A program made the translations under genes and the position numbers. This document shows positions 1-64,000 of a stretch of 64,000 nucleotides of DNA, piece after piece. Origin of the DNA: Candidatus Brocadiia bacterium (lineage in GTDB: Bacteria > Planctomycetota > Brocadiia > CAIUPP01); the NCBI GenBank assembly GCA_052139675.1, contig JBKQWE010000064.1, positions 4,653-68,652 of the forward strand, read 5' to 3'. A model generated the notes under the pieces. It was not told the origin of the DNA. It ran no database searches and saw only the letters and a list, made by a program, of their open reading frames with translations. Each line of letters starts with the position of its first letter. Position 1 is the stretch's first letter.

Positions 1-1235
1 TCGCCGCCGCGCTCCTTGGCGCCGGGCTCGTCGGAGTATTCCTTGGCCAGCGCCGCGAAGTCCGCGCCGGGGGCCTGGGCTTTGGCCAGGACCTCGTCGG
101 CCAGTTTCTTCGCCTCCTCCTTGGTCCGCGTCGCCGTGGAACGCTCCGCGCCCTGGTAGCTGATCAGGATGTGGCTGGCGGCGATCTCGTCGGTGGGGAT
201 GTCCTCGACGAGGTCGCTGAGCGGATGGCGCATCTTCTCCGCGGTCCAACCGGGCAGTTCATAGACCCATGGCGCGTTTCGCGGGGTGAAGTCGCGCGCT
301 TTCTCCACGGCCTGCAAGAGGGCGGCCTTCTTCTTCAGTTCCTGCTCGGCCTCGGTGGGCGTGATCTGGACGCTCTCGACGTTCGGCGCGGAGGCGGAGA
401 ACTTCGCGTAATACTGGTCTCCCTTTTTCGCGAGATTTACGGTGTAGACCAGGTTGCTGGCGAGCCGGCAGGTGTAGGACGTGTCCCATTCCAGTGGCAT
501 CTTGCCGGCAGGGGAAACGTCGCTGAACTCCAGGTCGGTCAGCGCCGTGGCGACGGTATCGCAGACGGAGGACTTCGCGCGCTTCCCCTCGGGGATTTTT
601 TCCAGCGTCACGACGCCCTTCTCGTCGCGCGCGAGGGCGTACTGGTCCTTGCCGGTCTGGACCTCGACGCGCCGGATGTCGTCGGCCTTGACGTCAACGA
701 TCTTCTTGTCGAGGTAAGCCGTCGGCGTCGCGTCAATCGCCGGGTTGGTCTCGGAGGCGTAAACGGCGCCCTGGTCGAGCAGCCGAACGTACGCGCCGCC
801 GCCCTCGGCGTTCTTGCCGCGCACGAGGCCGAACAGCGTTCGCCCGGAGCTGTCCTTGAACGTCACCACGACGGCGTCCTCTGCGCCTTCCTCGACGCCC
901 AGTTCCCGGTAGTTCTCCTTCGCGTCGGTCACCTTCGTCCTGCACCGGATTTCCAGGCAGGCGAGCAGCAGTTCGTTGATCCGGTTCACCGACGCGGGAT
1001 AGTCGTCCCGCTCGGCCAGGACGAAGCCTTTGTCCTGGCGCTTCAGCGTGACGGTGTCCTTGCCATGGACGATGGAGATGGTCTGGATCTTCTCCGGCGC
1101 GACGCCCTGGATCAGCAGCGAGCCGGGCTGGAATTCCTGCTTCGCGGCGCGGTTGCCGGAATACAGGGCGAGCACGACCACGACCATTGCGGCCGTGACG
1201 GCCAACAGGACGGCGAGGCTCTTGTTGCTGATCAT
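1..1235 (-). CDS. DUF4340-domain membrane-anchored protein fused to C-terminal parvulin-type PPIase (3' end runs off the window)
   Basis: Not in ORF track; manually translated. ATG 1235 overlaps the upstream stop (TGATG). MISNKSLAVLLAVTAAMVVVVLALY anchor, then DUF4340-like region, then IAASHILISYQGAERS...EEAKKLADEVLAKAQAPGADFAALAKEYSDEPGAKERGG (parvulin signature). Confidence 0.85.
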   Translation of the reverse strand, partial: MISNKSLAVLLAVTAAMVVVVLALYSGNRAAKQEFQPGSLLIQGVAPEKIQTISIVHGKDTVTLKRQDKGFVLAERDDYPASVNRINELLLACLEIRCRTKVTDAKENYRELGVEEGAEDAVVVTFKDSSGRTLFGLVRGKNAEGGGAYVRLLDQGAVYASETNPAIDATPTAYLDKKIVDVKADDIRRVEVQTGKDQYALARDEKGVVTLEKIPEGKRAKSSVCDTVATALTDLEFSDVSPAGKMPLEWDTSYTCRLASNLVYTVNLAKKGDQYYAKFSASAPNVESVQITPTEAEQELKKKAALLQAVEKARDFTPRNAPWVYELPGWTAEKMRHPLSDLVEDIPTDEIAASHILISYQGAERSTATRTKEEAKKLADEVLAKAQAPGADFAALAKEYSDEPGAKERGG

Positions 1236-3193
1236 CAGGACGCCCTCCGTGCGATGTAGCGCCGGGCGCGAACGAAGCGGACGACGGCCAGGACGATGGC
1301 GATGAGCAGGACGGCGGCCGGCGCCCAGACGAGGTCGTTGGTCTCGATCTTCGCGCCGAGCGCTTCGATGCGCGCGCGTTTGCCCGCATTCAGGCGGCGC
1401 AACTCCTTCTGGGCCTCGCGGATGTCCTCCTCGACCTTCTTGCGTTGAGCGACCGCTTCGCCGGCGATCAGTTTCTCGTTGCCCGCCGTGGCCGACGCGC
1501 CCAGTTTGGCGAGCTGGTCCTGGTACGCCTTGATCCGCTCGTTGAGCGCGTTGACCTGGTCGCCGGTGGCGGCTTCGGCCTCGCGGTCAATCCGGTCCAC
1601 CACCGTGAACGGCCGGTTGAAGCCGCCGCGCGAGCGGATGGCGATCAAGTCGGACGAGCCGGCGAGGAAATCCAGCGCGTTGGAGACCAGCGGCGCGTTG
1701 TCGCCCTGTTGCTCGGCGCCGAAGAACTCCTCGCGGTACGCCACCATGTCCGAGATCATGTCCACGTCCGCGAAGACCAGGATCACGCCCTCGCCGGGCG
1801 CTTCCTTGACCGCTTCGATGGTCTTCGGCTTGGGCTCCTCCGCGGGCTTGCCGTTCGCCGGCGCCGGCTCCTTCTTCTCTTCGGCCGGGAGCCCGTTCGG
1901 GAAGTTGGTCCGGAACTTTCCGGTGAGGCGGCACGCCAGCATGAGCGGCTTCGTGCCGTCGCTGACCGCGCGGCGGATGGCCTCCGGGTTCGGGGCCGTC
2001 AGTTCCCATGGCCCGGCGGGTTTCCACACGTTGCCGGTGGAGGTGGTGGTCAGGAGCGGCGTCACCTTGACGCCGGCCGTCGGCACCTCCTCGAGCACGC
2101 CGGCGAACAGCACCCGCACGTCGTGCAGCGGCGCCGTGATGATTTCCTTCCGGTTGAAACAGTCGTCCTGGAGCAGCATGTACGGCAGCAGCGGCGAGGG
2201 CGGCTCGTTCGGCCCGAGCTGAGCCTTGATCGCGAGCAGGCGGTCCGCGGCGATCTCGTCGGGCTCCATCTCCACGCCCCAGCCGCGCAGCAGCGCGTTC
2301 AGGTCCGACGATCTCTTCGGCTCCGCCGCCTGGGAGGGTTCCTGCTGCCGGGGTTGGTCCGCCACGCAGAAGGGGTCCACGAACACCATCAGCCGGCCGC
2401 CCTTCATGACGAACTGGTCAATGGCGAAGAGCGTTTTCTTCGGCAGGTCCTTCGGGTGGACGACCATCAGGAAATCCAGGCCCGCCGGGATCGCGTCCGC
2501 GTCCGCCGGGACGGTCTCGATGTCATACGTCTCGCGCAGGTCCGTGATGATCGTCCACGGTTTCGGCATCTCGCGCCCCTGCATGCGCATCATCTGCATC
2601 AGGTACGGCGACATCTCCGGCCCGGCCAGCTCCAGCGAGGAGAGCACGCCCACCTTTTTCTTGTCCCGCAGGACGGCGGTGGAGATGAGCTTCGAGATGT
2701 CGTACTCCACGAAGTCCTGCCGGTCCGGCTCGAAGAAGGGGATCACCTTGACCTTCCCGAACGCCGTTTGCGCCACGAGCCCGAAGAAGAACACGTCCTC
2801 CTCCGAGAGAGCGAAGCGCTTGACGCCCGCCTGCAGGGCCTCTTCCTCCGCGTCGGTGTACTGGCGCGGGTCCAGCACTTCCAGCTTGAGCTTGCCGCCG
2901 GAGAGCTTGACGTATTCCTCCAGCAGGTCGCGCACGTAGAGGTAATAACTGTTGAAGAACCGGATCGCGTCGGGGCCCTTCATCGCCGCCGTGCGGCTGT
3001 AGTAGAGCTTCAGCGTCATCGGCTGGCTGAGCTGGCCGAGGATGTGGCGCGTTCCGGGCGACAGGGTGTAAATCTTCTCCTGCGTCAAATCCACGCTCAC
3101 GCCGCGGACGGTCTTCTGGAGGACCAGGATCAGGCAGAGCGCGATGACCAGGACGCAGAGGACGGCCAGGGCGTTTCGAATCGTCTTGCTCAT
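1235..3193 (-). CDS. GldG-like ABC transporter auxiliary component
   Basis: N-terminal TM, DLTQEKIYTLS motif, IDQFVMKGGRLMVFVDP, C-terminal coiled coil and TM; coupled to permease. Confidence 0.85.
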   Translation of the reverse strand: MSKTIRNALAVLCVLVIALCLILVLQKTVRGVSVDLTQEKIYTLSPGTRHILGQLSQPMTLKLYYSRTAAMKGPDAIRFFNSYYLYVRDLLEEYVKLSGGKLKLEVLDPRQYTDAEEEALQAGVKRFALSEEDVFFFGLVAQTAFGKVKVIPFFEPDRQDFVEYDISKLISTAVLRDKKKVGVLSSLELAGPEMSPYLMQMMRMQGREMPKPWTIITDLRETYDIETVPADADAIPAGLDFLMVVHPKDLPKKTLFAIDQFVMKGGRLMVFVDPFCVADQPRQQEPSQAAEPKRSSDLNALLRGWGVEMEPDEIAADRLLAIKAQLGPNEPPSPLLPYMLLQDDCFNRKEIITAPLHDVRVLFAGVLEEVPTAGVKVTPLLTTTSTGNVWKPAGPWELTAPNPEAIRRAVSDGTKPLMLACRLTGKFRTNFPNGLPAEEKKEPAPANGKPAEEPKPKTIEAVKEAPGEGVILVFADVDMISDMVAYREEFFGAEQQGDNAPLVSNALDFLAGSSDLIAIRSRGGFNRPFTVVDRIDREAEAATGDQVNALNERIKAYQDQLAKLGASATAGNEKLIAGEAVAQRKKVEEDIREAQKELRRLNAGKRARIEALGAKIETNDLVWAPAAVLLIAIVLAVVRFVRARRYIARRAS

Positions 3194-3924
3194 CCGGCGG
3201 CCATCCTTTCTTTGAGGGTCAGAACGTTCGCGCAGAGCCAGGCCGCGCCGAGGATCACGAAGAACGCCACGTCGCGCAGGTCCAGCACGCCGCGCATGAG
3301 CGACTCAAACCGCAGTTGGATGCTCAGGCTCTCGATCACCTCGACGCCCTGGAGCGGGAGGAAGCCGCTCAGGTAGTCCATCGCCGCCGGGCTGCTCGCG
3401 TACAGGAACAGCGCGCACGCGACGACCGACAGCACGAAGGCGATCACCTGGTTGCGCGTCAGCGAGGAGAAAAAGCTGCCGATCGCCAGGTAGGCGCCGG
3501 CGAGCAGCATCGTCCCGATATACCCGCCGATGATCGGGCCGGGGTCCGGCCGCCCCAGCCAGCAGACGGTGATCACCATCGGGCAGGTCAGCGCCAGCGC
3601 CAGCGCGATCACGGTCCAGGCGGCGAAGAATTTTCCCAGCACGGCCTGCGTCACCGTCACCGGCAGGGTCATGAGCAGCTCGATCGAGTTCGTGCGCCGC
3701 TCCTCCGCCCACAGCCGCATGGCCATCGCGGGCGCCAGGAAGATGAACAGCAGCGGCATGTTCATGAAGAAGAGCCGGAGCGAGGCGACGCGCATCTCGT
3801 AGAAACCGTGCTGGAACGTCATGAAGCTCGCGAAGAGAAGGAAGATGACCAGGAACACGTACGCCAGCGGCGTGGAGAAATAGCCGCGCAGCTCGCGCTT
3901 GAAGATGCTGACGAATCCTTTCAT
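3190..3924 (-). CDS. ABC-2 permease (GldF-like)
   Basis: MKGFVSIFKRELRGYFSTPLAY; MRLWAEERRTNSIELLMTLP; ATGA overlap with the ATPase gene. Confidence 0.9.
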   Translation of the reverse strand: MKGFVSIFKRELRGYFSTPLAYVFLVIFLLFASFMTFQHGFYEMRVASLRLFFMNMPLLFIFLAPAMAMRLWAEERRTNSIELLMTLPVTVTQAVLGKFFAAWTVIALALALTCPMVITVCWLGRPDPGPIIGGYIGTMLLAGAYLAIGSFFSSLTRNQVIAFVLSVVACALFLYASSPAAMDYLSGFLPLQGVEVIESLSIQLRFESLMRGVLDLRDVAFFVILGAAWLCANVLTLKERMAAG

Positions 3925-4685
3925 GGCCTGCCTCCCGCCGCACGGAGGGCGGGCGAGCCCGCCGCGCGGTTCCCGGCCCGCGTGGTCAGCTTGCGGAATA
4001 TCTCGTCCAGCGTGCCGCCCTCGCGCTGCCGGAGCGCGTCCGGCGTCGTATCCTCCAGGAGGCGGCCGCGCGCGATGATGATGATCCGCGTGCAGATCGC
4101 GTCCACTTCCTCCAGGACGTGCGTGCTGATGATCATGCACTTCTCCCGCGCCATGCGCCGGATGAGCTGGCGCACCTCGTGCTTCTGGTTCGGGTCGAGG
4201 CCGTCGGTCGGCTCGTCCAGGATCAGGACGGCCGGATCGTGCACCAGCGCCTGCGCCAGCCCCACGCGCCGGCGGTAGCCCTTCGAGAGCGTGCCGATGG
4301 GCTGGTGCATCACCCCGGTCAGCGCGCAGGTCTCCGCCACGCGGTCCATGGCCGCCGCGCGCTCCCCGCCGCGGAGGCCGCGCGCGTCGCAGATGAACCT
4401 CAGAAAACTCTCGGCGGTCATCTCGTCGTACGCCGGCACGTTCTCGGCCAGGTAGCCGGTGCGCCGCCGGACCTCCACGGACTCCTTGACGATGTCGTGC
4501 CCGAGCACCGTCGCCGTCCCTCCATCGGGCGGCAGGAAACAGCTCAGCATGCGCATGGTCGTGGACTTCCCTGCGCCGTTCGGCCCCAGGAACCCGAGCA
4601 CCTCGCCCCGGTTGACCTTGAACGACACGCGGTCAACGGCGAGAATGGGGCCGAAGGACTTGCTCAACGCCTTCGCTTCGATCAT
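3921..4685 (-). CDS. ABC transporter ATP-binding protein (GldA-like)
   Basis: Walker A GPNGAGKS, signature LSKGY, Walker B LILDEP. Confidence 0.95.
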   Translation of the reverse strand: MIEAKALSKSFGPILAVDRVSFKVNRGEVLGFLGPNGAGKSTTMRMLSCFLPPDGGTATVLGHDIVKESVEVRRRTGYLAENVPAYDEMTAESFLRFICDARGLRGGERAAAMDRVAETCALTGVMHQPIGTLSKGYRRRVGLAQALVHDPAVLILDEPTDGLDPNQKHEVRQLIRRMAREKCMIISTHVLEEVDAICTRIIIIARGRLLEDTTPDALRQREGGTLDEIFRKLTTRAGNRAAGSPALRAAGGRP

Positions 4686-4778
4686 CTCTCTGGAGACCCT
4701 CCTCAAAACACCGTGAGATTCCGGAAACGGCAGGGCAGGAACCTCCGGGCGGCTGCGGCAGTCGGCTGCGCGCGACGG

Positions 4779-5309
4779 CTACTTCGGCACGATCTTTTCC
4801 AGGCGCTTCTCTCCGGTCTTGATGTCTTTTCCATGCAACTCGATGTAATGGACCTTGGGTCCCGTCAGCCCGTCGGTGGAATTGATGTACATTTTTTCGA
4901 GGACCGCCGGCCGGCCGTCAATGGCCAGCTCGGCGCGGGCGGCCTTGCCGGCCTTCTTCACGGTGATCGGCCGGTCGGGGGCGGAGACCACGGTCAGGCT
5001 ATAGCTGTCACCCGACGCGTCCGGCTTGATGTCGAAGCCGTACGCTTTCTTCTTCTCGATCCAGTTGAGTTCCTCGCGGCGGCCGTCCTCGGCGAGCATG
5101 ATCCAGTAGGCGATCACCGGCTCCTTGGGATTCAGCCGGCCATCGGCATCGAGCTGTGCGTCGTAATGCACCACGTTGGCGTTCTTGCTCCGCTCGATGA
5201 TGAACAGCGGCAGCACTTCCGGCCGGGCCGCAGCCGGAAAAAGCGGGGCGGCGCAGACCGCCGCGGCGAGCAGGCCGAGAACCGCGAAACGCCGCGTCAT
5301 TCTTCGCAT
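4779..5309 (-). CDS. DUF4833 domain secreted protein
   Basis: Signal peptide; LFIIERSKNANVVHYD...EPVIAYWI...ELNWIEKKKAYG motif typical of DUF4833. Confidence 0.75.
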   Translation of the reverse strand: MRRMTRRFAVLGLLAAAVCAAPLFPAAARPEVLPLFIIERSKNANVVHYDAQLDADGRLNPKEPVIAYWIMLAEDGRREELNWIEKKKAYGFDIKPDASGDSYSLTVVSAPDRPITVKKAGKAARAELAIDGRPAVLEKMYINSTDGLTGPKVHYIELHGKDIKTGEKRLEKIVPK

Positions 5310-5407
5310 CCGGACCTCAGATCAAGAAATCATTAATAAAATATTGGAAAGTCGCATGACATTTGGTATCATCTCGGCCTGTCCAGGTCAATCACGAGGC
5401 AGGGCCA

Positions 5408-6628
<1,221 letters not shown>

Positions 6629-6633
6629 CCGCC

Positions 6634-7749
6634 ATGCGCGTCCGCGAAGTCGTCACTCCCCAGGACCGTGAGCGGTTCATTCGTTTCCCGTGGGAGATCT
6701 ACCGGCGGGACCCGAACTGGGTTCCGCCGCTGATCTCGGAACGGCGCGAGTTTCTCGACCCGCGCAAAAATCCCTTCTTCGAACACGCCGAGGCGAAGCT
6801 CTTCCTCGCCGGCGACGACGCCGGCGCCGTGCGCGGGCGGATCGCCGCGATCGTCAACCGCAGCCACAATGAGCAGCACGGCGAGCCGGCCGGCTTCTTC
6901 GGCTTGTTCGAGTGCCGCGACGATCCCGAGGCCGCCGCGGCCCTGTTCGACGCCGCCGCCGGTTTCCTGAAATCGCGCGGCATGACCGTCATGCGCGGGC
7001 CCGAGAACATGTCCGTGAATGACGACGTCGGCCTGCTCGTCGAGGGCTTCGACTCGCCGCCGGCGCTCATGATGCCCTACAATCCCCGCTACTATATCCC
7101 GCTGGTGGAGGCGCGCGGCTTCCGGAAGGCCATGGACCTCTACGCCTGGTACGGCGACGCCCGCGAGCTGGAAATACCCGAGAAAATCACGCGCGGCATC
7201 CAACTGTGCCAGCGGCGGTTCGGGTTCAAGGTGCGCTCGGTGGACATGCGCCGGTTCGACGAGGAGCTCCGCAACATCCACCGGGTCTACACGGAGGCCT
7301 GGGAGCAGAACTGGGGCGCGGTGGCCATGACGGCGAAGGAATTCGACTACCTCGCCGCCCAGCTCAAGCCCGTCGTGGATCCCGACCTCTGCCTGATCGC
7401 CGAGGTCGGCGGCGAAGTCGCGGGCTTCTCGCTGGCGCTCCCGGATTTCAACCAGGCGCTGATCCACCTCAACGGGCGGCTGCTGCCCTTCGGCATCCTG
7501 AAACTGCTCTGGTATCGCCGGAAGATTGACATGATCCGCATCCTGACCACCGGCGTCATCAAGAAGTTCCGCCACATGGGCATTGACAGTTGCTTCTATT
7601 ACGAGACCTGGAAACGCGGCAACGCCAAAGGCATTTACCGGGGCGAGATGTCCTGGATCCTCGAGAACAACGCCGCGATGAACAACGCGCTGCGGAATCT
7701 CGGGTTCAGGATTTACAAGCGATATCGGCTTTATGACCGCGACCTCTAA
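6634..7749 (+). CDS. GNAT-fold bacterial ceramide synthase (bCerS-like)
   Basis: FIRFPWEIY..DPNWVPPL..ER..LDP.KNPFFEHA, GRIAA, GFFGLFE, GLLVEGFD.PP..MMPYNP.YY, EMSWILENN; 5 nt after spt. Confidence 0.75.
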   Translation: MRVREVVTPQDRERFIRFPWEIYRRDPNWVPPLISERREFLDPRKNPFFEHAEAKLFLAGDDAGAVRGRIAAIVNRSHNEQHGEPAGFFGLFECRDDPEAAAALFDAAAGFLKSRGMTVMRGPENMSVNDDVGLLVEGFDSPPALMMPYNPRYYIPLVEARGFRKAMDLYAWYGDARELEIPEKITRGIQLCQRRFGFKVRSVDMRRFDEELRNIHRVYTEAWEQNWGAVAMTAKEFDYLAAQLKPVVDPDLCLIAEVGGEVAGFSLALPDFNQALIHLNGRLLPFGILKLLWYRRKIDMIRILTTGVIKKFRHMGIDSCFYYETWKRGNAKGIYRGEMSWILENNAAMNNALRNLGFRIYKRYRLYDRDL

Positions 7750-7798
7750 GCCGACAGAGGCATTTTGCCACGTAAGCCGACAGAGGCATTTTGCCACG
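7747..7798. repeat. Exact 26-bp tandem duplication TAAGCCGACAGAGGCATTTTGCCACG
   Basis: Copies at 7747-7772 and 7773-7798. Confidence 0.95.
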
Positions 7799-7902
7799 GA
7801 TTTCACGGATTGACACGGATTACCGACAAACAAAGGCAAAGGCCGAGAGTTCTTTTCCTCATTTCCGTTAATCCGTGGAAATCCGTGAAATCCGTGGCAA
7901 AA
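7789..7902. repeat. Palindromic element with (CACGGAT)x3 / (ATCCGTG)x3 arms
   Basis: TTTTGCCACGGATTTCACGGATTGACACGGATTA ... TAATCCGTGGAAATCCGTGAAATCCGTGGCAAAA. Confidence 0.9.
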
Positions 7903-7932
7903 AACCGTCGTTGACTTTAATGAGACGGCGAA

Positions 7933-8916
7933 ATGAAAGTCCTGCTGACCGGGGCGAACGGTTTCGTCGGCAGCCACATCCTCGACCAGCTCTGCGCCGC
8001 CGGCCACCCGGTGCGCGTGCTGTTGAGAAAGACGAGCCGCACGGGCTTCATCGAGGACCATCTGCCGGGCGTCGAAGTCCGGTACGGATCGGTCACCGAT
8101 CCGGGGCCGCTGCGCGACGCGGTGCAGGGCGCCGACTGCGTCATCCACTGCGCCGGGAAGACGAAGGCCGTCCGCGCCGCCGAGTACGATGCGGTGAACC
8201 TGGAGGGCACGCGCAACGTGGTGGCCGCCGTCAACGCGGAGAAAGCGACGGTCAAGCACCTGGTCCACATATCCAGCCTCGCCGCCAACCATCCCGCCGG
8301 CGCCGACGCGCCCGCGCTGGAGACGGACGCGCCCAGGCCGGTCTCCGAATACGGCCGGAGCAAGCTGCGCGCGGAGGAACTGGTCAGGGAAACCTGCCAG
8401 GCGCCCTTCACCATCCTGCGGCCCTCGGCGGTATACGGCCCGCGCGACGCCGATTTCCTGCCCGTCTTCAAGGCCGTTCGCAGACACCTGATGCCGCTCA
8501 TCGGCGGCGGGCGGATGCAACTGAGCCTGGTCTGCGTCGGCGACGTCGCCGCGGCCGCGCTGCGGTGCCTGGGGAATCCGCAGGCGTACCGGAAGACGTA
8601 CCACGTCGCGTCGCCGGAGCCCTGCTCCACGCGCGATTTCCTGCGGGAGATCGCCGCCGTCATGAACGTGCGCACCGTGCCGATTTTCATCCCGTTCGCG
8701 CTGCTCTATCCGGTCGCGCTCGGCCGGGAACTCCTGGCGCGCGCCACGGGCAAGCCGAACATCCTCAGCCGTCAGAAGCTCAGGGAGATGAAGGCGCCCG
8801 GCTGGGTCTGCTCCACGGACCTGATCCGGCGCGACCTCCAGTTCACGGCCGGCACCCGCCTCAGCGAAGGTATCGCAAGGACGATCACCTGGTATGAACA
8901 GAACGGATGGCTCTGA
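7933..8916 (+). CDS. Extended SDR / NAD-dependent epimerase, candidate ceramide reductase (CerR-like)
   Basis: TGANGFVG Rossmann motif, YGRSK catalytic motif, LRPSAVYGP; operon position. Confidence 0.75.
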   Translation: MKVLLTGANGFVGSHILDQLCAAGHPVRVLLRKTSRTGFIEDHLPGVEVRYGSVTDPGPLRDAVQGADCVIHCAGKTKAVRAAEYDAVNLEGTRNVVAAVNAEKATVKHLVHISSLAANHPAGADAPALETDAPRPVSEYGRSKLRAEELVRETCQAPFTILRPSAVYGPRDADFLPVFKAVRRHLMPLIGGGRMQLSLVCVGDVAAAALRCLGNPQAYRKTYHVASPEPCSTRDFLREIAAVMNVRTVPIFIPFALLYPVALGRELLARATGKPNILSRQKLREMKAPGWVCSTDLIRRDLQFTAGTRLSEGIARTITWYEQNGWL

Positions 8917-9856
8917 CGCTCCTGGCCCAGGCGATTCGCCTGCGCGGGCGTTCTTCCGCCTCAAGGACCACACGTTCGTTGACTACGCGACGCAAGCCTA
9001 CCTGGTGATCGTCGGCCTGCTGATCCTCTGCTTCTATCGGGGCCCGGCGGAGTTGCGGAACGGTCTCCTGGCCGGGCACGTCGTTTACTTTCTCGCCATC
9101 CAGGCGCTGATCCGGACGAGCGCGCGGCGGCCGGGCAACCGCGTCATCGGCTTCCTGCGGCACTTCTATCCCATCCTGCTTTATCCCGGCTTGTATCGGG
9201 AGACCGGCGAGTTGAATCGCATGTTCGCCGGCGCGTACCTGGACGCCTCCTTCATCCGCTTCGAGCAGAGGCTGTTCGGCTGCCAGCCCAGCATCCTGTT
9301 CATGGAGAAACTGCCCTGGCTGCCGATCAGCGAAATCTTCTACGCGGCTTATTTCTCCTTTTACGTCATGATCGCAGGGATAGGCCTCATCCTGTATTTC
9401 CAGGAAAAGCGGCGGTTCTGGCGCTACGTTGCGGTGGTCTCGTTCGTCTTCTACGGCTGTTACCTGGCCTTCATCTTCCTGCCCGTCGTCGGGTCGCGCG
9501 TGTTCTACACCCCGGTGCCGGGTTTCGACCATGCGCAGTTTTCATTCTTCCCGCTCGCGTTTCCGGCCGCCGTCCAGTCCGGGCCGATGTACAAGTTGGA
9601 GACGCTGATCTACCGCGCTGAAGCGCCCGGCGGCGCGTTCCCCAGCAGCCACGTGGCGCTCGCCCTCTGCACGCTTTACTTCTCATGGCGCTTCGTCCCG
9701 AAGATTCGATGGGTCCACCTGGCCGTGGTGATCCTCCTGTGCGCCGCGACCGTTTACTGCAGGTACCACTACCTGGTGGACGTGTTTGCAGGCATGCTCA
9801 CGGCGGCTCTGCTCATACCGCTGGGAGAGTGGCTTTACCGAAAAACTGGCGGCTAA
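8894..9856 (+). CDS. PAP2 superfamily, Aur1/inositol-phosphorylceramide-synthase-like membrane enzyme
   Basis: Multi-TM; AFPSSHV and YCRYHYLVDVFAG match the Aur1/PAP2 catalytic motifs. Confidence 0.75.
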   Translation: MNRTDGSDAPGPGDSPARAFFRLKDHTFVDYATQAYLVIVGLLILCFYRGPAELRNGLLAGHVVYFLAIQALIRTSARRPGNRVIGFLRHFYPILLYPGLYRETGELNRMFAGAYLDASFIRFEQRLFGCQPSILFMEKLPWLPISEIFYAAYFSFYVMIAGIGLILYFQEKRRFWRYVAVVSFVFYGCYLAFIFLPVVGSRVFYTPVPGFDHAQFSFFPLAFPAAVQSGPMYKLETLIYRAEAPGGAFPSSHVALALCTLYFSWRFVPKIRWVHLAVVILLCAATVYCRYHYLVDVFAGMLTAALLIPLGEWLYRKTGG

Positions 9857-10014
9857 CGGAAAGCGCTTCTTACCGTTGCCGACTTTCACCGCGAGGGAAA
9901 GACAGAATCGCTTCGTCCACAACGCGACCGGCGCCCGCCGGTCCTGGGACAATCTTGTCATTCCAAACAGGACGTAGTAGACTGACGGCGGAAGACGCGA
10001 GGAGAACGAGCCGC

Positions 10015-10356
10015 ATGGAAACTGTGCAGACAAACATCGGCATAGATGATGCCCTGATCGGGGAGATCGTGCGCCGGGTGCTCTCGGTGGCCCATCCCGA
10101 CAGGATTGTCCTCTTCGGTTCAGCGGCCACAGGGAAAATGACGCGCGACAGCGACATTGACCTGTTGGTCGTCGAGGCGCAGGCAAATGATCGTCGCAAG
10201 GAGAGCGTGCGGATCGGCGATGCCCTGCGCGGGCTGGGATTTCCGTTCGATGTGCTCGTCATCTCCAAGGACTGGTTTGAGGCGAGCAAGAACGTGATTG
10301 GCGGCATCGCCTATCCCGCAAGCAAGTACGGTCGAGTGATTTATGAAACCGTCTGA
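10015..10356 (+). CDS. Minimal nucleotidyltransferase (MNT) antitoxin
   Basis: VLFGSAATG...DSDIDLLV; GGAG RBS. Confidence 0.85.
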   Translation: METVQTNIGIDDALIGEIVRRVLSVAHPDRIVLFGSAATGKMTRDSDIDLLVVEAQANDRRKESVRIGDALRGLGFPFDVLVISKDWFEASKNVIGGIAYPASKYGRVIYETV

Positions 10357-10753
10357 AAATCAGGCTCGCAGACGGCTGGTTAGGCAATGGCTTGACAAGG
10401 CGGAGACCGACCTCCAGGCAGCCGAATGGCTTGTCTCGCGCGACCCTCCGCTCCTGTATCCGTCGTGTTTTTTCTCGCAACAGGCCGCTGAGAAGCACCT
10501 GAAGGCGCTGCTCACGCACCACAATGTCGATGTTCCCAAGACGCATGTTATCGGACAACTTCTGGACTTACTGGCGCGCGTTGATGCCCCGCTCGCTCAG
10601 AGTCTGGCCGGAGCTACCGCGCTCAGCCCATATAGCGTCGAGGCCCGCTATCCGGGCGATATGCCGGAGCTCACGGTGGCCGAAGGGCAGGAGGCGCTTC
10701 GTCTGGCCCAATTTGTGCGGGAAGCCGTCCTCGCAGCACTGGAGTTGAAGTGA
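10343..10753 (+). CDS. HEPN domain protein
   Basis: WLDKAETDL, CFFSQQAAEKHLKALL, KTH, EARYPG; overlaps MNT. Confidence 0.85.
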   Translation: MKPSENQARRRLVRQWLDKAETDLQAAEWLVSRDPPLLYPSCFFSQQAAEKHLKALLTHHNVDVPKTHVIGQLLDLLARVDAPLAQSLAGATALSPYSVEARYPGDMPELTVAEGQEALRLAQFVREAVLAALELK

Positions 10754-10790
10754 CCCATTCTGTCCGCGCGGGCTCCTGAATGTAACAGCC

Positions 10791-12035
10791 ATGCCTGGGG
10801 ATCCGGTGATCGAAGAAGTGCGCGACATCAAACAAGCCGACCCTTCCGCCGCGTCGCGTATCCGCATCCTTCCTCTTGCGCTTGGGGCTGCGCTTATCCT
10901 GCCGGCGTGTTTGCCGGCTCGTGCCGCATTCGGCGAAGCGGCGGCGCTGACGCAGCCGGCCGTCAGGATTGTGCAGGCGCCGGCGGGCTGTTTCGTGCCC
11001 GACGTCGCCGTGGATCCCAAGCGCGCGCTGCACATGGTGTACGCGCTGAACCGCAGCGCCTGGTATATTCGTTCCGCGGACAACGGCGCGACGTTCTCGC
11101 AGCCGGTCCAGGTGAACTCCGAGGGGACGGTTGGGTTCACGATGGGCGAACGCGGGCCGAAGCTGTCCGTCGGCGGCGACGGGGTCATCCACGTCGTCTG
11201 GGCGAACATCTGGTCCCCCGGCGTTCAGACGTTTGCCTACTACGCCCGCAGCCTGGACGGCGGGAAGACGTTCGAGAAGCGCAAGCTCGTCTCTTCGATG
11301 GACGCCCCCGACGGCCTGACGATGACCGCCGACGGCGCCGGCCATGTGCTGGTTTTCTGGCACGTCATGAACCCGCTGCAGAACGAGGTCCCGGCCGCGA
11401 CCTGGCTTTACGTGGCGCGGTCCGACGACAACGGCGACACGTTCAAGCCTGCCGAACGCGTCCAGGTCTCCAACCTCGGCACGCTGGCCTGCGCGATGTG
11501 CCAGATGCGGGCGCGCATCGGCGCCGACGGCAACGCTTGCCTGGCCTTCCGGTCGGCGGAGCACAACATCCGCGACTTCTACGTCCTCAAAGGCCCCGTG
11601 ACCGGGGATCAGTTCACGGCCGTCCGCGTCAATCAGGATAACTGGGAACTCAGGACGTGCCCCATGTGCGGTCCCGAGTTGACGGTCGCCCCGGATGGCC
11701 GGCAGATTTGCGCTTTCATGACCCGGAACAAGGTGTATTGGGCCGTCTCGGACGCGGGAGTGATGCAGTTCAAGCTGCACGTCGCAACGCCGGACAATGA
11801 AGCGGGGGAGCTTTATCCCTCGGCGATCGCGAACCGCAAAGGCGAGGTGCTGTTCGTCTGGCAGGTCGGCCCGATGTCCACCACCGGCACGGCCACGGTT
11901 AAATGGGCGCACTATTCCCCGGACGGCAAATTCACCGGCCGGCAGGGGACCGTCGGCACGACGACTTCCGGCACCAAGGCAACGGAATTTGTTGGCAGCG
12001 ACGACAATTTCTACATTGTCACGACCGCGAAATAA
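10791..12035 (+). CDS. Secreted BNR/Asp-box (sialidase-like) beta-propeller protein
   Basis: Three Asp-boxes (SADNGATF, SLDGGKTF, SDDNGDTF); CAMC and CPMCGP motifs; start uncertain. Confidence 0.7.
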   Translation: MPGDPVIEEVRDIKQADPSAASRIRILPLALGAALILPACLPARAAFGEAAALTQPAVRIVQAPAGCFVPDVAVDPKRALHMVYALNRSAWYIRSADNGATFSQPVQVNSEGTVGFTMGERGPKLSVGGDGVIHVVWANIWSPGVQTFAYYARSLDGGKTFEKRKLVSSMDAPDGLTMTADGAGHVLVFWHVMNPLQNEVPAATWLYVARSDDNGDTFKPAERVQVSNLGTLACAMCQMRARIGADGNACLAFRSAEHNIRDFYVLKGPVTGDQFTAVRVNQDNWELRTCPMCGPELTVAPDGRQICAFMTRNKVYWAVSDAGVMQFKLHVATPDNEAGELYPSAIANRKGEVLFVWQVGPMSTTGTATVKWAHYSPDGKFTGRQGTVGTTTSGTKATEFVGSDDNFYIVTTAK

Positions 12036-12044
12036 TGAAGCGTT

Positions 12045-12758
12045 ATGGACACCCGTGTTCCCATCATCCCGCGCGCCTTGAGCGATGCCGACAGCGCCCT
12101 GGTCCGCCGCGCGAAGACCGGCGACTTTGCGGCCTTCGAGGACTTGGTCAGCCGGCACGAGCGCGGCGTGTATTCGCTGGCGATGAACATGCTGCGGCAG
12201 CGCCAGGATGCGGAAGACGTGGTCCAGACGAGCTTCCTCAGCGCCTTCGAGAACCTGGGGCGTTTCCGCGAAGAGGCGGCCTTCGGCACCTGGGTGCGGA
12301 AGATCGCCGTCCACGCCGCGCTGAAAGTCATCCGGACGCGCAAGAGGGCGCGCATCGAGTCCTTGAAGCATGCGGCGGAGGCGGAGAAAGGCAGCGTGCC
12401 GCACCCGGCCTTCATCGCCGAATGGCGCGACCCGAGCGAAGTCATGGATCGAAAGCGTCTTCAGGAAACCCTGGATCAGGCCATGCGCGCGCTGCCTGAA
12501 AAGCAGCGGCTGGTATTCGTGCTCCGCGATATCGAGGGCCTGTCGGTGCGCGAAGCGGCGCGGCTCCTGGCGATCAGCGAAGGCAACGTGAAAGTGCGCC
12601 TGTTGCGCGCCCGGCTGGCGCTGCGCGAGAGACTGACGCGCGTGTTCGGCCGCGAGGGCGGCGGCATTCTTCCTGCGCATCCGCACGAGGGACGCCGCTC
12701 AACCTCAGCCCAGGCCCTGTTGCGAAATTACCAGCGCCGCGGAAAGGTAAAGCCATGA
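12045..12758 (+). CDS. ECF RNA polymerase sigma factor
   Basis: DAEDVVQTSFL, FGTWVRKIA (region 2); LPEKQRLVFVLRDIEGLS...VKVRLLRAR (region 4). Confidence 0.92.
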   Translation: MDTRVPIIPRALSDADSALVRRAKTGDFAAFEDLVSRHERGVYSLAMNMLRQRQDAEDVVQTSFLSAFENLGRFREEAAFGTWVRKIAVHAALKVIRTRKRARIESLKHAAEAEKGSVPHPAFIAEWRDPSEVMDRKRLQETLDQAMRALPEKQRLVFVLRDIEGLSVREAARLLAISEGNVKVRLLRARLALRERLTRVFGREGGGILPAHPHEGRRSTSAQALLRNYQRRGKVKP

Positions 12759-13030
12759 CGCGGAAGGGTAAAGTCATGAAATGCGCCGACCTGCTGCGCA
12801 TGTTGAACGATTACGTGGATGGCGACATTGATCCGGGCATCTGCAAGGAGTTTGAAAAACACCTTGCAACATGCAATCCCTGCACGATCGTGGTGGACAA
12901 CGTCCGAAAGACGATCACCCTCTACCGGGAGAAAAGCGTGTTCGAGCTTCCCGCCCCATTCCAGGCGCGGCTTCACGCAGCGCTTCGGGAAAAGGGCCGC
13001 TCGAAGCGCGCTGGAAAGCCCAAGCGCTGA
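12755..13030 (+). CDS. zf-HC2 anti-sigma factor
   Basis: C...LNDYVDG...HLATCNPC (HxxxCxxC). Confidence 0.85.
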   Translation: MTRKGKVMKCADLLRMLNDYVDGDIDPGICKEFEKHLATCNPCTIVVDNVRKTITLYREKSVFELPAPFQARLHAALREKGRSKRAGKPKR

Positions 13031-13138
13031 CTCCTCCTCTCTCCGCGCACCTCCTTTTTTGTAACCTTTCGACTCTGCCCGGCTCTATTACATTAGGATG
13101 TGAGTCCGAGGTTGCTTTTTTAGATTGGAGAAACGCTC

Positions 13139-13486
13139 ATGGCAAAGTCGCCCAAAGACGTGCTTGACGAATTTCAGTCCAACATGCCCAAGCTCGCCCG
13201 GGGGCTCCCGCAAGTCGTGGAGGACTTTACGAGAAAGCTCATGCCGGACGTGCTCAAAGACGGCGCGCTGAGCCTCAAGCACAAGGAGCTGATCGCCCTG
13301 GGCATCGCGATCCAGGCCCGGTGCGACTACTGCATCGTCATCCACGTCAAGAAGTGCCTCGAAGCCGGCGCGACGAAGGAGGAAATCGCCGAGGTTTGCG
13401 GCGTCGCTATCCTGATGGGCGGCGGCCTGGCGCTGACCTACTCGACGTTCGTGGCCAAGGCGGTCGAGGAATTCGGGAAGCCGTGA
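13139..13486 (+). CDS. Carboxymuconolactone decarboxylase / AhpD-like protein
   Basis: GALSLKHKELIALGIA...CDYCIVIH...GATKEEI.E. Confidence 0.88.
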   Translation: MAKSPKDVLDEFQSNMPKLARGLPQVVEDFTRKLMPDVLKDGALSLKHKELIALGIAIQARCDYCIVIHVKKCLEAGATKEEIAEVCGVAILMGGGLALTYSTFVAKAVEEFGKP

Positions 13487-13524
13487 TCATCGCGTCGAGG
13501 TTCAAGAGACAGGAGGCTCTGCCC

Positions 13525-13878
13525 ATGCCGGTGCAACGAGCGATAGCCGCTTACAGGACGGAAGGGCTGAACTGCGCCCAGAGCATTCTGCGCGCGTTTC
13601 AGGAGGAGTGCGACATTCCGGAGGAAACGGTCCGGGAAGCCCGGCGGTTCGGTGGGGGCCGTGCTTTGGAAGGCCGTTGCGGAGCGCTTCACGCCGCCTG
13701 CGAACTGTCTGGAGACGAAGCGGCGCGCGACCGCCTCCGCAAGGGGTTTGCCGCAAAGGCCATGTCGGAGCGCTGCCGCGAGATCCGCAAGAGCAACGCG
13801 TTCAGTTGCGAGCAGTGCATCGAACTCGCGGCCGGGTTGCTGAACAGCGCCTTCGCTGAGCTCACGACGCCGCGATGA
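13525..13878 (+). CDS. C-GCAxxG-C-C family putative redox protein
   Basis: NCAQSIL, FGGG...CGAL, CREI, CEQC; AGGAGG RBS. Confidence 0.75.
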   Translation: MPVQRAIAAYRTEGLNCAQSILRAFQEECDIPEETVREARRFGGGRALEGRCGALHAACELSGDEAARDRLRKGFAAKAMSERCREIRKSNAFSCEQCIELAAGLLNSAFAELTTPR

Positions 13879-15343
13879 ACGTGTCCTTCATCCCTTTGTC
13901 CCAGCCGTCCCACAGGAAATCGCCGTAGCGGTCGTCGGCGATGAGGCGGAAGGCGTAGCGCACCTGCTCCTCGTAGAACTCGCAGAACGCGCCGGTCCGG
14001 TCCATGCCGCCGTTCATCTCGTGCGCTTCGGCCGGGCAGGGCGATCCGCAGAAGTGCCGGATGGCGCAGCGGCCGCACGGATCAATCGCCTCGATGCTGC
14101 GTTCGGTGACCTGGCGGAAGGCTTCGCTCTTGAGGACATCGCCCAGCTCGTCCTGGAACAGGTTGCCCCCTTTGAACCGCGGGATGCCGATGAACTCGCT
14201 GCACGGGAAAAGGTCGCCGTTCGGCGCCAGCGCAAAGAAGCAGCGCCCGCCGCCGCACGGCGAGATGTCGCACATCAGCCGGCGCGCCGCCGGCGCCACG
14301 ATGCCCAGCAGGATGTTCGCGAAATTGGCCACGACCAGTTTCCGCCCCGTCTTGCGATAGAGTTCGTGGCTGCGCTCCAGCGCCCCGAGGAAATACCGGG
14401 CCGCTTCGGCGTCGCCGGGCTTGATGGCGCGCGAGGGCGGCAGCGTGCAGCGGACGATATTCAGCAGGCACGTGGGGACCTCCTCGGCGTGGAAGAAGTC
14501 CACCAGGTCGTCCAGGTGACGCAGGTTCTCCTTGGTGACCGTGCAGATCACGCTCCAGTTCTCGTAGCCGCGCAGCCGCCGCATGGCCTTCACGACGGTA
14601 TCGAAGACGCCTTTTCCATCCCAGGTGCGGCGCGTGCGCTGCGCGACGGCCGGGTTGGCGGCATCGAGCGAAAGTCCCAGGCTGACGCCCCGGTCCGTCA
14701 GGAACGTGACGGCCTCCTCGTCGAGCAGGGTGGCGTTCGTCTGAATGCCGAAGAGGAACCGCTCGCGATAGGCCTCGATCGCGGCGAACACGGCCTCGCG
14801 GTTGAGCATCGGTTCCGCGCCGTGGAAGACGATCTGCGGCCGCATCGTCTTCGGCAGCGTGGCCGCGAAGTAGCTGTCCAGGCGCGCCATCGCCTCCATC
14901 AGGCGCTCGCGGCTCATGTGCTCGCCATGCCGGCGCATCTCGCTCGGGATATAGCAGTAGCGGCAGTCCAGGTTGCACCGCTCGGTGGGGTTGAAGTACA
15001 CGGCGGAAGGCTTGAGCCCGAACCGGAGCTTCTGCATCTCGGCGGCGAACGCATCCGCCTTGCGCCGGTAGTCGGCGAGCAGCTTGCCGCCCATTCGAGT
15101 TCCCTCAGGGCGGCCCTGAGCGAGGTCGAATGGGCCGCCCGACAGGGTTTCGCCGACCCGGTCCTTCCGCACCAGCGACCAGAAGGCGGTATCCGGATCA
15201 ATCAGGGCCATGTAATCCGAGTGGCCGATATCAATCGGCTGGAGCGTCGGCCCGTTGCCGGTGTTGATGAAACGGCCCCGCGAGGGGGCCGTTTCATCTT
15301 TCCGGCTTCGGCCGCCGACGTCCTTGGCGGCGGGACGTCGCAT
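13862..15343 (-). CDS. cbpB: Peptide-modifying radical SAM/SPASM enzyme (CbpB type)
   Basis: CNLDCRYC, FHGAEP, SPASM CDISPCGGGRC...PCSEF...CGRCAIRHFCGSPCPAE...FC; ATG overlaps the precursor stop. Confidence 0.85.
   Translation of the reverse strand: MRRPAAKDVGGRSRKDETAPSRGRFINTGNGPTLQPIDIGHSDYMALIDPDTAFWSLVRKDRVGETLSGGPFDLAQGRPEGTRMGGKLLADYRRKADAFAAEMQKLRFGLKPSAVYFNPTERCNLDCRYCYIPSEMRRHGEHMSRERLMEAMARLDSYFAATLPKTMRPQIVFHGAEPMLNREAVFAAIEAYRERFLFGIQTNATLLDEEAVTFLTDRGVSLGLSLDAANPAVAQRTRRTWDGKGVFDTVVKAMRRLRGYENWSVICTVTKENLRHLDDLVDFFHAEEVPTCLLNIVRCTLPPSRAIKPGDAEAARYFLGALERSHELYRKTGRKLVVANFANILLGIVAPAARRLMCDISPCGGGRCFFALAPNGDLFPCSEFIGIPRFKGGNLFQDELGDVLKSEAFRQVTERSIEAIDPCGRCAIRHFCGSPCPAEAHEMNGGMDRTGAFCEFYEEQVRYAFRLIADDRYGDFLWDGWDKGMKDTFIAAS
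15089..15135. repeat. REP-like palindrome inserted in frame in cbpB
   Basis: GCCCATTCGAGTTCCCTCAGGGCGGCCCTGAGCGAGGTCGAATGGGC with GCCGCC duplicated at both ends; encodes PFDLAQGRPEGTRM. Confidence 0.8.
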
Positions 15344-15444
15344 CACTTGCTCCTCTTGGACATCAGGATGTAATGCGACAGACCCGTTCCGCGAGCCTTG
15401 CAGCTCTTCCGCACGGCGATGACGGCCTTCTTCGCTCCCTTCAT
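15343..15444 (-). CDS. cbpA: RiPP precursor peptide (CbpA type), 33 aa
   Basis: Manually translated MKGAKKAVIAVRKSCKARGTGLSHYILMSKRSK; contains the SCxxxGTGLSHYILM motif; TGATG coupling to cbpB. Confidence 0.85.
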   Translation of the reverse strand: MKGAKKAVIAVRKSCKARGTGLSHYILMSKRSK

Positions 15445-15549
15445 GCTTCACCCTTTCTATAAAGGAGCCTCGGAAAACAAAAAAGAGTTCCAACGGACGG
15501 TCTTTCCACCGCCCGTTGAAACCCTTTACCATCGGGTTCCAAAATGTCC

Positions 15550-15720
15550 GGCTCGTTCAGCAGGTCTTCTGGCTTTCGGATCATCCGCCCCTGACGCCTT
15601 CCCGGCCCGCTTTAGCGGGCCAGTGGCTGGCCATCGGCCTGTCAGGCGCGTCCCCGATCACAGCGGCGGGACCGCCACGGATTTTCACCGTGTTCCGGGA
15701 TGCTGAACGACCTGTTTATA
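15550..15720 (-). ncRNA. Cobalamin riboswitch
   Basis: Minus strand GGAACACGGTGAAAATCCGTGGCGGTCCCGCCGCTGTGA...GCCACTG...GGGAAGG...AGCCAGAAGACCTGC (B12 box); boundaries approximate. Confidence 0.9.
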
Positions 15721-15780
15721 ACCAATCCGCTGACTTCATGTCAAGCGTCGTCAGCGGTTGATAGCGGGGATTCCTGGCTC

Positions 15781-16197
15781 CTATCCGCTCATGTCCTGAA
15801 AGAACTCGACCGACTCGCCGCCGGGGCTGCGGACGAAGGCGACGCGGATGGAAGCCGGGCCGGTTCGGGCCGGAAGATCCACGGTCCTCGGCTCGCGGGT
15901 GACCGTCGCGCCGGCCGCCTGCGCGCGCTTCAGCGCGGCGTCGCAATCGGCGGTGCGCAGCGCGAAGTGCATGATGTTCCCTTCCACCGGCGCGGATTTT
16001 CCGCCGGCGAAGATCTCCACGCAGTTGTCGTTGCCCGCGTCGAGCAGCACGGCGCGCCCGTCGCCTTCGCCCCAGGCGAGCCGTTCCTTCAGGCCCAGGC
16101 CTTCCTTGTAGAAGCGCACCGTCTCGTCGAAATCCTTCACCCGGATCGCGACATGATGAAACCCGTTCACGCCGCCCTTCTCTTTTCGCGCCGCCAT
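15781..16197 (-). CDS. VOC/glyoxalase family protein
   Basis: FHHVAIRV, FYKEGLGL, HFALR, FVRSPGGESVEFFQ. Confidence 0.9.
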   Translation of the reverse strand: MAARKEKGGVNGFHHVAIRVKDFDETVRFYKEGLGLKERLAWGEGDGRAVLLDAGNDNCVEIFAGGKSAPVEGNIMHFALRTADCDAALKRAQAAGATVTREPRTVDLPARTGPASIRVAFVRSPGGESVEFFQDMSG

Positions 16198-16849
16198 CGC
16201 TGGACCGCCTTTCCTGGTTGAAATCGCGGAATCGGCCGAACCGACATGGCCGTCATTCTAGCAGCAACCGGAGCGCTGTCAAGCGAACCGTGGCAACCGC
16301 TAGGGGTGTGCGTAGAAGTGGAGCAATTGGTGGGATGGCCGTAAGGGATGGCTAGAGAGTGAGATAGGACAAACATGGAGTAGGCTGGCGCGGGAGCAAT
16401 ATAAGAGTGCGGAGTGGGCGAAATTGGGTTGGGGTGCGATTGGGGTGAGAGAAGAAGTGTGGCGTGAATGACTACGGTTTACGGGGGGTTTACGGCGAGT
16501 TTGGGGAGGATGACAAAAAACGTGCCAAATCTCAAAAAAATCCTAGCGACAAATCCTAGTGACATCCTAGTGACAGAAACTAAAATTAACGAAGAGCCGC
16601 GCCAATATTGAGCGGATTCGCTTTGGAACGAGCCGAATGTTAGGAAAACAAACGAACGCAGCCGTTTCCCTAACGACCTCGTGCCATGCGACAATCGCAT
16701 CCTTAACTCGTTAGGGAAGCGCGCTTTGCAGCAAGAATGGAATGTGAAGCCCCTGCAAAACATTTTTTATATTGCCCCACCTGCGTGCACATATTGCCCC
16801 ACATGTGTGCCCGCCGCTAACCGCGCGCCCTTCCATCGTCACAGCATCT

Positions 16850-17842
16850 TCAGATGTACCGGGTCAGGCTGGGAGGATGCTCTCGGTAAGCCGCATAGAG
16901 CTTCCGCCACGCCGGACTGATTCGCTCTTCGCTAAGCGGCCGCTTGAGGTTCCAGGGGACAAGATGTCCTTCCGTGAAACGACCGCACAGCCGGCAGAAC
17001 CGCTCGAAGTGATCTTCCATCTCGTCCGCGTCTTCCGGCAGATGTTTGCGTCCGATGTCCCACCCGGCCACGCGGTCAATGCCGCCGGCCATCGGGCAGC
17101 CGTAATACCCGAACGGCGTCAGTCCGATGCCCACGATGCTCGGACGCTTGCAAGCGTTGCGATAAGACGCGAACCGGAACCAGGAGGAGTCGGCCGGCGC
17201 CATATTGAAAGCGCCGAACTGCGGCTGCACCGGCGAGTCCTTAAGCGAGAGTGGATCCACGATGATTTCCCGGGGCAGCGACCGGATGATTTCCCGGGCC
17301 TGCGTTCCGAAACCGTTGCTCACGAGGACCACCGAGGTTCCATGCGGGCGCGCGCAGCCCTCCAGGAGTATTCGGAGAATGGCCGCCAACTCCGGATGCA
17401 GAGTCGGTTCGCCTCCCATGACTTTGATCATGCGCCAGACTTTCCCGCGCCGGCGCGACTCCTCCACGAAGCGTTCAATCTGGCTGAGCTCCATGCGCTC
17501 AGCGCTCGGCGCCTGCCGGCAACTGCGGTTGCAGTTGAGGCACTTCAGATTGCATTCATACGTGATGTCAATTTCGATAATATCCCGGCATGACCGGTAC
17601 TGCGGCCCGAGCAACGCCGTCGCGGCCCGGGTGATGCGCGCATGGCGGCAGAGCCGCTTGAGTCCATACACCGCATGGCCGACGGGCGTCAGCCATCCTG
17701 CATAGCGGCACTTATTTTTGGGAAAAGCCACTCGCGGCTCCGACAAGACCGGTCCTGCACTCGCCGCTCGATTTGCCCCTGGATTTGCCGGCAGGTGCTG
17801 TCTCATGCTCGCCCGGGGCCTGTCATGGATGGGACGGCGCAC
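16850..17842 (-). CDS. Radical SAM protein
   Basis: CNLKCLNC, GGEPTLHP, C-terminal CPMA...CRLCG; start uncertain. Confidence 0.8.
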   Translation of the reverse strand: MRRPIHDRPRASMRQHLPANPGANRAASAGPVLSEPRVAFPKNKCRYAGWLTPVGHAVYGLKRLCRHARITRAATALLGPQYRSCRDIIEIDITYECNLKCLNCNRSCRQAPSAERMELSQIERFVEESRRRGKVWRMIKVMGGEPTLHPELAAILRILLEGCARPHGTSVVLVSNGFGTQAREIIRSLPREIIVDPLSLKDSPVQPQFGAFNMAPADSSWFRFASYRNACKRPSIVGIGLTPFGYYGCPMAGGIDRVAGWDIGRKHLPEDADEMEDHFERFCRLCGRFTEGHLVPWNLKRPLSEERISPAWRKLYAAYREHPPSLTRYI

Positions 17843-18842
17843 TCCACCGCGGGACCCACCGTGAAATCAAGCGCCGGATCGTCTGCGCGTGCGACGCCGG
17901 CCGGGCGAGGGCGCCCGATGCTTTTGCGAACTGCGCCGAGGTGTACTTCTCACAGAAGTAGTGGCAATACGACGCGTCGCACGGAGTGGGGCGGGTCTTC
18001 AGTTTGACGTCCTTACGGAGCAGATTGCCCATCGGTTGCCCGGGATCGCAACGGAAGACGTTCCCCTCCGGCGTGATCACCACGAAATTATAACCCGACC
18101 CGCAGAGCCTGCCGTGGTAGCAGTCAAGCCCGTCGAGGAACCGGCCGTCCGAGAACATGTCATGCGTCGGCGGCTCGCCCATCGCCGCCAGGGTCTGCGC
18201 GTACTTCGACCGCGCCGCCGCGAAATACTCCCGCAGGAGCGCCTTATGTTCCGGGGAGTAGCCGCCTGGATAACGTCTGCCTTCGAAGGCGCCGCGCAGC
18301 ATCTTCGGAACCAGAGACAGGCCGTCGCGCTCGAAGCGCGCCGAGATGTCGGAGAAGCGGTCCACCATACGCGGGGTCATCACGAGCGACAGGAGCACGT
18401 TGAACCGTGCCGCCCCCAGCATTTGCGCGCGCGCGATGAACGCGTCGAGGGCGCCGGCCGCCTGTCGCTCCTCATAATGGACGGAGGCGTTGATAAAGTG
18501 AACGCGCCGGGGATCAATCCGGTCGGCGAAATCCCCCGCCGAGCCGCAGGAGAGGTTCGTATTGATGGAGAGGCAATGGCGGCGCGCCAGGCGTTCGCAC
18601 AGCGATACAAGGCCCGGATAGGTGAACGGCTCGCCGCCGGTGATGTGAATCAGCCACACCTTGCCCGTCGAGTCGAACGCGTCGCCCCACTGCTCCACCG
18701 TGCCGAAGACGCGCGCCCCGGCGCCGCGGATGCTGTCGGGAATCCCGCAATACACGCAGCGGAAATTGCACGTCGTGGCCGGACTGAAATCAGCTTCCAC
18801 GTCGTAGTTCATGCTGATCGGGATTTCCGCCGGCGCTCCCAT
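17823..18842 (-). CDS. Radical SAM protein with C-terminal Cys cluster
   Basis: CNFRCVYC, ITGGEP, C..G...GNVFRC...PC...C...C. Confidence 0.85.
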   Translation of the reverse strand: MGAPAEIPISMNYDVEADFSPATTCNFRCVYCGIPDSIRGAGARVFGTVEQWGDAFDSTGKVWLIHITGGEPFTYPGLVSLCERLARRHCLSINTNLSCGSAGDFADRIDPRRVHFINASVHYEERQAAGALDAFIARAQMLGAARFNVLLSLVMTPRMVDRFSDISARFERDGLSLVPKMLRGAFEGRRYPGGYSPEHKALLREYFAAARSKYAQTLAAMGEPPTHDMFSDGRFLDGLDCYHGRLCGSGYNFVVITPEGNVFRCDPGQPMGNLLRKDVKLKTRPTPCDASYCHYFCEKYTSAQFAKASGALARPASHAQTIRRLISRWVPRWSAPSHP

Positions 18843-18937
18843 TTGACCCTTTTCTCAAGCACACGCCCGAACGTCCGCCATTCTACCGGACTGCTCTGCA
18901 TTTGCCAAGGCCGAGTTCAAGGTCGGGAGCCCCGCCG

Positions 18938-20506
18938 TCACGGCGTCGGCTCGCGAGCCGGTTTCCAGTCGTAGATGCCCACGAGCAGTGTGTCGAACAC
19001 CTTGACGGAGCACACCGGCTTCCTTTGAGTGTAGAATTCCCAACAGTGCGGGTAACGGCTCAAGTCGCCCTGGCGGATCAGGAGCACCAGGTAATCCGCC
19101 TCCGAGCTATCCACAAACCGGATGGTCGGCGCCAGCCTGCCGATGGACTGATACTCCGGAAGGGTGCGCTTCTCTATGGGCACCCACAGCGCGCTGCGGG
19201 GATGAGAATTCAGCCAGGGGAGAATCGCCTGGTACGGATTGCCCCAGTACGCGGTCTCAAATCCCCTGGCGGCGGCGCCGTCCACTCCGCCGACGAGCTC
19301 GTTGAAATACGACGACTCGTACGGATGATATCTCACAATGGAACCATAGACCGACACCGCGAAAAGGATCCCATACAGGAAGATGAAAGCGGTTCCCCAT
19401 TTGATCCGGGCGACGATCAGATACAGTTCGCGCACGCCGAGGGCTGCGACGGCGCAAAGGAATGGGAACGCAGGCAGGAAAAGCCTCACGCCGTCATAGG
19501 CCCAGGAGGAGGCGAAAGCGACGGCCAGAATCGGAACCAGCGCGTTCAGGAGCAGGAAAACCGCTGCGGCACGGTGAGTCGAGCGATGCAGCCGCAATAG
19601 TCCCGCGAAGAAGGGGAACAACACGATCAGCGGCACCGTGACGGCCGTCAGGACGAACGCATAATGCCAGGGCGCGCGAAGCCACGTTTTGCCCAGGTAA
19701 TAGACCGGGATCTGGCGATGCGTCAAGACCCACGCGAAATAATCCCAGGTCCGGCCGGCGGGATGCGGCCAGAGCCACGGCCACCCCGCAACAAACACCG
19801 CCGGCGGAATTACCAGAAGAAGAATGAGGTCGCGCACGACGTGCGGGCGTTCCCCGAGGCGCCCGCGGAAACGCCGCCGCAGCAACCGCCACAGGTCGGA
19901 TCGGAACCAGACCACGAACCATGCGAGCAAAAACGCCCAGAGGAACATCCCGTTGATCTTGGTGAGCAGCGAGAGTCCCAGCAGGGCCGATGCGGCGAGC
20001 ATCCATCGAGAATTCTCCAGCCCCCTCCAAAACGCGTAAGCCGTCACGACCCACATCGCTGTAATGGGGAAGTCCAGCACACCCAGATGGGCGTGAAAGA
20101 ACGCCCTGGGAAGAAAGAAGAACGCCAGGACGGCGACCAGCCCGGTCGCCCGGCCCCAGTACTTGCTCACCCACGTGAACAGCACGAAGTTCAGCGCGAA
20201 CCCGTAGAGAAGTGCCTGAAGGCGAAACGCCTTGTAAGGCTGCATAATCCCGAGGCGGTGGCTCAGGAATCTCTGGATGAATCCGCCCGCCAGCGTCCCC
20301 AGCGGCGGGTGGCCTTCGTCCGTGCGCCAGCAGAGGTCAATGCGCGACCAGGTCGGCTTGCTGAACCACGAGACGTGCTGCTCAGCCGCCTGACGGTCTC
20401 CCGGCTCGTCCCAGGTGATCCCGTAGTCATCCAGCGTTGCGAATACGATCCCGCAAAGCGCGAAGCAAAGGATCAACGGCAGATAAGATCTTAGTCGGGC
20501 GAGCAC
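18938..20506 (-). CDS. GT-C (ArnT/PMT, GT39/83-like) glycosyltransferase
   Basis: YGITWDE, HPPL, many TMs, LLTK, YDGVRLFLP. Confidence 0.8.
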   Translation of the reverse strand: MLARLRSYLPLILCFALCGIVFATLDDYGITWDEPGDRQAAEQHVSWFSKPTWSRIDLCWRTDEGHPPLGTLAGGFIQRFLSHRLGIMQPYKAFRLQALLYGFALNFVLFTWVSKYWGRATGLVAVLAFFFLPRAFFHAHLGVLDFPITAMWVVTAYAFWRGLENSRWMLAASALLGLSLLTKINGMFLWAFLLAWFVVWFRSDLWRLLRRRFRGRLGERPHVVRDLILLLVIPPAVFVAGWPWLWPHPAGRTWDYFAWVLTHRQIPVYYLGKTWLRAPWHYAFVLTAVTVPLIVLFPFFAGLLRLHRSTHRAAAVFLLLNALVPILAVAFASSWAYDGVRLFLPAFPFLCAVAALGVRELYLIVARIKWGTAFIFLYGILFAVSVYGSIVRYHPYESSYFNELVGGVDGAAARGFETAYWGNPYQAILPWLNSHPRSALWVPIEKRTLPEYQSIGRLAPTIRFVDSSEADYLVLLIRQGDLSRYPHCWEFYTQRKPVCSVKVFDTLLVGIYDWKPAREPTP

Positions 20507-20533
20507 GAGCGCCTCTTCAGTCCCATTTCCGCG

Positions 20534-22135
20534 CTACTCTTTAACAGGATTTCCGGCCGCGCCGGAGGAAAGGTCGTATAGATAGGCCGAGGCGCCTTTC
20601 TCTTCGAGAGACTGCATCTTTCTCCCCTCCGAGTCCAGGTACTCTGTGATAAGCTGTTTCTCATCATTGCCGGTCAATGGCCAGACATGCGAGAATACGA
20701 ACCAAACGCGATCCTTCCCGCGGAATGGCGCTATCTCCTGCAGATATTTGACAAACGATCCTCTGTGGCGTCCGCCCCTGACGTAATCCCGAACTCCATT
20801 TTGCTCCGCCGATGACAGCCATTGAGTCAGAATGCCGGCGTCGTAATATTCCCAAGCCGGCAAGGCGCCGTAATAGACGTAAATCGGATCGGTTGTCCTC
20901 CTGGCTGCATGAACACGCTGGACCAAGCTCCTCATATCCTCCTGTACCGGAGCATCCGCTTCTCTCAGAGCATCCAAGGCGGGGTAGCCCAGCAAGAGCA
21001 GTACGAAAGCGGCCCCGACTACAGCGGTTGCCTGGCTCTTCATGGCGCGCCAGGTCAGAACGCAGCCTTCGGCGATGATGATAAAGATCGCCGGGCATGC
21101 AAACAAAAGCAGTCGCCCTTCGAAGGGATACTTATGGATCACCGCCGCCAGAAATGCGCAGGCCAGAGGGGCCAGAAGAACCACGGTTTCCCAAGCCCGT
21201 CCCGAGCGCCACAGGCTGGCCACGCCCGCGAGAAAGGCAAACACAGCCAATCCAGGCAGAAATTTGAAACCGGCAGGGTCTTGCATCACCTCGAGCGGTT
21301 TGTGCAGATACCAATGGAGCTTTTCACTCGCAGCCCCGGAGAGCGGCGGAAAGGCGCTGCTCCAGTACGAAAGCAGGTAGCTTTCGCCGCTCACAGAGCG
21401 GGCTGTGATCTGGTAGCAGAGGCCCCAGCTCGCCAGCCAAAGGCAACAGATAACAGTCCAGGCCATTGCCTGTTTCCGTTCTCCGCGGAATATCGAGCGT
21501 CCAAGGAGCAGCGCTCCCGTTCCCGCAAGGACGAACACCGCCGGGTACGAAAACCATACCGCAATCATTCCTGCCGACCCAGCCAGGAAGTACCTCAACT
21601 TGGACCACGTATATCCTCCCGTTCCGAGCATAATCATCCAGAGCAGGCAGCTCACGGCGGCATCCGATGAATACTGCTTCAGGTAAACCGAGTAATGGAC
21701 AGGCCAATGCGAGATGGCCAGGAGCAACGCCGCCAGAAAGGCGCCCAAGGGCGTGCAGCATCGTCTGGATAACGGGAGGAACAAGGCAAGCGCCGCCAGG
21801 CCGGAAACCAACGGGACGAGGCGTAACACGTGGTCGCCGAACCCGAACGCCTTAACCGTCAATCGCGTCAGCCAGAGGAATCCGGCAGGCGTGGGGACCG
21901 CTTTGGGCTGCTTTGCGGTCACGGCCGCCGCGACCCACAATTCATCCACTTCCAGGGAAGGATTCTGGCCGAAACGCACAAGCCGAAGGCCGGCCCCGAC
22001 TAAAAGGGCCGCCAGGATCAAGCAGATGAACTTCCTGTCTGGAGCTGTCCCGCCAAGCGCAGTTCTCTTTGTGGCATCAGCCATCTGCCCAGTCCGTGAT
22101 TCCACCGGTGCGGCTGTGTTGAGCGTGACCATCAA
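20534..22135 (-). CDS. GT-C membrane glycosyltransferase
   Basis: SLEVDE, LRLVPL, YSVYLKQYS, YPFEGRLLLF; multi-TM. Confidence 0.75.
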   Translation of the reverse strand: MMVTLNTAAPVESRTGQMADATKRTALGGTAPDRKFICLILAALLVGAGLRLVRFGQNPSLEVDELWVAAAVTAKQPKAVPTPAGFLWLTRLTVKAFGFGDHVLRLVPLVSGLAALALFLPLSRRCCTPLGAFLAALLLAISHWPVHYSVYLKQYSSDAAVSCLLWMIMLGTGGYTWSKLRYFLAGSAGMIAVWFSYPAVFVLAGTGALLLGRSIFRGERKQAMAWTVICCLWLASWGLCYQITARSVSGESYLLSYWSSAFPPLSGAASEKLHWYLHKPLEVMQDPAGFKFLPGLAVFAFLAGVASLWRSGRAWETVVLLAPLACAFLAAVIHKYPFEGRLLLFACPAIFIIIAEGCVLTWRAMKSQATAVVGAAFVLLLLGYPALDALREADAPVQEDMRSLVQRVHAARRTTDPIYVYYGALPAWEYYDAGILTQWLSSAEQNGVRDYVRGGRHRGSFVKYLQEIAPFRGKDRVWFVFSHVWPLTGNDEKQLITEYLDSEGRKMQSLEEKGASAYLYDLSSGAAGNPVKE

Positions 22136-23709
22136 CCGGGGCAGGGCGGTGAGCTGGGACCCGCCGCCGGCTTCTCGACGATCATCAGAAATGACGTGAT
22201 GACGAACTCCCTGAACGCCAGCTTCAGGTGCGGCGTGCCGTACGGTGGACGATCCGCGTAGAGATCCAGCGGCCCGCTGCCGGTATCGAAGCTCGGCTCA
22301 GCCATGCGGCAGCCCGCGTCGCGCACGCGCCGCTGTATCTCCTCCACGTCGCGGCGGCGGAAGAGCACCACCGGACCGCGGTCAAGGGTTTTTTCATTCG
22401 ACGAGACGTTGAACTCCGTGGTGTACGCGGCCACGCCGCCGGGCCGGAGATGGCGGCAGGCCTTTTCAATGAACTCAACGGCTCGCGGCAGATCGCCGAA
22501 GTGCGCCAGGGCGGAACTCGACCAGAGGAAATCGAACGCGCCGAGGTCCTCCGGCGAGGCCGCAGGCGCGTCGGCGGCCAGCACCTCGCAGCCGAACGAG
22601 GCGAACAGGGCCGGCAGCGGCTCCTGCCCGACGCCGAAGCCGCATCCGCGCCGGCCGGCGCGCAGCATGCCGCGCTCCCACAGCGCCTGGCAGATCATCA
22701 CGTACTCCCAGATTTTCCGGTGCCATCGCGGCGACTCCTTCAGCCGGTTGCACCAGAAAAGGAACTCGGGCGTCATGAATTGCGCCTGCGTGACCGGCCC
22801 GGACCGGACGGGCAGGACCCGCAACTGGTCCGGGCGAGTGACGGGCTGATCGGCCTGCCGGCAGATCGCCTCCTGGGCGAGTTTCAGCGCCAGGCGATGC
22901 AGCGGCTGACGCTCGGCCGGCGCAACTGCGGGCGACTGATTCGCAGCGGCCAGGCGCGCCCGGCGGTAAACGTTGCGCGCGAACCGTCGCGCCCGCGCCC
23001 GCCACACCGAGGGCGGCCGCGCCTGCCAATCGAGCGTCGGCAGGATAGTCAGGCGGTCCGGCGAGCCGGCCAGGTGGTACACGAACTTCTCCATGCTCTT
23101 CCCGCGCCCGATCTTCTCCGGCTGCGTGTAGTTCCACGTATCGTCCATCAGCAGGATCGGCACGCCGAGGTCCACGGCCGCGTAGTTCAGGAATGTCTGG
23201 TCCTGCCAGCGGACCAGCCGGCGCGGTTCGCTGAGCTGCCCCACCAGCCGCCGCGCGCGATCGAGCATCGCGGCGTGCGCCGCGCGCGTCAGCAGCAGGA
23301 CGCCGGCGTTGAAATACGAGGTATAGACATACCGCGTGCCCAGGCAATGGTTGAACAGCGCCCATTCGATTTCCTGCTGGTCGCGGATGTCCTCGACGAA
23401 GGCCGCCCTCTCCGTAGCGTTCCGGACGGCGCCCAAATGAGTCGGCGGGCAAAGGTCGAAGGGCGCCGGGGCGTCGCTGCGGATCAAGGCGTCGCCGCCG
23501 TCAATGTAGAACGCCCGGTCCGCCGCGCAAAGGCGGAACAAGTCCAACTTGAGAAAAGTCGGCCCGGGCACGTCCGGCGCGCAGGGGCCGCTCAGCTCCA
23601 CGTAGTCCGCTTTCCAGCGCGCGGCGGCGGCCTCGAAGCTGCGCCGGGCGTTCGCGCAGAGAACGCCGCCGACGTTGATCGTGACGACCGCGCGCTTCTC
23701 CACCGTCAC
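22132..23709 (-). CDS. GT8-like glycosyltransferase fused to class I SAM methyltransferase-like domain
   Basis: YIDGGD, YFNAGVLL, QDQTFLN, WNY (GT8-like); HRKIWE, GFGVGQEPL, FDFLWSS, LRPGGVA.YTTEFN (MTase-like). Confidence 0.75.
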   Translation of the reverse strand: MTVEKRAVVTINVGGVLCANARRSFEAAAARWKADYVELSGPCAPDVPGPTFLKLDLFRLCAADRAFYIDGGDALIRSDAPAPFDLCPPTHLGAVRNATERAAFVEDIRDQQEIEWALFNHCLGTRYVYTSYFNAGVLLLTRAAHAAMLDRARRLVGQLSEPRRLVRWQDQTFLNYAAVDLGVPILLMDDTWNYTQPEKIGRGKSMEKFVYHLAGSPDRLTILPTLDWQARPPSVWRARARRFARNVYRRARLAAANQSPAVAPAERQPLHRLALKLAQEAICRQADQPVTRPDQLRVLPVRSGPVTQAQFMTPEFLFWCNRLKESPRWHRKIWEYVMICQALWERGMLRAGRRGCGFGVGQEPLPALFASFGCEVLAADAPAASPEDLGAFDFLWSSSALAHFGDLPRAVEFIEKACRHLRPGGVAAYTTEFNVSSNEKTLDRGPVVLFRRRDVEEIQRRVRDAGCRMAEPSFDTGSGPLDLYADRPPYGTPHLKLAFREFVITSFLMIVEKPAAGPSSPPCPG

Positions 23710-24992
23710 AGCACCTTTCCGTAGGCGCGGGCCAGCCGCTCGCGGAACCGCTCGGGACTGAAGAGCGCGGCGCGCTCCAGCCCGGCTTGCTTCAGCCGCA
23801 GGCGCAATCCGTCATCCTTCAGCAGCCCGCGCATTTTCTCGGCGATCTCCTCGACCGACTGCGGGTTCACATAAAGCGCCGCGGGGCCGCAGACTTCCGG
23901 CAGCGAGGAAGCGTTCGCGGCAATGACCGGGCAGCCCAGCGACATCGCCTCGAGAGCCGGAAGCCCGAACCCCTCGTACAGCGATGGAAAGACCAGGAAC
24001 CGCGCGTTCCGGTACAGGACGTGCAGGTCCTCGCGCGACAAGTAGCCGACGTGCAATGCCTTCCGCCGCCGCTCCAACTCCGGCATCAGGCGGAAGCTGT
24101 CCTTCCACAGCCAGGCCTTGGGCCCGGCCAGCACCAGCGGAATGTCCGCGTCCAGATGCGACACCGCTTCGAGCAGCCGCGCGATGTTCTTGCGCGGTTC
24201 GATATTCCCGACGCAGAGCATATAGCCGCCTGGCGTCAACTGCAGCCCGGCCAGCCGCGCTCGCTGGAACTCCTCGGGCATCTCCGGCTCCGGTGGCGGC
24301 AGCGCCGGGTAGACCACCTCGACGCTTTCGGGTCTCACGCGGAAGACATCCACCATGTCCTTCTTCGTGCATTCCGAGTCGGCCAGCGTCACTTCGGAGC
24401 GCGCCAGCGTCTGGCGCAGGAGATCGTAGGTCAGACGTTTATCGTCGAGCGTCGCCCAGGGCAGCCGAAGCGGGATCAAGTCGTGCACGGTCGTGACGCT
24501 TCTCGCCCCGCGCACGACGATCGGCAGAGGGCAGGTTGCGTGCCAGAAGGCGGCGCCGCGCGGCTTTATCCCGGTGAAATCGGGCACGCGGATTTGCAGC
24601 GGGCGGCCGGTGAGCTTGAAGTGCGCGTACGCCGTGCGGAAGCATCGCCGGAGCCCGTAAATCGCCTCCACCTCGCGGTACACCGTCTGCGCCGGCTGCA
24701 GCAGCGCCCAGTCGGGTCTGCCGACCCGCCGCGCCGTCTGAAACGGACGCATAGAGCGCGCGAGATCGGCGAGGCGCTCCGGCAGCCGCACCTTCGGGCG
24801 AGGCGCGTCCAGCAGCAGCGCCGCCTGCAGCACCGGCTCGTCGCTCACGCCGCAACTGGCCAGCAGGCTCGGTCGCGCGCCCAGCCGCCTCAGCGCCTCC
24901 GCCACCCCGAGTGAATACGTCTTCAGGCCCGTGCCTTGCGCCAATTCAATGCTGTAAGCGTCCAGCAGGACGCGCGCGTTGTCCAGGCTCAC
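23706..24992 (-). CDS. GT4 glycosyltransferase
   Basis: [33 protein letters not shown]. Confidence 0.92.
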
Positions 24993-25384
24993 GATTTCCT
25001 GTACCCGGCTTAGAGAATGCGGAACTTCGATTCGCCGATGCGGAATAGCGACGCGCTCCCCGCACCCGCCGCATTATACTATACGTCCTCGGCCGATGTT
25101 CGGCCAGTGCCGCAAATTCCGGATTGGCCGAGGCTGCAATAACCAGGCAGGCATGCCGCATTCTGCTCGTGTGGGGAAACGCGATATGATATACTTCGGC
25201 GAGTGCCGGGGAACTCAACAGGGCAGCCGCTTCTTCCGCGCCGCTGGATCGTTGTAAGTTACACTCTGAACGGTCGTTATGACGTGAAATGCAAGGCCGG
25301 AGCGGACTATGGAACGGCGATTGCAGTCTTGCTCGCTTGCAGCGAAGGTCATCTGCCGATGTGAAAGCGCGGGGAGGACGAAAA

Positions 25385-27082
25385 ATGAAGCACGAAGGCG
25401 GAAGAATGAAGGATGAACACGAAGTAAGGCGTTTTTTCTTCCTGCCGTTTTCATCCTTCATACTTCCTCTTTCGGCCTTCGCCGTTGCGCTTCTCCTGGC
25501 TGCTTGCAGCGGGCCGCACGCTTCGGCGAGCCGGCCGCCCGAAAAGCTCATCCCGCCGCTTGAGCAAGTTCATTTCGACCGTCCCTTCGACCCCACCTTC
25601 GAATGCAGCGCCGATTTCAATGCGCAGAACCCGATTGACACTTACACGCTGGCCGCCTGGCGCCGGCGCGGCATCGAGCCGGCGAATCTCTGCTCCGACT
25701 CGGTCTTCGTCCGGCGAGTGTACCTGGATGTCATCGGCACGCTGCCGGAGCCGGCCGACGTGCTCGCGTTCGTCGCCGACGCGACGCCCGACAAGCGCGC
25801 GCGGTTGATTGACGCGCTCCTCCAGCGCGAGGAGTTCGCCGACTACTGGGCGCTGAAATGGTGCGACCTGCTGCGCGTCAAGGCGGAGTTCCCGATCAAC
25901 CTGTGGCCCAACGCCGTGCAGGCGTACCATCGCTGGGTCCACGACGCCGTCCGCGACGGCATGCCTTACGACCAGTTCGCCCGCCAGTTGCTGACCTCGA
26001 GCGGCAGCAATTTCCGCGTGCCGCCGGTCAATTTCTACCGCGCGGTCCAGGGCCGCGATCCCGGCGCCATCGCCGCGGCGGTGGGGCTGACTTTCATGGG
26101 CGTCCGCGTGGACAAGTGGCCGGAGGCGCAGCGCGCCGGTATGGCCGCCTTCTTCAAGCGCGTCGCTTATAAGAAGACCGACGAGTGGAAAGAGGAGATC
26201 GTTTACTGCGATTTCAACTCGGCCGAGCCGCTGAAGGCCGTTTTCCCCGACGGCGTCCCGGTGAGCATTGCGCCCGAGAAGGACCCGCGCGCGGTCTTCG
26301 CCGACTGGCTGATCCAGCCGGGCAACCCCTGGTTCACGCGCAACATCGCAAATCGCGTCTGGTCCTGGCTGCTCGGCCGCGGCATCATCCACGAGCCGGA
26401 CGACATCCGGCCGGACAACCCCGCAGCCAATCCCGAGCTGCTCGCGTACCTCCAGTCCGAGCTGGTGGCGGCGCATTACGACGTGCGCCATCTCTTTCGG
26501 CTGATCCTCAATTCGCGGACCTACCAGCAGTCCTCCATCGCGCGGACCAGCGATCCCCAGGCGCTCGCGCTGTGCGCCTTCTACCCGGTGCGCCGGCTCG
26601 ACGCGGAGGTGCTGATTGACGCGCTCTGCTGGATCGGCGGCGTCGGCGAAGAGTACCAGAGCATCATCCCGGAGCCGTACACCAACATTCCGCCCACCCG
26701 GCGGACCATCTCGCTGGCCGACGGCAGCATCACCAGCCCGTTCCTCGAGATGTTCGGCCGCCCCGTGCGCGACACCGGCCTGGAGTCCGAACGTCTTAAC
26801 GATCCGACCGACGCCCAGCGGCTGCACCTGCTCAACTCGACGGACGTCCAGCGCAAGATCGAAAACAGCCCGCTGCTGCGCAAGCTGCTCCAGGCCGCCA
26901 AGGGCAACCGCGCCGAGATCGTCCGCTCGACCTATCTGCTGCTCCTGTCGCGTTACCCGACGGCGCCGGAGACCACGGCGGCGGAGAACTATTTCAAGAA
27001 CGGCGGCGTCGGCCCGAAGCAGGGCGCCGACGACCTGGCCTGGGCGCTGATCAACTCGAAGGAGTTTCTTTACAGGCACTAG
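25385..27082 (+). CDS. DUF1549/DUF1553 (PSCyt2/PSD1) lipoprotein
   Basis: GGAGG RBS, lipobox LAAC, FVRRVYLDVIGTLP, NRVWSWLLGRGII, RRLDAEVL.D, DLAWALINSKEF. Confidence 0.88.
   Translation: MKHEGGRMKDEHEVRRFFFLPFSSFILPLSAFAVALLLAACSGPHASASRPPEKLIPPLEQVHFDRPFDPTFECSADFNAQNPIDTYTLAAWRRRGIEPANLCSDSVFVRRVYLDVIGTLPEPADVLAFVADATPDKRARLIDALLQREEFADYWALKWCDLLRVKAEFPINLWPNAVQAYHRWVHDAVRDGMPYDQFARQLLTSSGSNFRVPPVNFYRAVQGRDPGAIAAAVGLTFMGVRVDKWPEAQRAGMAAFFKRVAYKKTDEWKEEIVYCDFNSAEPLKAVFPDGVPVSIAPEKDPRAVFADWLIQPGNPWFTRNIANRVWSWLLGRGIIHEPDDIRPDNPAANPELLAYLQSELVAAHYDVRHLFRLILNSRTYQQSSIARTSDPQALALCAFYPVRRLDAEVLIDALCWIGGVGEEYQSIIPEPYTNIPPTRRTISLADGSITSPFLEMFGRPVRDTGLESERLNDPTDAQRLHLLNSTDVQRKIENSPLLRKLLQAAKGNRAEIVRSTYLLLLSRYPTAPETTAAENYFKNGGVGPKQGADDLAWALINSKEFLYRH
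25387..25472. repeat. Heptamer palindromic element (GGATGAA/TTCATCC type) within the 5' end of the CDS
   Basis: GAAGGCGGAAGAATGAAGGATGAA ... TTCATCCTTCATACTTCCTCTTTC. Confidence 0.75.
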
Positions 27083-27089
27083 GAACGGC

Positions 27090-27194
27090 GATTTCTGATT
27101 TGTGATTTCTGATTACTGATTTCTGATTGAAGGGGAATGCGCGTTTTCAAGCCAATCAGAAATCAGAAATCACAAATCAGAAGTCAGAAATCAG
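27090..27194. repeat. Heptamer palindromic element (GATTTCT)n/(AGAAATC)n
   Basis: GATTTCTGATTTGTGATTTCTGATTACTGATTTCTGATT ... AATCAGAAATCAGAAATCACAAATCAGAAGTCAGAAATCAG. Confidence 0.92.
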
Positions 27195-27222
27195 TCGTTC
27201 GTTCAACCGCAAGGGAGCAAGC

Positions 27223-28548
27223 ATGAACGCACAATTCAAGCGCGTGGTAAGCGCAGCCGCGCTGGCGCTCTCCGTCTGTTGCGCCGCCTGGGCGCAGCAG
27301 GCGGCCGAACCGCCGGCGGTCCCCGCGCCGAAGCCGCACGCCAAGGCCGTCATTCAGATCTGGCTCGCGGGCGGCCCGTCGCACCTGGACACCTTCGACC
27401 CCAAGCCCGACGCCGGCGTGGACTACAGCGGCCCGCTGGTCAGCCCCATTCAGACCAACGCGCCGGCGATCAAGATCTCCCAGCTCCTGCCGCTGCTGGC
27501 CCGGCAGGCCGACAAGTATTCCCTCATCCGCAGCATGACCCACGGCGACGACGGCCACGAGACCGCCGCCTACGTGATGCAGACCGGCCACGTGCCGAGC
27601 GACGACCTGGTCTATCCGTCCCTCGGCGTGCTCGTCTCGTACTTCAAAGGATATGACCGCGGTTACAAGAGCGTGATTCCGCCGTACGTCGTCCTGACCG
27701 CGTCGCTCGGCCGCTTCAACGAAACGGGTTTCCTGGGCCAGCGATACAAGCCGTTCGTCACCGGCGGCAATCCGGCCCAGCCGGTTTTCGCGGTCGAGGG
27801 AATTTTCACCCTCGGCATCTCCGACCAGCGCCAGCGCAACCGCCGCGACCTGATGCACACGCTCGATTCGCTCGGCAAGGCGATGCCCGGCAACCCGGCC
27901 TTCGCGCTGCTCGACCGCACCGAGGAGAATGCCGAAGCCACCCTCGGCGACGCCCGCAAGCTGTTCGACCTCTCGCAGGAAAAACCCGAGCTGCGCGACC
28001 GTTACGGCCGCACGCAGTTCGGCCAGTCCTGCCTGATGGCCCGCCGCCTGGTCGAGCGCGGCGTGCCTTACATCACCATCAACTACGGCGGCTGGGACGA
28101 CCACGACCGCATCTTCGAAAAACTTCGGCTGCGGCTGCCCGACCTCGACAAGGGCCTGTCGGCGCTCTTGCAGGACCTCTCCGACCGCGGCCTGCTCGAC
28201 AGCACCATCGTCTGGTGCTCCGGCGAGTTCGGGCGCAAGCCCAAGCTGGACTGGGAACCGCCCTGGAACGGCGGCCGCAACCACTGGGGCAGTTGTTTCT
28301 CCGTCCTTGTCGCCGGCGGCGGATTCAAGGGCGGCCGCGTCGTCGGCGAGTCCGATGCGAAAGGCGAGCGCGTGGCCGAGCGCCCCGTCTATCCGCCCGA
28401 CCTGCTCGGCAGCATCTGCGAGCTGCTCGGCATTGACCCGGAAGGCCCGCTGCCGAACTCGCGCGAGATGAAACTGCAGGTCATGCCGCTCTGGGAGAAC
28501 GGCAAGAGCGGCAAGGACCTCGGACGGCTCAGAGAACTTATGAACTGA
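27223..28548 (+). CDS. DUF1501 domain protein
   Basis: IWLAGGPSHLDTFDPKP, FGQSCLMARRLVERGV, GWDDH, GEFGR.P, GRNHW. Confidence 0.92.
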   Translation: MNAQFKRVVSAAALALSVCCAAWAQQAAEPPAVPAPKPHAKAVIQIWLAGGPSHLDTFDPKPDAGVDYSGPLVSPIQTNAPAIKISQLLPLLARQADKYSLIRSMTHGDDGHETAAYVMQTGHVPSDDLVYPSLGVLVSYFKGYDRGYKSVIPPYVVLTASLGRFNETGFLGQRYKPFVTGGNPAQPVFAVEGIFTLGISDQRQRNRRDLMHTLDSLGKAMPGNPAFALLDRTEENAEATLGDARKLFDLSQEKPELRDRYGRTQFGQSCLMARRLVERGVPYITINYGGWDDHDRIFEKLRLRLPDLDKGLSALLQDLSDRGLLDSTIVWCSGEFGRKPKLDWEPPWNGGRNHWGSCFSVLVAGGGFKGGRVVGESDAKGERVAERPVYPPDLLGSICELLGIDPEGPLPNSREMKLQVMPLWENGKSGKDLGRLRELMN

Positions 28549-28555
28549 GGAGAGC

Positions 28556-28686
28556 GGAATGCGGAAGGCAGAATGCAGAGTGCAAAGTGCGGATTTAGCG
28601 CGCGCGGAGTGCGCTCAACCCATGCGAGGCCCGAACAGAGTTCCATTCTGCATTCTGCATTCTGCACTCCGCACTCTGCACTCTCG
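28556..28686. repeat. Heptamer palindromic element (GCAGAAT)n/(ATTCTGC)n within the 5' end of the CDS
   Basis: GGAATGCGGAAGGCAGAATGCAGAGTGCAAAGTGCGGA ... ATTCTGCATTCTGCATTCTGCACTCCGCACTCTGCACTC. Confidence 0.9.
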
Positions 28687-30946
28687 CGTCCTCTGCGTCG
28701 CTGCGCTCGTTGCGCTAGCCATCTTCGCCTCCACCGCGTCGGCCCAGCCGCACATCGGTTACCTGTATCCGGCAGGCGGCCGCGCCGGCGACATTTTCTC
28801 CGTCACCGTCGGCGGCCAGAACCTTCAGAACATCACCGGCGTCTACGTCTCGGGCGAGGGCGTGCGCCTCGCCGGCATCCGCTACATGGGCCGCTTGCGG
28901 CCGCTCAACCGGGCGCAGATGATGGAGCTCCAGCGAAGGCTCGACGCGCTCCGCCTCAAGCGTTCCGGCGCCACCGCCCCGGAGATCACCAACGCCAGGG
29001 CCGTCCGGCTGCCCAACGACCCGCTGCTCGACAGCCTGGACGACCTCAGTGAAGGCGATCTCCAGTTGGTGGCCCGGGAGTTCCTCGGTCCCAATAAGCA
29101 GATGACGACCAAGAACTCCATCGCCGATCGCGTGATCATCCAGTTGATGATTGACCCCGACGCGACGCCCGGCGACCGCGAACTCCGGCTCATCGCGCCC
29201 GTCGGCATGACCAACCCGATGTGCTTCCAGGTCGGCTCAGTCCCCGAATACGACCAGAAGGACCTCAACCCCGCCGCGCCGCTGGCGTTGCCCGCGCTCG
29301 TGAACGGGCAGATTCTTCCCGCCGAAGTGGACCGCGTTCGCTTCAGCGCGCGGAGCGGCCAACGCCTGGTCATCCAGGCGCAGGCGCGCCGCCTGATTCC
29401 CTACATGGCCGACGCCGTCCCCGGCTGGTTCCAGGCCGTCATCGCCCTCTACGACGCCCAGGGCCGGCAACTGGCCTGCACCGACCATTACCTTTTCGAT
29501 CAGGACCCGGTCCTCTTTTACGCGGTGCCGGCGGACGGGGAATACCAGTTGGAAATCCGCGACTCGATCTACCGCGGCCGCGAGGACTTCGTCTATCGCG
29601 CCTCCATCGGCGAGCAGCCGTTCATCACGCAGGTCTTCCCGCTCGGCGCGCAGGCCGGCGTCCCCGCGTCGGCGGCGATCAGCGGCTGGAACCTGCCGGA
29701 GAGCCGGCTGGCGCTCGACACCGAGCCCGGCGGCCCCGGCATCCGGCAGACCGCGTGGCGCGGCGATGAAGGCGTCTCCAACGACGTTCTCTACGCGGTG
29801 GACTCGCTGCCCGAATGCCGCGCGATCGGGTCGAACCACACCGCGCAGACCGCGCAGCCGGTCGCCCTGCCGATCATCGTCAACGGCCGCATCGAGCGGC
29901 CCGGCCAGGTGGATGTCTTCCGGTTCCATGGCCGCGCCGGAGCCGAAGTCGTGGCCGAAGTCCAGGCCCGCAGGCTCGGCTCGCCGCTCGACTCATTCCT
30001 GCGCCTCACCGACGCGTCCGGAAAAGTGCTCGCGTGGAACGACGATTTCCCGGACCCGGAGTGCGGCCTGCTCACGCACCAGGCCGATTCCTGGCTGTGC
30101 GCCAGGCTGCCCGCCGACGGGACCTACTGCGTCCATCTCAGCGACGCGCAGAACGGCGGAAGCGACGCGAACGTCTATCGCCTGCGCATCAGCGCGCCGC
30201 AGCCGGATTTCGCGCTGCGGATATCGCCTTCCGCCATCAACCTGCTCGCCGGCCGCGCCACGCCGGTCTGGGTTTACGCCATCCGCAAGGACGGGTTCGA
30301 CGGCGATATTGAAATCGCCCTGGACGGCGCGCCCGCCGGCTTCAAACTCAGCGGCGCCGTCATCCCGCACGGCCGCGACAGTGTGCGCATGACCCTGACG
30401 CCGACGCGGATCCCGAAAGGGCCGAGGACGATCGCGCTGCGCGTCGTGGGCCGCGCCCAGATCGCCGGCGCAACCGCCGTCCGCGCGGCCGTCCCCGCCG
30501 ACAACGAGATGCAGGCGTTCGCGTACTGGCACCTGGTCCCCGCGCAGGAACTCCTGGCCACGGTCGCGGGCAACGGCGGGCCGACCTTTGTGCTCCCGAA
30601 AGCCGGCGCCGTCGTGAAAATTCCCGCCGGCGGCGAGACAAAAGTCCAGGTCAACTGTCCGCCGAACGTGGCGACCGCCGATACCCGCTTCGATCTCATT
30701 GAGCCGCCCAAAGGCCTGAGCGTCGGCGAGATCGCCGTCGTCAAGGGCGGCCTGACGCTCACCCTCAAAGCCGCCGCCGACCCCGCCGGCGAAAAACCCG
30801 GCTACGCCGACAACCTGATCGTCGAGGCCTATTCGCTCGAAACCGCCGCCGCCGGTCAAGGCCGCCCGGCCGCCGCCGCGAGGCGCGGGCGCTCCTACGG
30901 CAACCTCCCCGCGATCCCCATCGAAATCGTCCCACCGGCGGAATAA
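28559..30946 (+). CDS. Secreted PPC (pre-peptidase C-terminal) domain protein
   Basis: Signal peptide, PHIGYLYPAGG, repeated NG.I....VD...F modules, GSPLDSFLRL.D; typical DUF1501 partner. Confidence 0.8.
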   Translation: MRKAECRVQSADLARAECAQPMRGPNRVPFCILHSALRTLHSRVLCVAALVALAIFASTASAQPHIGYLYPAGGRAGDIFSVTVGGQNLQNITGVYVSGEGVRLAGIRYMGRLRPLNRAQMMELQRRLDALRLKRSGATAPEITNARAVRLPNDPLLDSLDDLSEGDLQLVAREFLGPNKQMTTKNSIADRVIIQLMIDPDATPGDRELRLIAPVGMTNPMCFQVGSVPEYDQKDLNPAAPLALPALVNGQILPAEVDRVRFSARSGQRLVIQAQARRLIPYMADAVPGWFQAVIALYDAQGRQLACTDHYLFDQDPVLFYAVPADGEYQLEIRDSIYRGREDFVYRASIGEQPFITQVFPLGAQAGVPASAAISGWNLPESRLALDTEPGGPGIRQTAWRGDEGVSNDVLYAVDSLPECRAIGSNHTAQTAQPVALPIIVNGRIERPGQVDVFRFHGRAGAEVVAEVQARRLGSPLDSFLRLTDASGKVLAWNDDFPDPECGLLTHQADSWLCARLPADGTYCVHLSDAQNGGSDANVYRLRISAPQPDFALRISPSAINLLAGRATPVWVYAIRKDGFDGDIEIALDGAPAGFKLSGAVIPHGRDSVRMTLTPTRIPKGPRTIALRVVGRAQIAGATAVRAAVPADNEMQAFAYWHLVPAQELLATVAGNGGPTFVLPKAGAVVKIPAGGETKVQVNCPPNVATADTRFDLIEPPKGLSVGEIAVVKGGLTLTLKAAADPAGEKPGYADNLIVEAYSLETAAAGQGRPAAAARRGRSYGNLPAIPIEIVPPAE

Positions 30947-31069
30947 CCGCCGGCGGCCCGGCCGTGGATGCGGAATTCGCAGCCATCTCTGCACCGCCCG
31001 CCGTCGGCCGATGGCCGATGCTGATATACCTAACTCCGGATCAGGCATTCCAGGTTCGACTGCTGGATG

Positions 31070-31190
31070 CTCAGCCATTCGACTCGCTTCGCTCGCTGAT
31101 CGCCTTCGGCCGGTCAGCGGGCGAGGCGAGTTGCATTTTTACGGCCGGCTGTCCGCGAGGCAAGCGAGTCGAAGGGTCCTGAGCGCGAGG
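31070..31190. repeat. REP-like palindrome (TTCGACTCGCTT...AAGCGAGTCGAA)
   Basis: Inverted repeat downstream of vapC; related sequence at 31867-31891. Confidence 0.7.
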
Positions 31191-31212
31191 AGTGCGAAGC
31201 GAGAAAATCACG

Positions 31213-31602
31213 TCAGACCAATCGCAGTTTGGGCGCCACGTGCTTTGCTATGATCTGGAAGTGCTTGTCGCAGCAGTAGAGGGGAACATCATGGTGCAAA
31301 GCAGCGGCTGCGACGAGGATGTCGTCCCGGGGGACCGTGACGCCATTCCGCCGCATCCCTTTTTCCAGTGATGCTCCCAGTTCCCAGGCGGCGACCGGAA
31401 ACTCCAGGAACCCGCAGAACCCGAGCGCTTTCCGAATGAAATGAATCTCCACCGGACGTGCGCCGAGCATGAGTTCGTAAAGGATGGGGCCGCAGAACCC
31501 CGCATCGCCTGTTTCCACCCAGCCGGCCACGCGCGACTTGACGGCCGCATCGCCGCTGCGCCGGAAGAATTCGATCCACGCGGATGTGTCAATCAGAGTC
31601 AT
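31213..31602 (-). CDS. vapC: PIN domain toxin
   Basis: LIDTSAWI, ELMLG, DDILVAAAA, DKHF. Confidence 0.9.
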   Translation of the reverse strand: MTLIDTSAWIEFFRRSGDAAVKSRVAGWVETGDAGFCGPILYELMLGARPVEIHFIRKALGFCGFLEFPVAAWELGASLEKGMRRNGVTVPRDDILVAAAALHHDVPLYCCDKHFQIIAKHVAPKLRLV

Positions 31603-31804
31603 ACGTCCCCAGTTTCTCCAGTTCATCGTTCGTCATGCCGAAATCCGTCTCGCCGCGGAGGACTTTACGCAGGAGTTCTCTCTTCTCCCGCTCGCGCAGG
31701 TACCGCTTGAGCGCCTCGCGCACGGCCGGCGAGCGCTTGCGATTTCCGGTCGCCTTTTGAATGTCCCGCAGCACCTTCTTGTCAATATCAATTGTCAGCC
31801 GCAT
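31589..31804 (-). CDS. vapB: VapB-type antitoxin
   Basis: MRLTIDID...SPAVREAL (RHH-like); overlaps vapC. Confidence 0.8.
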   Translation of the reverse strand: MRLTIDIDKKVLRDIQKATGNRKRSPAVREALKRYLREREKRELLRKVLRGETDFGMTNDELEKLGTYDSD

Positions 31805-32079
31805 GATTCGGACCCTCCCATTTGATGATATTATGGCGCGCAAAAGATGCTTTGTCAATCTCCTTTGTCCTGAGCGGGCGAAGCAAGTCGAGTGGGTCCA
31901 CGGCGCTTGCGGATGCGAAGGCCGACTCATGTCCTCCGTAGCTTTAGGTTCCGTGCACCGGGTCTAATCCCACCGGCTTTCAGCCGGTTGACTTTCAGCA
32001 GGTCGTTTCTTCGTTACCGCAATTCTTGCGAGAGGCATCAGGCGCGCGCTCGTCATGTCGCGCGCAGTACGCTGCGCGC

Positions 32080-32235
32080 TCTTGCTGAACGAAGTGAAGC
32101 ATCTCACCCGCAGCGCGTGAGCGGCGCGCGGGGTGTGAGATTCCTCGCCGTTCGGCCCTGAGCCGTTCGACTCTGCTCACGGCCCTGAGCTTGTCGAAGG
32201 GCTCACGGCCGAAGGGCTGCGCTCGGAATGACGGC
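32080..32235. repeat. Nested REP-like palindromes
   Basis: Outer GCTGAACGAAGTGAAGCATCTC...GAGATTCCTCG...GCTGCGCTCGGAATGAC; inner TTCGACTCTGCTCACGGCCCTGAGCTTGTCGAAGGG. Confidence 0.75.
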
Positions 32236-32304
32236 CGCCACTTCAGCGGCTCCTTTTGCGACTTTCAGTCGCGGACAAACCTGCCGCCATTAGGCGGTCG
32301 TGGT

Positions 32305-33435
32305 TTAGCCCGCGCCGCGCGAACTCCGCAAATCGGCATTATCGCCCATCCATTCCGCGACCCAGAGGAACCTCTCCAGCGGCGTCGCCAGCCCGTCCGC
32401 CGCCAGCCAGAGCAGCAGGTTCGCGCGGCGGATGCGCGGCGTGTACAACCGATCCAGCTCCGCCCGCATCTCCTTCGCCGTGACGGCCGGCTTCTGGAAG
32501 ACGCCCGGGTTGAGGATGCCGCCGAAGAGCACCGCGTCATCGCCGAGAATATGCAGGGCGGCGTCGAACGTCGTGTCGCCCACCGTCGGCGGGGTGGTCG
32601 CGTTGTAGCCGTCGCAGCCGGTGCGGCGGACGATCGGCAGCAGGTTCCGCAGCAGCCCGCACATGTGCAGGACCACTTTCTTCCCGCGCCGGTGCATGAT
32701 GTCGCAGTAATCGCGGATCTGCGGCAGGCTGTAGCGCTCGTAGATGGCCGGACTCGTCAGGGTCGAGCTGGTGTTCTCGACCGGGATGACCGCCTCGGCA
32801 GGGGTGCGGCGCGCGACGATTTCATACTCCTGCCTGCGCCGTTCGTGCATGACGCCGAGCAGCGCCTCCATCTCCTCCGGCGCGTCCTGCAGGAAGTAAT
32901 AAAAGCTCTCCGCGCCCATGTCCATCTCGATCAACTGCTGGACAGGCGAAGGATCGAGCGTCGGCAGATACATGCCGCGGTCGCCGATGAGCGCCTCGGC
33001 TCGGCGGAAGCGCTCCTCGTGTTCCGGGACCTCCTCGTAATGCATGTGCTCCCACAGTCGCCGCAGCACGCGCAGGTCGTCCAGCGTCTGGACGGGCGGC
33101 TTAATCGGATGGCCGTTGCGCGAGGCCGAAACCAGCGTGCCCCAGCGGGTTTTGTTCGTCACCACCACGGCGCCGTCGGATTGCTCCGTGCGCGCGAGGT
33201 CGGACTCGGGCCAGACCGCGCGCGCCGGCAACGGCACGCGGCAATCCCCGGGTAGACCATACGAGCCGAACTGCATCACATCGCAGCCGATGCGCCGGTA
33301 GAACTCCAACGGCATCATGGAGCGCTCCGGCTCCGGCATGACCGACATCGTTTCGCCGTCCACCAGCGTGGTCCAGGAGAGCCGGTCCACCGGCTTGCGG
33401 TTGAGAATATTGTGAAGGCGCTCGCGTCCAGTCAT
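32305..33435 (-). CDS. Uroporphyrinogen decarboxylase family protein
   Basis: MTGRERL...PVDRL, SPAIYERYSLP, LHMCG, LFGGI.P. Confidence 0.8.
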   Translation of the reverse strand: MTGRERLHNILNRKPVDRLSWTTLVDGETMSVMPEPERSMMPLEFYRRIGCDVMQFGSYGLPGDCRVPLPARAVWPESDLARTEQSDGAVVVTNKTRWGTLVSASRNGHPIKPPVQTLDDLRVLRRLWEHMHYEEVPEHEERFRRAEALIGDRGMYLPTLDPSPVQQLIEMDMGAESFYYFLQDAPEEMEALLGVMHERRRQEYEIVARRTPAEAVIPVENTSSTLTSPAIYERYSLPQIRDYCDIMHRRGKKVVLHMCGLLRNLLPIVRRTGCDGYNATTPPTVGDTTFDAALHILGDDAVLFGGILNPGVFQKPAVTAKEMRAELDRLYTPRIRRANLLLWLAADGLATPLERFLWVAEWMGDNADLRSSRGAG

Positions 33436-33761
33436 ACAGTCCTCTTCGCGCGCGACCCGGCTCATATTCGAAGATGTGATTGTACGCTCAAAATCGCCGA
33501 CGTCAAGGTGCTTCTCAGGGTTTCTGGAAAACGGCATGTCCACACGCGCCTGATTAGAAAGAGGAGGCGGAGCGGTTTGTCGCAGGACCTGTTTGGCCAG
33601 CCGTGAACGGGCCAACGCTCAACGAGAGTGCGCCGGCACGGCGCACTCTCCTTGGGTGTTCGAAGTTCATCCGCCGACATTCGGGGACATAAACCTAACT
33701 ACGCCGGCTGTTACAGCGAGAATAGGGTTTATCTCCCCGAATATATCAGAGAATAATAGGC

Positions 33762-33836
33762 GACTGTGGGGCCGTTGAAAATGACACCGCGCAGAGGTTG
33801 CACTCGCCCGCAGGGTTTTTCAACAGCCCCACTGTC
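33762..33836. mobile_element. MITE-like / IS-end remnant
   Basis: Inverted repeat GTGGGGCCGTTGAAAA ... TTTTCAACAGCCCCAC; no transposase. Confidence 0.5.
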
Positions 33837-33887
33837 CCCGATTATTAATGGATGGGCAACTCCAAGGAATACCCAGAGTGACACCCG

Positions 33888-33916
33888 TTGACAAGCGGGA
33901 TTCTGATGGTTAGAAT
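33888..33916 (+). promoter_or_regulatory. sigma70 promoter
   Basis: TTGACA-17 nt-TAGAAT. Confidence 0.7.
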
Positions 33917-34009
33917 CCAATACCTCACGGTTAATTGACATCTATACGGCTTGCCCGCCGGTCGCGTGGAGGCGGGCGCCGTCGGTCATCAAGCTATGAG
34001 GAGGGAGCT

Positions 34010-34885
34010 CTGCAGCGGATCCTGATCCTGATGCATGAGACCGAGTGGCCCACCCGCGCCCATTATCTGATAGATGACCTCCGTGACGTGTGGCAGAACC
34101 GGGGACTACAGGTGTCATACGTTTACGGCGTCAGAGACCGCCCCGAGGCGGACCTGCTTATTGCGCACGTTGACCTGACACGCACGCCTCCCGAATACGT
34201 CGAGTATATCCGGTCCTTCCCCGCCGCAGTCAATCGGGACGTAGTTGATATCTCCAAGCGCAGGTTCAGCACGCATCTGCTTCGTCGCGACGACGACTTC
34301 GGCGGGCCTGTCATCGTGAAGACCGACAACAACTCCAGAGGTGGGTCGGAGGACCTGCTGTTCCGGCGCCGGCATCCCTTTCTCTGGAAGCTTGGGCGGA
34401 AAGCGGTGGAGATCGCGGAGCAAGCGCCCGGGCAGCGCTTCGCGTGGCGGAGAGTGATGCTGAGCGATTACCCCGTCTACAGCAGCTTGGCGCAGGTTCC
34501 CGCCGGCGTGTTCAGAAACCGGGCGCTCGTCGTGGAGCAGTTCCTTCCAGAGAGAGAAGGCGGCCTCTACTTCGTGCGCCAATACATTTGCCTGGGTGAT
34601 CGCTCACAAAGCATGCGCTTGGCGGGCACGAAACCGTTTGTGAAAAGGCCGTCGGCCAAGCTCTTTGACGAAGGCCTTGAGGTTCCCGAACCGGTGCTCG
34701 ACTTGCGCCGCCAGTTGGGTTTGGATTATGGCAAAATTGACTATACGGTTCATGCGGGTCAAGTCGCCATCTTGGATGTGAACCGGACACCGGCCCTGGC
34801 CGGCGAACCCCAGGACACGGCGCGTACCGTCGCCAATCTGGCGGACGGCATCTGGTCGCTGCTGCCGAACGGAGGCAACACTTGA
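34010..34885 (+). CDS. Hypothetical protein, ATP-grasp-like
   Basis: VIVKTDNN, VVEQFLPE, GLDYGKIDY...ILDVNRTP; start uncertain (CTG 34010 after GAGGAG, or ATG 34031). Confidence 0.6.
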   Translation: MQRILILMHETEWPTRAHYLIDDLRDVWQNRGLQVSYVYGVRDRPEADLLIAHVDLTRTPPEYVEYIRSFPAAVNRDVVDISKRRFSTHLLRRDDDFGGPVIVKTDNNSRGGSEDLLFRRRHPFLWKLGRKAVEIAEQAPGQRFAWRRVMLSDYPVYSSLAQVPAGVFRNRALVVEQFLPEREGGLYFVRQYICLGDRSQSMRLAGTKPFVKRPSAKLFDEGLEVPEPVLDLRRQLGLDYGKIDYTVHAGQVAILDVNRTPALAGEPQDTARTVANLADGIWSLLPNGGNT

Positions 34886-35215
34886 CACAGAAGACTGCGG
34901 AGTTCGGAGTTCCGGGGATACCCATACATAATTATTGATGCGGGCAGCAACATTGAAGGCTGGCCACACCATACCTACGGCGAACCACTTAGGATTCTCG
35001 TCCCAATCATGCGCGCGAGTGGCGCGCGTGGGCGTATCATTATTCAGAACAAGCAGGAAACCGTTTGATACCTGGCGCGTTTGACGTATAATGCCTTCGG
35101 TACGAACGACATCCGGTACGTCAAGCTTCGGAGGATGGCGAAACCGGCGCGAAAACAAAAGGTTCCTGTCCTCGGTTATTCCAGACCCGCGAATCGTCAC
35201 TGGAGGCTGCCCCTT

Positions 35216-36391
35216 ATGATCCCGAAACCGCTCGACCAAGTGACAACTGCTGACCTGGAATTGCTCGTGCAAAACGCCGTACGTGAGGATAAGCAGATGG
35301 AGTTCAAAAGTGTGCTGCCAGGAGGCGGCGACGAGGACAAGAAGGAATTCCTTGCTGACGTTTCCTCTTTCGCCAATGCATCTGGCGGCGATCTTGTTTA
35401 CGGAATCGAGGAAAAGGAAGGCGAAGCAAAGTGTATATGCGGGCTCAGTGATCGTGACCTTGATGCTGAAGTCCTACGACTGGAAAACATGCTGCGCGAT
35501 GGACTAGCCCCGAGAATATTTGGTATCCACATGCGAGTAATCCCAGGATTGACCCAAGGGCCTGTTCTGATTATGCGTATACAGCGCAGTTGGGCAGGGC
35601 CTCATATGGTGACGTTCAAAGGAAGTTCACGATTCTTCACGCGGGATAATGGCGGCAAGCACATGATGGACGTTGGTGAGATTCGGATTTCGTTTGGTGC
35701 TTCCGCATCTTTAAGTGAAAGCATTCGAAGCTTTCGCGCAGAGCGTCTTGGCCGCTTGCTTGGACAAGAAGCGCCATTCATGATGCGCGACCGCCCTACG
35801 ATTGTGTTACACATGGTGCCGCTCGGTGCTTTCCATGCCGGCACCAACATTGACCTATCCATTCTGAACGGCGGCGCTATTCAACTTCCTCCACTTCGCT
35901 CCCAACGATGGAGCTCCAGGTACAACTTTGACGGTTTTATCACCTTTAGTCAGGACGTTGAATCAGGCGAAGTACGCTCGTATTTGCAGGTCTTCAGGAC
36001 TGGTGCACTTGAGGCAGTGACTTCCCGCCTTGCGCTAGAGGAAGAGAAGCGCATTCCCAGTGAGGTGTTTGAGAAGACCATAATCGAAAGTCTCGGCAAG
36101 TATGCCAAGGCATTGGAGTCCATTAGTGTCGAGCCCCCACTGGTCATAATGATGAGCTTGCTTCGGACAAAAGGACTGAGTATGATCACCTCCGGCCTTT
36201 ACGACGCGCCAGGCCCCCAGGGCATCGAGAAGGATACGCTTGTCCTTCCAGAAGTGGTTTGGGAAGCACCATCTTCGGTCTCTCCAAGTCTGCTTATGCG
36301 CCCGGTCTTCGATGCAATATGGCAGGCTGCTGGCTGGCCAAGAAGCATAAACTACGACGGCAAGGGCAAATGGGTCGGGCAACGGAGATAG
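35216..36391 (+). CDS. Schlafen/AlbA_2 domain protein
   Basis: VREDKQMEFKS...EFLADVSSFANASGGDLVYGIEE; GGAGG RBS; lower GC than flanks. Confidence 0.85.
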   Translation: MIPKPLDQVTTADLELLVQNAVREDKQMEFKSVLPGGGDEDKKEFLADVSSFANASGGDLVYGIEEKEGEAKCICGLSDRDLDAEVLRLENMLRDGLAPRIFGIHMRVIPGLTQGPVLIMRIQRSWAGPHMVTFKGSSRFFTRDNGGKHMMDVGEIRISFGASASLSESIRSFRAERLGRLLGQEAPFMMRDRPTIVLHMVPLGAFHAGTNIDLSILNGGAIQLPPLRSQRWSSRYNFDGFITFSQDVESGEVRSYLQVFRTGALEAVTSRLALEEEKRIPSEVFEKTIIESLGKYAKALESISVEPPLVIMMSLLRTKGLSMITSGLYDAPGPQGIEKDTLVLPEVVWEAPSSVSPSLLMRPVFDAIWQAAGWPRSINYDGKGKWVGQRR

Positions 36392-36829
36392 TGTGGTATG
36401 AGCGCCTCGCAGCATTTGCCGACGCCATGCCTGGCCTGATTCCTGGACGCAATACATCATTATTCACAAGTGATGGCTGAGCATCCAGGACTCAAACCTG
36501 CGGGCAAACTGGGGGCACATTGCCAGTTGCTTTGCTGCTTTTCGAGTGCGTTTCGGACAGCCGCCTCATAGGGCCTTCCATTGTCGCCTTCCGACGGCGA
36601 TAGAGGCGTCGGCCGTCCTTCGAGCCGACGGCATTGTACGCTTGCAGTGGCTCTCTTTGAAATGGTCTTGCGGCAGTTCTGGAAAACCATTCACCCAGGC
36701 GCGCTCCTCGCGCTTGATGGGAAAGATCAGTCTGTGTGGTTCGGTTAGTGACCTATGTGGCCAGGCACAACTGAGACTCTCAGCGGCGCAACAACTGGTG
36801 CCTGTCCCCGGCTTTCCCTGGCCAAGAGA

Positions 36830-36980
36830 CGCGCCGCGCGACCACAAGTGTAAGCCGCCCTGCATGATGTTCGAGTGGCTGGGCTGCGATAACAATTGCC
36901 GGACGAAGGGATGCGAGATTCTTGAGAAGATTTCGGTGGACGACGTCCTGAGAGCTATTTCGGCGGAGGCGCGCCAATGA
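36830..36980 (+). pseudogene. Possible C-terminal remnant of a GT9-like glycosyltransferase
   Basis: CKPPCMM...CDNNC...CEILEKISVDDVLRAI resembles GT9 C-termini; no credible N-terminus. Confidence 0.35.
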
Positions 36981-36982
36981 CG

Positions 36983-37528
36983 CTATTGGGAGCCGTTCGG
37001 GGCGCGATCCATCCTCGGGACGAACACAACGAACTGAGAGACGCGGTCGCTGGCGTCAAACCAGAACAGGACGCCCGTGCTGCCATAGACGAGCTTGGCG
37101 GTCCCGGGCATCCGGTAGAGTACCTTCGAACGCAGATCACGGGATTGGCTCCCTGGCGCGACGGAGCGCGTCTCGATTATCGGGCCGTAGGCGAGTTGCA
37201 CGTCCGCCAGAGAATTGCCGATTCCGATGCCGGTGGAGAGCTTGCCTCTGCCGGCAAAGGCCGCGTTGAATCGCACCTCCGTTACACCGTCGCCCGCATC
37301 CGGTCCGAAAAGAAAATCAATGCCGCGGCGCGAGCGGTAGGAATACCAGTTCGTCTCGCTCACCTCGGGGACGCCGAAGGTCTGAGCAATCTGCTGCCGG
37401 GTTTTTCCAACGACGGCATCGCCCCAACCGATGCCTTCCCGGACCGCGTCATCGGTCTTCGCCCACGCCAAGGAGACCGTTCCGGCGATCAGCACGGCCG
37501 CAAAAAGCGTGTTTATCCTCATCGCCAA
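36983..37528 (-). CDS. Secreted hypothetical protein
   Basis: Signal peptide; two GI..G.....+...+G half-repeats. Confidence 0.7.
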   Translation of the reverse strand: MAMRINTLFAAVLIAGTVSLAWAKTDDAVREGIGWGDAVVGKTRQQIAQTFGVPEVSETNWYSYRSRRGIDFLFGPDAGDGVTEVRFNAAFAGRGKLSTGIGIGNSLADVQLAYGPIIETRSVAPGSQSRDLRSKVLYRMPGTAKLVYGSTGVLFWFDASDRVSQFVVFVPRMDRAPNGSQ

Positions 37529-38000
37529 GCCCTCCTCAGAATGGAAATTGCCGCACTGACCGGAACTATATCATCGGGTGTTCGATCCGGCAAGGAGAAA
37601 ATCACGTAAGGGACCATCTGGTCCCCTGCCCAAATCCGTCCGGCATGCGATTTGCGAAGGCGCTCAACCCCTCCCATTTTCACCTCCACTTTCTCTCGCG
37701 CACGCCCCGTCTCCATTTGCGCCGGTACGGCATTTCGGGGAGTTGCCTGTCAAAAGGTGCGTAAGCCGATATTCTGCGGCAGGACACGCTCGCGCGCGCC
37801 CCGCACGCGATTGGGTTCGTTTTTTCAGATGGGTTTGTCGAGCCAGACGCCCCTTCAGCGTCCTGCGGGCGACCGCGTCAATAAAGCGGCCATGTGATGG
37901 GCATGCGTGGGCTATCCGACATCATTCCGGCCCGTCACAGCCCCATTGCGACGGCATGAGAGCGGCATGAAAGCGGTATGGGTATCAGGAGAAGTATGAT

Positions 38001-38016
38001 TGTTCCACGTGGAACA
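38001..38016. other. parS: parS chromosome-partitioning site
   Basis: Perfect palindrome TGTTCCACGTGGAACA (extends to 20 bp), intergenic. Confidence 0.8.
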
Positions 38017-38048
38017 ATTTAGAAAACATCTTATCGTCCCACTTCCGA

Positions 38049-38885
38049 TCACTGCGCGCTGACCGCGTCCACCACCGCGATCCACTGGCCCGCAGGCGAC
38101 CGCTGCGCGTCCACGTGGTGCATTCCCTCGGAGTTCCAGCCGCTTCCCGAGGCTGTGACCACGGGCGCCTCCAGCACCTCCTCCGCGTACGTCGTGGCGC
38201 TGATATCGGTGATCCGGCACGCGCGCACGGCTCGCCCGTAAGTCGGGTAACAGTCCTGCCCCAACCGGTAGAGAGTCCCGTCGAGCACGAAGGGCCGTCC
38301 GGCGGGCCGGGCGCTCCGCAAATCCTTCTTCACGATCGGGCTCAGCGGGTGCAGCTTCCAGGGCCCTTTGAAATCGGGAGCGGAGAACAGCCGCAGTGTG
38401 TCGTCTCCGGCCAGCGACGTGAACAGCCACCACAGGCCCTTGTGGTGCGCCAGCGTCGGGCTTCTGAACGGCACGTCGCCCTCTAAAAGGCTTCCCACGC
38501 ACTTCCACTCGTCCGGAAACGCCGTCGCCTGGTACATCCGGAGCGACGTCTCCGTGTGCGCTTCTGGAATCAAGTAGTACTCGTTGCGCCATTCGAAGAC
38601 GAATGGGTACGATTGCACGAATGGCTCGCGGATGACGGTCCGCCGGAATTTCCACTTCACGCCGTCGCTGCTTTCCGCCAGAGCGATGCCGCCCTTGTCG
38701 GATTTCAGGTCCTTGGCCGTGAAGAACACGTAGTACCGCTTATCCTTGATCACCATGAAGGGGTGTGCGACCGCATCCACCTTCATATCCGTGACATCCG
38801 CAGGCGTCAGCACCGGGTTGGCCGCTTTCGGGGCCGGCCGCAACGCGAGCGGGGATTCTCCAGCGTAGATGCCGATGGCCCACAT
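38049..38885 (-). CDS. Five-bladed beta-propeller GH43/GH32-like protein (GINT1 N-terminal-like)
   Basis: WAIGIY.G, NPVLT, AHPFM, SYPFVF....YYLIPE, RPAGR, GMHHVD. Confidence 0.65.
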   Translation of the reverse strand: MWAIGIYAGESPLALRPAPKAANPVLTPADVTDMKVDAVAHPFMVIKDKRYYVFFTAKDLKSDKGGIALAESSDGVKWKFRRTVIREPFVQSYPFVFEWRNEYYLIPEAHTETSLRMYQATAFPDEWKCVGSLLEGDVPFRSPTLAHHKGLWWLFTSLAGDDTLRLFSAPDFKGPWKLHPLSPIVKKDLRSARPAGRPFVLDGTLYRLGQDCYPTYGRAVRACRITDISATTYAEEVLEAPVVTASGSGWNSEGMHHVDAQRSPAGQWIAVVDAVSAQ

Positions 38886-38915
38886 ATCCGTGATTCCTTA
38901 TAATCAGGAAAACCG

Positions 38916-39395
38916 TCATTTGTCGCCCAGTTCCGCCTTTTTCTTCGCGATCATGTCCTGCAGCTCACCCATGTGCTCCTGGACCCGCTGCTGGCCGATG
39001 GCGCCCCCTTTGGTCATCAGCGCGGGAAGGCGCAGGGCCAATTTCTGGCCGGTGGGCGTCTTGTAGAAGGCGGTGATATCCATGAGTTCCACGGTTGTGA
39101 ACTCGTCCATATAAACTTTGGCCATTCCGTCCTTGATGCCGTCCCAGCCCATGTACTTGCGAAGAAAATCCTGCATCACCGAGCGGTAGGGCGCAAGCTC
39201 CGGGTTCGTCTTTATTTGCATTTCCACCGAAGCATCTATGACTTGCGCGCACGTCTTGTCCATTTGCATCGTCTGGAGCAGTTCCATCGCGGCAGCGAGA
39301 TGCTCCTTGGCCTTGGATTCCTCCTCGGCGAATACCGGCTTGCTGCCCGCCCCCAACAGGCACGCCAGCAAGAGGGTCGTCAGTGCGTAACGCAT
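38916..39395 (-). CDS. DUF2059 domain protein
   Basis: Signal peptide; Y...FT..EL..I.AFYKTPTGQK. Confidence 0.85.
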   Translation of the reverse strand: MRYALTTLLLACLLGAGSKPVFAEEESKAKEHLAAAMELLQTMQMDKTCAQVIDASVEMQIKTNPELAPYRSVMQDFLRKYMGWDGIKDGMAKVYMDEFTTVELMDITAFYKTPTGQKLALRLPALMTKGGAIGQQRVQEHMGELQDMIAKKKAELGDK

Positions 39396-39674
39396 GCGAG
39401 GTCTCCTTACCGGGATTTTCCAGGTGGCTGCACTCTACACGACCTGCCGCAGGCAGGCCATCCACATGGCGGGCAGCCATCAAACGTCGAATTGTGACCG
39501 TTGGGCTGCCGCTTGTCAATTCAATTACAGTGACAAAGCTGAGGTCATGCGCGCATTCCGGACGAAGCTTGACACGCCGTCGCGCGGGCGGATAATAGTA
39601 AGAGGCGCAGGGGCGCAGCGGAGCGATTGGGATCGCCGCCGCCACGGGCAAATCCGAACTCGGGAGGAGCCGCC

Positions 39675-40334
39675 ATGAAATTCCATCTGTTTTCCGCGTG
39701 GGCGCTTGCGGCGGGCGTCGTTCTGGGCGCGATCGCGCTCGCCGACGACGCCAAACCCGCGATGACCTTCGACGAACTGTGGGCAAATTACAGCCAGACG
39801 GCTTACCGCGAGTTGATCGGCAAGGTGGACAAGATGACGCGCGAGGAACTCGAAGCGGCGACCACCCAGATCGCCGCGCGCATCCTGGCGCCTCACAAAG
39901 ACATCCTGCACGCGGAGGCGGCCCGGCAGATCGCCGCTCTTCCCTCGTTCAACCTCGGCGACCTGTTGAACTGGGAGTCGGTGCTGAGCGCCGACCAGGA
40001 CGTGGTGACGCCGCTCCAGAACAAGATGAACGCTGCGCCGGGCGCCGCGAAGATCCGCGGCTTCTGGAACCCCGTCTACACGATCCGCCTGGTCCATTCC
40101 AGCGCGTGCCAGTTGAACAACCTGGGCATGGGCCCGGTCGCCCTCGTAGCCGCCGTCGGCGCGCCCGTACGCGCCATCAGCCGCGACCCGGACAAGCCGG
40201 CCCTCGCGATGCTCCTCGGCGATGAAGTCTTCGTGGCGCACTTCGAGTACATCAGCGAGGGCTACTACGAAGTGCGGCAGGTCGAATGGCTCAGGCCCAG
40301 AACCGTGAAGCCGCCGGAAGCGCAGCCCGAATAG
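39675..40334 (+). CDS. Secreted hypothetical protein
   Basis: GGAGGAG RBS, signal peptide; TTGACA-16 nt-GATAAT upstream at 39569. Confidence 0.7.
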   Translation: MKFHLFSAWALAAGVVLGAIALADDAKPAMTFDELWANYSQTAYRELIGKVDKMTREELEAATTQIAARILAPHKDILHAEAARQIAALPSFNLGDLLNWESVLSADQDVVTPLQNKMNAAPGAAKIRGFWNPVYTIRLVHSSACQLNNLGMGPVALVAAVGAPVRAISRDPDKPALAMLLGDEVFVAHFEYISEGYYEVRQVEWLRPRTVKPPEAQPE

Positions 40335-40572
40335 CCTGCGGAGCGCAGAATGTCCGTGCTCTTCTCGCCATAATTCCCCGGTCGCCTCTCAGCACGCCGC
40401 GCCCGTCATTCGCCATCCGCCGGCCGGATTCCGCTTGACTGCCGCCGGGAAAGCGGTAGAATTTCCAAGGCCGGCTCGCAGGGCGTCAGAGCCGGCCATG
40501 GTCGGCGGGCACAATCGGCGGGGCGTCCTTCCCTGGACTGGCTTCGACGGCGACATCTTTGGAGGGAACACG

Positions 40573-41595
40573 ATGCGGTCCATAATCATCGCGCTCGGCG
40601 TCCTGGCGGTCTGCGCCTCCGTCGCTACCGCCGACGTAGTGGTCCTCAAGAACGGCGACCGGGTGACGGGGATCATCGAGTCGCTCGCCGACGGCAAGCT
40701 CCACATCAAGACCGATGCGATGGCCGAAGTCACCATAGACATGGCCAAAGTGATGACCTTCTCCACCGATGAGCCGATCGTGCTGGTGTTCAAGGACGGC
40801 ACCGTCGTTCATCAGAAAGTCGCCGCCGCGGGAGACGGCATGGTCGCGGTGCAGGCCGGCGGCCTCCTCGCGCCGCAGGACCTGGCGCTGGCCGACCTGG
40901 CCGCCGCGAACCCGCCGGAGGCCAAGGTCAAATGGACCGGGCACCTGACCTTCGGCGCGACCAAGACCACCGGCAATTCCCGCTCGACCACCGCCAGCGG
41001 CGACGCCAGCCTGGAGCGGCGCACCGAGGACGACCGCATCACCGTGAACGGCTATTACCTGTTTGCGCAATCCGAGGACCCCAGCACCAATATCGAGACC
41101 ACCACCACGGACAAATGGTTCATCGAGGTCGCGTACGACTACTTCGTCTCCAAGAAGCTCTTCGTGCTCGCGGATGTCAACTACATGAAGAACCGCATCG
41201 CGAACCTCGACGGCCGCGCGATCGGCACGCTGGGCATGGGCTATCAGTGGGTCGAATCGAAACCGATGAACTTCAACACCAATCTCAGCTTCGGCGGCAT
41301 GCACGAGTCGTATACCCATCCGGACCGGAACGACGACACCATCGTCGGGCAGATCGGCTGGCACTTCGACCGGGCGCTGACCGACACGCTGACCTTCCTG
41401 CACGATTTCCGCCTCAACCCCGACCTGGAGAAACCCAGGAACGAGGTTCTCGAGACGAGCGTGGAGCTGCGCGCGGCCCTGTATAAGGCGATCTTCGCCA
41501 GCTTCAAGGTGCTCATAGATTACGACTCGCAGCCCGCCGCCGGGCAGGAGCGCACGGACACCGCGTACATCCTCGGCGTGGGCATCAACTTCTGA
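40573..41595 (+). CDS. DUF481 (YdiY-like) outer-membrane beta-barrel
   Basis: DVVVLKNGDRVTG N-terminal domain, alternating beta strands, terminal Phe. Confidence 0.8.
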   Translation: MRSIIIALGVLAVCASVATADVVVLKNGDRVTGIIESLADGKLHIKTDAMAEVTIDMAKVMTFSTDEPIVLVFKDGTVVHQKVAAAGDGMVAVQAGGLLAPQDLALADLAAANPPEAKVKWTGHLTFGATKTTGNSRSTTASGDASLERRTEDDRITVNGYYLFAQSEDPSTNIETTTTDKWFIEVAYDYFVSKKLFVLADVNYMKNRIANLDGRAIGTLGMGYQWVESKPMNFNTNLSFGGMHESYTHPDRNDDTIVGQIGWHFDRALTDTLTFLHDFRLNPDLEKPRNEVLETSVELRAALYKAIFASFKVLIDYDSQPAAGQERTDTAYILGVGINF

Positions 41596-41645
41596 GCCGC
41601 GCATCCGGCGGGAACCGGCCCTTTGCCGGCCGCGAGGAGGCAGCC

Positions 41646-43940
41646 ATGAACTTATCGGATTCCGCCGCGCCGCGCGCCCCGCATCGCTGGAAATTCTTCC
41701 GCGCCGGCGGCGTGGACCAGGTGACGCTCGATAAGAACTCGGACCTGGCCGCGCTCAAGGACCTCGACCAGAAACTCTGGGTGGCGCTGAGCTGCCCCAC
41801 ACACGATCTCGAGTTCGATTCGAAGACGCTCGACCTGCTGGACACCGATCACGACGGCCACGTCCGCGCGCCGGAGATCATCGCCGCGGTCAACTGGATC
41901 GTCGAAGTCCTTGAGGACCCGGTCGAGATCCTCCAGGGCTCCGAGACGCTGCCCTTGTCCTCCATCCGCGCCGCTTCGCCCGAGGGAGCGCAACTGCTCG
42001 CCGCGGCCCAGCAGGTGCTCGCCAGCCTCGGCAAGCCCGACGCCACCGCGATCAGCCTCGCCGACACCACCGACACGGCCGCGATCTTCGCCAAGACGAA
42101 GTTCAACGGCGACGGCGTCATCCCGCCCGATTCGGTGGACGACGCCGCAGCCCGCGCCGTCATCGCCGACATCATCGCCTGCGTCGGCGGCGAGATGGAC
42201 CGCAGCGGCGTGCCCGGCGTCACGCAGGCCCGGCTCGACCAGTTCTCCGCCGAGCTCCAGGCCTTCTCCGACTGGCGCAGGAAAGCCGAAGACGACCCCG
42301 CGACGATCCTGCCGCTGGGCGACGCGACCGCGGAGGCGTATGAGGCGGTCAAGTCGGTCCGGTCGAAGGTGGACGACTACTTCGCGCGCTGCCGGCTGGC
42401 CGCGTTCGACAGCCGCGCCGCCGCCGCGCTCAACCGCGCCGAGTCGGAGTATCAGGCGATCGCCGCCAGGGAGCTTTCGCCGTCGGGCGGCGAAATGAGC
42501 GGATTCCCGCTCTCGCGGATTGATCCGGACCGTCCGCTGCCGCTCCTCGCGGGCGTCAACCCGGCCTGGGCGTCCGCGCTCGTCAAGCTCTATCGCCATG
42601 TCGTCGTCCCGCTGATCGCGCCCGCCACCCCGCGCCTGACGCCCGACGACTGGGCCAAGATCAACGAGAAGTTCGTCCCCTACGAGGCGTGGCTCGCCGC
42701 GCGCGCCGGCGCCCCGGTCGAGAAACTGGGCCTCGCGCGCGTCCGCGAAATTCTCGCCGGCGATTCCCGCGCCCTCCTGGCCGACGCCATCGCCAGGGAC
42801 AAATCGCTCGAAGCCACCATGAACGAGATCGTCGTCGTAGACCGCCTGGTCCGTTACCACCGCGACCTGATCGTGCTCCTGCGCAACTTCGTCTCCTTCC
42901 GCGATTTCTACAGCGGCCGCCGCAAGGCCATCTTCCAGGTCGGCACGCTTTATCTCGACGGCCGCAGTTGCGACCTCTGCGTGCGCGTTGATGACCCCGC
43001 CAAGCACGCCGCGCTCGCCGGCCTGAGCGAGACCTACCTGGCCTATTGCGAGTGCACCCGCAAGGACGTCCCCGAGAAGCTCCAGATCGCGGCGGCCTTC
43101 ACCGGCGGCGATTCCGACAACCTCATGGTCGGGCGCAACGGCATTTTCTACGACCGCCAGGGCCGGGACTGGGACGCGACGATTACGAAGATCATCGAGA
43201 AGCCGATCAGCATCTGGCAGGCAATCCTCTCGCCCTACAAACGGATCGGCCGGCTGATCGGCGATCAGATTCAGAAGGCCGCCGCGGCGCGAGAGCAGGC
43301 CGCCCAGCAGCAGGCCGCGGCCGCCGCCGCACAGCCTGGCGCGCCCGCAGCCGCTGCGCCGGCGAAGCCACCGGTTGACGTTGGCCGAATGGTGGGCATC
43401 CTCGCCGCCGTCGGCATAGCCTTGAGTGGCATCAGCACCCTCGTTATGGGGATCCTGATGGCATTCTTCAATCTTAAGTGGTGGGAGATGCCGCTGGCGA
43501 TGCTGGGCATCCTGACGGTGATCTCCGGAGCGTCAATGATCCTCGCCGCGCTGCAGTTGCGCAAGCGCAACCTCGGGCCGATCCTCGACGCGAACGGCTG
43601 GGCCGTCAACGGCCGCGTCAAGATCAACATCCCGTTCGGCGCGGCGCTCACGAAGACCGCCCGCCTGCCGAAGGGCTCCATCCGCATGCTCAAGGACCCG
43701 TACGCCGCCGCGTCGAAGACGACGAAAATCGCCCTGTGGGTCATGATCCTGGCGCTAGTCGCCGCGGCCGTCACGAGCTATATCCTGTGGACAAACGGGA
43801 CAATAAATCGCTGGTTCCACCGCCCCGAACCCCAGCACAAAGCCGCGCCCGCCGGCGCGCCGCCTGCGCCCACCGCTCCATCGCTCGCTCCCACGGAGCA
43901 TCAAGCCGCACCGCGCCCGGTATCAACTGCCGGGGCTTGA
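41646..43940 (+). CDS. Large conserved hypothetical membrane protein with EF-hand-like motif
   Basis: GAGGAGG RBS; DTDHDGHVRAPE; C-terminal TMs. Confidence 0.75.
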   Translation: MNLSDSAAPRAPHRWKFFRAGGVDQVTLDKNSDLAALKDLDQKLWVALSCPTHDLEFDSKTLDLLDTDHDGHVRAPEIIAAVNWIVEVLEDPVEILQGSETLPLSSIRAASPEGAQLLAAAQQVLASLGKPDATAISLADTTDTAAIFAKTKFNGDGVIPPDSVDDAAARAVIADIIACVGGEMDRSGVPGVTQARLDQFSAELQAFSDWRRKAEDDPATILPLGDATAEAYEAVKSVRSKVDDYFARCRLAAFDSRAAAALNRAESEYQAIAARELSPSGGEMSGFPLSRIDPDRPLPLLAGVNPAWASALVKLYRHVVVPLIAPATPRLTPDDWAKINEKFVPYEAWLAARAGAPVEKLGLARVREILAGDSRALLADAIARDKSLEATMNEIVVVDRLVRYHRDLIVLLRNFVSFRDFYSGRRKAIFQVGTLYLDGRSCDLCVRVDDPAKHAALAGLSETYLAYCECTRKDVPEKLQIAAAFTGGDSDNLMVGRNGIFYDRQGRDWDATITKIIEKPISIWQAILSPYKRIGRLIGDQIQKAAAAREQAAQQQAAAAAAQPGAPAAAAPAKPPVDVGRMVGILAAVGIALSGISTLVMGILMAFFNLKWWEMPLAMLGILTVISGASMILAALQLRKRNLGPILDANGWAVNGRVKINIPFGAALTKTARLPKGSIRMLKDPYAAASKTTKIALWVMILALVAAAVTSYILWTNGTINRWFHRPEPQHKAAPAGAPPAPTAPSLAPTEHQAAPRPVSTAGA

Positions 43941-44009
43941 TGGCGTCGGGAGTGAGTCGGCGCCCTCTGCATTTCAGCAACGAACGCCGCAGGCAAGCGT
44001 GCTCGGCCT

Positions 44010-44106
44010 CGTTGTCTTCTTCGTCCTCGTCCTCGTCGTCGTCCTCGTCCTCGAACCGCCGTTTTGAACGACCGAGGACGAGAACGAGATCGAGGACGAG
44101 GACGAG
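44010..44106. repeat. Hexamer palindromic element (TCGTCC)n/(GGACGA)n between convergent genes
   Basis: TCGTCCTCGTCCTCGTCGTCGTCCTCGTCCTCG ... CGAGGACGAGAACGAGATCGAGGACGAGGACGA. Confidence 0.85.
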
Positions 44107-44128
44107 GCGTTGTCGCCGCTGGCGGGTA

Positions 44129-46594
44129 TTACCGCCGTGGCGCGCTCGGGCTGCTGGGCGGCTGCTCCACCCTGGCCGGACTGCTGGCGGCGCGAGTTTC
44201 GCCGACGTCACGCGCGGCGGCTTCGCGGTTCAACTCGGGGGCGGCCGCGCGGAATACGGGACTTTGCGCGGCGGGCTGCCAGCCGGAGGCGGTGTGCTGC
44301 TCCCATTGAGCCGGCTGCTGGGCCGGTTCGCGAGCGGCCGCCGGCGTTTCACGTTGGCCTTCGGCCGGCTCGCGCGCGGGAGACGGGGTTTCACGCTGGA
44401 CCGCGCCCGGTTGACGCGCACGCGTGGGCGTTTCATGCGAGGGCTCGACCGACTCCGGGTTCGCAGCCGGCTCCGGCGTCGGGGCGCGGCGGTAGACTTC
44501 GCCCGTGGCGCTGACGAAGACGTTGTTCAGCCGGCTGACCTGCGCCCGGCGGTTTGCTTCCGCGGTCGCGCGGGCGGGAATTTCCGGACGCAGCTTGGCG
44601 TTGGCGCTCCAATCGAGCTTACCCGCTTTCGCAGCCGGCTGATGCTCGGCCGAAGAGAGCTGAAAAGGCGTCGTGCGGGCGGAGTACGGGTTGAACGACG
44701 CCTGCAGATAGAGCCGCGCCTTTTCCTCCTCGCCGGCGCGCGTCGGGTGCTGCCGGATCGAGACGACTCTTCCGCCCCAATGATGGTAAAGGTCCACGTG
44801 ATTGACGCCGATGCGGCTGTAGTTGAAGTGATGCCGCCATCCCCAATCGAAAGGTCCCCAATACGGCGCAAGGCATCCGCCGGCGAAGTCGTCCCCGCCG
44901 AACCCGAAGTCGAATCCCGTGTCGGCCCCGCACTCGAAGCCCGCGTCGAAACCGTACGTGCATGGCTGCGGATTCCACGCGAGGCCGACGCACGGCGGAT
45001 AGCAATAGCCGGTGCCGTAGACCACCACGCCGTCGGCCGAGGCCAGGACGCCGAGATAGCCGGGCGTGTAGCCGACGTACACGGCCTCCGGCGTGACGCC
45101 GTAGATGCGGCAGTAGGTGACGTAGTGCAGCGGGCAGGAGGGCGGAATGTCGTAGATCGCCGGCGGCACCGTCGTCGCGACCGTCCACGGTCCGAAGGCG
45201 CTCGGGGCGGTGAACCAGACGCCATTCTGCACGCAATAATAGGACGAATCGGGCGTGGACTCGATGACCGGGAGCGAAGCGTTCACCGCGTATTGCAGGG
45301 TCGGGACGCCTTGGACCGGCTGGAACTGCGGGGCGCCCTCGGCGGCGCCGTCATAGAGCAGGTTCAGCTCCGCCGGGCCGGGCGTGACGGCGGCGGTCTG
45401 CGGGATGGCGTCGGCGATGAGCGCCTCGTGCGCCTCGGGCGTGCCGGCCACGGAGGCGAGCACGTTCGCGCGCGGGTTGTCCGGCGGGATCTTGGCGAAG
45501 TCGGCCGGCAGAGCCCCCGCGGAGACGAACTGCCACGGTCCGCGGTCGAGCGAGGCCGACTTGAACCAGCGGCCGGAGATGAGCACGTAATAGTCGCCGG
45601 TCTGCTTGTCCAGGAAGATGGCGTCGTCGCTGTTCTGCGCCTGGAGTAACGTGGTGTCCGCGATCTCGATGAACTGCGGGGTTCCGTCGGTCTGAGTCAG
45701 TTCAGCGGGCCGGAGCTGGGCGATGTTCACGATCGGGATGAACTGCGGCGGCCCGTCGGTCTGGATCAGTTCGGCCGGGACGGTGCTGACGAAGAGCGCC
45801 GGGGGCGCTGCGAGCGGCGCGGCGACCGCCTGCGGCGCGATCAGGTCCACCTGGTCGCCGGCGGCCTGGCGCAACTGCGCGAGGAAGCCGGGCGGCGCGG
45901 CCAGCGGAGTCCATGGACCCGCGATCTCCGGCGCCTGGTACCAGAAGTTCAGGGCGGACAGGTAGAAGACGCCGCCGAATTTCACGATGAGCGCGCGCGT
46001 GTTGATGACACGCTGGGCGTCGTCAAAGGGGCGCAGCACCGGGTCGCCGTCCACCAGCACCAGCAGCGCCGGGTGCGTGCTGAAAAAGATGCGCGGAGGG
46101 TCGTTGTCCACGGCCAGCCCGCGCTGCTTCTTGACCGCTTCCGAGACGGCGAAGCTGGCTTCGAGCCGGTCGAGCGAAATCTCCTTCGCGTGGGTCGGCA
46201 ACTGCTGGCTGAGGATCGCCAGGTATGAAACGTTCCTCTCGGGCGCGGTCGGGAAGGAGACCTTGACGACCTGGAAATCGTGGAGCGTCACCATGCGCGC
46301 CGCCTTGTCTACATCCGCCTGGGCGGTGGTCCTCACCATGCCGTAAATCGGCTCGGCGCCTTCGGCCGGCTCGACCGCGATGGCCGCGCGGAAGGTGATG
46401 GTCGTGTCGTCCCACTTCTCGATCTGCGGCTGGTACATCGTCAGAGTTTCCGCGCCCTCCTGAAAGACGCGCGGCCAGCCGAGCGGCTGAGCGGCCGGCG
46501 CGGGAGATGGCGAGCCGGCCGCGTAACCCAAGCCGCCCGCGAGGAAAGCCGAAAGCAATACTGCCGCGCGCGCCAGCGTCTTGAAGTGGCTCAC
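44129..46594 (-). CDS. Large secreted protein of unknown function
   Basis: GTG start after GGAGG, signal peptide, WPR...YQPQ, YYVLISGRWF, Pro/Ala-rich tail. Confidence 0.75.
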   Translation of the reverse strand: MSHFKTLARAAVLLSAFLAGGLGYAAGSPSPAPAAQPLGWPRVFQEGAETLTMYQPQIEKWDDTTITFRAAIAVEPAEGAEPIYGMVRTTAQADVDKAARMVTLHDFQVVKVSFPTAPERNVSYLAILSQQLPTHAKEISLDRLEASFAVSEAVKKQRGLAVDNDPPRIFFSTHPALLVLVDGDPVLRPFDDAQRVINTRALIVKFGGVFYLSALNFWYQAPEIAGPWTPLAAPPGFLAQLRQAAGDQVDLIAPQAVAAPLAAPPALFVSTVPAELIQTDGPPQFIPIVNIAQLRPAELTQTDGTPQFIEIADTTLLQAQNSDDAIFLDKQTGDYYVLISGRWFKSASLDRGPWQFVSAGALPADFAKIPPDNPRANVLASVAGTPEAHEALIADAIPQTAAVTPGPAELNLLYDGAAEGAPQFQPVQGVPTLQYAVNASLPVIESTPDSSYYCVQNGVWFTAPSAFGPWTVATTVPPAIYDIPPSCPLHYVTYCRIYGVTPEAVYVGYTPGYLGVLASADGVVVYGTGYCYPPCVGLAWNPQPCTYGFDAGFECGADTGFDFGFGGDDFAGGCLAPYWGPFDWGWRHHFNYSRIGVNHVDLYHHWGGRVVSIRQHPTRAGEEEKARLYLQASFNPYSARTTPFQLSSAEHQPAAKAGKLDWSANAKLRPEIPARATAEANRRAQVSRLNNVFVSATGEVYRRAPTPEPAANPESVEPSHETPTRARQPGAVQRETPSPAREPAEGQRETPAAAREPAQQPAQWEQHTASGWQPAAQSPVFRAAAPELNREAAARDVGETRAASSPARVEQPPSSPSAPRR

Positions 46595-46924
46595 TTCGTG
46601 TCCTCCTTTTTTATGCCGCCCGTTTTGTACCCTTGCGCCCGAAAGTATACGCTTTTTGCGCTGACTTCAGAAACGAAAACGGCAAACCCGCCGCGCGTCA
46701 GGTAGTTGACGCGATCGGGCTGCCGTAACTAACGTCAGCAGTGTGATTTAGGAATTGAGAGTTGCCACGTGCGGCTGTTCTGGTAGAATGGTGGCCTGTC
46801 GGTCGCGCTCATCGTCGGCCGGGATCGTATCCGAACCATCTTCCACCCGGGGCACTCCAGGAGGCGCAGAATGGCTACCGTCGCAAGCGCGAACTCCGAG
46901 CCGTTGATCCGCAATGACGAGACG

Positions 46925-48004
46925 ATGAAGTACCGGCCGCTGGGGCGAACCGGCCTCTCGGTCTCGGCGCTCTCGTTCGGCTGCATGCGCCTGGCGGACG
47001 ATCCGCCGCTCAACGAGAAGCTGCTCTCTCGCGCGATCGAGCTGGGTATCAACTACTTCGAGACCACGCGCTTTTATCTCGGCGGCACCTGCCAGCACCG
47101 CACCGCGCCGGGAGTCAAGGGCAAGACCGACCGCGTCATCGTCTCCGGCAAGAGCGGCCTCGGCCCCGACACCACCGCGCACTCGTTCCGCAAAGAGATC
47201 GATCTGCAGCTCGACATCCTTGGCCTTTCGCATTTCAAGTTCTACCAGGTCGGCTGGATCCAGTGGAAGAATTTTCCGTACCTGCTCAGGCGCGGCGGCG
47301 CGCTCGACGCGCTGCGCCGGGCGCAGGACGAAGGGTTGGTCCAGCACATCGGGTTCACCGGGCACGATCAGCCGGAGAACGTGATCAAGATGGCGGAGAC
47401 GGGGATCTTCGACAGCTTCACGGTGCCGTACAACATGATCAACCGCGCGTACGAGCCGGCGATCCGGCGCGCGGGCGAGCTCGGCGTCGGCGTCGTCGCG
47501 ATGACGCCGGTCGCCGGCGGCGTGCTGAGTTGTCCGTCGTCGGCCCTGCGCGAGGCGATCGGCCTGGACCTGCCCACGCCCGCGATCGCGCTGCGGTTCG
47601 TCCTCTCGAACCCGAACGTCAGCACCGCCTGCTCCGGGATGAACACGATACAGATGCTTGAGGAAAACGTCGCCTCCGTCGGCAAGTTCGAGCCGAAGGA
47701 GGAGAATTTTCAGCAGATGTGCGCCGGCCTCGACCGCCTGCGGGAGAAAGCCGGCGGACGCTTCTGCACGTTCTGCAACTACTGCGCCGGCTGCCCGGTG
47801 AAGCTCAACGTGGGCCAACTGATGGAGATCTGGCAGTACGACAAGGCGTTCCAACTCCATGACTGGGCGCGAGATGCGCTCAAGGCGCTCCCGGAAGAGG
47901 CGCGGCCCGACCGCTGCACGCTCTGCGGCGCCTGCGAGAGCAAATGCCCCAACTCGATCAACATCCGTGAGCGCATGAAGCAGTTGGTCCCCGCGGCGAC
48001 CTGA
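46925..48004 (+). CDS. Aldo/keto reductase with C-terminal 4Fe-4S dicluster
   Basis: YRPLGRTGLSVSALSFGCMRL; CTFCNYCAGCP and CTLCGACESKCP. Confidence 0.9.
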   Translation: MKYRPLGRTGLSVSALSFGCMRLADDPPLNEKLLSRAIELGINYFETTRFYLGGTCQHRTAPGVKGKTDRVIVSGKSGLGPDTTAHSFRKEIDLQLDILGLSHFKFYQVGWIQWKNFPYLLRRGGALDALRRAQDEGLVQHIGFTGHDQPENVIKMAETGIFDSFTVPYNMINRAYEPAIRRAGELGVGVVAMTPVAGGVLSCPSSALREAIGLDLPTPAIALRFVLSNPNVSTACSGMNTIQMLEENVASVGKFEPKEENFQQMCAGLDRLREKAGGRFCTFCNYCAGCPVKLNVGQLMEIWQYDKAFQLHDWARDALKALPEEARPDRCTLCGACESKCPNSINIRERMKQLVPAAT

Positions 48005-48085
48005 CCGGTTTCGCTGCGCGCGGCTCGGCGGCTTGTGCGCAGCATATCCAACGGAGAAGCTCCCGTGGGCCGCAAGGAGACGATT

Positions 48086-49090
48086 GTGAGAAAGCAGGCA
48101 AGCGGACCCGAACAGGCTCCAGAGAGCGCGCTGCAGGAATTCATCCAGTTCTGGCATGCGACGTTCGAGGCCCTCAGCGAAGGCATTTTTCTCTGCAACA
48201 AGGAAGGGCGGATCCTGCTGTGCAACGCGGCGCTCCTGAAGCTGCTGGGGAAGCGTTCGGCGGAGGTCATCGGACGATCCTGCTGGGAAGTCGCCCACAC
48301 GGCGTGCCGGCGCATAGACAACTGCCCGGCGGTCCGCATGCGGAAGAGCGGCCTCAAGGAACGGCTGCTCTGGCAGATGGGAGACCGCTGGCTGGAAACC
48401 GTGGTGGACGCGATGCGCGAAGACGGCCGGATCACCGGCTACGTCCATTTCATATTCGACGTCACCGACCGGGAACAGACGCAGCAGCGGCTCAAGGACT
48501 CCGCCGCAAAACTGAAACAGATGATGGACGGCAGCATCCGGGCGATCGCCTCGACGCTGGAGATGCGCGATCCGTACACGGCCGGCCACCAGCGGCGCGT
48601 TGCGCAACTCGCCTGCGACATGGCCGCGGAAATGGGGATGCCGCCGGGCCGGATCGAGGGTCTGCGCATCGCCTGCTACGTCCACGACATCGGCAAGATC
48701 GCCGTGCCCGCCGAGATTCTCGCCAAGCCGACCGAGCTCAGCGAGCACGAGTTCGGCATCATCAAGACGCACCCGCAGTTCGGAGCGGACGTCCTCAAGG
48801 AGATTGACTTCATCTGGCCGGTCGCCGAGGCGACGCTCCAGCATCACGAACGGCTGGACGGCTCCGGCTATCCGAACCGGTTGAAAGGGGAGAAAATCAT
48901 CCTCGAAGCCCGCGTCCTGGCGGTCGCCGACGTCGTCGAGGCCATGTGTTCCCATCGCCCCTATCGTCCCGCGCTCAGCATCGCCCAGGCGTTGCAGGAA
49001 ATCGCCGGCGGCAGGGGCACACGCTACGACGCACAAGCCGTGGATGCCTGTCTCAAGTTATTCCGCAGGAAGCACTTCCGATTCACGTGA
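48086..49090 (+). CDS. PAS + HD-GYP phosphodiesterase
   Basis: RDPYTAGHQRRV, HDIGK, HHERLDGSGYP; GTG after AAGGAG. Confidence 0.9.
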   Translation: MRKQASGPEQAPESALQEFIQFWHATFEALSEGIFLCNKEGRILLCNAALLKLLGKRSAEVIGRSCWEVAHTACRRIDNCPAVRMRKSGLKERLLWQMGDRWLETVVDAMREDGRITGYVHFIFDVTDREQTQQRLKDSAAKLKQMMDGSIRAIASTLEMRDPYTAGHQRRVAQLACDMAAEMGMPPGRIEGLRIACYVHDIGKIAVPAEILAKPTELSEHEFGIIKTHPQFGADVLKEIDFIWPVAEATLQHHERLDGSGYPNRLKGEKIILEARVLAVADVVEAMCSHRPYRPALSIAQALQEIAGGRGTRYDAQAVDACLKLFRRKHFRFT

Positions 49091-49142
49091 CGGACGGCTG
49101 CTCTTCCCGCCGACGCTCGCCGCCGCAACCGGCCGATGCCGC

Positions 49143-49700
49143 TCATGGATCAAGTCCGATCGGGTTGGGCATGGTCAGGAGCGAGTAGTACGTGTGGCCG
49201 TCCATGGCATGGATGTTGAAGACGTGATGGATCAGCATCCAGGAAGTGGACCACTCGCGGCGACCGTCGGAGAGCTTCGCGTCGGTCTCGTGGCTCATGG
49301 CCAGGCAACCGGTCAGCGCGCTCTGCATCCGCATCCAGTTCACGCGCTCGCCCGCGGCGGTGTACGTGGCGTCGGTGGAGACGGCGAAGAGAACGCTCAA
49401 CGGGCCGAACCCGTGGCCGCTCATGACATGGTAGACCGGTCCTTTCGGCGTATCCATGCGCGTGACGGAACAGTCCCGGTGATAGGCGATCAGTCCCAGC
49501 GGCCACCAGTTGCTGTGCTCGATACGGAGCATCGGCTCCGCGTGCCCGGCCGCCTGCAACGCCTTCCATTCGCTTTCGTACCGCGCCAGCGCGGCTTGAT
49601 CCAGGTCGTGCTTCAGGTCAACGCTCCGGTACGGGTTCGGCCCGACGCAGCCGGACAACATGGCGCCCGCGAACGCGGCGACGGCCATGACTTTCCACAT
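49143..49700 (-). CDS. Hypothetical lipoprotein
   Basis: Lipobox LSGC; His/Met-rich C-terminus. Confidence 0.7.
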   Translation of the reverse strand: MWKVMAVAAFAGAMLSGCVGPNPYRSVDLKHDLDQAALARYESEWKALQAAGHAEPMLRIEHSNWWPLGLIAYHRDCSVTRMDTPKGPVYHVMSGHGFGPLSVLFAVSTDATYTAAGERVNWMRMQSALTGCLAMSHETDAKLSDGRREWSTSWMLIHHVFNIHAMDGHTYYSLLTMPNPIGLDP

Positions 49701-49734
49701 CGCATGAATCTCCTGCTGCTAACACGGCCGTTCT

Positions 49735-50100
49735 TTATTGCGGGGTCTTGTCGAGAACGACGCCCTTGTCCTCAAGCGCTTTGACGTACTTCGCCGGGTC
49801 CTTCGCGAACACTGCCGGGCAGCCGCCGCAGCAGAAGTAAACGCGCTTGCCCTGATAGTCGGTGAAGATTTCCTTGTTGATCCTGCCTCCCATGATCGGA
49901 CAATCGGTCTGCGCGGTTCCGCCCGGGGCCTTGGCGTCGGCCGCGGGCGCCGCAGGCGCTGTGGCCGCGCTCGGGTCGGACGACGCGCCCTGCGCCGAGG
50001 TGTCGCTTCGCCCGCAGCCCAACAGCGAAATCCCGAGTCCAATTACGCCGGCCAGCGCCAGCGCGCCTAACGTCTTTCCGCCGAAACTCATGGGGCTCAT
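49735..50100 (-). CDS. YHS-domain (metal-binding) lipoprotein
   Basis: Lipobox LLGC; CPIMGG...YQGKRVYFCCGGC...F..DP.KY. Confidence 0.85.
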   Translation of the reverse strand: MSPMSFGGKTLGALALAGVIGLGISLLGCGRSDTSAQGASSDPSAATAPAAPAADAKAPGGTAQTDCPIMGGRINKEIFTDYQGKRVYFCCGGCPAVFAKDPAKYVKALEDKGVVLDKTPQ

Positions 50101-50144
50101 GTCCGCCTCCTTCAAGAGAAACTTTCTGCTTCCACTCGGAGATC

Positions 50145-50160
50145 AGCAAAGACCGTGCCA
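50145..50160 (-). promoter_or_regulatory. sigma54 (-24/-12) promoter
   Basis: Minus strand TGGCAC-GGTCT-TTGCT, exact consensus spacing. Confidence 0.75.
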
Positions 50161-50230
50161 TCGCCTGTTATTGCCGGGCATCGGTTTTTCCAGTACTTTG
50201 CAGAGTGACTAGCCGCGTCTTTGGCTGGTT

Positions 50231-50246
50231 TGTGTGATATGACACA
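50231..50246. promoter_or_regulatory. Candidate enhancer-binding-protein UAS
   Basis: Near-palindrome TGTGTGATATGACACA about 70 bp upstream of the sigma54 site. Confidence 0.45.
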
Positions 50247-50453
50247 GCGAGGTGTACGAAAGTGCGCGCGGCCAACGCGCTCGCCATCGCCCCAACGATG
50301 CTGTAGCGAAAAACCTAAAGCTTAGCCGCCCATGGAAAAGTTTGGCACAGGCCCTCGCCCGTGCGAGTGCATCGCTTGTAGTGGCGCCGTCAGGCGCTAA
50401 TTCGTATGCCCTGACGGGCACACTACGAGCGGGCAAAACTCGTTGCCTTCGAT

Positions 50454-52502
50454 TCACCGGCGGATTTCGTCGGCGGGGAGCGCGCCGTGGTCGGGCAGCG
50501 CGCGCAGGTAGTCCTTGTAGTCCTTCCAGGCGACGTAATCCATCTCGTCGAGGAACGGCCGCCGGCCGGGCTGCGAGAGGGCCTTCACGGCCGAAGATTC
50601 GCCGTAGCGCAGATACGCCTGTGAGACGAACCCCACGAGCAGGAAGCAGGCCACGAGGACAGGCAGCAGGCTCCGCCGGACGCTCATGCGGAACTCGGCG
50701 CGGTCGGCGATGGCCGCCGCGCGGCAGGAGAGCCTCGCGGCGCGCCGCCCCAGGAACAGCGACAGGCCGAAGATCAGCAGCGCCGCGCCGCCCATTTCCA
50801 GCGCCACGCGCCCCGGCTGATAGTTGATGCCGTAGTGCGCGCTGCCGCCGGCGAAGGCGCGTGTGAGAATCGCGTACGCCGCCAGCGGAAGCGCCACGGC
50901 GATCAGCGCGATCCAGCCGAGCCGCCGCCAGCCGACGAAGTACAGCTTCGGCCCGCCGGTGTCCTTGCGGTGGCGCCACAGGCTCCAACAGGTCCCGATG
51001 CCCAGCCAGCCGACGGCGATCAAATAGAGCAGCGCCAGGCAGCCCAGCGCCGCGCGCTCGGCCATGAAACGCTCGGCCCGCGCGAGGTCGGTCACGATCG
51101 AAAAGTCCGTCAACGGCGCAACCGGAAAAAGCCGAAAGCCCAAAAATCCCGCCCGCGCGGCGCGAACTTTGTAGTCTTCTCCGCTCCGGTCCACCCTCTG
51201 GAGGAAATTCCCTTCCTGTTGAGACTCCTTCCGGGCCAGCGCCAGCGCCTGGTCCGCCAGATCGCGTTTCCCCAGGCGTTCGTCCAGCGCCGCGCCCTGG
51301 CGCAACGTGATTAACCGCATGGCATCAGCCACGAGGAGGTCGATAATCAGCCTGCTCGTAGCACCGAGCTGTTCGCCGGCGACGGGCGCCGTGCGGATCA
51401 GCGCCTCAGCCTCCTGCGGATGCCCTTCCTGGATGAGCAATGCGGCGTAGGCCATGACGCCGCGCGACATGTTTCTCAGGCAGGCCAGGTCCGGGAGTAG
51501 TATGCCCGCCCACTCCTGCATCAGGCAGAGTTCGTCCAGCAGCGTCGTCGGCGGCTTGCGAAGGGTCTGCAACTCATCCTCAGACTCGACTGCATAAGAC
51601 CGGTAAAACGGCTTTGTCAGGCCTTTCCGGTATTCATCGAGGCCGCGCTCGAACGTGGTCCGGTCAGTGAAGACGAGACGTTCACCATGGCCCGTGGTGG
51701 GTTGCTTGCCGAGGGCGGGGAGCTTAAAGGTAAACGAAGGGTCCACTTCCTGTTTCGCCGCTCCGCTCTTGTACATGAAGAGGTCCGCCTTCATGTAATT
51801 CCAGAAGGCGTTGTCCGGATCGGCCCGTTCTCCCGCATCGAGAATAGCCTGTGCGTCGGCGAAGTTCCTGTCGGAAGGCGCGAGCGTATCAACGTTCTTG
51901 GCTCGCAAGCCGGCGAGAAACGCGACATACTGACGCGCGCGGTAAACCGGGTTGTCCGGATGAAGGCGAACCAACTGCTCCCATCTCTCTACCCTCTGGT
52001 TCGGGTTTTCATCGAACTGATTCGCTTCCAGCAGCAGCCGCTCGTCTTCCTTCAGGCCGCTTCGAGCAGCGACAGGAGGGTACAATTCCTCGGCTAGCTT
52101 ATTCGGCAGGAACGCCCTCAGAGTGCCGACAGAAGAGGAATCTCCGCTTAGCTCAGAAGCCAGGCGAAGCACGCCCGCAACCTCCACCATTGCTGCGCAA
52201 AGCCACAGCGCCAGGAGGATGCCGGCGGGCATCAGGACGAGCCGGCCGGTCCACTTTGCCATGGCGCGCAGGCGCATGCGGCGGCGATTGGCCTGCCAGA
52301 GTTTTTCGCCGATCTCCGCGGGATCGCCGAAAGCGCGGAGAGCGGTCTCCTCGGCGCGCGCCTCGTCCATCCCGCCGGCGCGGGCGGCGGCGACGGCATC
52401 CTCAAGGTGCGCGCGGAGTTCGCGGGCGATTTCCCGCTGCAGCTCCGCATCCGGCCCAAAGCGGTAGGTGGCCGCCTGGATCAGATCGTCCATCCGCTTC
52501 AT
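50454..52502 (-). CDS. Membrane protein with permease-prefix (HAAS-like) N-terminus
   Basis: EIARELRAHLED...A...FGDPAEI; TMs; coupled to padR. Confidence 0.75.
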   Translation of the reverse strand: MKRMDDLIQAATYRFGPDAELQREIARELRAHLEDAVAAARAGGMDEARAEETALRAFGDPAEIGEKLWQANRRRMRLRAMAKWTGRLVLMPAGILLALWLCAAMVEVAGVLRLASELSGDSSSVGTLRAFLPNKLAEELYPPVAARSGLKEDERLLLEANQFDENPNQRVERWEQLVRLHPDNPVYRARQYVAFLAGLRAKNVDTLAPSDRNFADAQAILDAGERADPDNAFWNYMKADLFMYKSGAAKQEVDPSFTFKLPALGKQPTTGHGERLVFTDRTTFERGLDEYRKGLTKPFYRSYAVESEDELQTLRKPPTTLLDELCLMQEWAGILLPDLACLRNMSRGVMAYAALLIQEGHPQEAEALIRTAPVAGEQLGATSRLIIDLLVADAMRLITLRQGAALDERLGKRDLADQALALARKESQQEGNFLQRVDRSGEDYKVRAARAGFLGFRLFPVAPLTDFSIVTDLARAERFMAERAALGCLALLYLIAVGWLGIGTCWSLWRHRKDTGGPKLYFVGWRRLGWIALIAVALPLAAYAILTRAFAGGSAHYGINYQPGRVALEMGGAALLIFGLSLFLGRRAARLSCRAAAIADRAEFRMSVRRSLLPVLVACFLLVGFVSQAYLRYGESSAVKALSQPGRRPFLDEMDYVAWKDYKDYLRALPDHGALPADEIRR

Positions 52503-52834
52503 GCCGTGGCTCCCATGAGCAGGGCGGTGATCGTCTTGGAAAAGGCGGCCCACTCTTCGGTGCGGCTGGCCAACTCGGCGCGGCCCTTGCGCGTGATGCG
52601 GTAGTATTTCCGCTGCTTGCCGCTCTCCGCCTCGCGCCAGGCGGAACTGAGCAGCCCGTCGGACTCCAGTTGATGCAGGCACGGATAGAGCGTGCCCTCC
52701 TTCCACTGGAGCGCGCCCTGCGTGCGCTCGTTGACGAGCTTGACGATCTCGTACCCGTACCGCTCGCGCTCGGACAGCAGCTTCAGCACGATCGGCGCCA
52801 CGCTCCCTTTCACCAGGTCGCTGCGGAATTCCAT
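52499..52834 (-). CDS. PadR family transcriptional regulator
   Basis: YGYEIVK, GTLYPCLHQLE, RKYYRIT.KG. Confidence 0.95.
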   Translation of the reverse strand: MEFRSDLVKGSVAPIVLKLLSERERYGYEIVKLVNERTQGALQWKEGTLYPCLHQLESDGLLSSAWREAESGKQRKYYRITRKGRAELASRTEEWAAFSKTITALLMGATA

Positions 52835-52856
52835 GTCGTTCACCTCCTTGTCCAAG

Positions 52857-52905
52857 TTACATAGATTACCTATGCAACTGTACCATGGCATCCTAGGCAT
52901 GTCAA
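52857..52905 (-). promoter_or_regulatory. padR promoter with overlapping inverted-repeat operator
   Basis: TTGACA-17 nt-TACAGT followed by TTGCATAG-N5-CTATGTAA. Confidence 0.65.
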
Positions 52906-52934
52906 GGGGGATTTTGTGGACAAGCGACTGTGGA

Positions 52935-52986
52935 CGAAAGACGATGGACGACGGAGATGGACGATGGACGATGGACGATGGACGAT
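52935..52986. repeat. (GACGATG)n heptamer tandem repeat
   Basis: GACGATGGACGACGGAGATGGACGATGGACGATGGACGATGGACGAT. Confidence 0.9.
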
Positions 52987-53038
52987 ACGTCTCTTGCACC
53001 TCTTCGCGGCGAAACTCGTTGCCTTCCCCTCGAAGGCC

Positions 53039-53689
53039 TTACTTCTTCGGATAGCCGACGCCCTGGGCGAGGACAATCTTCTGGTCCGGGCGCAGTTTCA
53101 TCGCCTGCGCGAGTTCATCCCTGTCTATCAATCCGCGCACGCCCGTCGCGAGTCCCTCCGACGCGCAGAACAGGTAGACGTTCTGGCTGATGAAGCCCGT
53201 GTCCGCCGCCGAGTACATCATCTTGTCCGCGTCGGATATGTCGCCCATCTTCGCGTAATCGGCGACGAAGACCAGGCTCACCGGTGCCTCCTTCACGAAC
53301 GGCTGCTTGCCGGTCGCCGCCCGGATGTCCTTCTCCAGCACGGGCTGCAGCGCGTTGGAGTTTGCGTCGTAAAGATAGAGGCCGCTGGATGTTGCGACGT
53401 AGACGTCAATCTCCTGCCAGTTCACGGTCGAAGGCGCGGTGCGCTTCCCGTCCGGGCGATTGACTCCGTCCGCCGCCCAGAGCAGGTTCGAGAGAAGCTG
53501 CTGCGAAAGCTTCTCCGGGCTGAAGCTGCGCGAGGTCTGCCGGTCCCTCAGCACTCGCATCAACGGCTTGCCGCCCTCCATCTGCGGCTTGGGAAGCGAA
53601 ATCGGCTTGAGCGCCTCGCCCGCCGCCAGCGCCATGCCGCCCAGGAACAGCGCTACGCCCAACGCGCCAAGAATTCTCCTCGCGCTCAT
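53039..53689 (-). CDS. Nitroreductase family (SagB/ThcOx-like) protein with signal peptide
   Basis: RQTSRSF, LLWAADG, RTAPS, QNVYLFCASEGL, VGYP. Confidence 0.85.
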   Translation of the reverse strand: MSARRILGALGVALFLGGMALAAGEALKPISLPKPQMEGGKPLMRVLRDRQTSRSFSPEKLSQQLLSNLLWAADGVNRPDGKRTAPSTVNWQEIDVYVATSSGLYLYDANSNALQPVLEKDIRAATGKQPFVKEAPVSLVFVADYAKMGDISDADKMMYSAADTGFISQNVYLFCASEGLATGVRGLIDRDELAQAMKLRPDQKIVLAQGVGYPKK

Positions 53690-53700
53690 GAGTGCCTCCT

Positions 53701-56700
53701 TCAACCGACTTTCTGAACCGTGAGCCGGATGTCGCGGCCGGAAAGGGTGATCTCCTTCGCCGATTCGCTGTGGCCCGGGAACAGATCGTTGCACAACGTC
53801 TCGCCGCGGATGTGCGGCCGGTTCTCCGCGATCGCCTGGAGCAGGACTTCATCGGCGGTCTCGTACGCGACGTTGACGTGGTCCATGAGGTCGAGGTCGA
53901 GTTCCTTACGGATCTGCTGGATGTGCCGGACGATGTCGCGCGAGAGGCCCTCGCGCTCGAGCTCCGGCGTGATGCGGATGTCGAGCGCGACGGCCAGCCC
54001 GCGCTCCTCCGAAACCGCGCAGCCGGCGGCTTCTTTCTTGACGACGACGATTTCCTCAGGGAGCAATTCCCATCCGCGGCCCTCGGATTCGAGCTTGAGC
54101 GGCGCGCCTTTGGCGACCGTCTGCGCGACGGCCGCCGGGCTCTCGCGCTCGAGCAGCTTGCGGATTGCGCCGGCGTCCTTGCCGTACTTCGGGCCGAGGA
54201 GTTTCATGTTCGGCTTGACCTCGTACGAGACGAGCGCGCCGAGGTCCCTGGCGATCGTCAGCTTCTTGATGTTGAGCTCGTCGAGGATGTGCGCCTCGAA
54301 GCGGCGGAGCGCCTTCGCCTGCGTCTCGTCGGCCGGAAGCACGATCATCTCGCTCAGCGGCAGGCGGACGCGCAACTGCCGCGCCTCGCGCAGCGCCAGC
54401 GCGGCGGAGACGATCTGCATGGCCGCGTCCATCTCGCGGCTGAGCGCCTCGTCATGGAGCGCCGGGTCCGGCTGCGGATAATCGCAGTGGTGGACGCTCT
54501 CCGGCGCGGCCGGGTCCACGTCGCGGACGAGCCGCTGGTAGAACCGCTCGGTGAGGAACGGGACGATCGGCGCGAGCGCCTTGCAGAGCGCCACGAGCGC
54601 CTCGTGCAGCGTCTGGTACGCGGCGAGCTTGTCGCGGTCGCTCGGGTCCTTCGGCCGCCAGAACCGCCGGCGCGAGCGTCGCACGTACCAGGTGCTCAGC
54701 GCGTCAATGAACTCCTCCGCCGCGCGCACCAGCGAGGGCGCGTCGTATTCCGCCAGCCGCTCGTTGGCCGTCGCCAGCAGTTCCTGGAGCCGCGAGAGGA
54801 TCCAGCGGTCGAGGTCCTGCCGCTCGGCGACCGGGACTTTTGGCAGGGCCGGATCGAAATCGTCCGTCCGCGCGTAACTGACGAAGAAGCTCAGCGTATT
54901 CCACCAGGTGTTGAAGACCTTGCGCCGGACCTGGTCGGTGAGCGTGTAGCCGAAGTTCAGGTTGTTGCTCGGGTTCTGGCGGCAGAAGAGCCAGCGCATG
55001 GCGTCCACGCCCGCCTTTTCAGCCCCCTCGTCGAAGACGATGGAATTGGGGCCGGACTTGCTCATCTCCTCGCCCTTTTCGTCGCGGACGAAGGCGTGGC
55101 CGAGGAGCGTGCGGAAGGGCGGCGTCTGCTCCATCATCGCGCTCATGGAGAGCAGGGCGTAGAACCAGTTGCGGAACTGGCCGGGGAAACACTCGAGCAC
55201 GAGATCGGCCGGGATCCATTTCTTCCAGTATTCGCGGTCGCTGTTGTATCGCACGGTCGAGTAGGGCACGATGCCGGCGTCGAGCCACGGGTTGCCTACA
55301 TCCGGGATGCGCGCGGCCTGGCCACCGCATTTTTCGCACCGGATGCGGATAGCGTCCACCCAGGGCCGATGCGGCGAGTTGCCCTCGAACTGCTCCCAGC
55401 CGGCGACCGCGCGCGCCTTGAGTTCCTCCTTGCCGCCGATGACGTCGAACCAGCCGCACTCGCACGAGAAGATCGGCAGCGCCAGGCCCCAGTAGCGCTT
55501 CTTGCTGATCATCCAGTCGTGCATGTTCGCCAGCCAGTCCAACTCCAGGTCCTTGCCGTAGTCGGGGATCCAGCGGATCTGGTGGACGATCTTCATGATC
55601 TCCTCGCGCCAGGACATGTTGATGTACCACTCGTCCACGGCGCGGAAGAGCAACTGCGTCTTGCAGCGCCAGCAGTGCGGGTAATCGTGCTCGTACATCT
55701 CGCGCTTGTAATAGACGTTGCGCCGGCGGAGCTCTTCGAGCACGTCGTTGGCGACCTCGCCGGCGAACCGGCCGGAGAGGAACCCGTAGCCTGGCACGTA
55801 AATGCCCGCCTCGTCAATCGGCGCCAGCACGGGCAGGTTCAGCTCCTTCGAGAGGTCGAAATCCTCCTTGCCGCACCCCGGCGCGATGTGCACGATGCCG
55901 GTTCCCTCAGTGGCGGTGACCTCCTTCCACGCGATCACGCGATGCGCGGCCTGGACCTCGGCCGGCCTGGGCAGGTCGTCGAACGGCCCTTCGTACTCCA
56001 GGCCGAGCAGGCGGCTGCCGGGGAGCTCTTCGAGGACCTCGAACGGCCCGTGCTCCTTCATCACGCGCACGAGTTCGCGCGCGAGATAATATATCTCGCC
56101 GCCCTGGCGGACCTTCACGTACGGCATCTCCGGGTGCACCGCGCAGGCCACGTTGGCGGCGAGCGTCCACGGCGTGGTCGTCCACACCAGCAGGTGCTCG
56201 CCCGGCCGCCCGCGCAGGCGCAGCTTGATGTACACCGCCTGGTCGAGAATCCGCTTGTAGCCCTCGCGGCGCTCCTGCTCGGAAATGCCCGTGCCGCAGC
56301 GCGGGCACCAGGGCATCGCGTCGAGCCCCTTGTAGATCAGCTTGCGCTCGTGGCACTTCTTCAGGAACGCCCAGATCGTGTAATTGTTCTCGTCGGACAT
56401 CGTGAAGTAACTGCGGCGCTGGCCCGGCGCCCTGGCCCAGTCCTCCTCGCGGTCCCAGTCCATCCAGTAGCCGAGCCGGATGGATTGCTCCGTCTGGATG
56501 CGCGCGAACTTATTCACGCGCTCCTTGCACTGGTTGATGAACTTCTCGAGGCCGTGCGCCTCGATATCGCGCTTGGTCTTGAAGCCCAGCTCCTTCTCGA
56601 CCTCGACCTCGACCCAGAGTCCCTGGCAATCGAAGCCGTTCTGGTAGCGGAGCTCGCGGCCCTTCATCGCGTGGAAGCGCTGGTAGCAGTCCTTGAGCGA

Positions 56701-56886
56701 GCGGCCCCAGGCGTGGTGGACGCCCATCGGGTTGTTGGCCGTGATCGGGCCGTCGAGGAAGGACCACTTCGGCTTGCCCGCGTTCTTCGCGCGCAGCTTC
56801 TCGAACGCGTCCGTGTCCTTCCAGAACTGGAGGATTTCATGTTCGGCGGCGACCGGATCGAAGTTCTTTTCGACAGGACGGAACAT
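53701..56886 (-). CDS. ileS: Isoleucine--tRNA ligase, type 2
   Basis: DGPITANNPMGVHH, WTTTPWTL, GTGIVHIAP, DWMISKKRYWG, EMSKS, WYVRRSRRRFW. Confidence 0.95.
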   Translation of the reverse strand: MFRPVEKNFDPVAAEHEILQFWKDTDAFEKLRAKNAGKPKWSFLDGPITANNPMGVHHAWGRSLKDCYQRFHAMKGRELRYQNGFDCQGLWVEVEVEKELGFKTKRDIEAHGLEKFINQCKERVNKFARIQTEQSIRLGYWMDWDREEDWARAPGQRRSYFTMSDENNYTIWAFLKKCHERKLIYKGLDAMPWCPRCGTGISEQERREGYKRILDQAVYIKLRLRGRPGEHLLVWTTTPWTLAANVACAVHPEMPYVKVRQGGEIYYLARELVRVMKEHGPFEVLEELPGSRLLGLEYEGPFDDLPRPAEVQAAHRVIAWKEVTATEGTGIVHIAPGCGKEDFDLSKELNLPVLAPIDEAGIYVPGYGFLSGRFAGEVANDVLEELRRRNVYYKREMYEHDYPHCWRCKTQLLFRAVDEWYINMSWREEIMKIVHQIRWIPDYGKDLELDWLANMHDWMISKKRYWGLALPIFSCECGWFDVIGGKEELKARAVAGWEQFEGNSPHRPWVDAIRIRCEKCGGQAARIPDVGNPWLDAGIVPYSTVRYNSDREYWKKWIPADLVLECFPGQFRNWFYALLSMSAMMEQTPPFRTLLGHAFVRDEKGEEMSKSGPNSIVFDEGAEKAGVDAMRWLFCRQNPSNNLNFGYTLTDQVRRKVFNTWWNTLSFFVSYARTDDFDPALPKVPVAERQDLDRWILSRLQELLATANERLAEYDAPSLVRAAEEFIDALSTWYVRRSRRRFWRPKDPSDRDKLAAYQTLHEALVALCKALAPIVPFLTERFYQRLVRDVDPAAPESVHHCDYPQPDPALHDEALSREMDAAMQIVSAALALREARQLRVRLPLSEMIVLPADETQAKALRRFEAHILDELNIKKLTIARDLGALVSYEVKPNMKLLGPKYGKDAGAIRKLLERESPAAVAQTVAKGAPLKLESEGRGWELLPEEIVVVKKEAAGCAVSEERGLAVALDIRITPELEREGLSRDIVRHIQQIRKELDLDLMDHVNVAYETADEVLLQAIAENRPHIRGETLCNDLFPGHSESAKEITLSGRDIRLTVQKVG

Positions 56887-56957
56887 TTCGGACCCTTGAG
56901 ATAAAGCCGGCGCAGACGCGGCCGAATATAGGAATTTAGCGGTTAGCAGGAGAAGAT

Positions 56958-57950
56958 TCAAGCGCCCCGCGCGCTGAACCTCAAGCCAGGAGCGAGAGTT
57001 GCCGGCTGCGCGGCGTCGCTGAGAATTGATACGGCTTCCTGGCCCAGCGACAACGAGCCGCCGACGAACTTCACGTACGGAAGAATATGCCCGTTCTTAT
57101 CTTCGATGAAATTGGCGCGCAGTTCCGGCGCTTCCATTGAACTTGCCAGCGGATAAGCATACTGGCGGTAAATCTCGTAAATGACCTTTTTCGCCGTCGC
57201 GCCGCTCGGCGCCTGAAAAACTTCTTCGGTCGGACCAATAAGACCGCGATCAATCAATCTCTGTGCCTCCGCCAAAGGCAGGCCGAAGGCGGTATCGAAA
57301 AAGACGTGCCAGAGGTGAACCCCCACGCGAGACTTTTTCTGCCATGTCCAGAGCCGCAGCCGGTCCTCCTCTTCAAGGATCAACGTCGGAAGAACGGCGT
57401 TCTTCCTGAGGCCCGGTTTGCCGCCAAGCCTTTTCATCGGCTTTAGCTTTGCGTCATAGTCGGGCATATCGCCGGTGATCGAAAGGCTGTTTCCGCATTC
57501 GACGGCCAGGATTGCCCGCGACAGAAGCAGACGCATGTCAGCATGCCTCTCCGGCGTGAACGGAAGCTCAATCTCGCCTCCGATGCGTTCTACAGCGTCG
57601 CTGACTGCCTCCCGATCAAGCTCCCGGAAGATAAGAAGGTCCGGCCGATTCACGCCGGCCGGCGCGGAATTCTCGAGCCTCTCAAAATATAACTCGAACG
57701 CCCCGAAATCTTCGTCCGGCGCAACGCTGCGCGGCCCATAAGGCAGTGCGAAATAGCCGCCCGTTTCGTTAACCGCGCTGACCAAACGCTCCTTGCTCCA
57801 AACGCCCAGCGACCAGCGCATGAGAAAATCACTGCCCCGAATTCGCCGGCGATTGAGCTTGAAGTCGCTGCACAGCACGGGTACGTGCCCGTGCAGGAGA
57901 ATCTGAATTTCCTCGGCTGGCACGCTGAGGGCGCGATCAAAAAGCGTCAT
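56958..57950 (-). CDS. AccI-family type II restriction endonuclease homolog (orphan)
   Basis: SDFLMRWS.GVWS, ALPYGP, RPDLL, AVEC.NSL, HVFFD; no methyltransferase adjacent. Confidence 0.65.
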   Translation of the reverse strand: MTLFDRALSVPAEEIQILLHGHVPVLCSDFKLNRRRIRGSDFLMRWSLGVWSKERLVSAVNETGGYFALPYGPRSVAPDEDFGAFELYFERLENSAPAGVNRPDLLIFRELDREAVSDAVERIGGEIELPFTPERHADMRLLLSRAILAVECGNSLSITGDMPDYDAKLKPMKRLGGKPGLRKNAVLPTLILEEEDRLRLWTWQKKSRVGVHLWHVFFDTAFGLPLAEAQRLIDRGLIGPTEEVFQAPSGATAKKVIYEIYRQYAYPLASSMEAPELRANFIEDKNGHILPYVKFVGGSLSLGQEAVSILSDAAQPATLAPGLRFSARGA

Positions 57951-58127
57951 CTGATTCTCCTGCTGTGAAGGAAGGCCTCTTGCGTGTCATCCGTCAGCTC
58001 TCGTTTTGAACGACATGCCGCGGCCGGCGCGGCGAGCGAAAGAGAATGTATCCTCTGCGGGGGAAAGTTGCAAGGAGGGTCGCATTCGGCGCGTCGGCAA
58101 TCGGCCGCGCGGCGGATCTGAACCGGC

Positions 58128-59396
58128 TCACGCCGCTCCCGGAGCGCGCGACAGGTCGCGGCCTTTCAGCACGAACCAGGTCGTGCCGATGACGCCGAAG
58201 GCGAAGGCGGCGAGCAGGTTGACTCGCGGGCCGATCAGCCAGAGCAGCGACCCGCCGAAGGCCGCGACCGACACGAAGACGTCGCGGATCAGGTAGTACA
58301 GCCCGAACATGGCCGCCTTCCGGTCCTCCGGGGCCAGGTCCATGATGAGCGCCTTGCGCGACGGCTCGCCGAACTCCTTCAGGCCGCGCAGGACGAAGAC
58401 CGGCGCCAGCGCCCAAAGCGACTGCGCGAACATGAGCATCAGCGGGAAGAGCGTGAAGAAGCCGAAGGTGACCGCCACGAACGGCTTCTTCCCGAACCGG
58501 TCGGCCATGTGCGCCACCGGGATGTAGCAGAGCACCGCGGTGACCTGCTCGACGGCCGAGAGCCAGCCGAAAGTGAAATCCGTGACCGGCCGCAGGATCT
58601 GCACGGTGCACCAGATGATGACAAAGCAATCGGGGATGCGCTCGCAGAAGCGGATGAGGATGTCGGAGATGAGCAGGTTCCGCAGTTCCGGGCTCATCTC
58701 GCGCCAGAGCCTGAACGGATTTTTCTCCGCCTTCGGCCGAGGCGGATCGCCGGGGCGGCGCCGGTCGTCCTCGATGAAGCGCTGCTGCACGGCCATCCCC
58801 AGGAGCGCCAGCACGATCGCCGCCATGAACGCCGCGCGCACGCCGCGGTCTATGCCCCAGAGCGCAATGAACGTCCCGCCGATGACCGGCCCGAGCGCCT
58901 TGGGCACTCGCCGGATCAGCGCGGTCATCGAAACGCCCATCGCGCGTTTGTTCTTCGGCACTACCTTCGCCACGATCTCCATCGTCGCCGGCAGCGAAAT
59001 GGCCGACCAGGAGATGAAGAACGCCGCCCCGACCAGCACCGCCCACCAGGTGTGAATGACGAGGATGACGACGTATCCCAACATGGAGAGCAAGTTGAAA
59101 ATCAGCAGGGCGCGCTTCGTGCCCAGCCGGTCGCTGAGGTAACCGCCGGGGAACGAGTAGAGCGCCGAGAGCAGGTCGTCCATGCCCGCGAGCAAGCCGA
59201 TGGCGAGAATGCTCGTCGCCGTGAGCACTTTGCCGGCGGCGCCGCCCGACAACGCCTCGATGTACCGCGGGAGGAAACGCTCGCCGATCTGCTCGCCCAT
59301 TCCGACGAGGATGACCATGCCCAGCATGCCGGCCATGCTGCGTTTCAGGCCGAGGAACTCCGCGGCCCGCCGCCACGTGGATAGCAGATGGGACAT
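58128..59396 (-). CDS. MFS transporter
   Basis: GYLSDRLGTK and MADRFGKK MFS loops; about 12 TMs. Confidence 0.9.
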   Translation of the reverse strand: MSHLLSTWRRAAEFLGLKRSMAGMLGMVILVGMGEQIGERFLPRYIEALSGGAAGKVLTATSILAIGLLAGMDDLLSALYSFPGGYLSDRLGTKRALLIFNLLSMLGYVVILVIHTWWAVLVGAAFFISWSAISLPATMEIVAKVVPKNKRAMGVSMTALIRRVPKALGPVIGGTFIALWGIDRGVRAAFMAAIVLALLGMAVQQRFIEDDRRRPGDPPRPKAEKNPFRLWREMSPELRNLLISDILIRFCERIPDCFVIIWCTVQILRPVTDFTFGWLSAVEQVTAVLCYIPVAHMADRFGKKPFVAVTFGFFTLFPLMLMFAQSLWALAPVFVLRGLKEFGEPSRKALIMDLAPEDRKAAMFGLYYLIRDVFVSVAAFGGSLLWLIGPRVNLLAAFAFGVIGTTWFVLKGRDLSRAPGAA

Positions 59397-59442
59397 AGGT
59401 TCGGTTCGCCCCATTTTCCCCCGTCGAACCGGATCGCGGCGC

Positions 59443-59661
59443 CTACCGCGCGCGGTCTCGCGCCGTCGAGAGCAGGCTGATGACGACGACCAGGACGACG
59501 CCGAGTCCGGCGACCGGAGGGATCAGGCCGGGGCGGATGATCTGCGAGTGCGCCAGCCACGCCCCGCACCCGAGCACGATGACGACGCCCGCGGCGATCT
59601 GCCAGCAGTCGCCGATGACGAAGTCGTACCAGAACCGCAGGAAGCCGAGCAGATATCTCAT
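59443..59661 (-). CDS. Small membrane protein
   Basis: MRYLLGFLRFWYDFVIGD..., two TMs, ATGA coupling. Confidence 0.7.
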   Translation of the reverse strand: MRYLLGFLRFWYDFVIGDCWQIAAGVVIVLGCGAWLAHSQIIRPGLIPPVAGLGVVLVVVISLLSTARDRAR

Positions 59662-60473
59662 TTCGCCGCTCCCGTGGCGGCCGGCGCCGGGGCCTCGGCC
59701 GGATTGAGGCGGCGGAGCGCGCGGACGAACAGGGACGATACGATGATCCAGGACGCCAGCACGCCCAGCAGGGCCCATTCGCCGCCCGGCCACTCGAGGC
59801 TTCCGCGGTCGGCCGTGAAGTAGCCCAGGCCCTCCGTGGACCAGAACGTTCCAAAGGTGCACAACAGCATGGCTACGCCGAACTTGAGCAGGTTCTCCGG
59901 CACGGCGGACAGCGGCTTGTGGACCATGATGCCCGCGATCAACACCACCACGAACGCGGCCAGCGCGGCCATGGAGGCGATGAACATGCTGTTGGGATTC
60001 CGCAGGCTCGCGCTCAGGCCGAACGTGATCACGATGAACACCACCTCGAGCCCTTCCAGGAAGACTCCCTTGAAGGAGACGACGAACGCGAACCAGTCGA
60101 GGCCGCCGCGCATCAGGTGGCTCGCCTGCCGCGCTTCCTCCTGTTCCCGCCGGTAGATGCTCGCCTCGTCATGCTTCGCCTTCAGGCCGCTCTCGCGCAG
60201 GATGGCCTTGCGCAGCCACTGCAAGCCGAAGACCAGCAGAAGCGCGCCGATGATCAACTGGAGCAGCGATGGTGAAATGGTGTTGCGCAGGCCGACCCCG
60301 GCGACCGCCACCAGCAGGCTCAGCGCCAGCATGGCCAGAATCGAGCCGACGATGGTGGACTTCCAGCTTCGCGTCATCCCGACGGCGAGCACGATGGTGA
60401 ACGCCTCCACGCACTCGACCGAGGAAGCGACGAACACCGCCGTCGCCAGGGCGACAGTATCCGGGTTCAGCAT
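59658..60473 (-). CDS. COG4280-type membrane protein (possible cation transporter)
   Basis: Duplicated acidic motifs VECVEAFTIV / FLEGLEVVFIV. Confidence 0.7.
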   Translation of the reverse strand: MLNPDTVALATAVFVASSVECVEAFTIVLAVGMTRSWKSTIVGSILAMLALSLLVAVAGVGLRNTISPSLLQLIIGALLLVFGLQWLRKAILRESGLKAKHDEASIYRREQEEARQASHLMRGGLDWFAFVVSFKGVFLEGLEVVFIVITFGLSASLRNPNSMFIASMAALAAFVVVLIAGIMVHKPLSAVPENLLKFGVAMLLCTFGTFWSTEGLGYFTADRGSLEWPGGEWALLGVLASWIIVSSLFVRALRRLNPAEAPAPAATGAAK

Positions 60474-60634
60474 CAATGCGGTTCCTGCAAAAGGCTGAGC
60501 GCCATTTCGGAGTCTTGCGGACGTATCGGCCATCCCCAGGAAAGGGCGCGCCGACGGAGGGCTTCGGGCCTTCGCAGCCGTAGGTTATACCGCCCGATTG
60601 CCGCTGTCAAGCAAGCCCGGCCGGCGAAGCCGGG

Positions 60635-61612
60635 CTAGAACGAGCCGAGGGTGCTGAAGACGCCCTGCAGCAGGTCGTCCACCGTGATGACGCCGACGGC
60701 GCGGCCTTGCGGGCCTGCGACGACGGCCATGCTTTGGGCGCTTTCCTGCAGGCGGCGGAAGGCCTCGTCCACGCCGGTCTCCGCGTTGAGCAACAGCGGC
60801 GGTCGAAGCAGCTTGCGGATGTCGCCGCCTTCATCCCCGCAGAGGTAATCGAGGACCCGCAGACTCCCGACGACGTTCGACCGGTCGCCCTCGTAGACCG
60901 GCAGCCGCGCGTGAGTCGAGCGCGCGATCTCCCGCCGCGCCTCCTGCGGGTCCGCATCCACCGGGACCATCTGCACGTGCGACAGCGGCGTCATGATCTC
61001 CCGCAACGGCCGGCCCCGCAATTGCAGAATGTTTCGGACGATCACGTCCTGCTGCGGCGTGATCACGCCTTCCTGCGTGCCCGCCGAAAGCAGCGTGCCG
61101 AGGTACTGCGCCGTGACGACTGTCTTGCGCGGCTCGGCCCGGCCTCCGAGCAGCCGCCGCCAGAACGCCACCAGCCCGAGCAGCAGCGTGACTACCGGCC
61201 AGAGCACCTTGTTCGTCAGCCAGAGCAGCGGGCTCGACCAGCGCATCAGCGGGTCCGCGAGCACCTGGGCCACGCTCTTGGGAATCACCTCGCCGAGGAT
61301 CAGCATCACCGGCGCCAGCGTCACCGTGCTGACGAGTTCCACCACCAGTTCGCGCCGCCCCTGCAAGCAATGGGCGACCAGCGCCGTGAAGAACACCGTG
61401 CCGCAGTACACCGCCGTGTTGTGCGCCGTCAGCGTCATGCAGACGTACCGCTCCATGTCCGCGACCACGCTTTCGGTCAGCGCTGCCGTGCGCCGCCCGC
61501 GCTTCGCCTCGCCGTGAAGCCGGATTCGGTTGAGGCGATACGCGCCCGTCTCCGCGGCGGCGTAAAATGCCGCCACGACGACGGACAGGGCGATCCACAG
61601 GACGGTCATCAT
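60635..61612 (-). CDS. CNNM/DUF21 + CBS domain protein
   Basis: AAAETG, GEVIPKS, IMTP, ARLPVY, GVITVDDLL. Confidence 0.85.
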   Translation of the reverse strand: MMTVLWIALSVVVAAFYAAAETGAYRLNRIRLHGEAKRGRRTAALTESVVADMERYVCMTLTAHNTAVYCGTVFFTALVAHCLQGRRELVVELVSTVTLAPVMLILGEVIPKSVAQVLADPLMRWSSPLLWLTNKVLWPVVTLLLGLVAFWRRLLGGRAEPRKTVVTAQYLGTLLSAGTQEGVITPQQDVIVRNILQLRGRPLREIMTPLSHVQMVPVDADPQEARREIARSTHARLPVYEGDRSNVVGSLRVLDYLCGDEGGDIRKLLRPPLLLNAETGVDEAFRRLQESAQSMAVVAGPQGRAVGVITVDDLLQGVFSTLGSF

Positions 61613-62880
61613 CCCTCGTCCTCATGCCGAAGACGCTCGACTCGAACGCGCGCGATGCGGCGGCCGGACATTTTCTCGACCACGAAACGCAGCCCGCGCC
61701 TCTCGATGCTTTCACCTTCCTTCGGGACGCGGCCGAGCAGCGACATGACGAATCCGCCGAGCGTCTCGACGCCGGCCGGATCGAAACCGGCGCCCAGCAG
61801 CGGCCGCCAGTCGCGCGTGCTCAGGTTCCCGGCGAGGACGTAGGTATCCTCATCGAGCATTCGGACCGGCGGCTCCTCGGCGCGCGGCTTCTCGCGGATC
61901 TCGCCGACGACCTCCTCGAGGATATGCTCCAGCGTGACCAGCCCGGCCGTGCCGCCGTACTCGTCCACGACGATGGCGACGGAATCGCGCGCGTGGGTGA
62001 AGTAGCGCAGCAGCGCCTCGACCGGCTGCGTCTCCGGCACGAACCTCACCGGGCGGAGCAGGCTGTGGATTTCCGCCTCGGGATGGAGCAGCACGTCGCG
62101 CGTGAAGAGCATGCCGACCACGTTGTCGGCGGAGCCCTCGTAGGCGAGCACGCGTTCCTGGCGGTCAATCTGCACCAGCTCGGAGAAGCCTTCGGCGCCG
62201 CCGGCCACGTTGAAGAGCGGCATATCCACGCGCGGCGTCATCAGCTCCCGGGCGCGCAGGTCCGTGAGGTCCACCACCTGCTCGATCATCCCGCGCGCCT
62301 GGCCGCTCAGCGTGCCCTGCTGCTCGGCCATGGCGATGAGCGTCTGGAGTTCGCCGCGCGTGACGTACGGCGCCGGGCTGAAGCGCCGGGTCAGCGCGTC
62401 GGTGCACTCCCGCGCCACGAACCGGATCAGGTTGCTGACCGGGCGGACGACGCGGAAAAAAAGGTACAGCGGCCACGCGACCCAGTGCGCCACCTCCACC
62501 GGCCGGCCGACGGCGATGCCTTTGGGGCTCGCCTCGGTCAGCAGGATGACCGCCAGCAGCGAGACGACGCCGCAGACCACCGCGGCCAGGTGCGAGACCT
62601 CCGAAAGCTGGATGGCGATGAGGATGCTCAGGCCGTAGATGCTCAGGTTGACGACCATGTTCCCGAGCAGCACGGCCGCCAGCAGCGCCTGCGGGTCGCG
62701 CAGCAGCGCCCGGATCGCGCGGCTCGAGCGGGAGGAAGAAAGACTGAGTTTCCGCAAGTCCTCATGGGTCAGCGAGAAAAGCGCAGTCTCGGCGGCGCTG
62801 AAAACGGCCGAACAACTCATGAGGATCACGACGGCGGCGAGCTCGGGAGCCCGCTGAATGAGTATGTCGGTGATCGTCAT
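61609..62880 (-). CDS. CNNM/HlyC/CorC family protein
   Basis: FSAAETALFSL, MTPR, VVDEYGGTAGLVTLE.ILEEVVGEI, CorC C-terminus. Confidence 0.9.
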   Translation of the reverse strand: MTITDILIQRAPELAAVVILMSCSAVFSAAETALFSLTHEDLRKLSLSSSRSSRAIRALLRDPQALLAAVLLGNMVVNLSIYGLSILIAIQLSEVSHLAAVVCGVVSLLAVILLTEASPKGIAVGRPVEVAHWVAWPLYLFFRVVRPVSNLIRFVARECTDALTRRFSPAPYVTRGELQTLIAMAEQQGTLSGQARGMIEQVVDLTDLRARELMTPRVDMPLFNVAGGAEGFSELVQIDRQERVLAYEGSADNVVGMLFTRDVLLHPEAEIHSLLRPVRFVPETQPVEALLRYFTHARDSVAIVVDEYGGTAGLVTLEHILEEVVGEIREKPRAEEPPVRMLDEDTYVLAGNLSTRDWRPLLGAGFDPAGVETLGGFVMSLLGRVPKEGESIERRGLRFVVEKMSGRRIARVRVERLRHEDEG

Positions 62881-63186
62881 GCAGGGATTATAGGGATGGG
62901 CGGCGGCGGCGGTCAAATCGCGCGGGGCGCGTTCTCGTCATCGTCCCGGCCGAACAAAATGCTCTCGATTTTTCCTAAACTCCGCCGCGGCCCTGCCGAT
63001 AATCAAGGTAACGGGGAACACCCGATCGCAGGAAAATGAGGAGGACATGCGCCCTCTGCCGTTGCGGAGAAATCCTGACTGCCGGGCCATCAAATAACAT
63101 TCAGCTCGAAGCGGAAGCGCTGACTTGAGCTAACAGGGACCCGAGCGAGCAAGGAACTCCCGCACAAAGGTGGAGGGTGCCTCCTT

Positions 63187-63732
63187 TTAACCCGCCCATT
63201 CGCTGCTGAGAATCCCGTACTGCACCAAGTCGTTGTAACGGCCCCATCTTTTCACATGCTCGCGCCTGACTCCTTCATGCGTCATCCCGAGTTTCTGCAT
63301 CACTCGTCCAGACGCGGGATTCATCGCGAAGTGAGACGCGTAAACGCGGTGGAGCTTCAGGTCCTGAAACGCGAAGCGCAGCAACTCCTTTGCGGCCGCG
63401 GTGCAAAACCCTTTGTTCCAGTAGGGCAAGCCGATCCAGTAACCGAGTTCTGCATGGTCGAATCGCCTTACGATTCCCAGACCTGCCGCGCCGATCAATT
63501 CCCGGGATTCGCGCAGGACAATCGCGAAGGTCGCCGATTTTCCGGCTTCGAATGCTGATTGATGCCCCGAAATCCACTCTTCCGCCATGCCGTCCTCATA
63601 CGGATGAGGAATATTGGCAGTGTATTCAGCGACGGCACGATTTCCCGCCAGGCGCTGGACGTTTTTTGCGTCCGCCGCTTCGAACGGGCGGAGGATGAGC
63701 CTGGCGGTCTCGAGAATAGGGAGCTTTGCCAT
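63187..63732 (-). CDS. RimJ/RimL-type GNAT acetyltransferase
   Basis: LETARLILRPF, ELGYWIG..YWNKG, NPASGRVMQKLGM. Confidence 0.9.
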   Translation of the reverse strand: MAKLPILETARLILRPFEAADAKNVQRLAGNRAVAEYTANIPHPYEDGMAEEWISGHQSAFEAGKSATFAIVLRESRELIGAAGLGIVRRFDHAELGYWIGLPYWNKGFCTAAAKELLRFAFQDLKLHRVYASHFAMNPASGRVMQKLGMTHEGVRREHVKRWGRYNDLVQYGILSSEWAG

Positions 63733-63954
63733 CTTTTCCCTCCGCGCGGGATGCGCTGTTAAAACTGTTCAGGCCTCCGCGGCCAAGGGCTGCTTCTCAG
63801 GATCGTTGGCTTGCCGCATCATTATACGTTTCTCGAGCGATTCTGCAAGTTCTGTGATCATACGCCTCGCCGTTTTGCGCGGTTGCCTGCCGCCGCGACG
63901 AGGTGGTAAAATGATTGCAGACGAGATTTCTATTGCGCTGTCGGAGGCCGATGC

Positions 63955-64000
63955 ATGAAGCGGTTCTTTACGCTGGAGTACTGGGCGGACGAGGGTTGGC
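63955..64000 (+). CDS. Probable HicB-family antitoxin, N-terminus only (partial)
   Basis: GGAGG RBS, MKRFFTLEYWADEGW; only 15 codons visible. Confidence 0.5.
   Translation, partial: MKRFFTLEYWADEGW

Follow-up and report, generated by a model that had tools for sequence, protein, structure and literature searches.

The window analysed here, a stretch of 64,000 nt from a Candidatus Brocadiia bacterium, carries a cobalamin riboswitch, a gene for a 33-aa precursor peptide (cbpA) and a gene for a radical SAM/SPASM enzyme (cbpB), which together form a self-contained three-part cassette and an ordinary member of the catalogued CbpA/CbpB family (Table 1). Taking all the evidence together, we lean towards a reading in which the leader is a corrinoid ON switch, CbpB cross-links CbpA and the modified peptide has a role in cobamide metabolism inside the cell. 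The pair itself is already known, being curated in NCBIfam, and what we infer here concerns its chemistry and function; full-text literature searches found no relevant paper on either, which agrees with the statement in the original prediction that no characterised product was known.

Table 1. Features of the riboswitch-cbpA-cbpB cassette and of the adjoining gene (positions are those of the window)
Feature	Position	Strand	Basis or detail
Putative promoter: TTGACA, 18-nt spacer, TATAAA	15744-15739 (TTGACA); 15720-15715 (TATAAA)	minus	direct reading of the sequence
Cobalamin (corrinoid) riboswitch aptamer with P6 extension, L5 loop UCCCG	15722-15542	minus	Rfam RF00174
P13 hairpin: X GGAACCC, L13 loop GAUGGUAAA, Y GGGUUUC	15540-15534 (X); 15533-15525 (L13); 15524-15518 (Y)	minus	
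Intrinsic terminator	15524-15479	minus	17-bp stem, loop GGAAAG, U-run 15484-15479 continuing GUUUU
Shine-Dalgarno-like AAGGGUG	15456-15450	minus	read from sequence, 5 nt ahead of cbpA ATG
cbpA, 33-aa precursor peptide MKGAKKAVIAVRKSCKARGTGLSHYILMSKRSK	15444-15343	minus	TIGR04164
cbpB, 493-aa radical SAM/SPASM enzyme	15343-13862	minus	TIGR04163, PF04055, PF13186
C_GCAxxG_C_C family gene	13525-13878	plus	convergent, next downstream; 3' end overlaps cbpB stop region

The riboswitch is the sole Rfam match across the 64-kb window (RF00174 covariance model: 91 bits, gathering score 31.5, E value 3.2e-21, model positions 1-189, untruncated). It lies ahead of the peptide gene, where the original prediction had located it, save that the match begins at 15722 and not at 15720. 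The original prediction had also named the curated HMMs as the check on its CbpA/CbpB pairing, and both return matches above cut-off: CbpA to TIGR04164 (cobo_pep, 'modified peptide precursor CbpA'; 49.6 bits, cut-off 35, E value 1.9e-13) and CbpB to TIGR04163 (rSAM_cobopep equivalog model, 'peptide-modifying radical SAM enzyme CbpB'; 696.9 bits, cut-off 375, E value 8.4e-210, alignment spanning model positions 1-427 of 428), the latter alongside Radical_SAM and SPASM matches. The proposed TGATG coupling can be read directly, with the cbpA TGA at 15345-15343, the cbpB ATG at 15343-15341 and the A at 15343 common to both. A 556-aa ORF (13862-15532) is an over-extension of cbpB through the leader; homologues begin at the MRRP methionine. 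No protease or transporter gene lies within the riboswitch-cbpA-cbpB unit, so the description of the locus as minimal up to the convergent gene holds. The promoter-like site is absent from the listing of a consensus promoter scan because the scan rule demands a T ending the second hexamer. In its HMM matches, gene order, translational coupling and upstream cobalamin riboswitch, the locus is like the rest of the family, in which a cobalamin riboswitch precedes the peptide gene and the enzyme gene follows immediately in the same orientation; such peptide/maturase families were reportedly defined by Haft and Basu in 2011.

CbpA/CbpB is among the most conserved pairs of peptide and radical enzyme without a known product. 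When relatives were searched in one-genome-per-species contigs, at least 563 stretches were found to encode a relative. The pair occurs in at least several hundred species, mostly uncultured anaerobes. We kept a set of 80 loci, 79 of them testable and one (L078) cut by a contig end. Across all 79 testable loci, which are public and by their record labels represent more than 10 phyla, cbpA lies directly upstream of cbpB on the same strand, and the stop of cbpA overlaps the start of cbpB in 60/78 loci. The motif G-x-G-L-S-H-Y precedes cbpB in 78 loci, with an F-for-Y variant in L062, and the invariant residues of CbpA are an R, a C and G-x-G-L-S-H-Y/F; CbpB is 61-71 % identical across phyla. A riboswitch was found directly upstream in 31/34 loci scanned with Rfam, the exceptions being L079 (riboswitch 2.1 kb upstream), L028 (cut by a contig end) and L087 (no riboswitch within the 1.5 kb available).

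The small ORF is short and under the usual gene-calling cut-offs, as might be expected if it were untranslated and CbpB acted on another substrate. That possibility is close to refuted, however, as each invariant residue uses 2 to 5 synonymous codons among 76 distinct nucleotide cores, the ORF has a Shine-Dalgarno-like site and a stop/start overlap, and it is supported by the curated HMM match and by a complex prediction that passes (see below). The Shine-Dalgarno-like site recurs at the equivalent position in the leaders of relatives (GAAAGGAG). The hidden 33-aa precursor of the original prediction is a conserved coding gene under purifying selection.

CbpB belongs to the radical SAM proteins and carries a complete SPASM domain. 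Its radical SAM motif CX3CX2C is formed by C123/C127/C130 and its SPASM cysteines are C358, C363, C368, C381, C423, C426, C432, C436 and C454. The cysteine pattern of SPASM domains, CX9-15GX4C ... CX2CX5CX3C ... C, is represented by C368-x7-G376-x4-C381, C423-x2-C426-x5-C432-x3-C436 and C454, and the cysteines are invariant in our alignment (A1). The CbpB of the window has a 16-residue insertion at approximately residues 70-85 that is wholly missing in 23/24 aligned homologues, the other (P0002) having a shorter one. An AF2 model of CbpB was of middling quality, with a mean pLDDT of 62.7 and a poorly modelled SPASM domain; residues 35-107, a candidate RRE-like peptide-recognition domain, were modelled as three strands and helices with pLDDT of about 50, and no PqqD-type Pfam match was listed for CbpB at E values up to 1.

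Prediction of the CbpA-CbpB complex returned a score of 0.79 (runs 0.79, 0.81 and 0.50), while the best of three controls scored 0.01, and this supports binding of CbpA by CbpB. The mark applied to this score is attained by 116/157 solved complexes and 2/215 mismatched pairs, counts that serve only as a rough guide here because the analysis's own alignments were used as input. The runs had at least 74 % of contacts in common and a partner pLDDT of at least 55, and residues 8-10 of CbpA were placed on a strand formed by CbpB residues 54-59. According to this model, the V-I-A-x-R segment of CbpA would dock as a strand on the N-terminal strand-helix domain of CbpB, with the core C-x3-G-T-G-L-S-H-Y flanked by the barrel and the SPASM domain. 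CbpB, made from a gene that appears translationally coupled to cbpA through TGATG, would then form an intramolecular cross-link in CbpA, for which our best guess is a thioether that involves its lone, invariant Cys. The complex prediction may also pass by way of a resemblance to solved maturase-peptide complexes.

The closest solved structures are those of the thioether maturase CteB (5wgg, E value 7.7e-28; Foldseek 5why, E value 8.7e-17), followed by the anaerobic sulfatase maturase anSME (4k36-4k39). CteB/SCIFF-type enzymes are the best solved relatives of CbpB by both sequence profile and fold, and CteB and CbpB are alike in their CX3CX2C motif, their full set of SPASM cysteines and, as modelled, an N-terminal domain that would hold the peptide as a strand. 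CbpB is nevertheless not a SCIFF member, as its score against TIGR03974 (103 bits) falls under the cut-off of 425, and CbpA has one Cys whereas SCIFF has six. Scores against the PapB (125, cut-off 340) and StsB (74, cut-off 625) models likewise fail to reach cut-off, and membership of the SCIFF, ranthipeptide or sactipeptide maturases is not supported by these models. For anSME, the second-best solved relative, there is a resemblance on the substrate side: the invariant Cys of CbpA begins a C-x-(A/P/T/V)-x-G sequence reminiscent of the sulfatase motif C/S-x-P/A-x-R. However, the Arg of that motif, at position +4 after the Cys, is replaced by Gly in 75/75 distinct CbpA sequences, anSME acts on a sulfatase whereas the substrate of CbpB is a 33-aa peptide, and the TIGR03942 (anSME) score of 113 bits is under the cut-off of 349; an anaerobic sulfatase maturase identity is not supported. 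The HMMs of DynA, PapB, anSME, HxsB, SCIFF and the cyclophane maturases all returned 66-126 bits against cut-offs of 300-855, so that these models do not discriminate between chemistries.

Downstream of the aptamer, the leader contains a P13 hairpin (-9.9 kcal/mol) and an intrinsic terminator, the stem of which pairs Y and AACGGGCGGU (15524-15508) with ACCGUCCGUU and X' GGAACUC (15501-15485); a terminator scan lists it as 15527..15482 with the tail TTTGTTTTCC. Strand Y is common to both structures, serving as the 3' strand of P13 through pairing with X and as the 5' base of the terminator through pairing with X'. The order X-L13-Y-upper stem-X'-U-run, with at least 6/7 pairs in both X:Y and Y:X', is present in 68/79 leaders and in 2 % of cases when Y is shuffled; the 11/79 leaders that do not fit include three alphaproteobacterial ones without a terminator. 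In alignment A3, 96.9 % of P13 cells are paired with compensatory changes at 3/7 pairs, and in the terminator stem 96.8 % of cells are paired with compensatory changes at 12/13 pairs; the 66 sequences of A3 were chosen by the same pairing filter that is under test, so the percentages paired are circular and the compensatory changes alone count. Three-way covariation was also observed (e.g. column 25 with columns 4 and 59), and L070 and L088 have an entirely different Y (UCCCUAA) that still pairs both ways. L5 reads (U/A)CCCG in 49/51 parsed aptamers, and the YGG of L13 could form three pairs with the CCG of L5, usually including one G-U, in loops too conserved for covariation.

This arrangement is reminiscent of the cobT riboswitch of Alkalihalobacillus halodurans (Procknow et al. 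2023, mBio; PMC10653944), which is corrinoid-activated with cobinamide among its effectors. One strand serves both P13 and the terminator there, and it is the sole dissected case of this design and the one proven corrinoid-activated riboswitch. It is like the cbpAB leaders in having a cobalamin-class aptamer, an xCCCG-type L5, a UGG-containing L13 and a link to late cobamide-assembly genes. The cbpAB leaders differ in controlling a peptide and radical SAM pair and not cobT itself, a gene that nonetheless comes after cbpB in 6 loci, and in spanning many phyla as against one Bacillus-type example. By analogy, transcription from the promoter-like site would yield the aptamer and then P13, the L13 YGG of which can kiss L5 UCCCG. 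With no ligand, the longer terminator would form beside the U-run and transcription would stop, whereas with a corrinoid bound, the kissing loop would lock P13, leaving a 10-bp upper stem 7 nt from the U-run and permitting read-through. As with A. halodurans cobT, an incomplete corrinoid, for example cobinamide, may serve as the effector. In the window leader, the full terminator has the lower free energy when compared with the alternative of P13 plus upper stem (-29.4 vs -27.0 kcal/mol), and the same is true of 68/68 leaders (median -7.35 kcal/mol). As most relatives show a wide gap (median 7 kcal/mol), such a switch would need kinetic control.

Because P13 and the terminator share Y, and because the same design activates in A. 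halodurans cobT, cbpAB is probably switched ON by corrinoids; this is the likelier sign as judged from structural logic and the single dissected precedent, and it runs against the proposal in the original prediction that the peptide is made under B12 starvation. According to that proposal, a repressing riboswitch would confine cbpAB expression to B12 scarcity and the modified Cys/His/Tyr peptide would capture cobalt or corrinoids. The discussion of the cobT paper does describe most known cobalamin riboswitches as repressors of biosynthesis and uptake genes (PMC10653944). The invariant Cys and His could bind metal or act as a lower axial ligand, and the cassette would fall in one regulon with the salvage and transport genes of this genome, the only other cobalamin riboswitch of which (L011, 2093-2306; platform of approximately 220 nt with no U-run) heads cobC-cobU-cobT-cobS-btuF/C/D-like genes. 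However, a ligand-stabilised P13 takes away the base of the terminator, which is the opposite of what repression needs. Genuine repressing designs, moreover, adjoin the cassette in L069 and L018 and look different: there, a divergent riboswitch beside cbpA leads a cobC-like gene, and P13 and the terminator are separate hairpins. With no conserved exporter, receptor or chelatase among the neighbours covered by BLAST clustering (71 loci) and Pfam (36 loci) either, we regard repression coupled to capture as unlikely, and capture of cobalt or corrinoids by the CbpA product is not favoured.

Should the leader be an ON switch, the physiology of the cassette would be reversed, with the peptide made on the arrival of corrinoids and not in their absence, and what is now a curiosity of A. 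halodurans cobT would become a widespread regulatory class, with the cbpA leaders providing hundreds of natural ON examples from many phyla against a single published one. It would also direct experiments to how anaerobes complete cobamide salvage and choose a lower ligand, final steps that are poorly understood.

The informative neighbours of the cassette are late cobamide-assembly (nucleotide-loop) genes, not cobalt chelatase or uptake genes. cobT lies directly downstream of cbpB on the same strand in 6 loci, and cobU and cobC, cobD/Q or cbiG lie nearby in 9 further loci of the 80. When 344 neighbour ORFs from 71 loci were clustered by BLAST, the largest cluster (8) was CobT, and Pfam, applied to the first 150 of 346 neighbour ORFs (36 loci), returned mostly unrelated genes; within that coverage, these two analyses gave no sign of a conserved neighbourhood beyond the cassette. 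They also detected no exporter, importer or protease conserved in the 80 neighbourhoods (BLAST clustering; Pfam on 36 loci), which argues that the peptide acts inside the cell. Cobamide-assembly neighbours are present in only approximately 15/80 loci, several of them from related lineages.

CbpB is closest to RiPP maturases such as DynA, PapB and the SCIFF maturase CteB, and the precursor appears, from the modelled complex, to consist of an enzyme-binding leader-like part and a core, features that would suit an exported RiPP natural product (an antibiotic or signal) whose production is only incidentally tied to corrinoid status. Against this, the entire peptide is near-invariant across more than 10 phyla by record label and CbpB is similarly constrained, a housekeeping pattern and not that of an arms race, and the 80 neighbourhoods (BLAST clustering; Pfam on 36 loci) conserve neither protease nor transporter; an exported product is thus highly improbable. 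If CbpA acts inside the cell, its modified form would likely contribute to the end of cobamide assembly or salvage, at the nucleotide loop or the lower ligand, although this is a weaker step of our reasoning than those before it.

The wider gene content of carriers was also surveyed. CobS was detected in 46/50 cbpAB genomes, and in 7/7 cbpB-positive class relatives as against 36/54 cbpB-negative ones. The source genome (91 % complete) returned no CbiD or CbiC match, has CbiB and looks like a corrinoid salvager. CbiD is, however, present in 31/50 cbpAB genomes, which means that the cassette is not confined to salvagers; its presence in likely de novo producers led us to reject a salvager-only link. 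A second ThiC-family gene was found in 0/50 cbpAB genomes and 0/7 cbpB-positive class relatives, whereas 25 cbpB-negative relatives carry two, a pattern that resembled gene displacement. A complementary distribution with the anaerobic benzimidazole pathway was nonetheless set aside as evidence, as the second copy in L092 scores as ThiC (NF009895, 603 bits, cut-off 410) and is below the BzaB cut-off (561, cut-off 700); it adjoins bioA and bioD. No cobalamin riboswitch was found in three regions with a second ThiC-family gene.

These data bear on a further possibility, that modified CbpA, whole or in part, serves as a peptide-derived small molecule comparable to PQQ or mycofactocin, either a cofactor or a precursor of the cobamide lower ligand. 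The minimal pairing of a precursor with a radical SAM/SPASM enzyme, the invariant aromatic and His core and the cobT genes directly downstream in 6 loci are all consistent with it, and the leader design matches that of the cobT riboswitch, which answers to cobinamide (PMC10653944). As no second ThiC-family gene was found in the 50 cbpAB genomes, no BzaA/B/F-type gene was found in them. However, no tailoring or cleavage enzyme proved to be conserved, and the 0/50 result for Bza says little because Bza genes are rare anyway. The attempted control failed too: in the cbpB-negative relatives, the extra ThiC-family gene is scored as ThiC, not BzaB, and lies beside bioA/bioD. To our knowledge, purine lower ligands need no dedicated pathway. 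We consider a small-molecule product very unlikely.

Few microbes make B12-type cofactors but most need them, so that the way cells sense and complete these cofactors shapes entire communities. It is conceivable, if distinctly speculative, that the cbpA leaders are a corrinoid-activated family and that cross-linked CbpA is an intracellular factor, induced in anaerobes by incomplete corrinoids such as cobinamide, that supplies or delivers a lower ligand or otherwise finishes the nucleotide loop where cobT/cobS/cobU are present without a bza-type pathway.

Metatranscriptome contigs from three runs cover parts of cbpB and the leader through to cbpA, and one of them (297 nt, with 22 other letters) spans the terminator; as such contigs are blind to strand, ends and level, may reflect DNA carry-over and carry no information in the parts left uncovered, they are at most a weak hint of expression. 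Finally, two of the cbpAB loci come, according to their record titles, from cultured organisms, Rhodoblastus acidophilus DSM 137 (L081) and R. sphagnicola DSM 16996 (L090), which makes the question directly testable.

The cassette comprises a cobalamin riboswitch, which is the sole Rfam match within the 64-kb window, the precursor gene cbpA and the radical SAM/SPASM gene cbpB, flanked upstream by a glyoxalase-fold gene and downstream by a convergent gene of the C_GCAxxG_C_C family (see the table). The elements described in the original prediction (riboswitch, hidden peptide ORF, TGATG-coupled radical SAM/SPASM gene and convergent next gene) proved right in every particular; both products scored above the cut-offs of their TIGRFAM models (CbpA, TIGR04164: 49.6 bits, cut-off 35; CbpB, TIGR04163: 696.9 bits, cut-off 375), as did the aptamer against the Rfam cobalamin model, and CbpB also matches Pfam Radical_SAM and SPASM. 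Metatranscriptome contigs, one bridging the terminator and two identical to parts of cbpB, show only presence in RNA libraries. Further upstream, beyond the glyoxalase-fold gene, are two more uncharacterised radical SAM genes and a gene for a PMT_2-type glycosyltransferase. None of the three gave an NCBIfam score close to a model's cut-off, and all stand outside the cbpAB unit. CbpA/CbpB is a curated family whose members are named by NCBI's pipeline, and a full-text search covering part of PubMed Central and few subscription papers found no paper on CbpB, its TIGRFAM accessions, the CbpA peptide motif or riboswitch-linked SPASM RiPPs. The interest of the cassette lies in the extreme conservation of its peptide and in its ON-type leader.

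Coordinates of the cassette, its leader and other features discussed in the text
Feature	Coordinates	Strand	Details
Promoter-like site	TTGACA 15744-15739; TATAAA 15720-15715	-	18-nt spacer; by eye; missing from the list of the consensus promoter scan
Cobalamin riboswitch aptamer	15722-15542	-	RF00174, full model, 91 bits (gathering score 31.5), E value 3.2e-21
P13 hairpin	X 15540-15534; loop 15533-15525; Y 15524-15518	-	X GGAACCC, loop GAUGGUAAA, Y GGGUUUC; directly 3′ of aptamer
Terminator	X′ 15491-15485	-	Y, AACGGGCGGU, loop GGAAAG, ACCGUCCGUU, X′ GGAACUC, UUUUUU; terminator scan reports a long stem at 15527..15482
cbpA	15444-15343	-	33 codons, reads MKGAKKAVIAVRKSCKARGTGLSHYILMSKRSK; behind a structured spacer after the aptamer
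cbpB	15343-13862	-	493 codons; one base common to its ATG and the cbpA TGA
CbpB insertion	about 15100-15140		residues about 70-85
Upstream radical SAM genes	17842-16850; 18842-17823	-	
PMT_2-type gene	20506-18938	-	
Divergent second riboswitches	L018:3236-3419; L069:3332-3519; L038:3340-3525; L041:3326-3516; L015:3143-3336; L045:3279-3455	-	
Other riboswitch and gene run, window's genome	L011 (G000:C113) 2093-9316		
Phe-variant CbpA	L062, about 1490-1560	+	GTGLSHFILMG
Tandem-core CbpA	L086:3795-3977	+	
TPP riboswitches, Syntrophales	L019:5159-5256; L023:5628-5723		
Second ThiC-family gene	L092:6722-8053		genome G006

The first hairpin after the aptamer carries YGG in its loop and the aptamer's L5 reads UCCCG ((U/A)CCCG in 49/51 parsed relatives), identifying this hairpin as P13. 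Its 3′ strand, Y, pairs with X at 7/7 positions and equally with X′ at 7/7 positions, resulting in a 17-bp terminator whose lower seven pairs use the 3′ strand of P13. The energies for the window were −27.0 kcal/mol (hairpin plus upper stem) versus −29.4 kcal/mol (full terminator).

Rfam scans covering 34 loci placed a cobalamin riboswitch directly upstream of the cassette in 31; at L079, the riboswitch is 2.1 kb upstream and an ORF intervenes, none was found within the 1.5 kb scanned for L087, and L028 ends at a contig edge. Among 79 leaders (the window and 78 loci), no L13-like motif was found within 260 nt in five (L066, L076, L079, L090 and L091), and 68 of the remaining 74 show the order X-L13-Y-stem-X′-U-run with at least 6/7 pairs in both helices, a pattern passed by shuffled Y in 2 % of trials. 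The failing leaders have interrupted U-runs (L051 and L058), a 5-bp P13 with a wholly different Y (UCCCUAA) that still pairs 7/7 with X′ (L070 and L088) or no match to the shared-strand design (L081 and L087). When the window was aligned with 65 of the 67 passing loci (L022 and L067 excluded), 96.9 % of P13 cells and 96.8 % of terminator cells were paired (slid controls, at most 76 %); as these rows were picked by a pairing filter, it is the compensatory changes that carry weight, with both-side changes in 3/7 P13 pairs and 12/13 terminator pairs. The Y columns covary with both partner strands, such that column 25 forms GC 47, AU 12 and GU 5 with column 4, and CG 47, UA 9 and UG 8 with column 59. 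In 68/68 leaders, the full terminator is energetically favoured over the P13 state (median difference −7.35 kcal/mol). In L081, L090 and L091 (from Rhodoblastus and an alphaproteobacterial MAG), the cbpA leaders retain a hairpin resembling P13 (GAAAUCC-GAUGGAA-AGGAUUUC) and have no U-run terminator; control in these may be translational.

Two corrinoid riboswitch designs were dissected by Procknow et al. 2023 (PMC10653944): the metE switch, which represses, has its P13 and terminator as separate hairpins, whereas in the activating A. halodurans cobT switch, which responds best to cobinamide, ligand-stabilised P13 is the antiterminator. The cbpA leader shares the design described there for cobT rather than the separate hairpins of metE, an ON-type arrangement that, as far as the searched literature extends, is in print for one riboswitch only. 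A second, divergent cobalamin riboswitch stands back to back with that of cbpA in 6/34 scanned loci. In L069 and L018, this second riboswitch precedes a cobC-like gene and its P13 and terminator are separate, the repressing design. Taken with the leader design, this contrast leads us to regard induction of cbpAB by corrinoids as probable, and likelier than repression, on structural grounds. The original prediction had proposed expression under B12 starvation, which the strand shared by P13 and terminator disfavours.

Clustered at 90 % identity, CbpB relatives number more than 2,000 representatives at E <1e-60; the best 120, two close ones excepted, are 65–71 % identical to the window protein, with source names including Planctomycetota, Syntrophales, Thermodesulfobacteriota and Anaeromyxobacteraceae. 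At least 563 stretches in a one-genome-per-species collection encode a relative, from which 80 loci were kept for comparison. Judged by record titles, with MAG labels doubtful in some cases, these span Syntrophales, Smithella, several planctomycete orders, Kiritimatiellia, Verrucomicrobiota, Lentisphaerae, Nitrospinales, Nitrospiria, Chloroflexi, Dehalococcoidia, Anaeromyxobacteraceae, Desulfovibrionaceae, Elusimicrobiales, Endomicrobiales and Armatimonadia, together with two cultured alphaproteobacteria, Rhodoblastus acidophilus and R. sphagnicola. cbpB scored above cut-off in 7/61 genomes of the window's own class, making the distribution patchy.

A G-x-G-L-S-H-Y peptide lies directly upstream of cbpB on the same strand in 78/80 loci, and CbpA precedes cbpB in 79/79 testable loci when the Phe variant L062 is included (L078 ends at a contig edge); the cbpA stop and cbpB start overlap in 60/78 loci. 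R(-7), C(-4), G0, G2, L3, S4 and H5 are invariant among 75 distinct peptides, with V/I-I/V-A/S standing ahead of them; Y6 is otherwise invariant too, L062 being the sole CbpA with Phe for this Tyr. Each invariant residue is encoded by 2 to 5 synonymous codons over 76 distinct nucleotide cores, a signature of selection on the translated product. A single CbpA ORF in L086 holds two complete core repeats (…VIAYRSKCDAKGTGLSHYILPEDKKEVVAFRRKCDSKGTGLSHYILPEDKVKPS), the only such form among 79 peptides.

All 25 aligned CbpB sequences retain the CX3CX2C motif (C123, C127 and C130) and a full set of SPASM cysteines (C368-x7-G-x4-C381; C423-x2-C-x5-C-x3-C436; C454), as well as C358 and C363. The closest solved relative by profile and fold is the SCIFF thioether maturase CteB (5wgg, E value 7.7e-28; 5why by fold, E value 8.7e-17, TM about 0.5), followed by an anaerobic sulfatase maturase (4k36, E value 3.7e-26; 4k37 by fold), the fold query being a mediocre model (mean pLDDT 62.7, barrel good, SPASM part poor). 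Every score against the HMMs of all characterised maturases fell far below cut-off; hence, no chemistry can be assigned to CbpB. The window's CbpB carries a 16-residue insertion (PFDLAQGRPEGTRMGG region) that falls in a low-confidence linker of the predicted model, is entirely absent from 23/24 aligned homologues and has a shorter form in homologue P0002.

Complex prediction, run on our own CbpA and CbpB alignments, returned a score of 0.79 (runs 0.79, 0.81 and 0.50; best of three controls 0.01), a mark reached by 116/157 solved complexes and 2/215 mismatched pairs, rates that are rough with such alignments. Contact agreement was at least 74 % and partner pLDDT at least 55, and the prediction supports binding of CbpA by CbpB. 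In the tightest predicted contacts, CbpA V8-I9-A10 sits on strand 54-59 of CbpB and CbpA residues 12-14 lie against CbpB 349-351; the other CbpA residues between 5 and 30 run along the barrel and first SPASM cysteines. This leader-on-strand, core-in-barrel pose is that of solved maturase–peptide complexes, and the favourable score may partly reflect this likeness. From the pose, we infer that V-I-A-x-R is a candidate recognition segment and C-x3-G-T-G-L-S-H-Y the part likely modified. As to the modification, our best guess is thioether formation by the single Cys, the alternative being a cross-link at His or Tyr; the natural Y-to-F variant of L062 argues that the phenol oxygen is not needed.

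The cbpAB neighbourhoods examined revealed no conservation. Late cobamide genes lie near the cassette in an informative minority of about 15/80 loci, namely cobT immediately downstream in the same orientation (L012, L016, L027, L029, L061 and L063) or nearby (L053 and L069), cobU and cobC (L038, L045, L053 and L064), cobD/cobQ-type genes (L057, L066 and L079) and cbiG (L026). CobS was found in 46 of the 50 cbpAB genomes reached through the loci and CbiD in 31 of the same 50, counts that depend on MAG completeness; within the class, CobS occurs in 7/7 cbpB-positive relatives versus 36/54 negative ones, a difference that is indicative only, these kin being non-independent.

The window's genome contains two cobalamin riboswitches only, the other heading a DUF1559 gene, cobC, cobU, cobT and cobS, followed by btuF/FecCD/ABC ATPase-like (btuF/C/D-like) genes. 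It encodes CbiB and a single ThiC-family gene, and CbiD and CbiC gave no match in this 91 % complete assembly; the organism looks like a corrinoid salvager. A corrinoid-on switch, the link to nucleotide-loop genes and the lack of an exporter or protease suggest, tentatively, an intracellular role for cbpAB in finishing or remodelling corrinoids, a reading that we hold loosely. In two Syntrophales loci, cbpB is followed by a TPP riboswitch and by thiS/thiF-thiG-thiH genes; these are probably cofactor operons that simply happen to be neighbours. In 25 cbpB-negative class relatives, there is a second ThiC-family gene of full length; that of L092, a region from one of these, scores as ThiC, not BzaB, and adjoins bioA and bioD.
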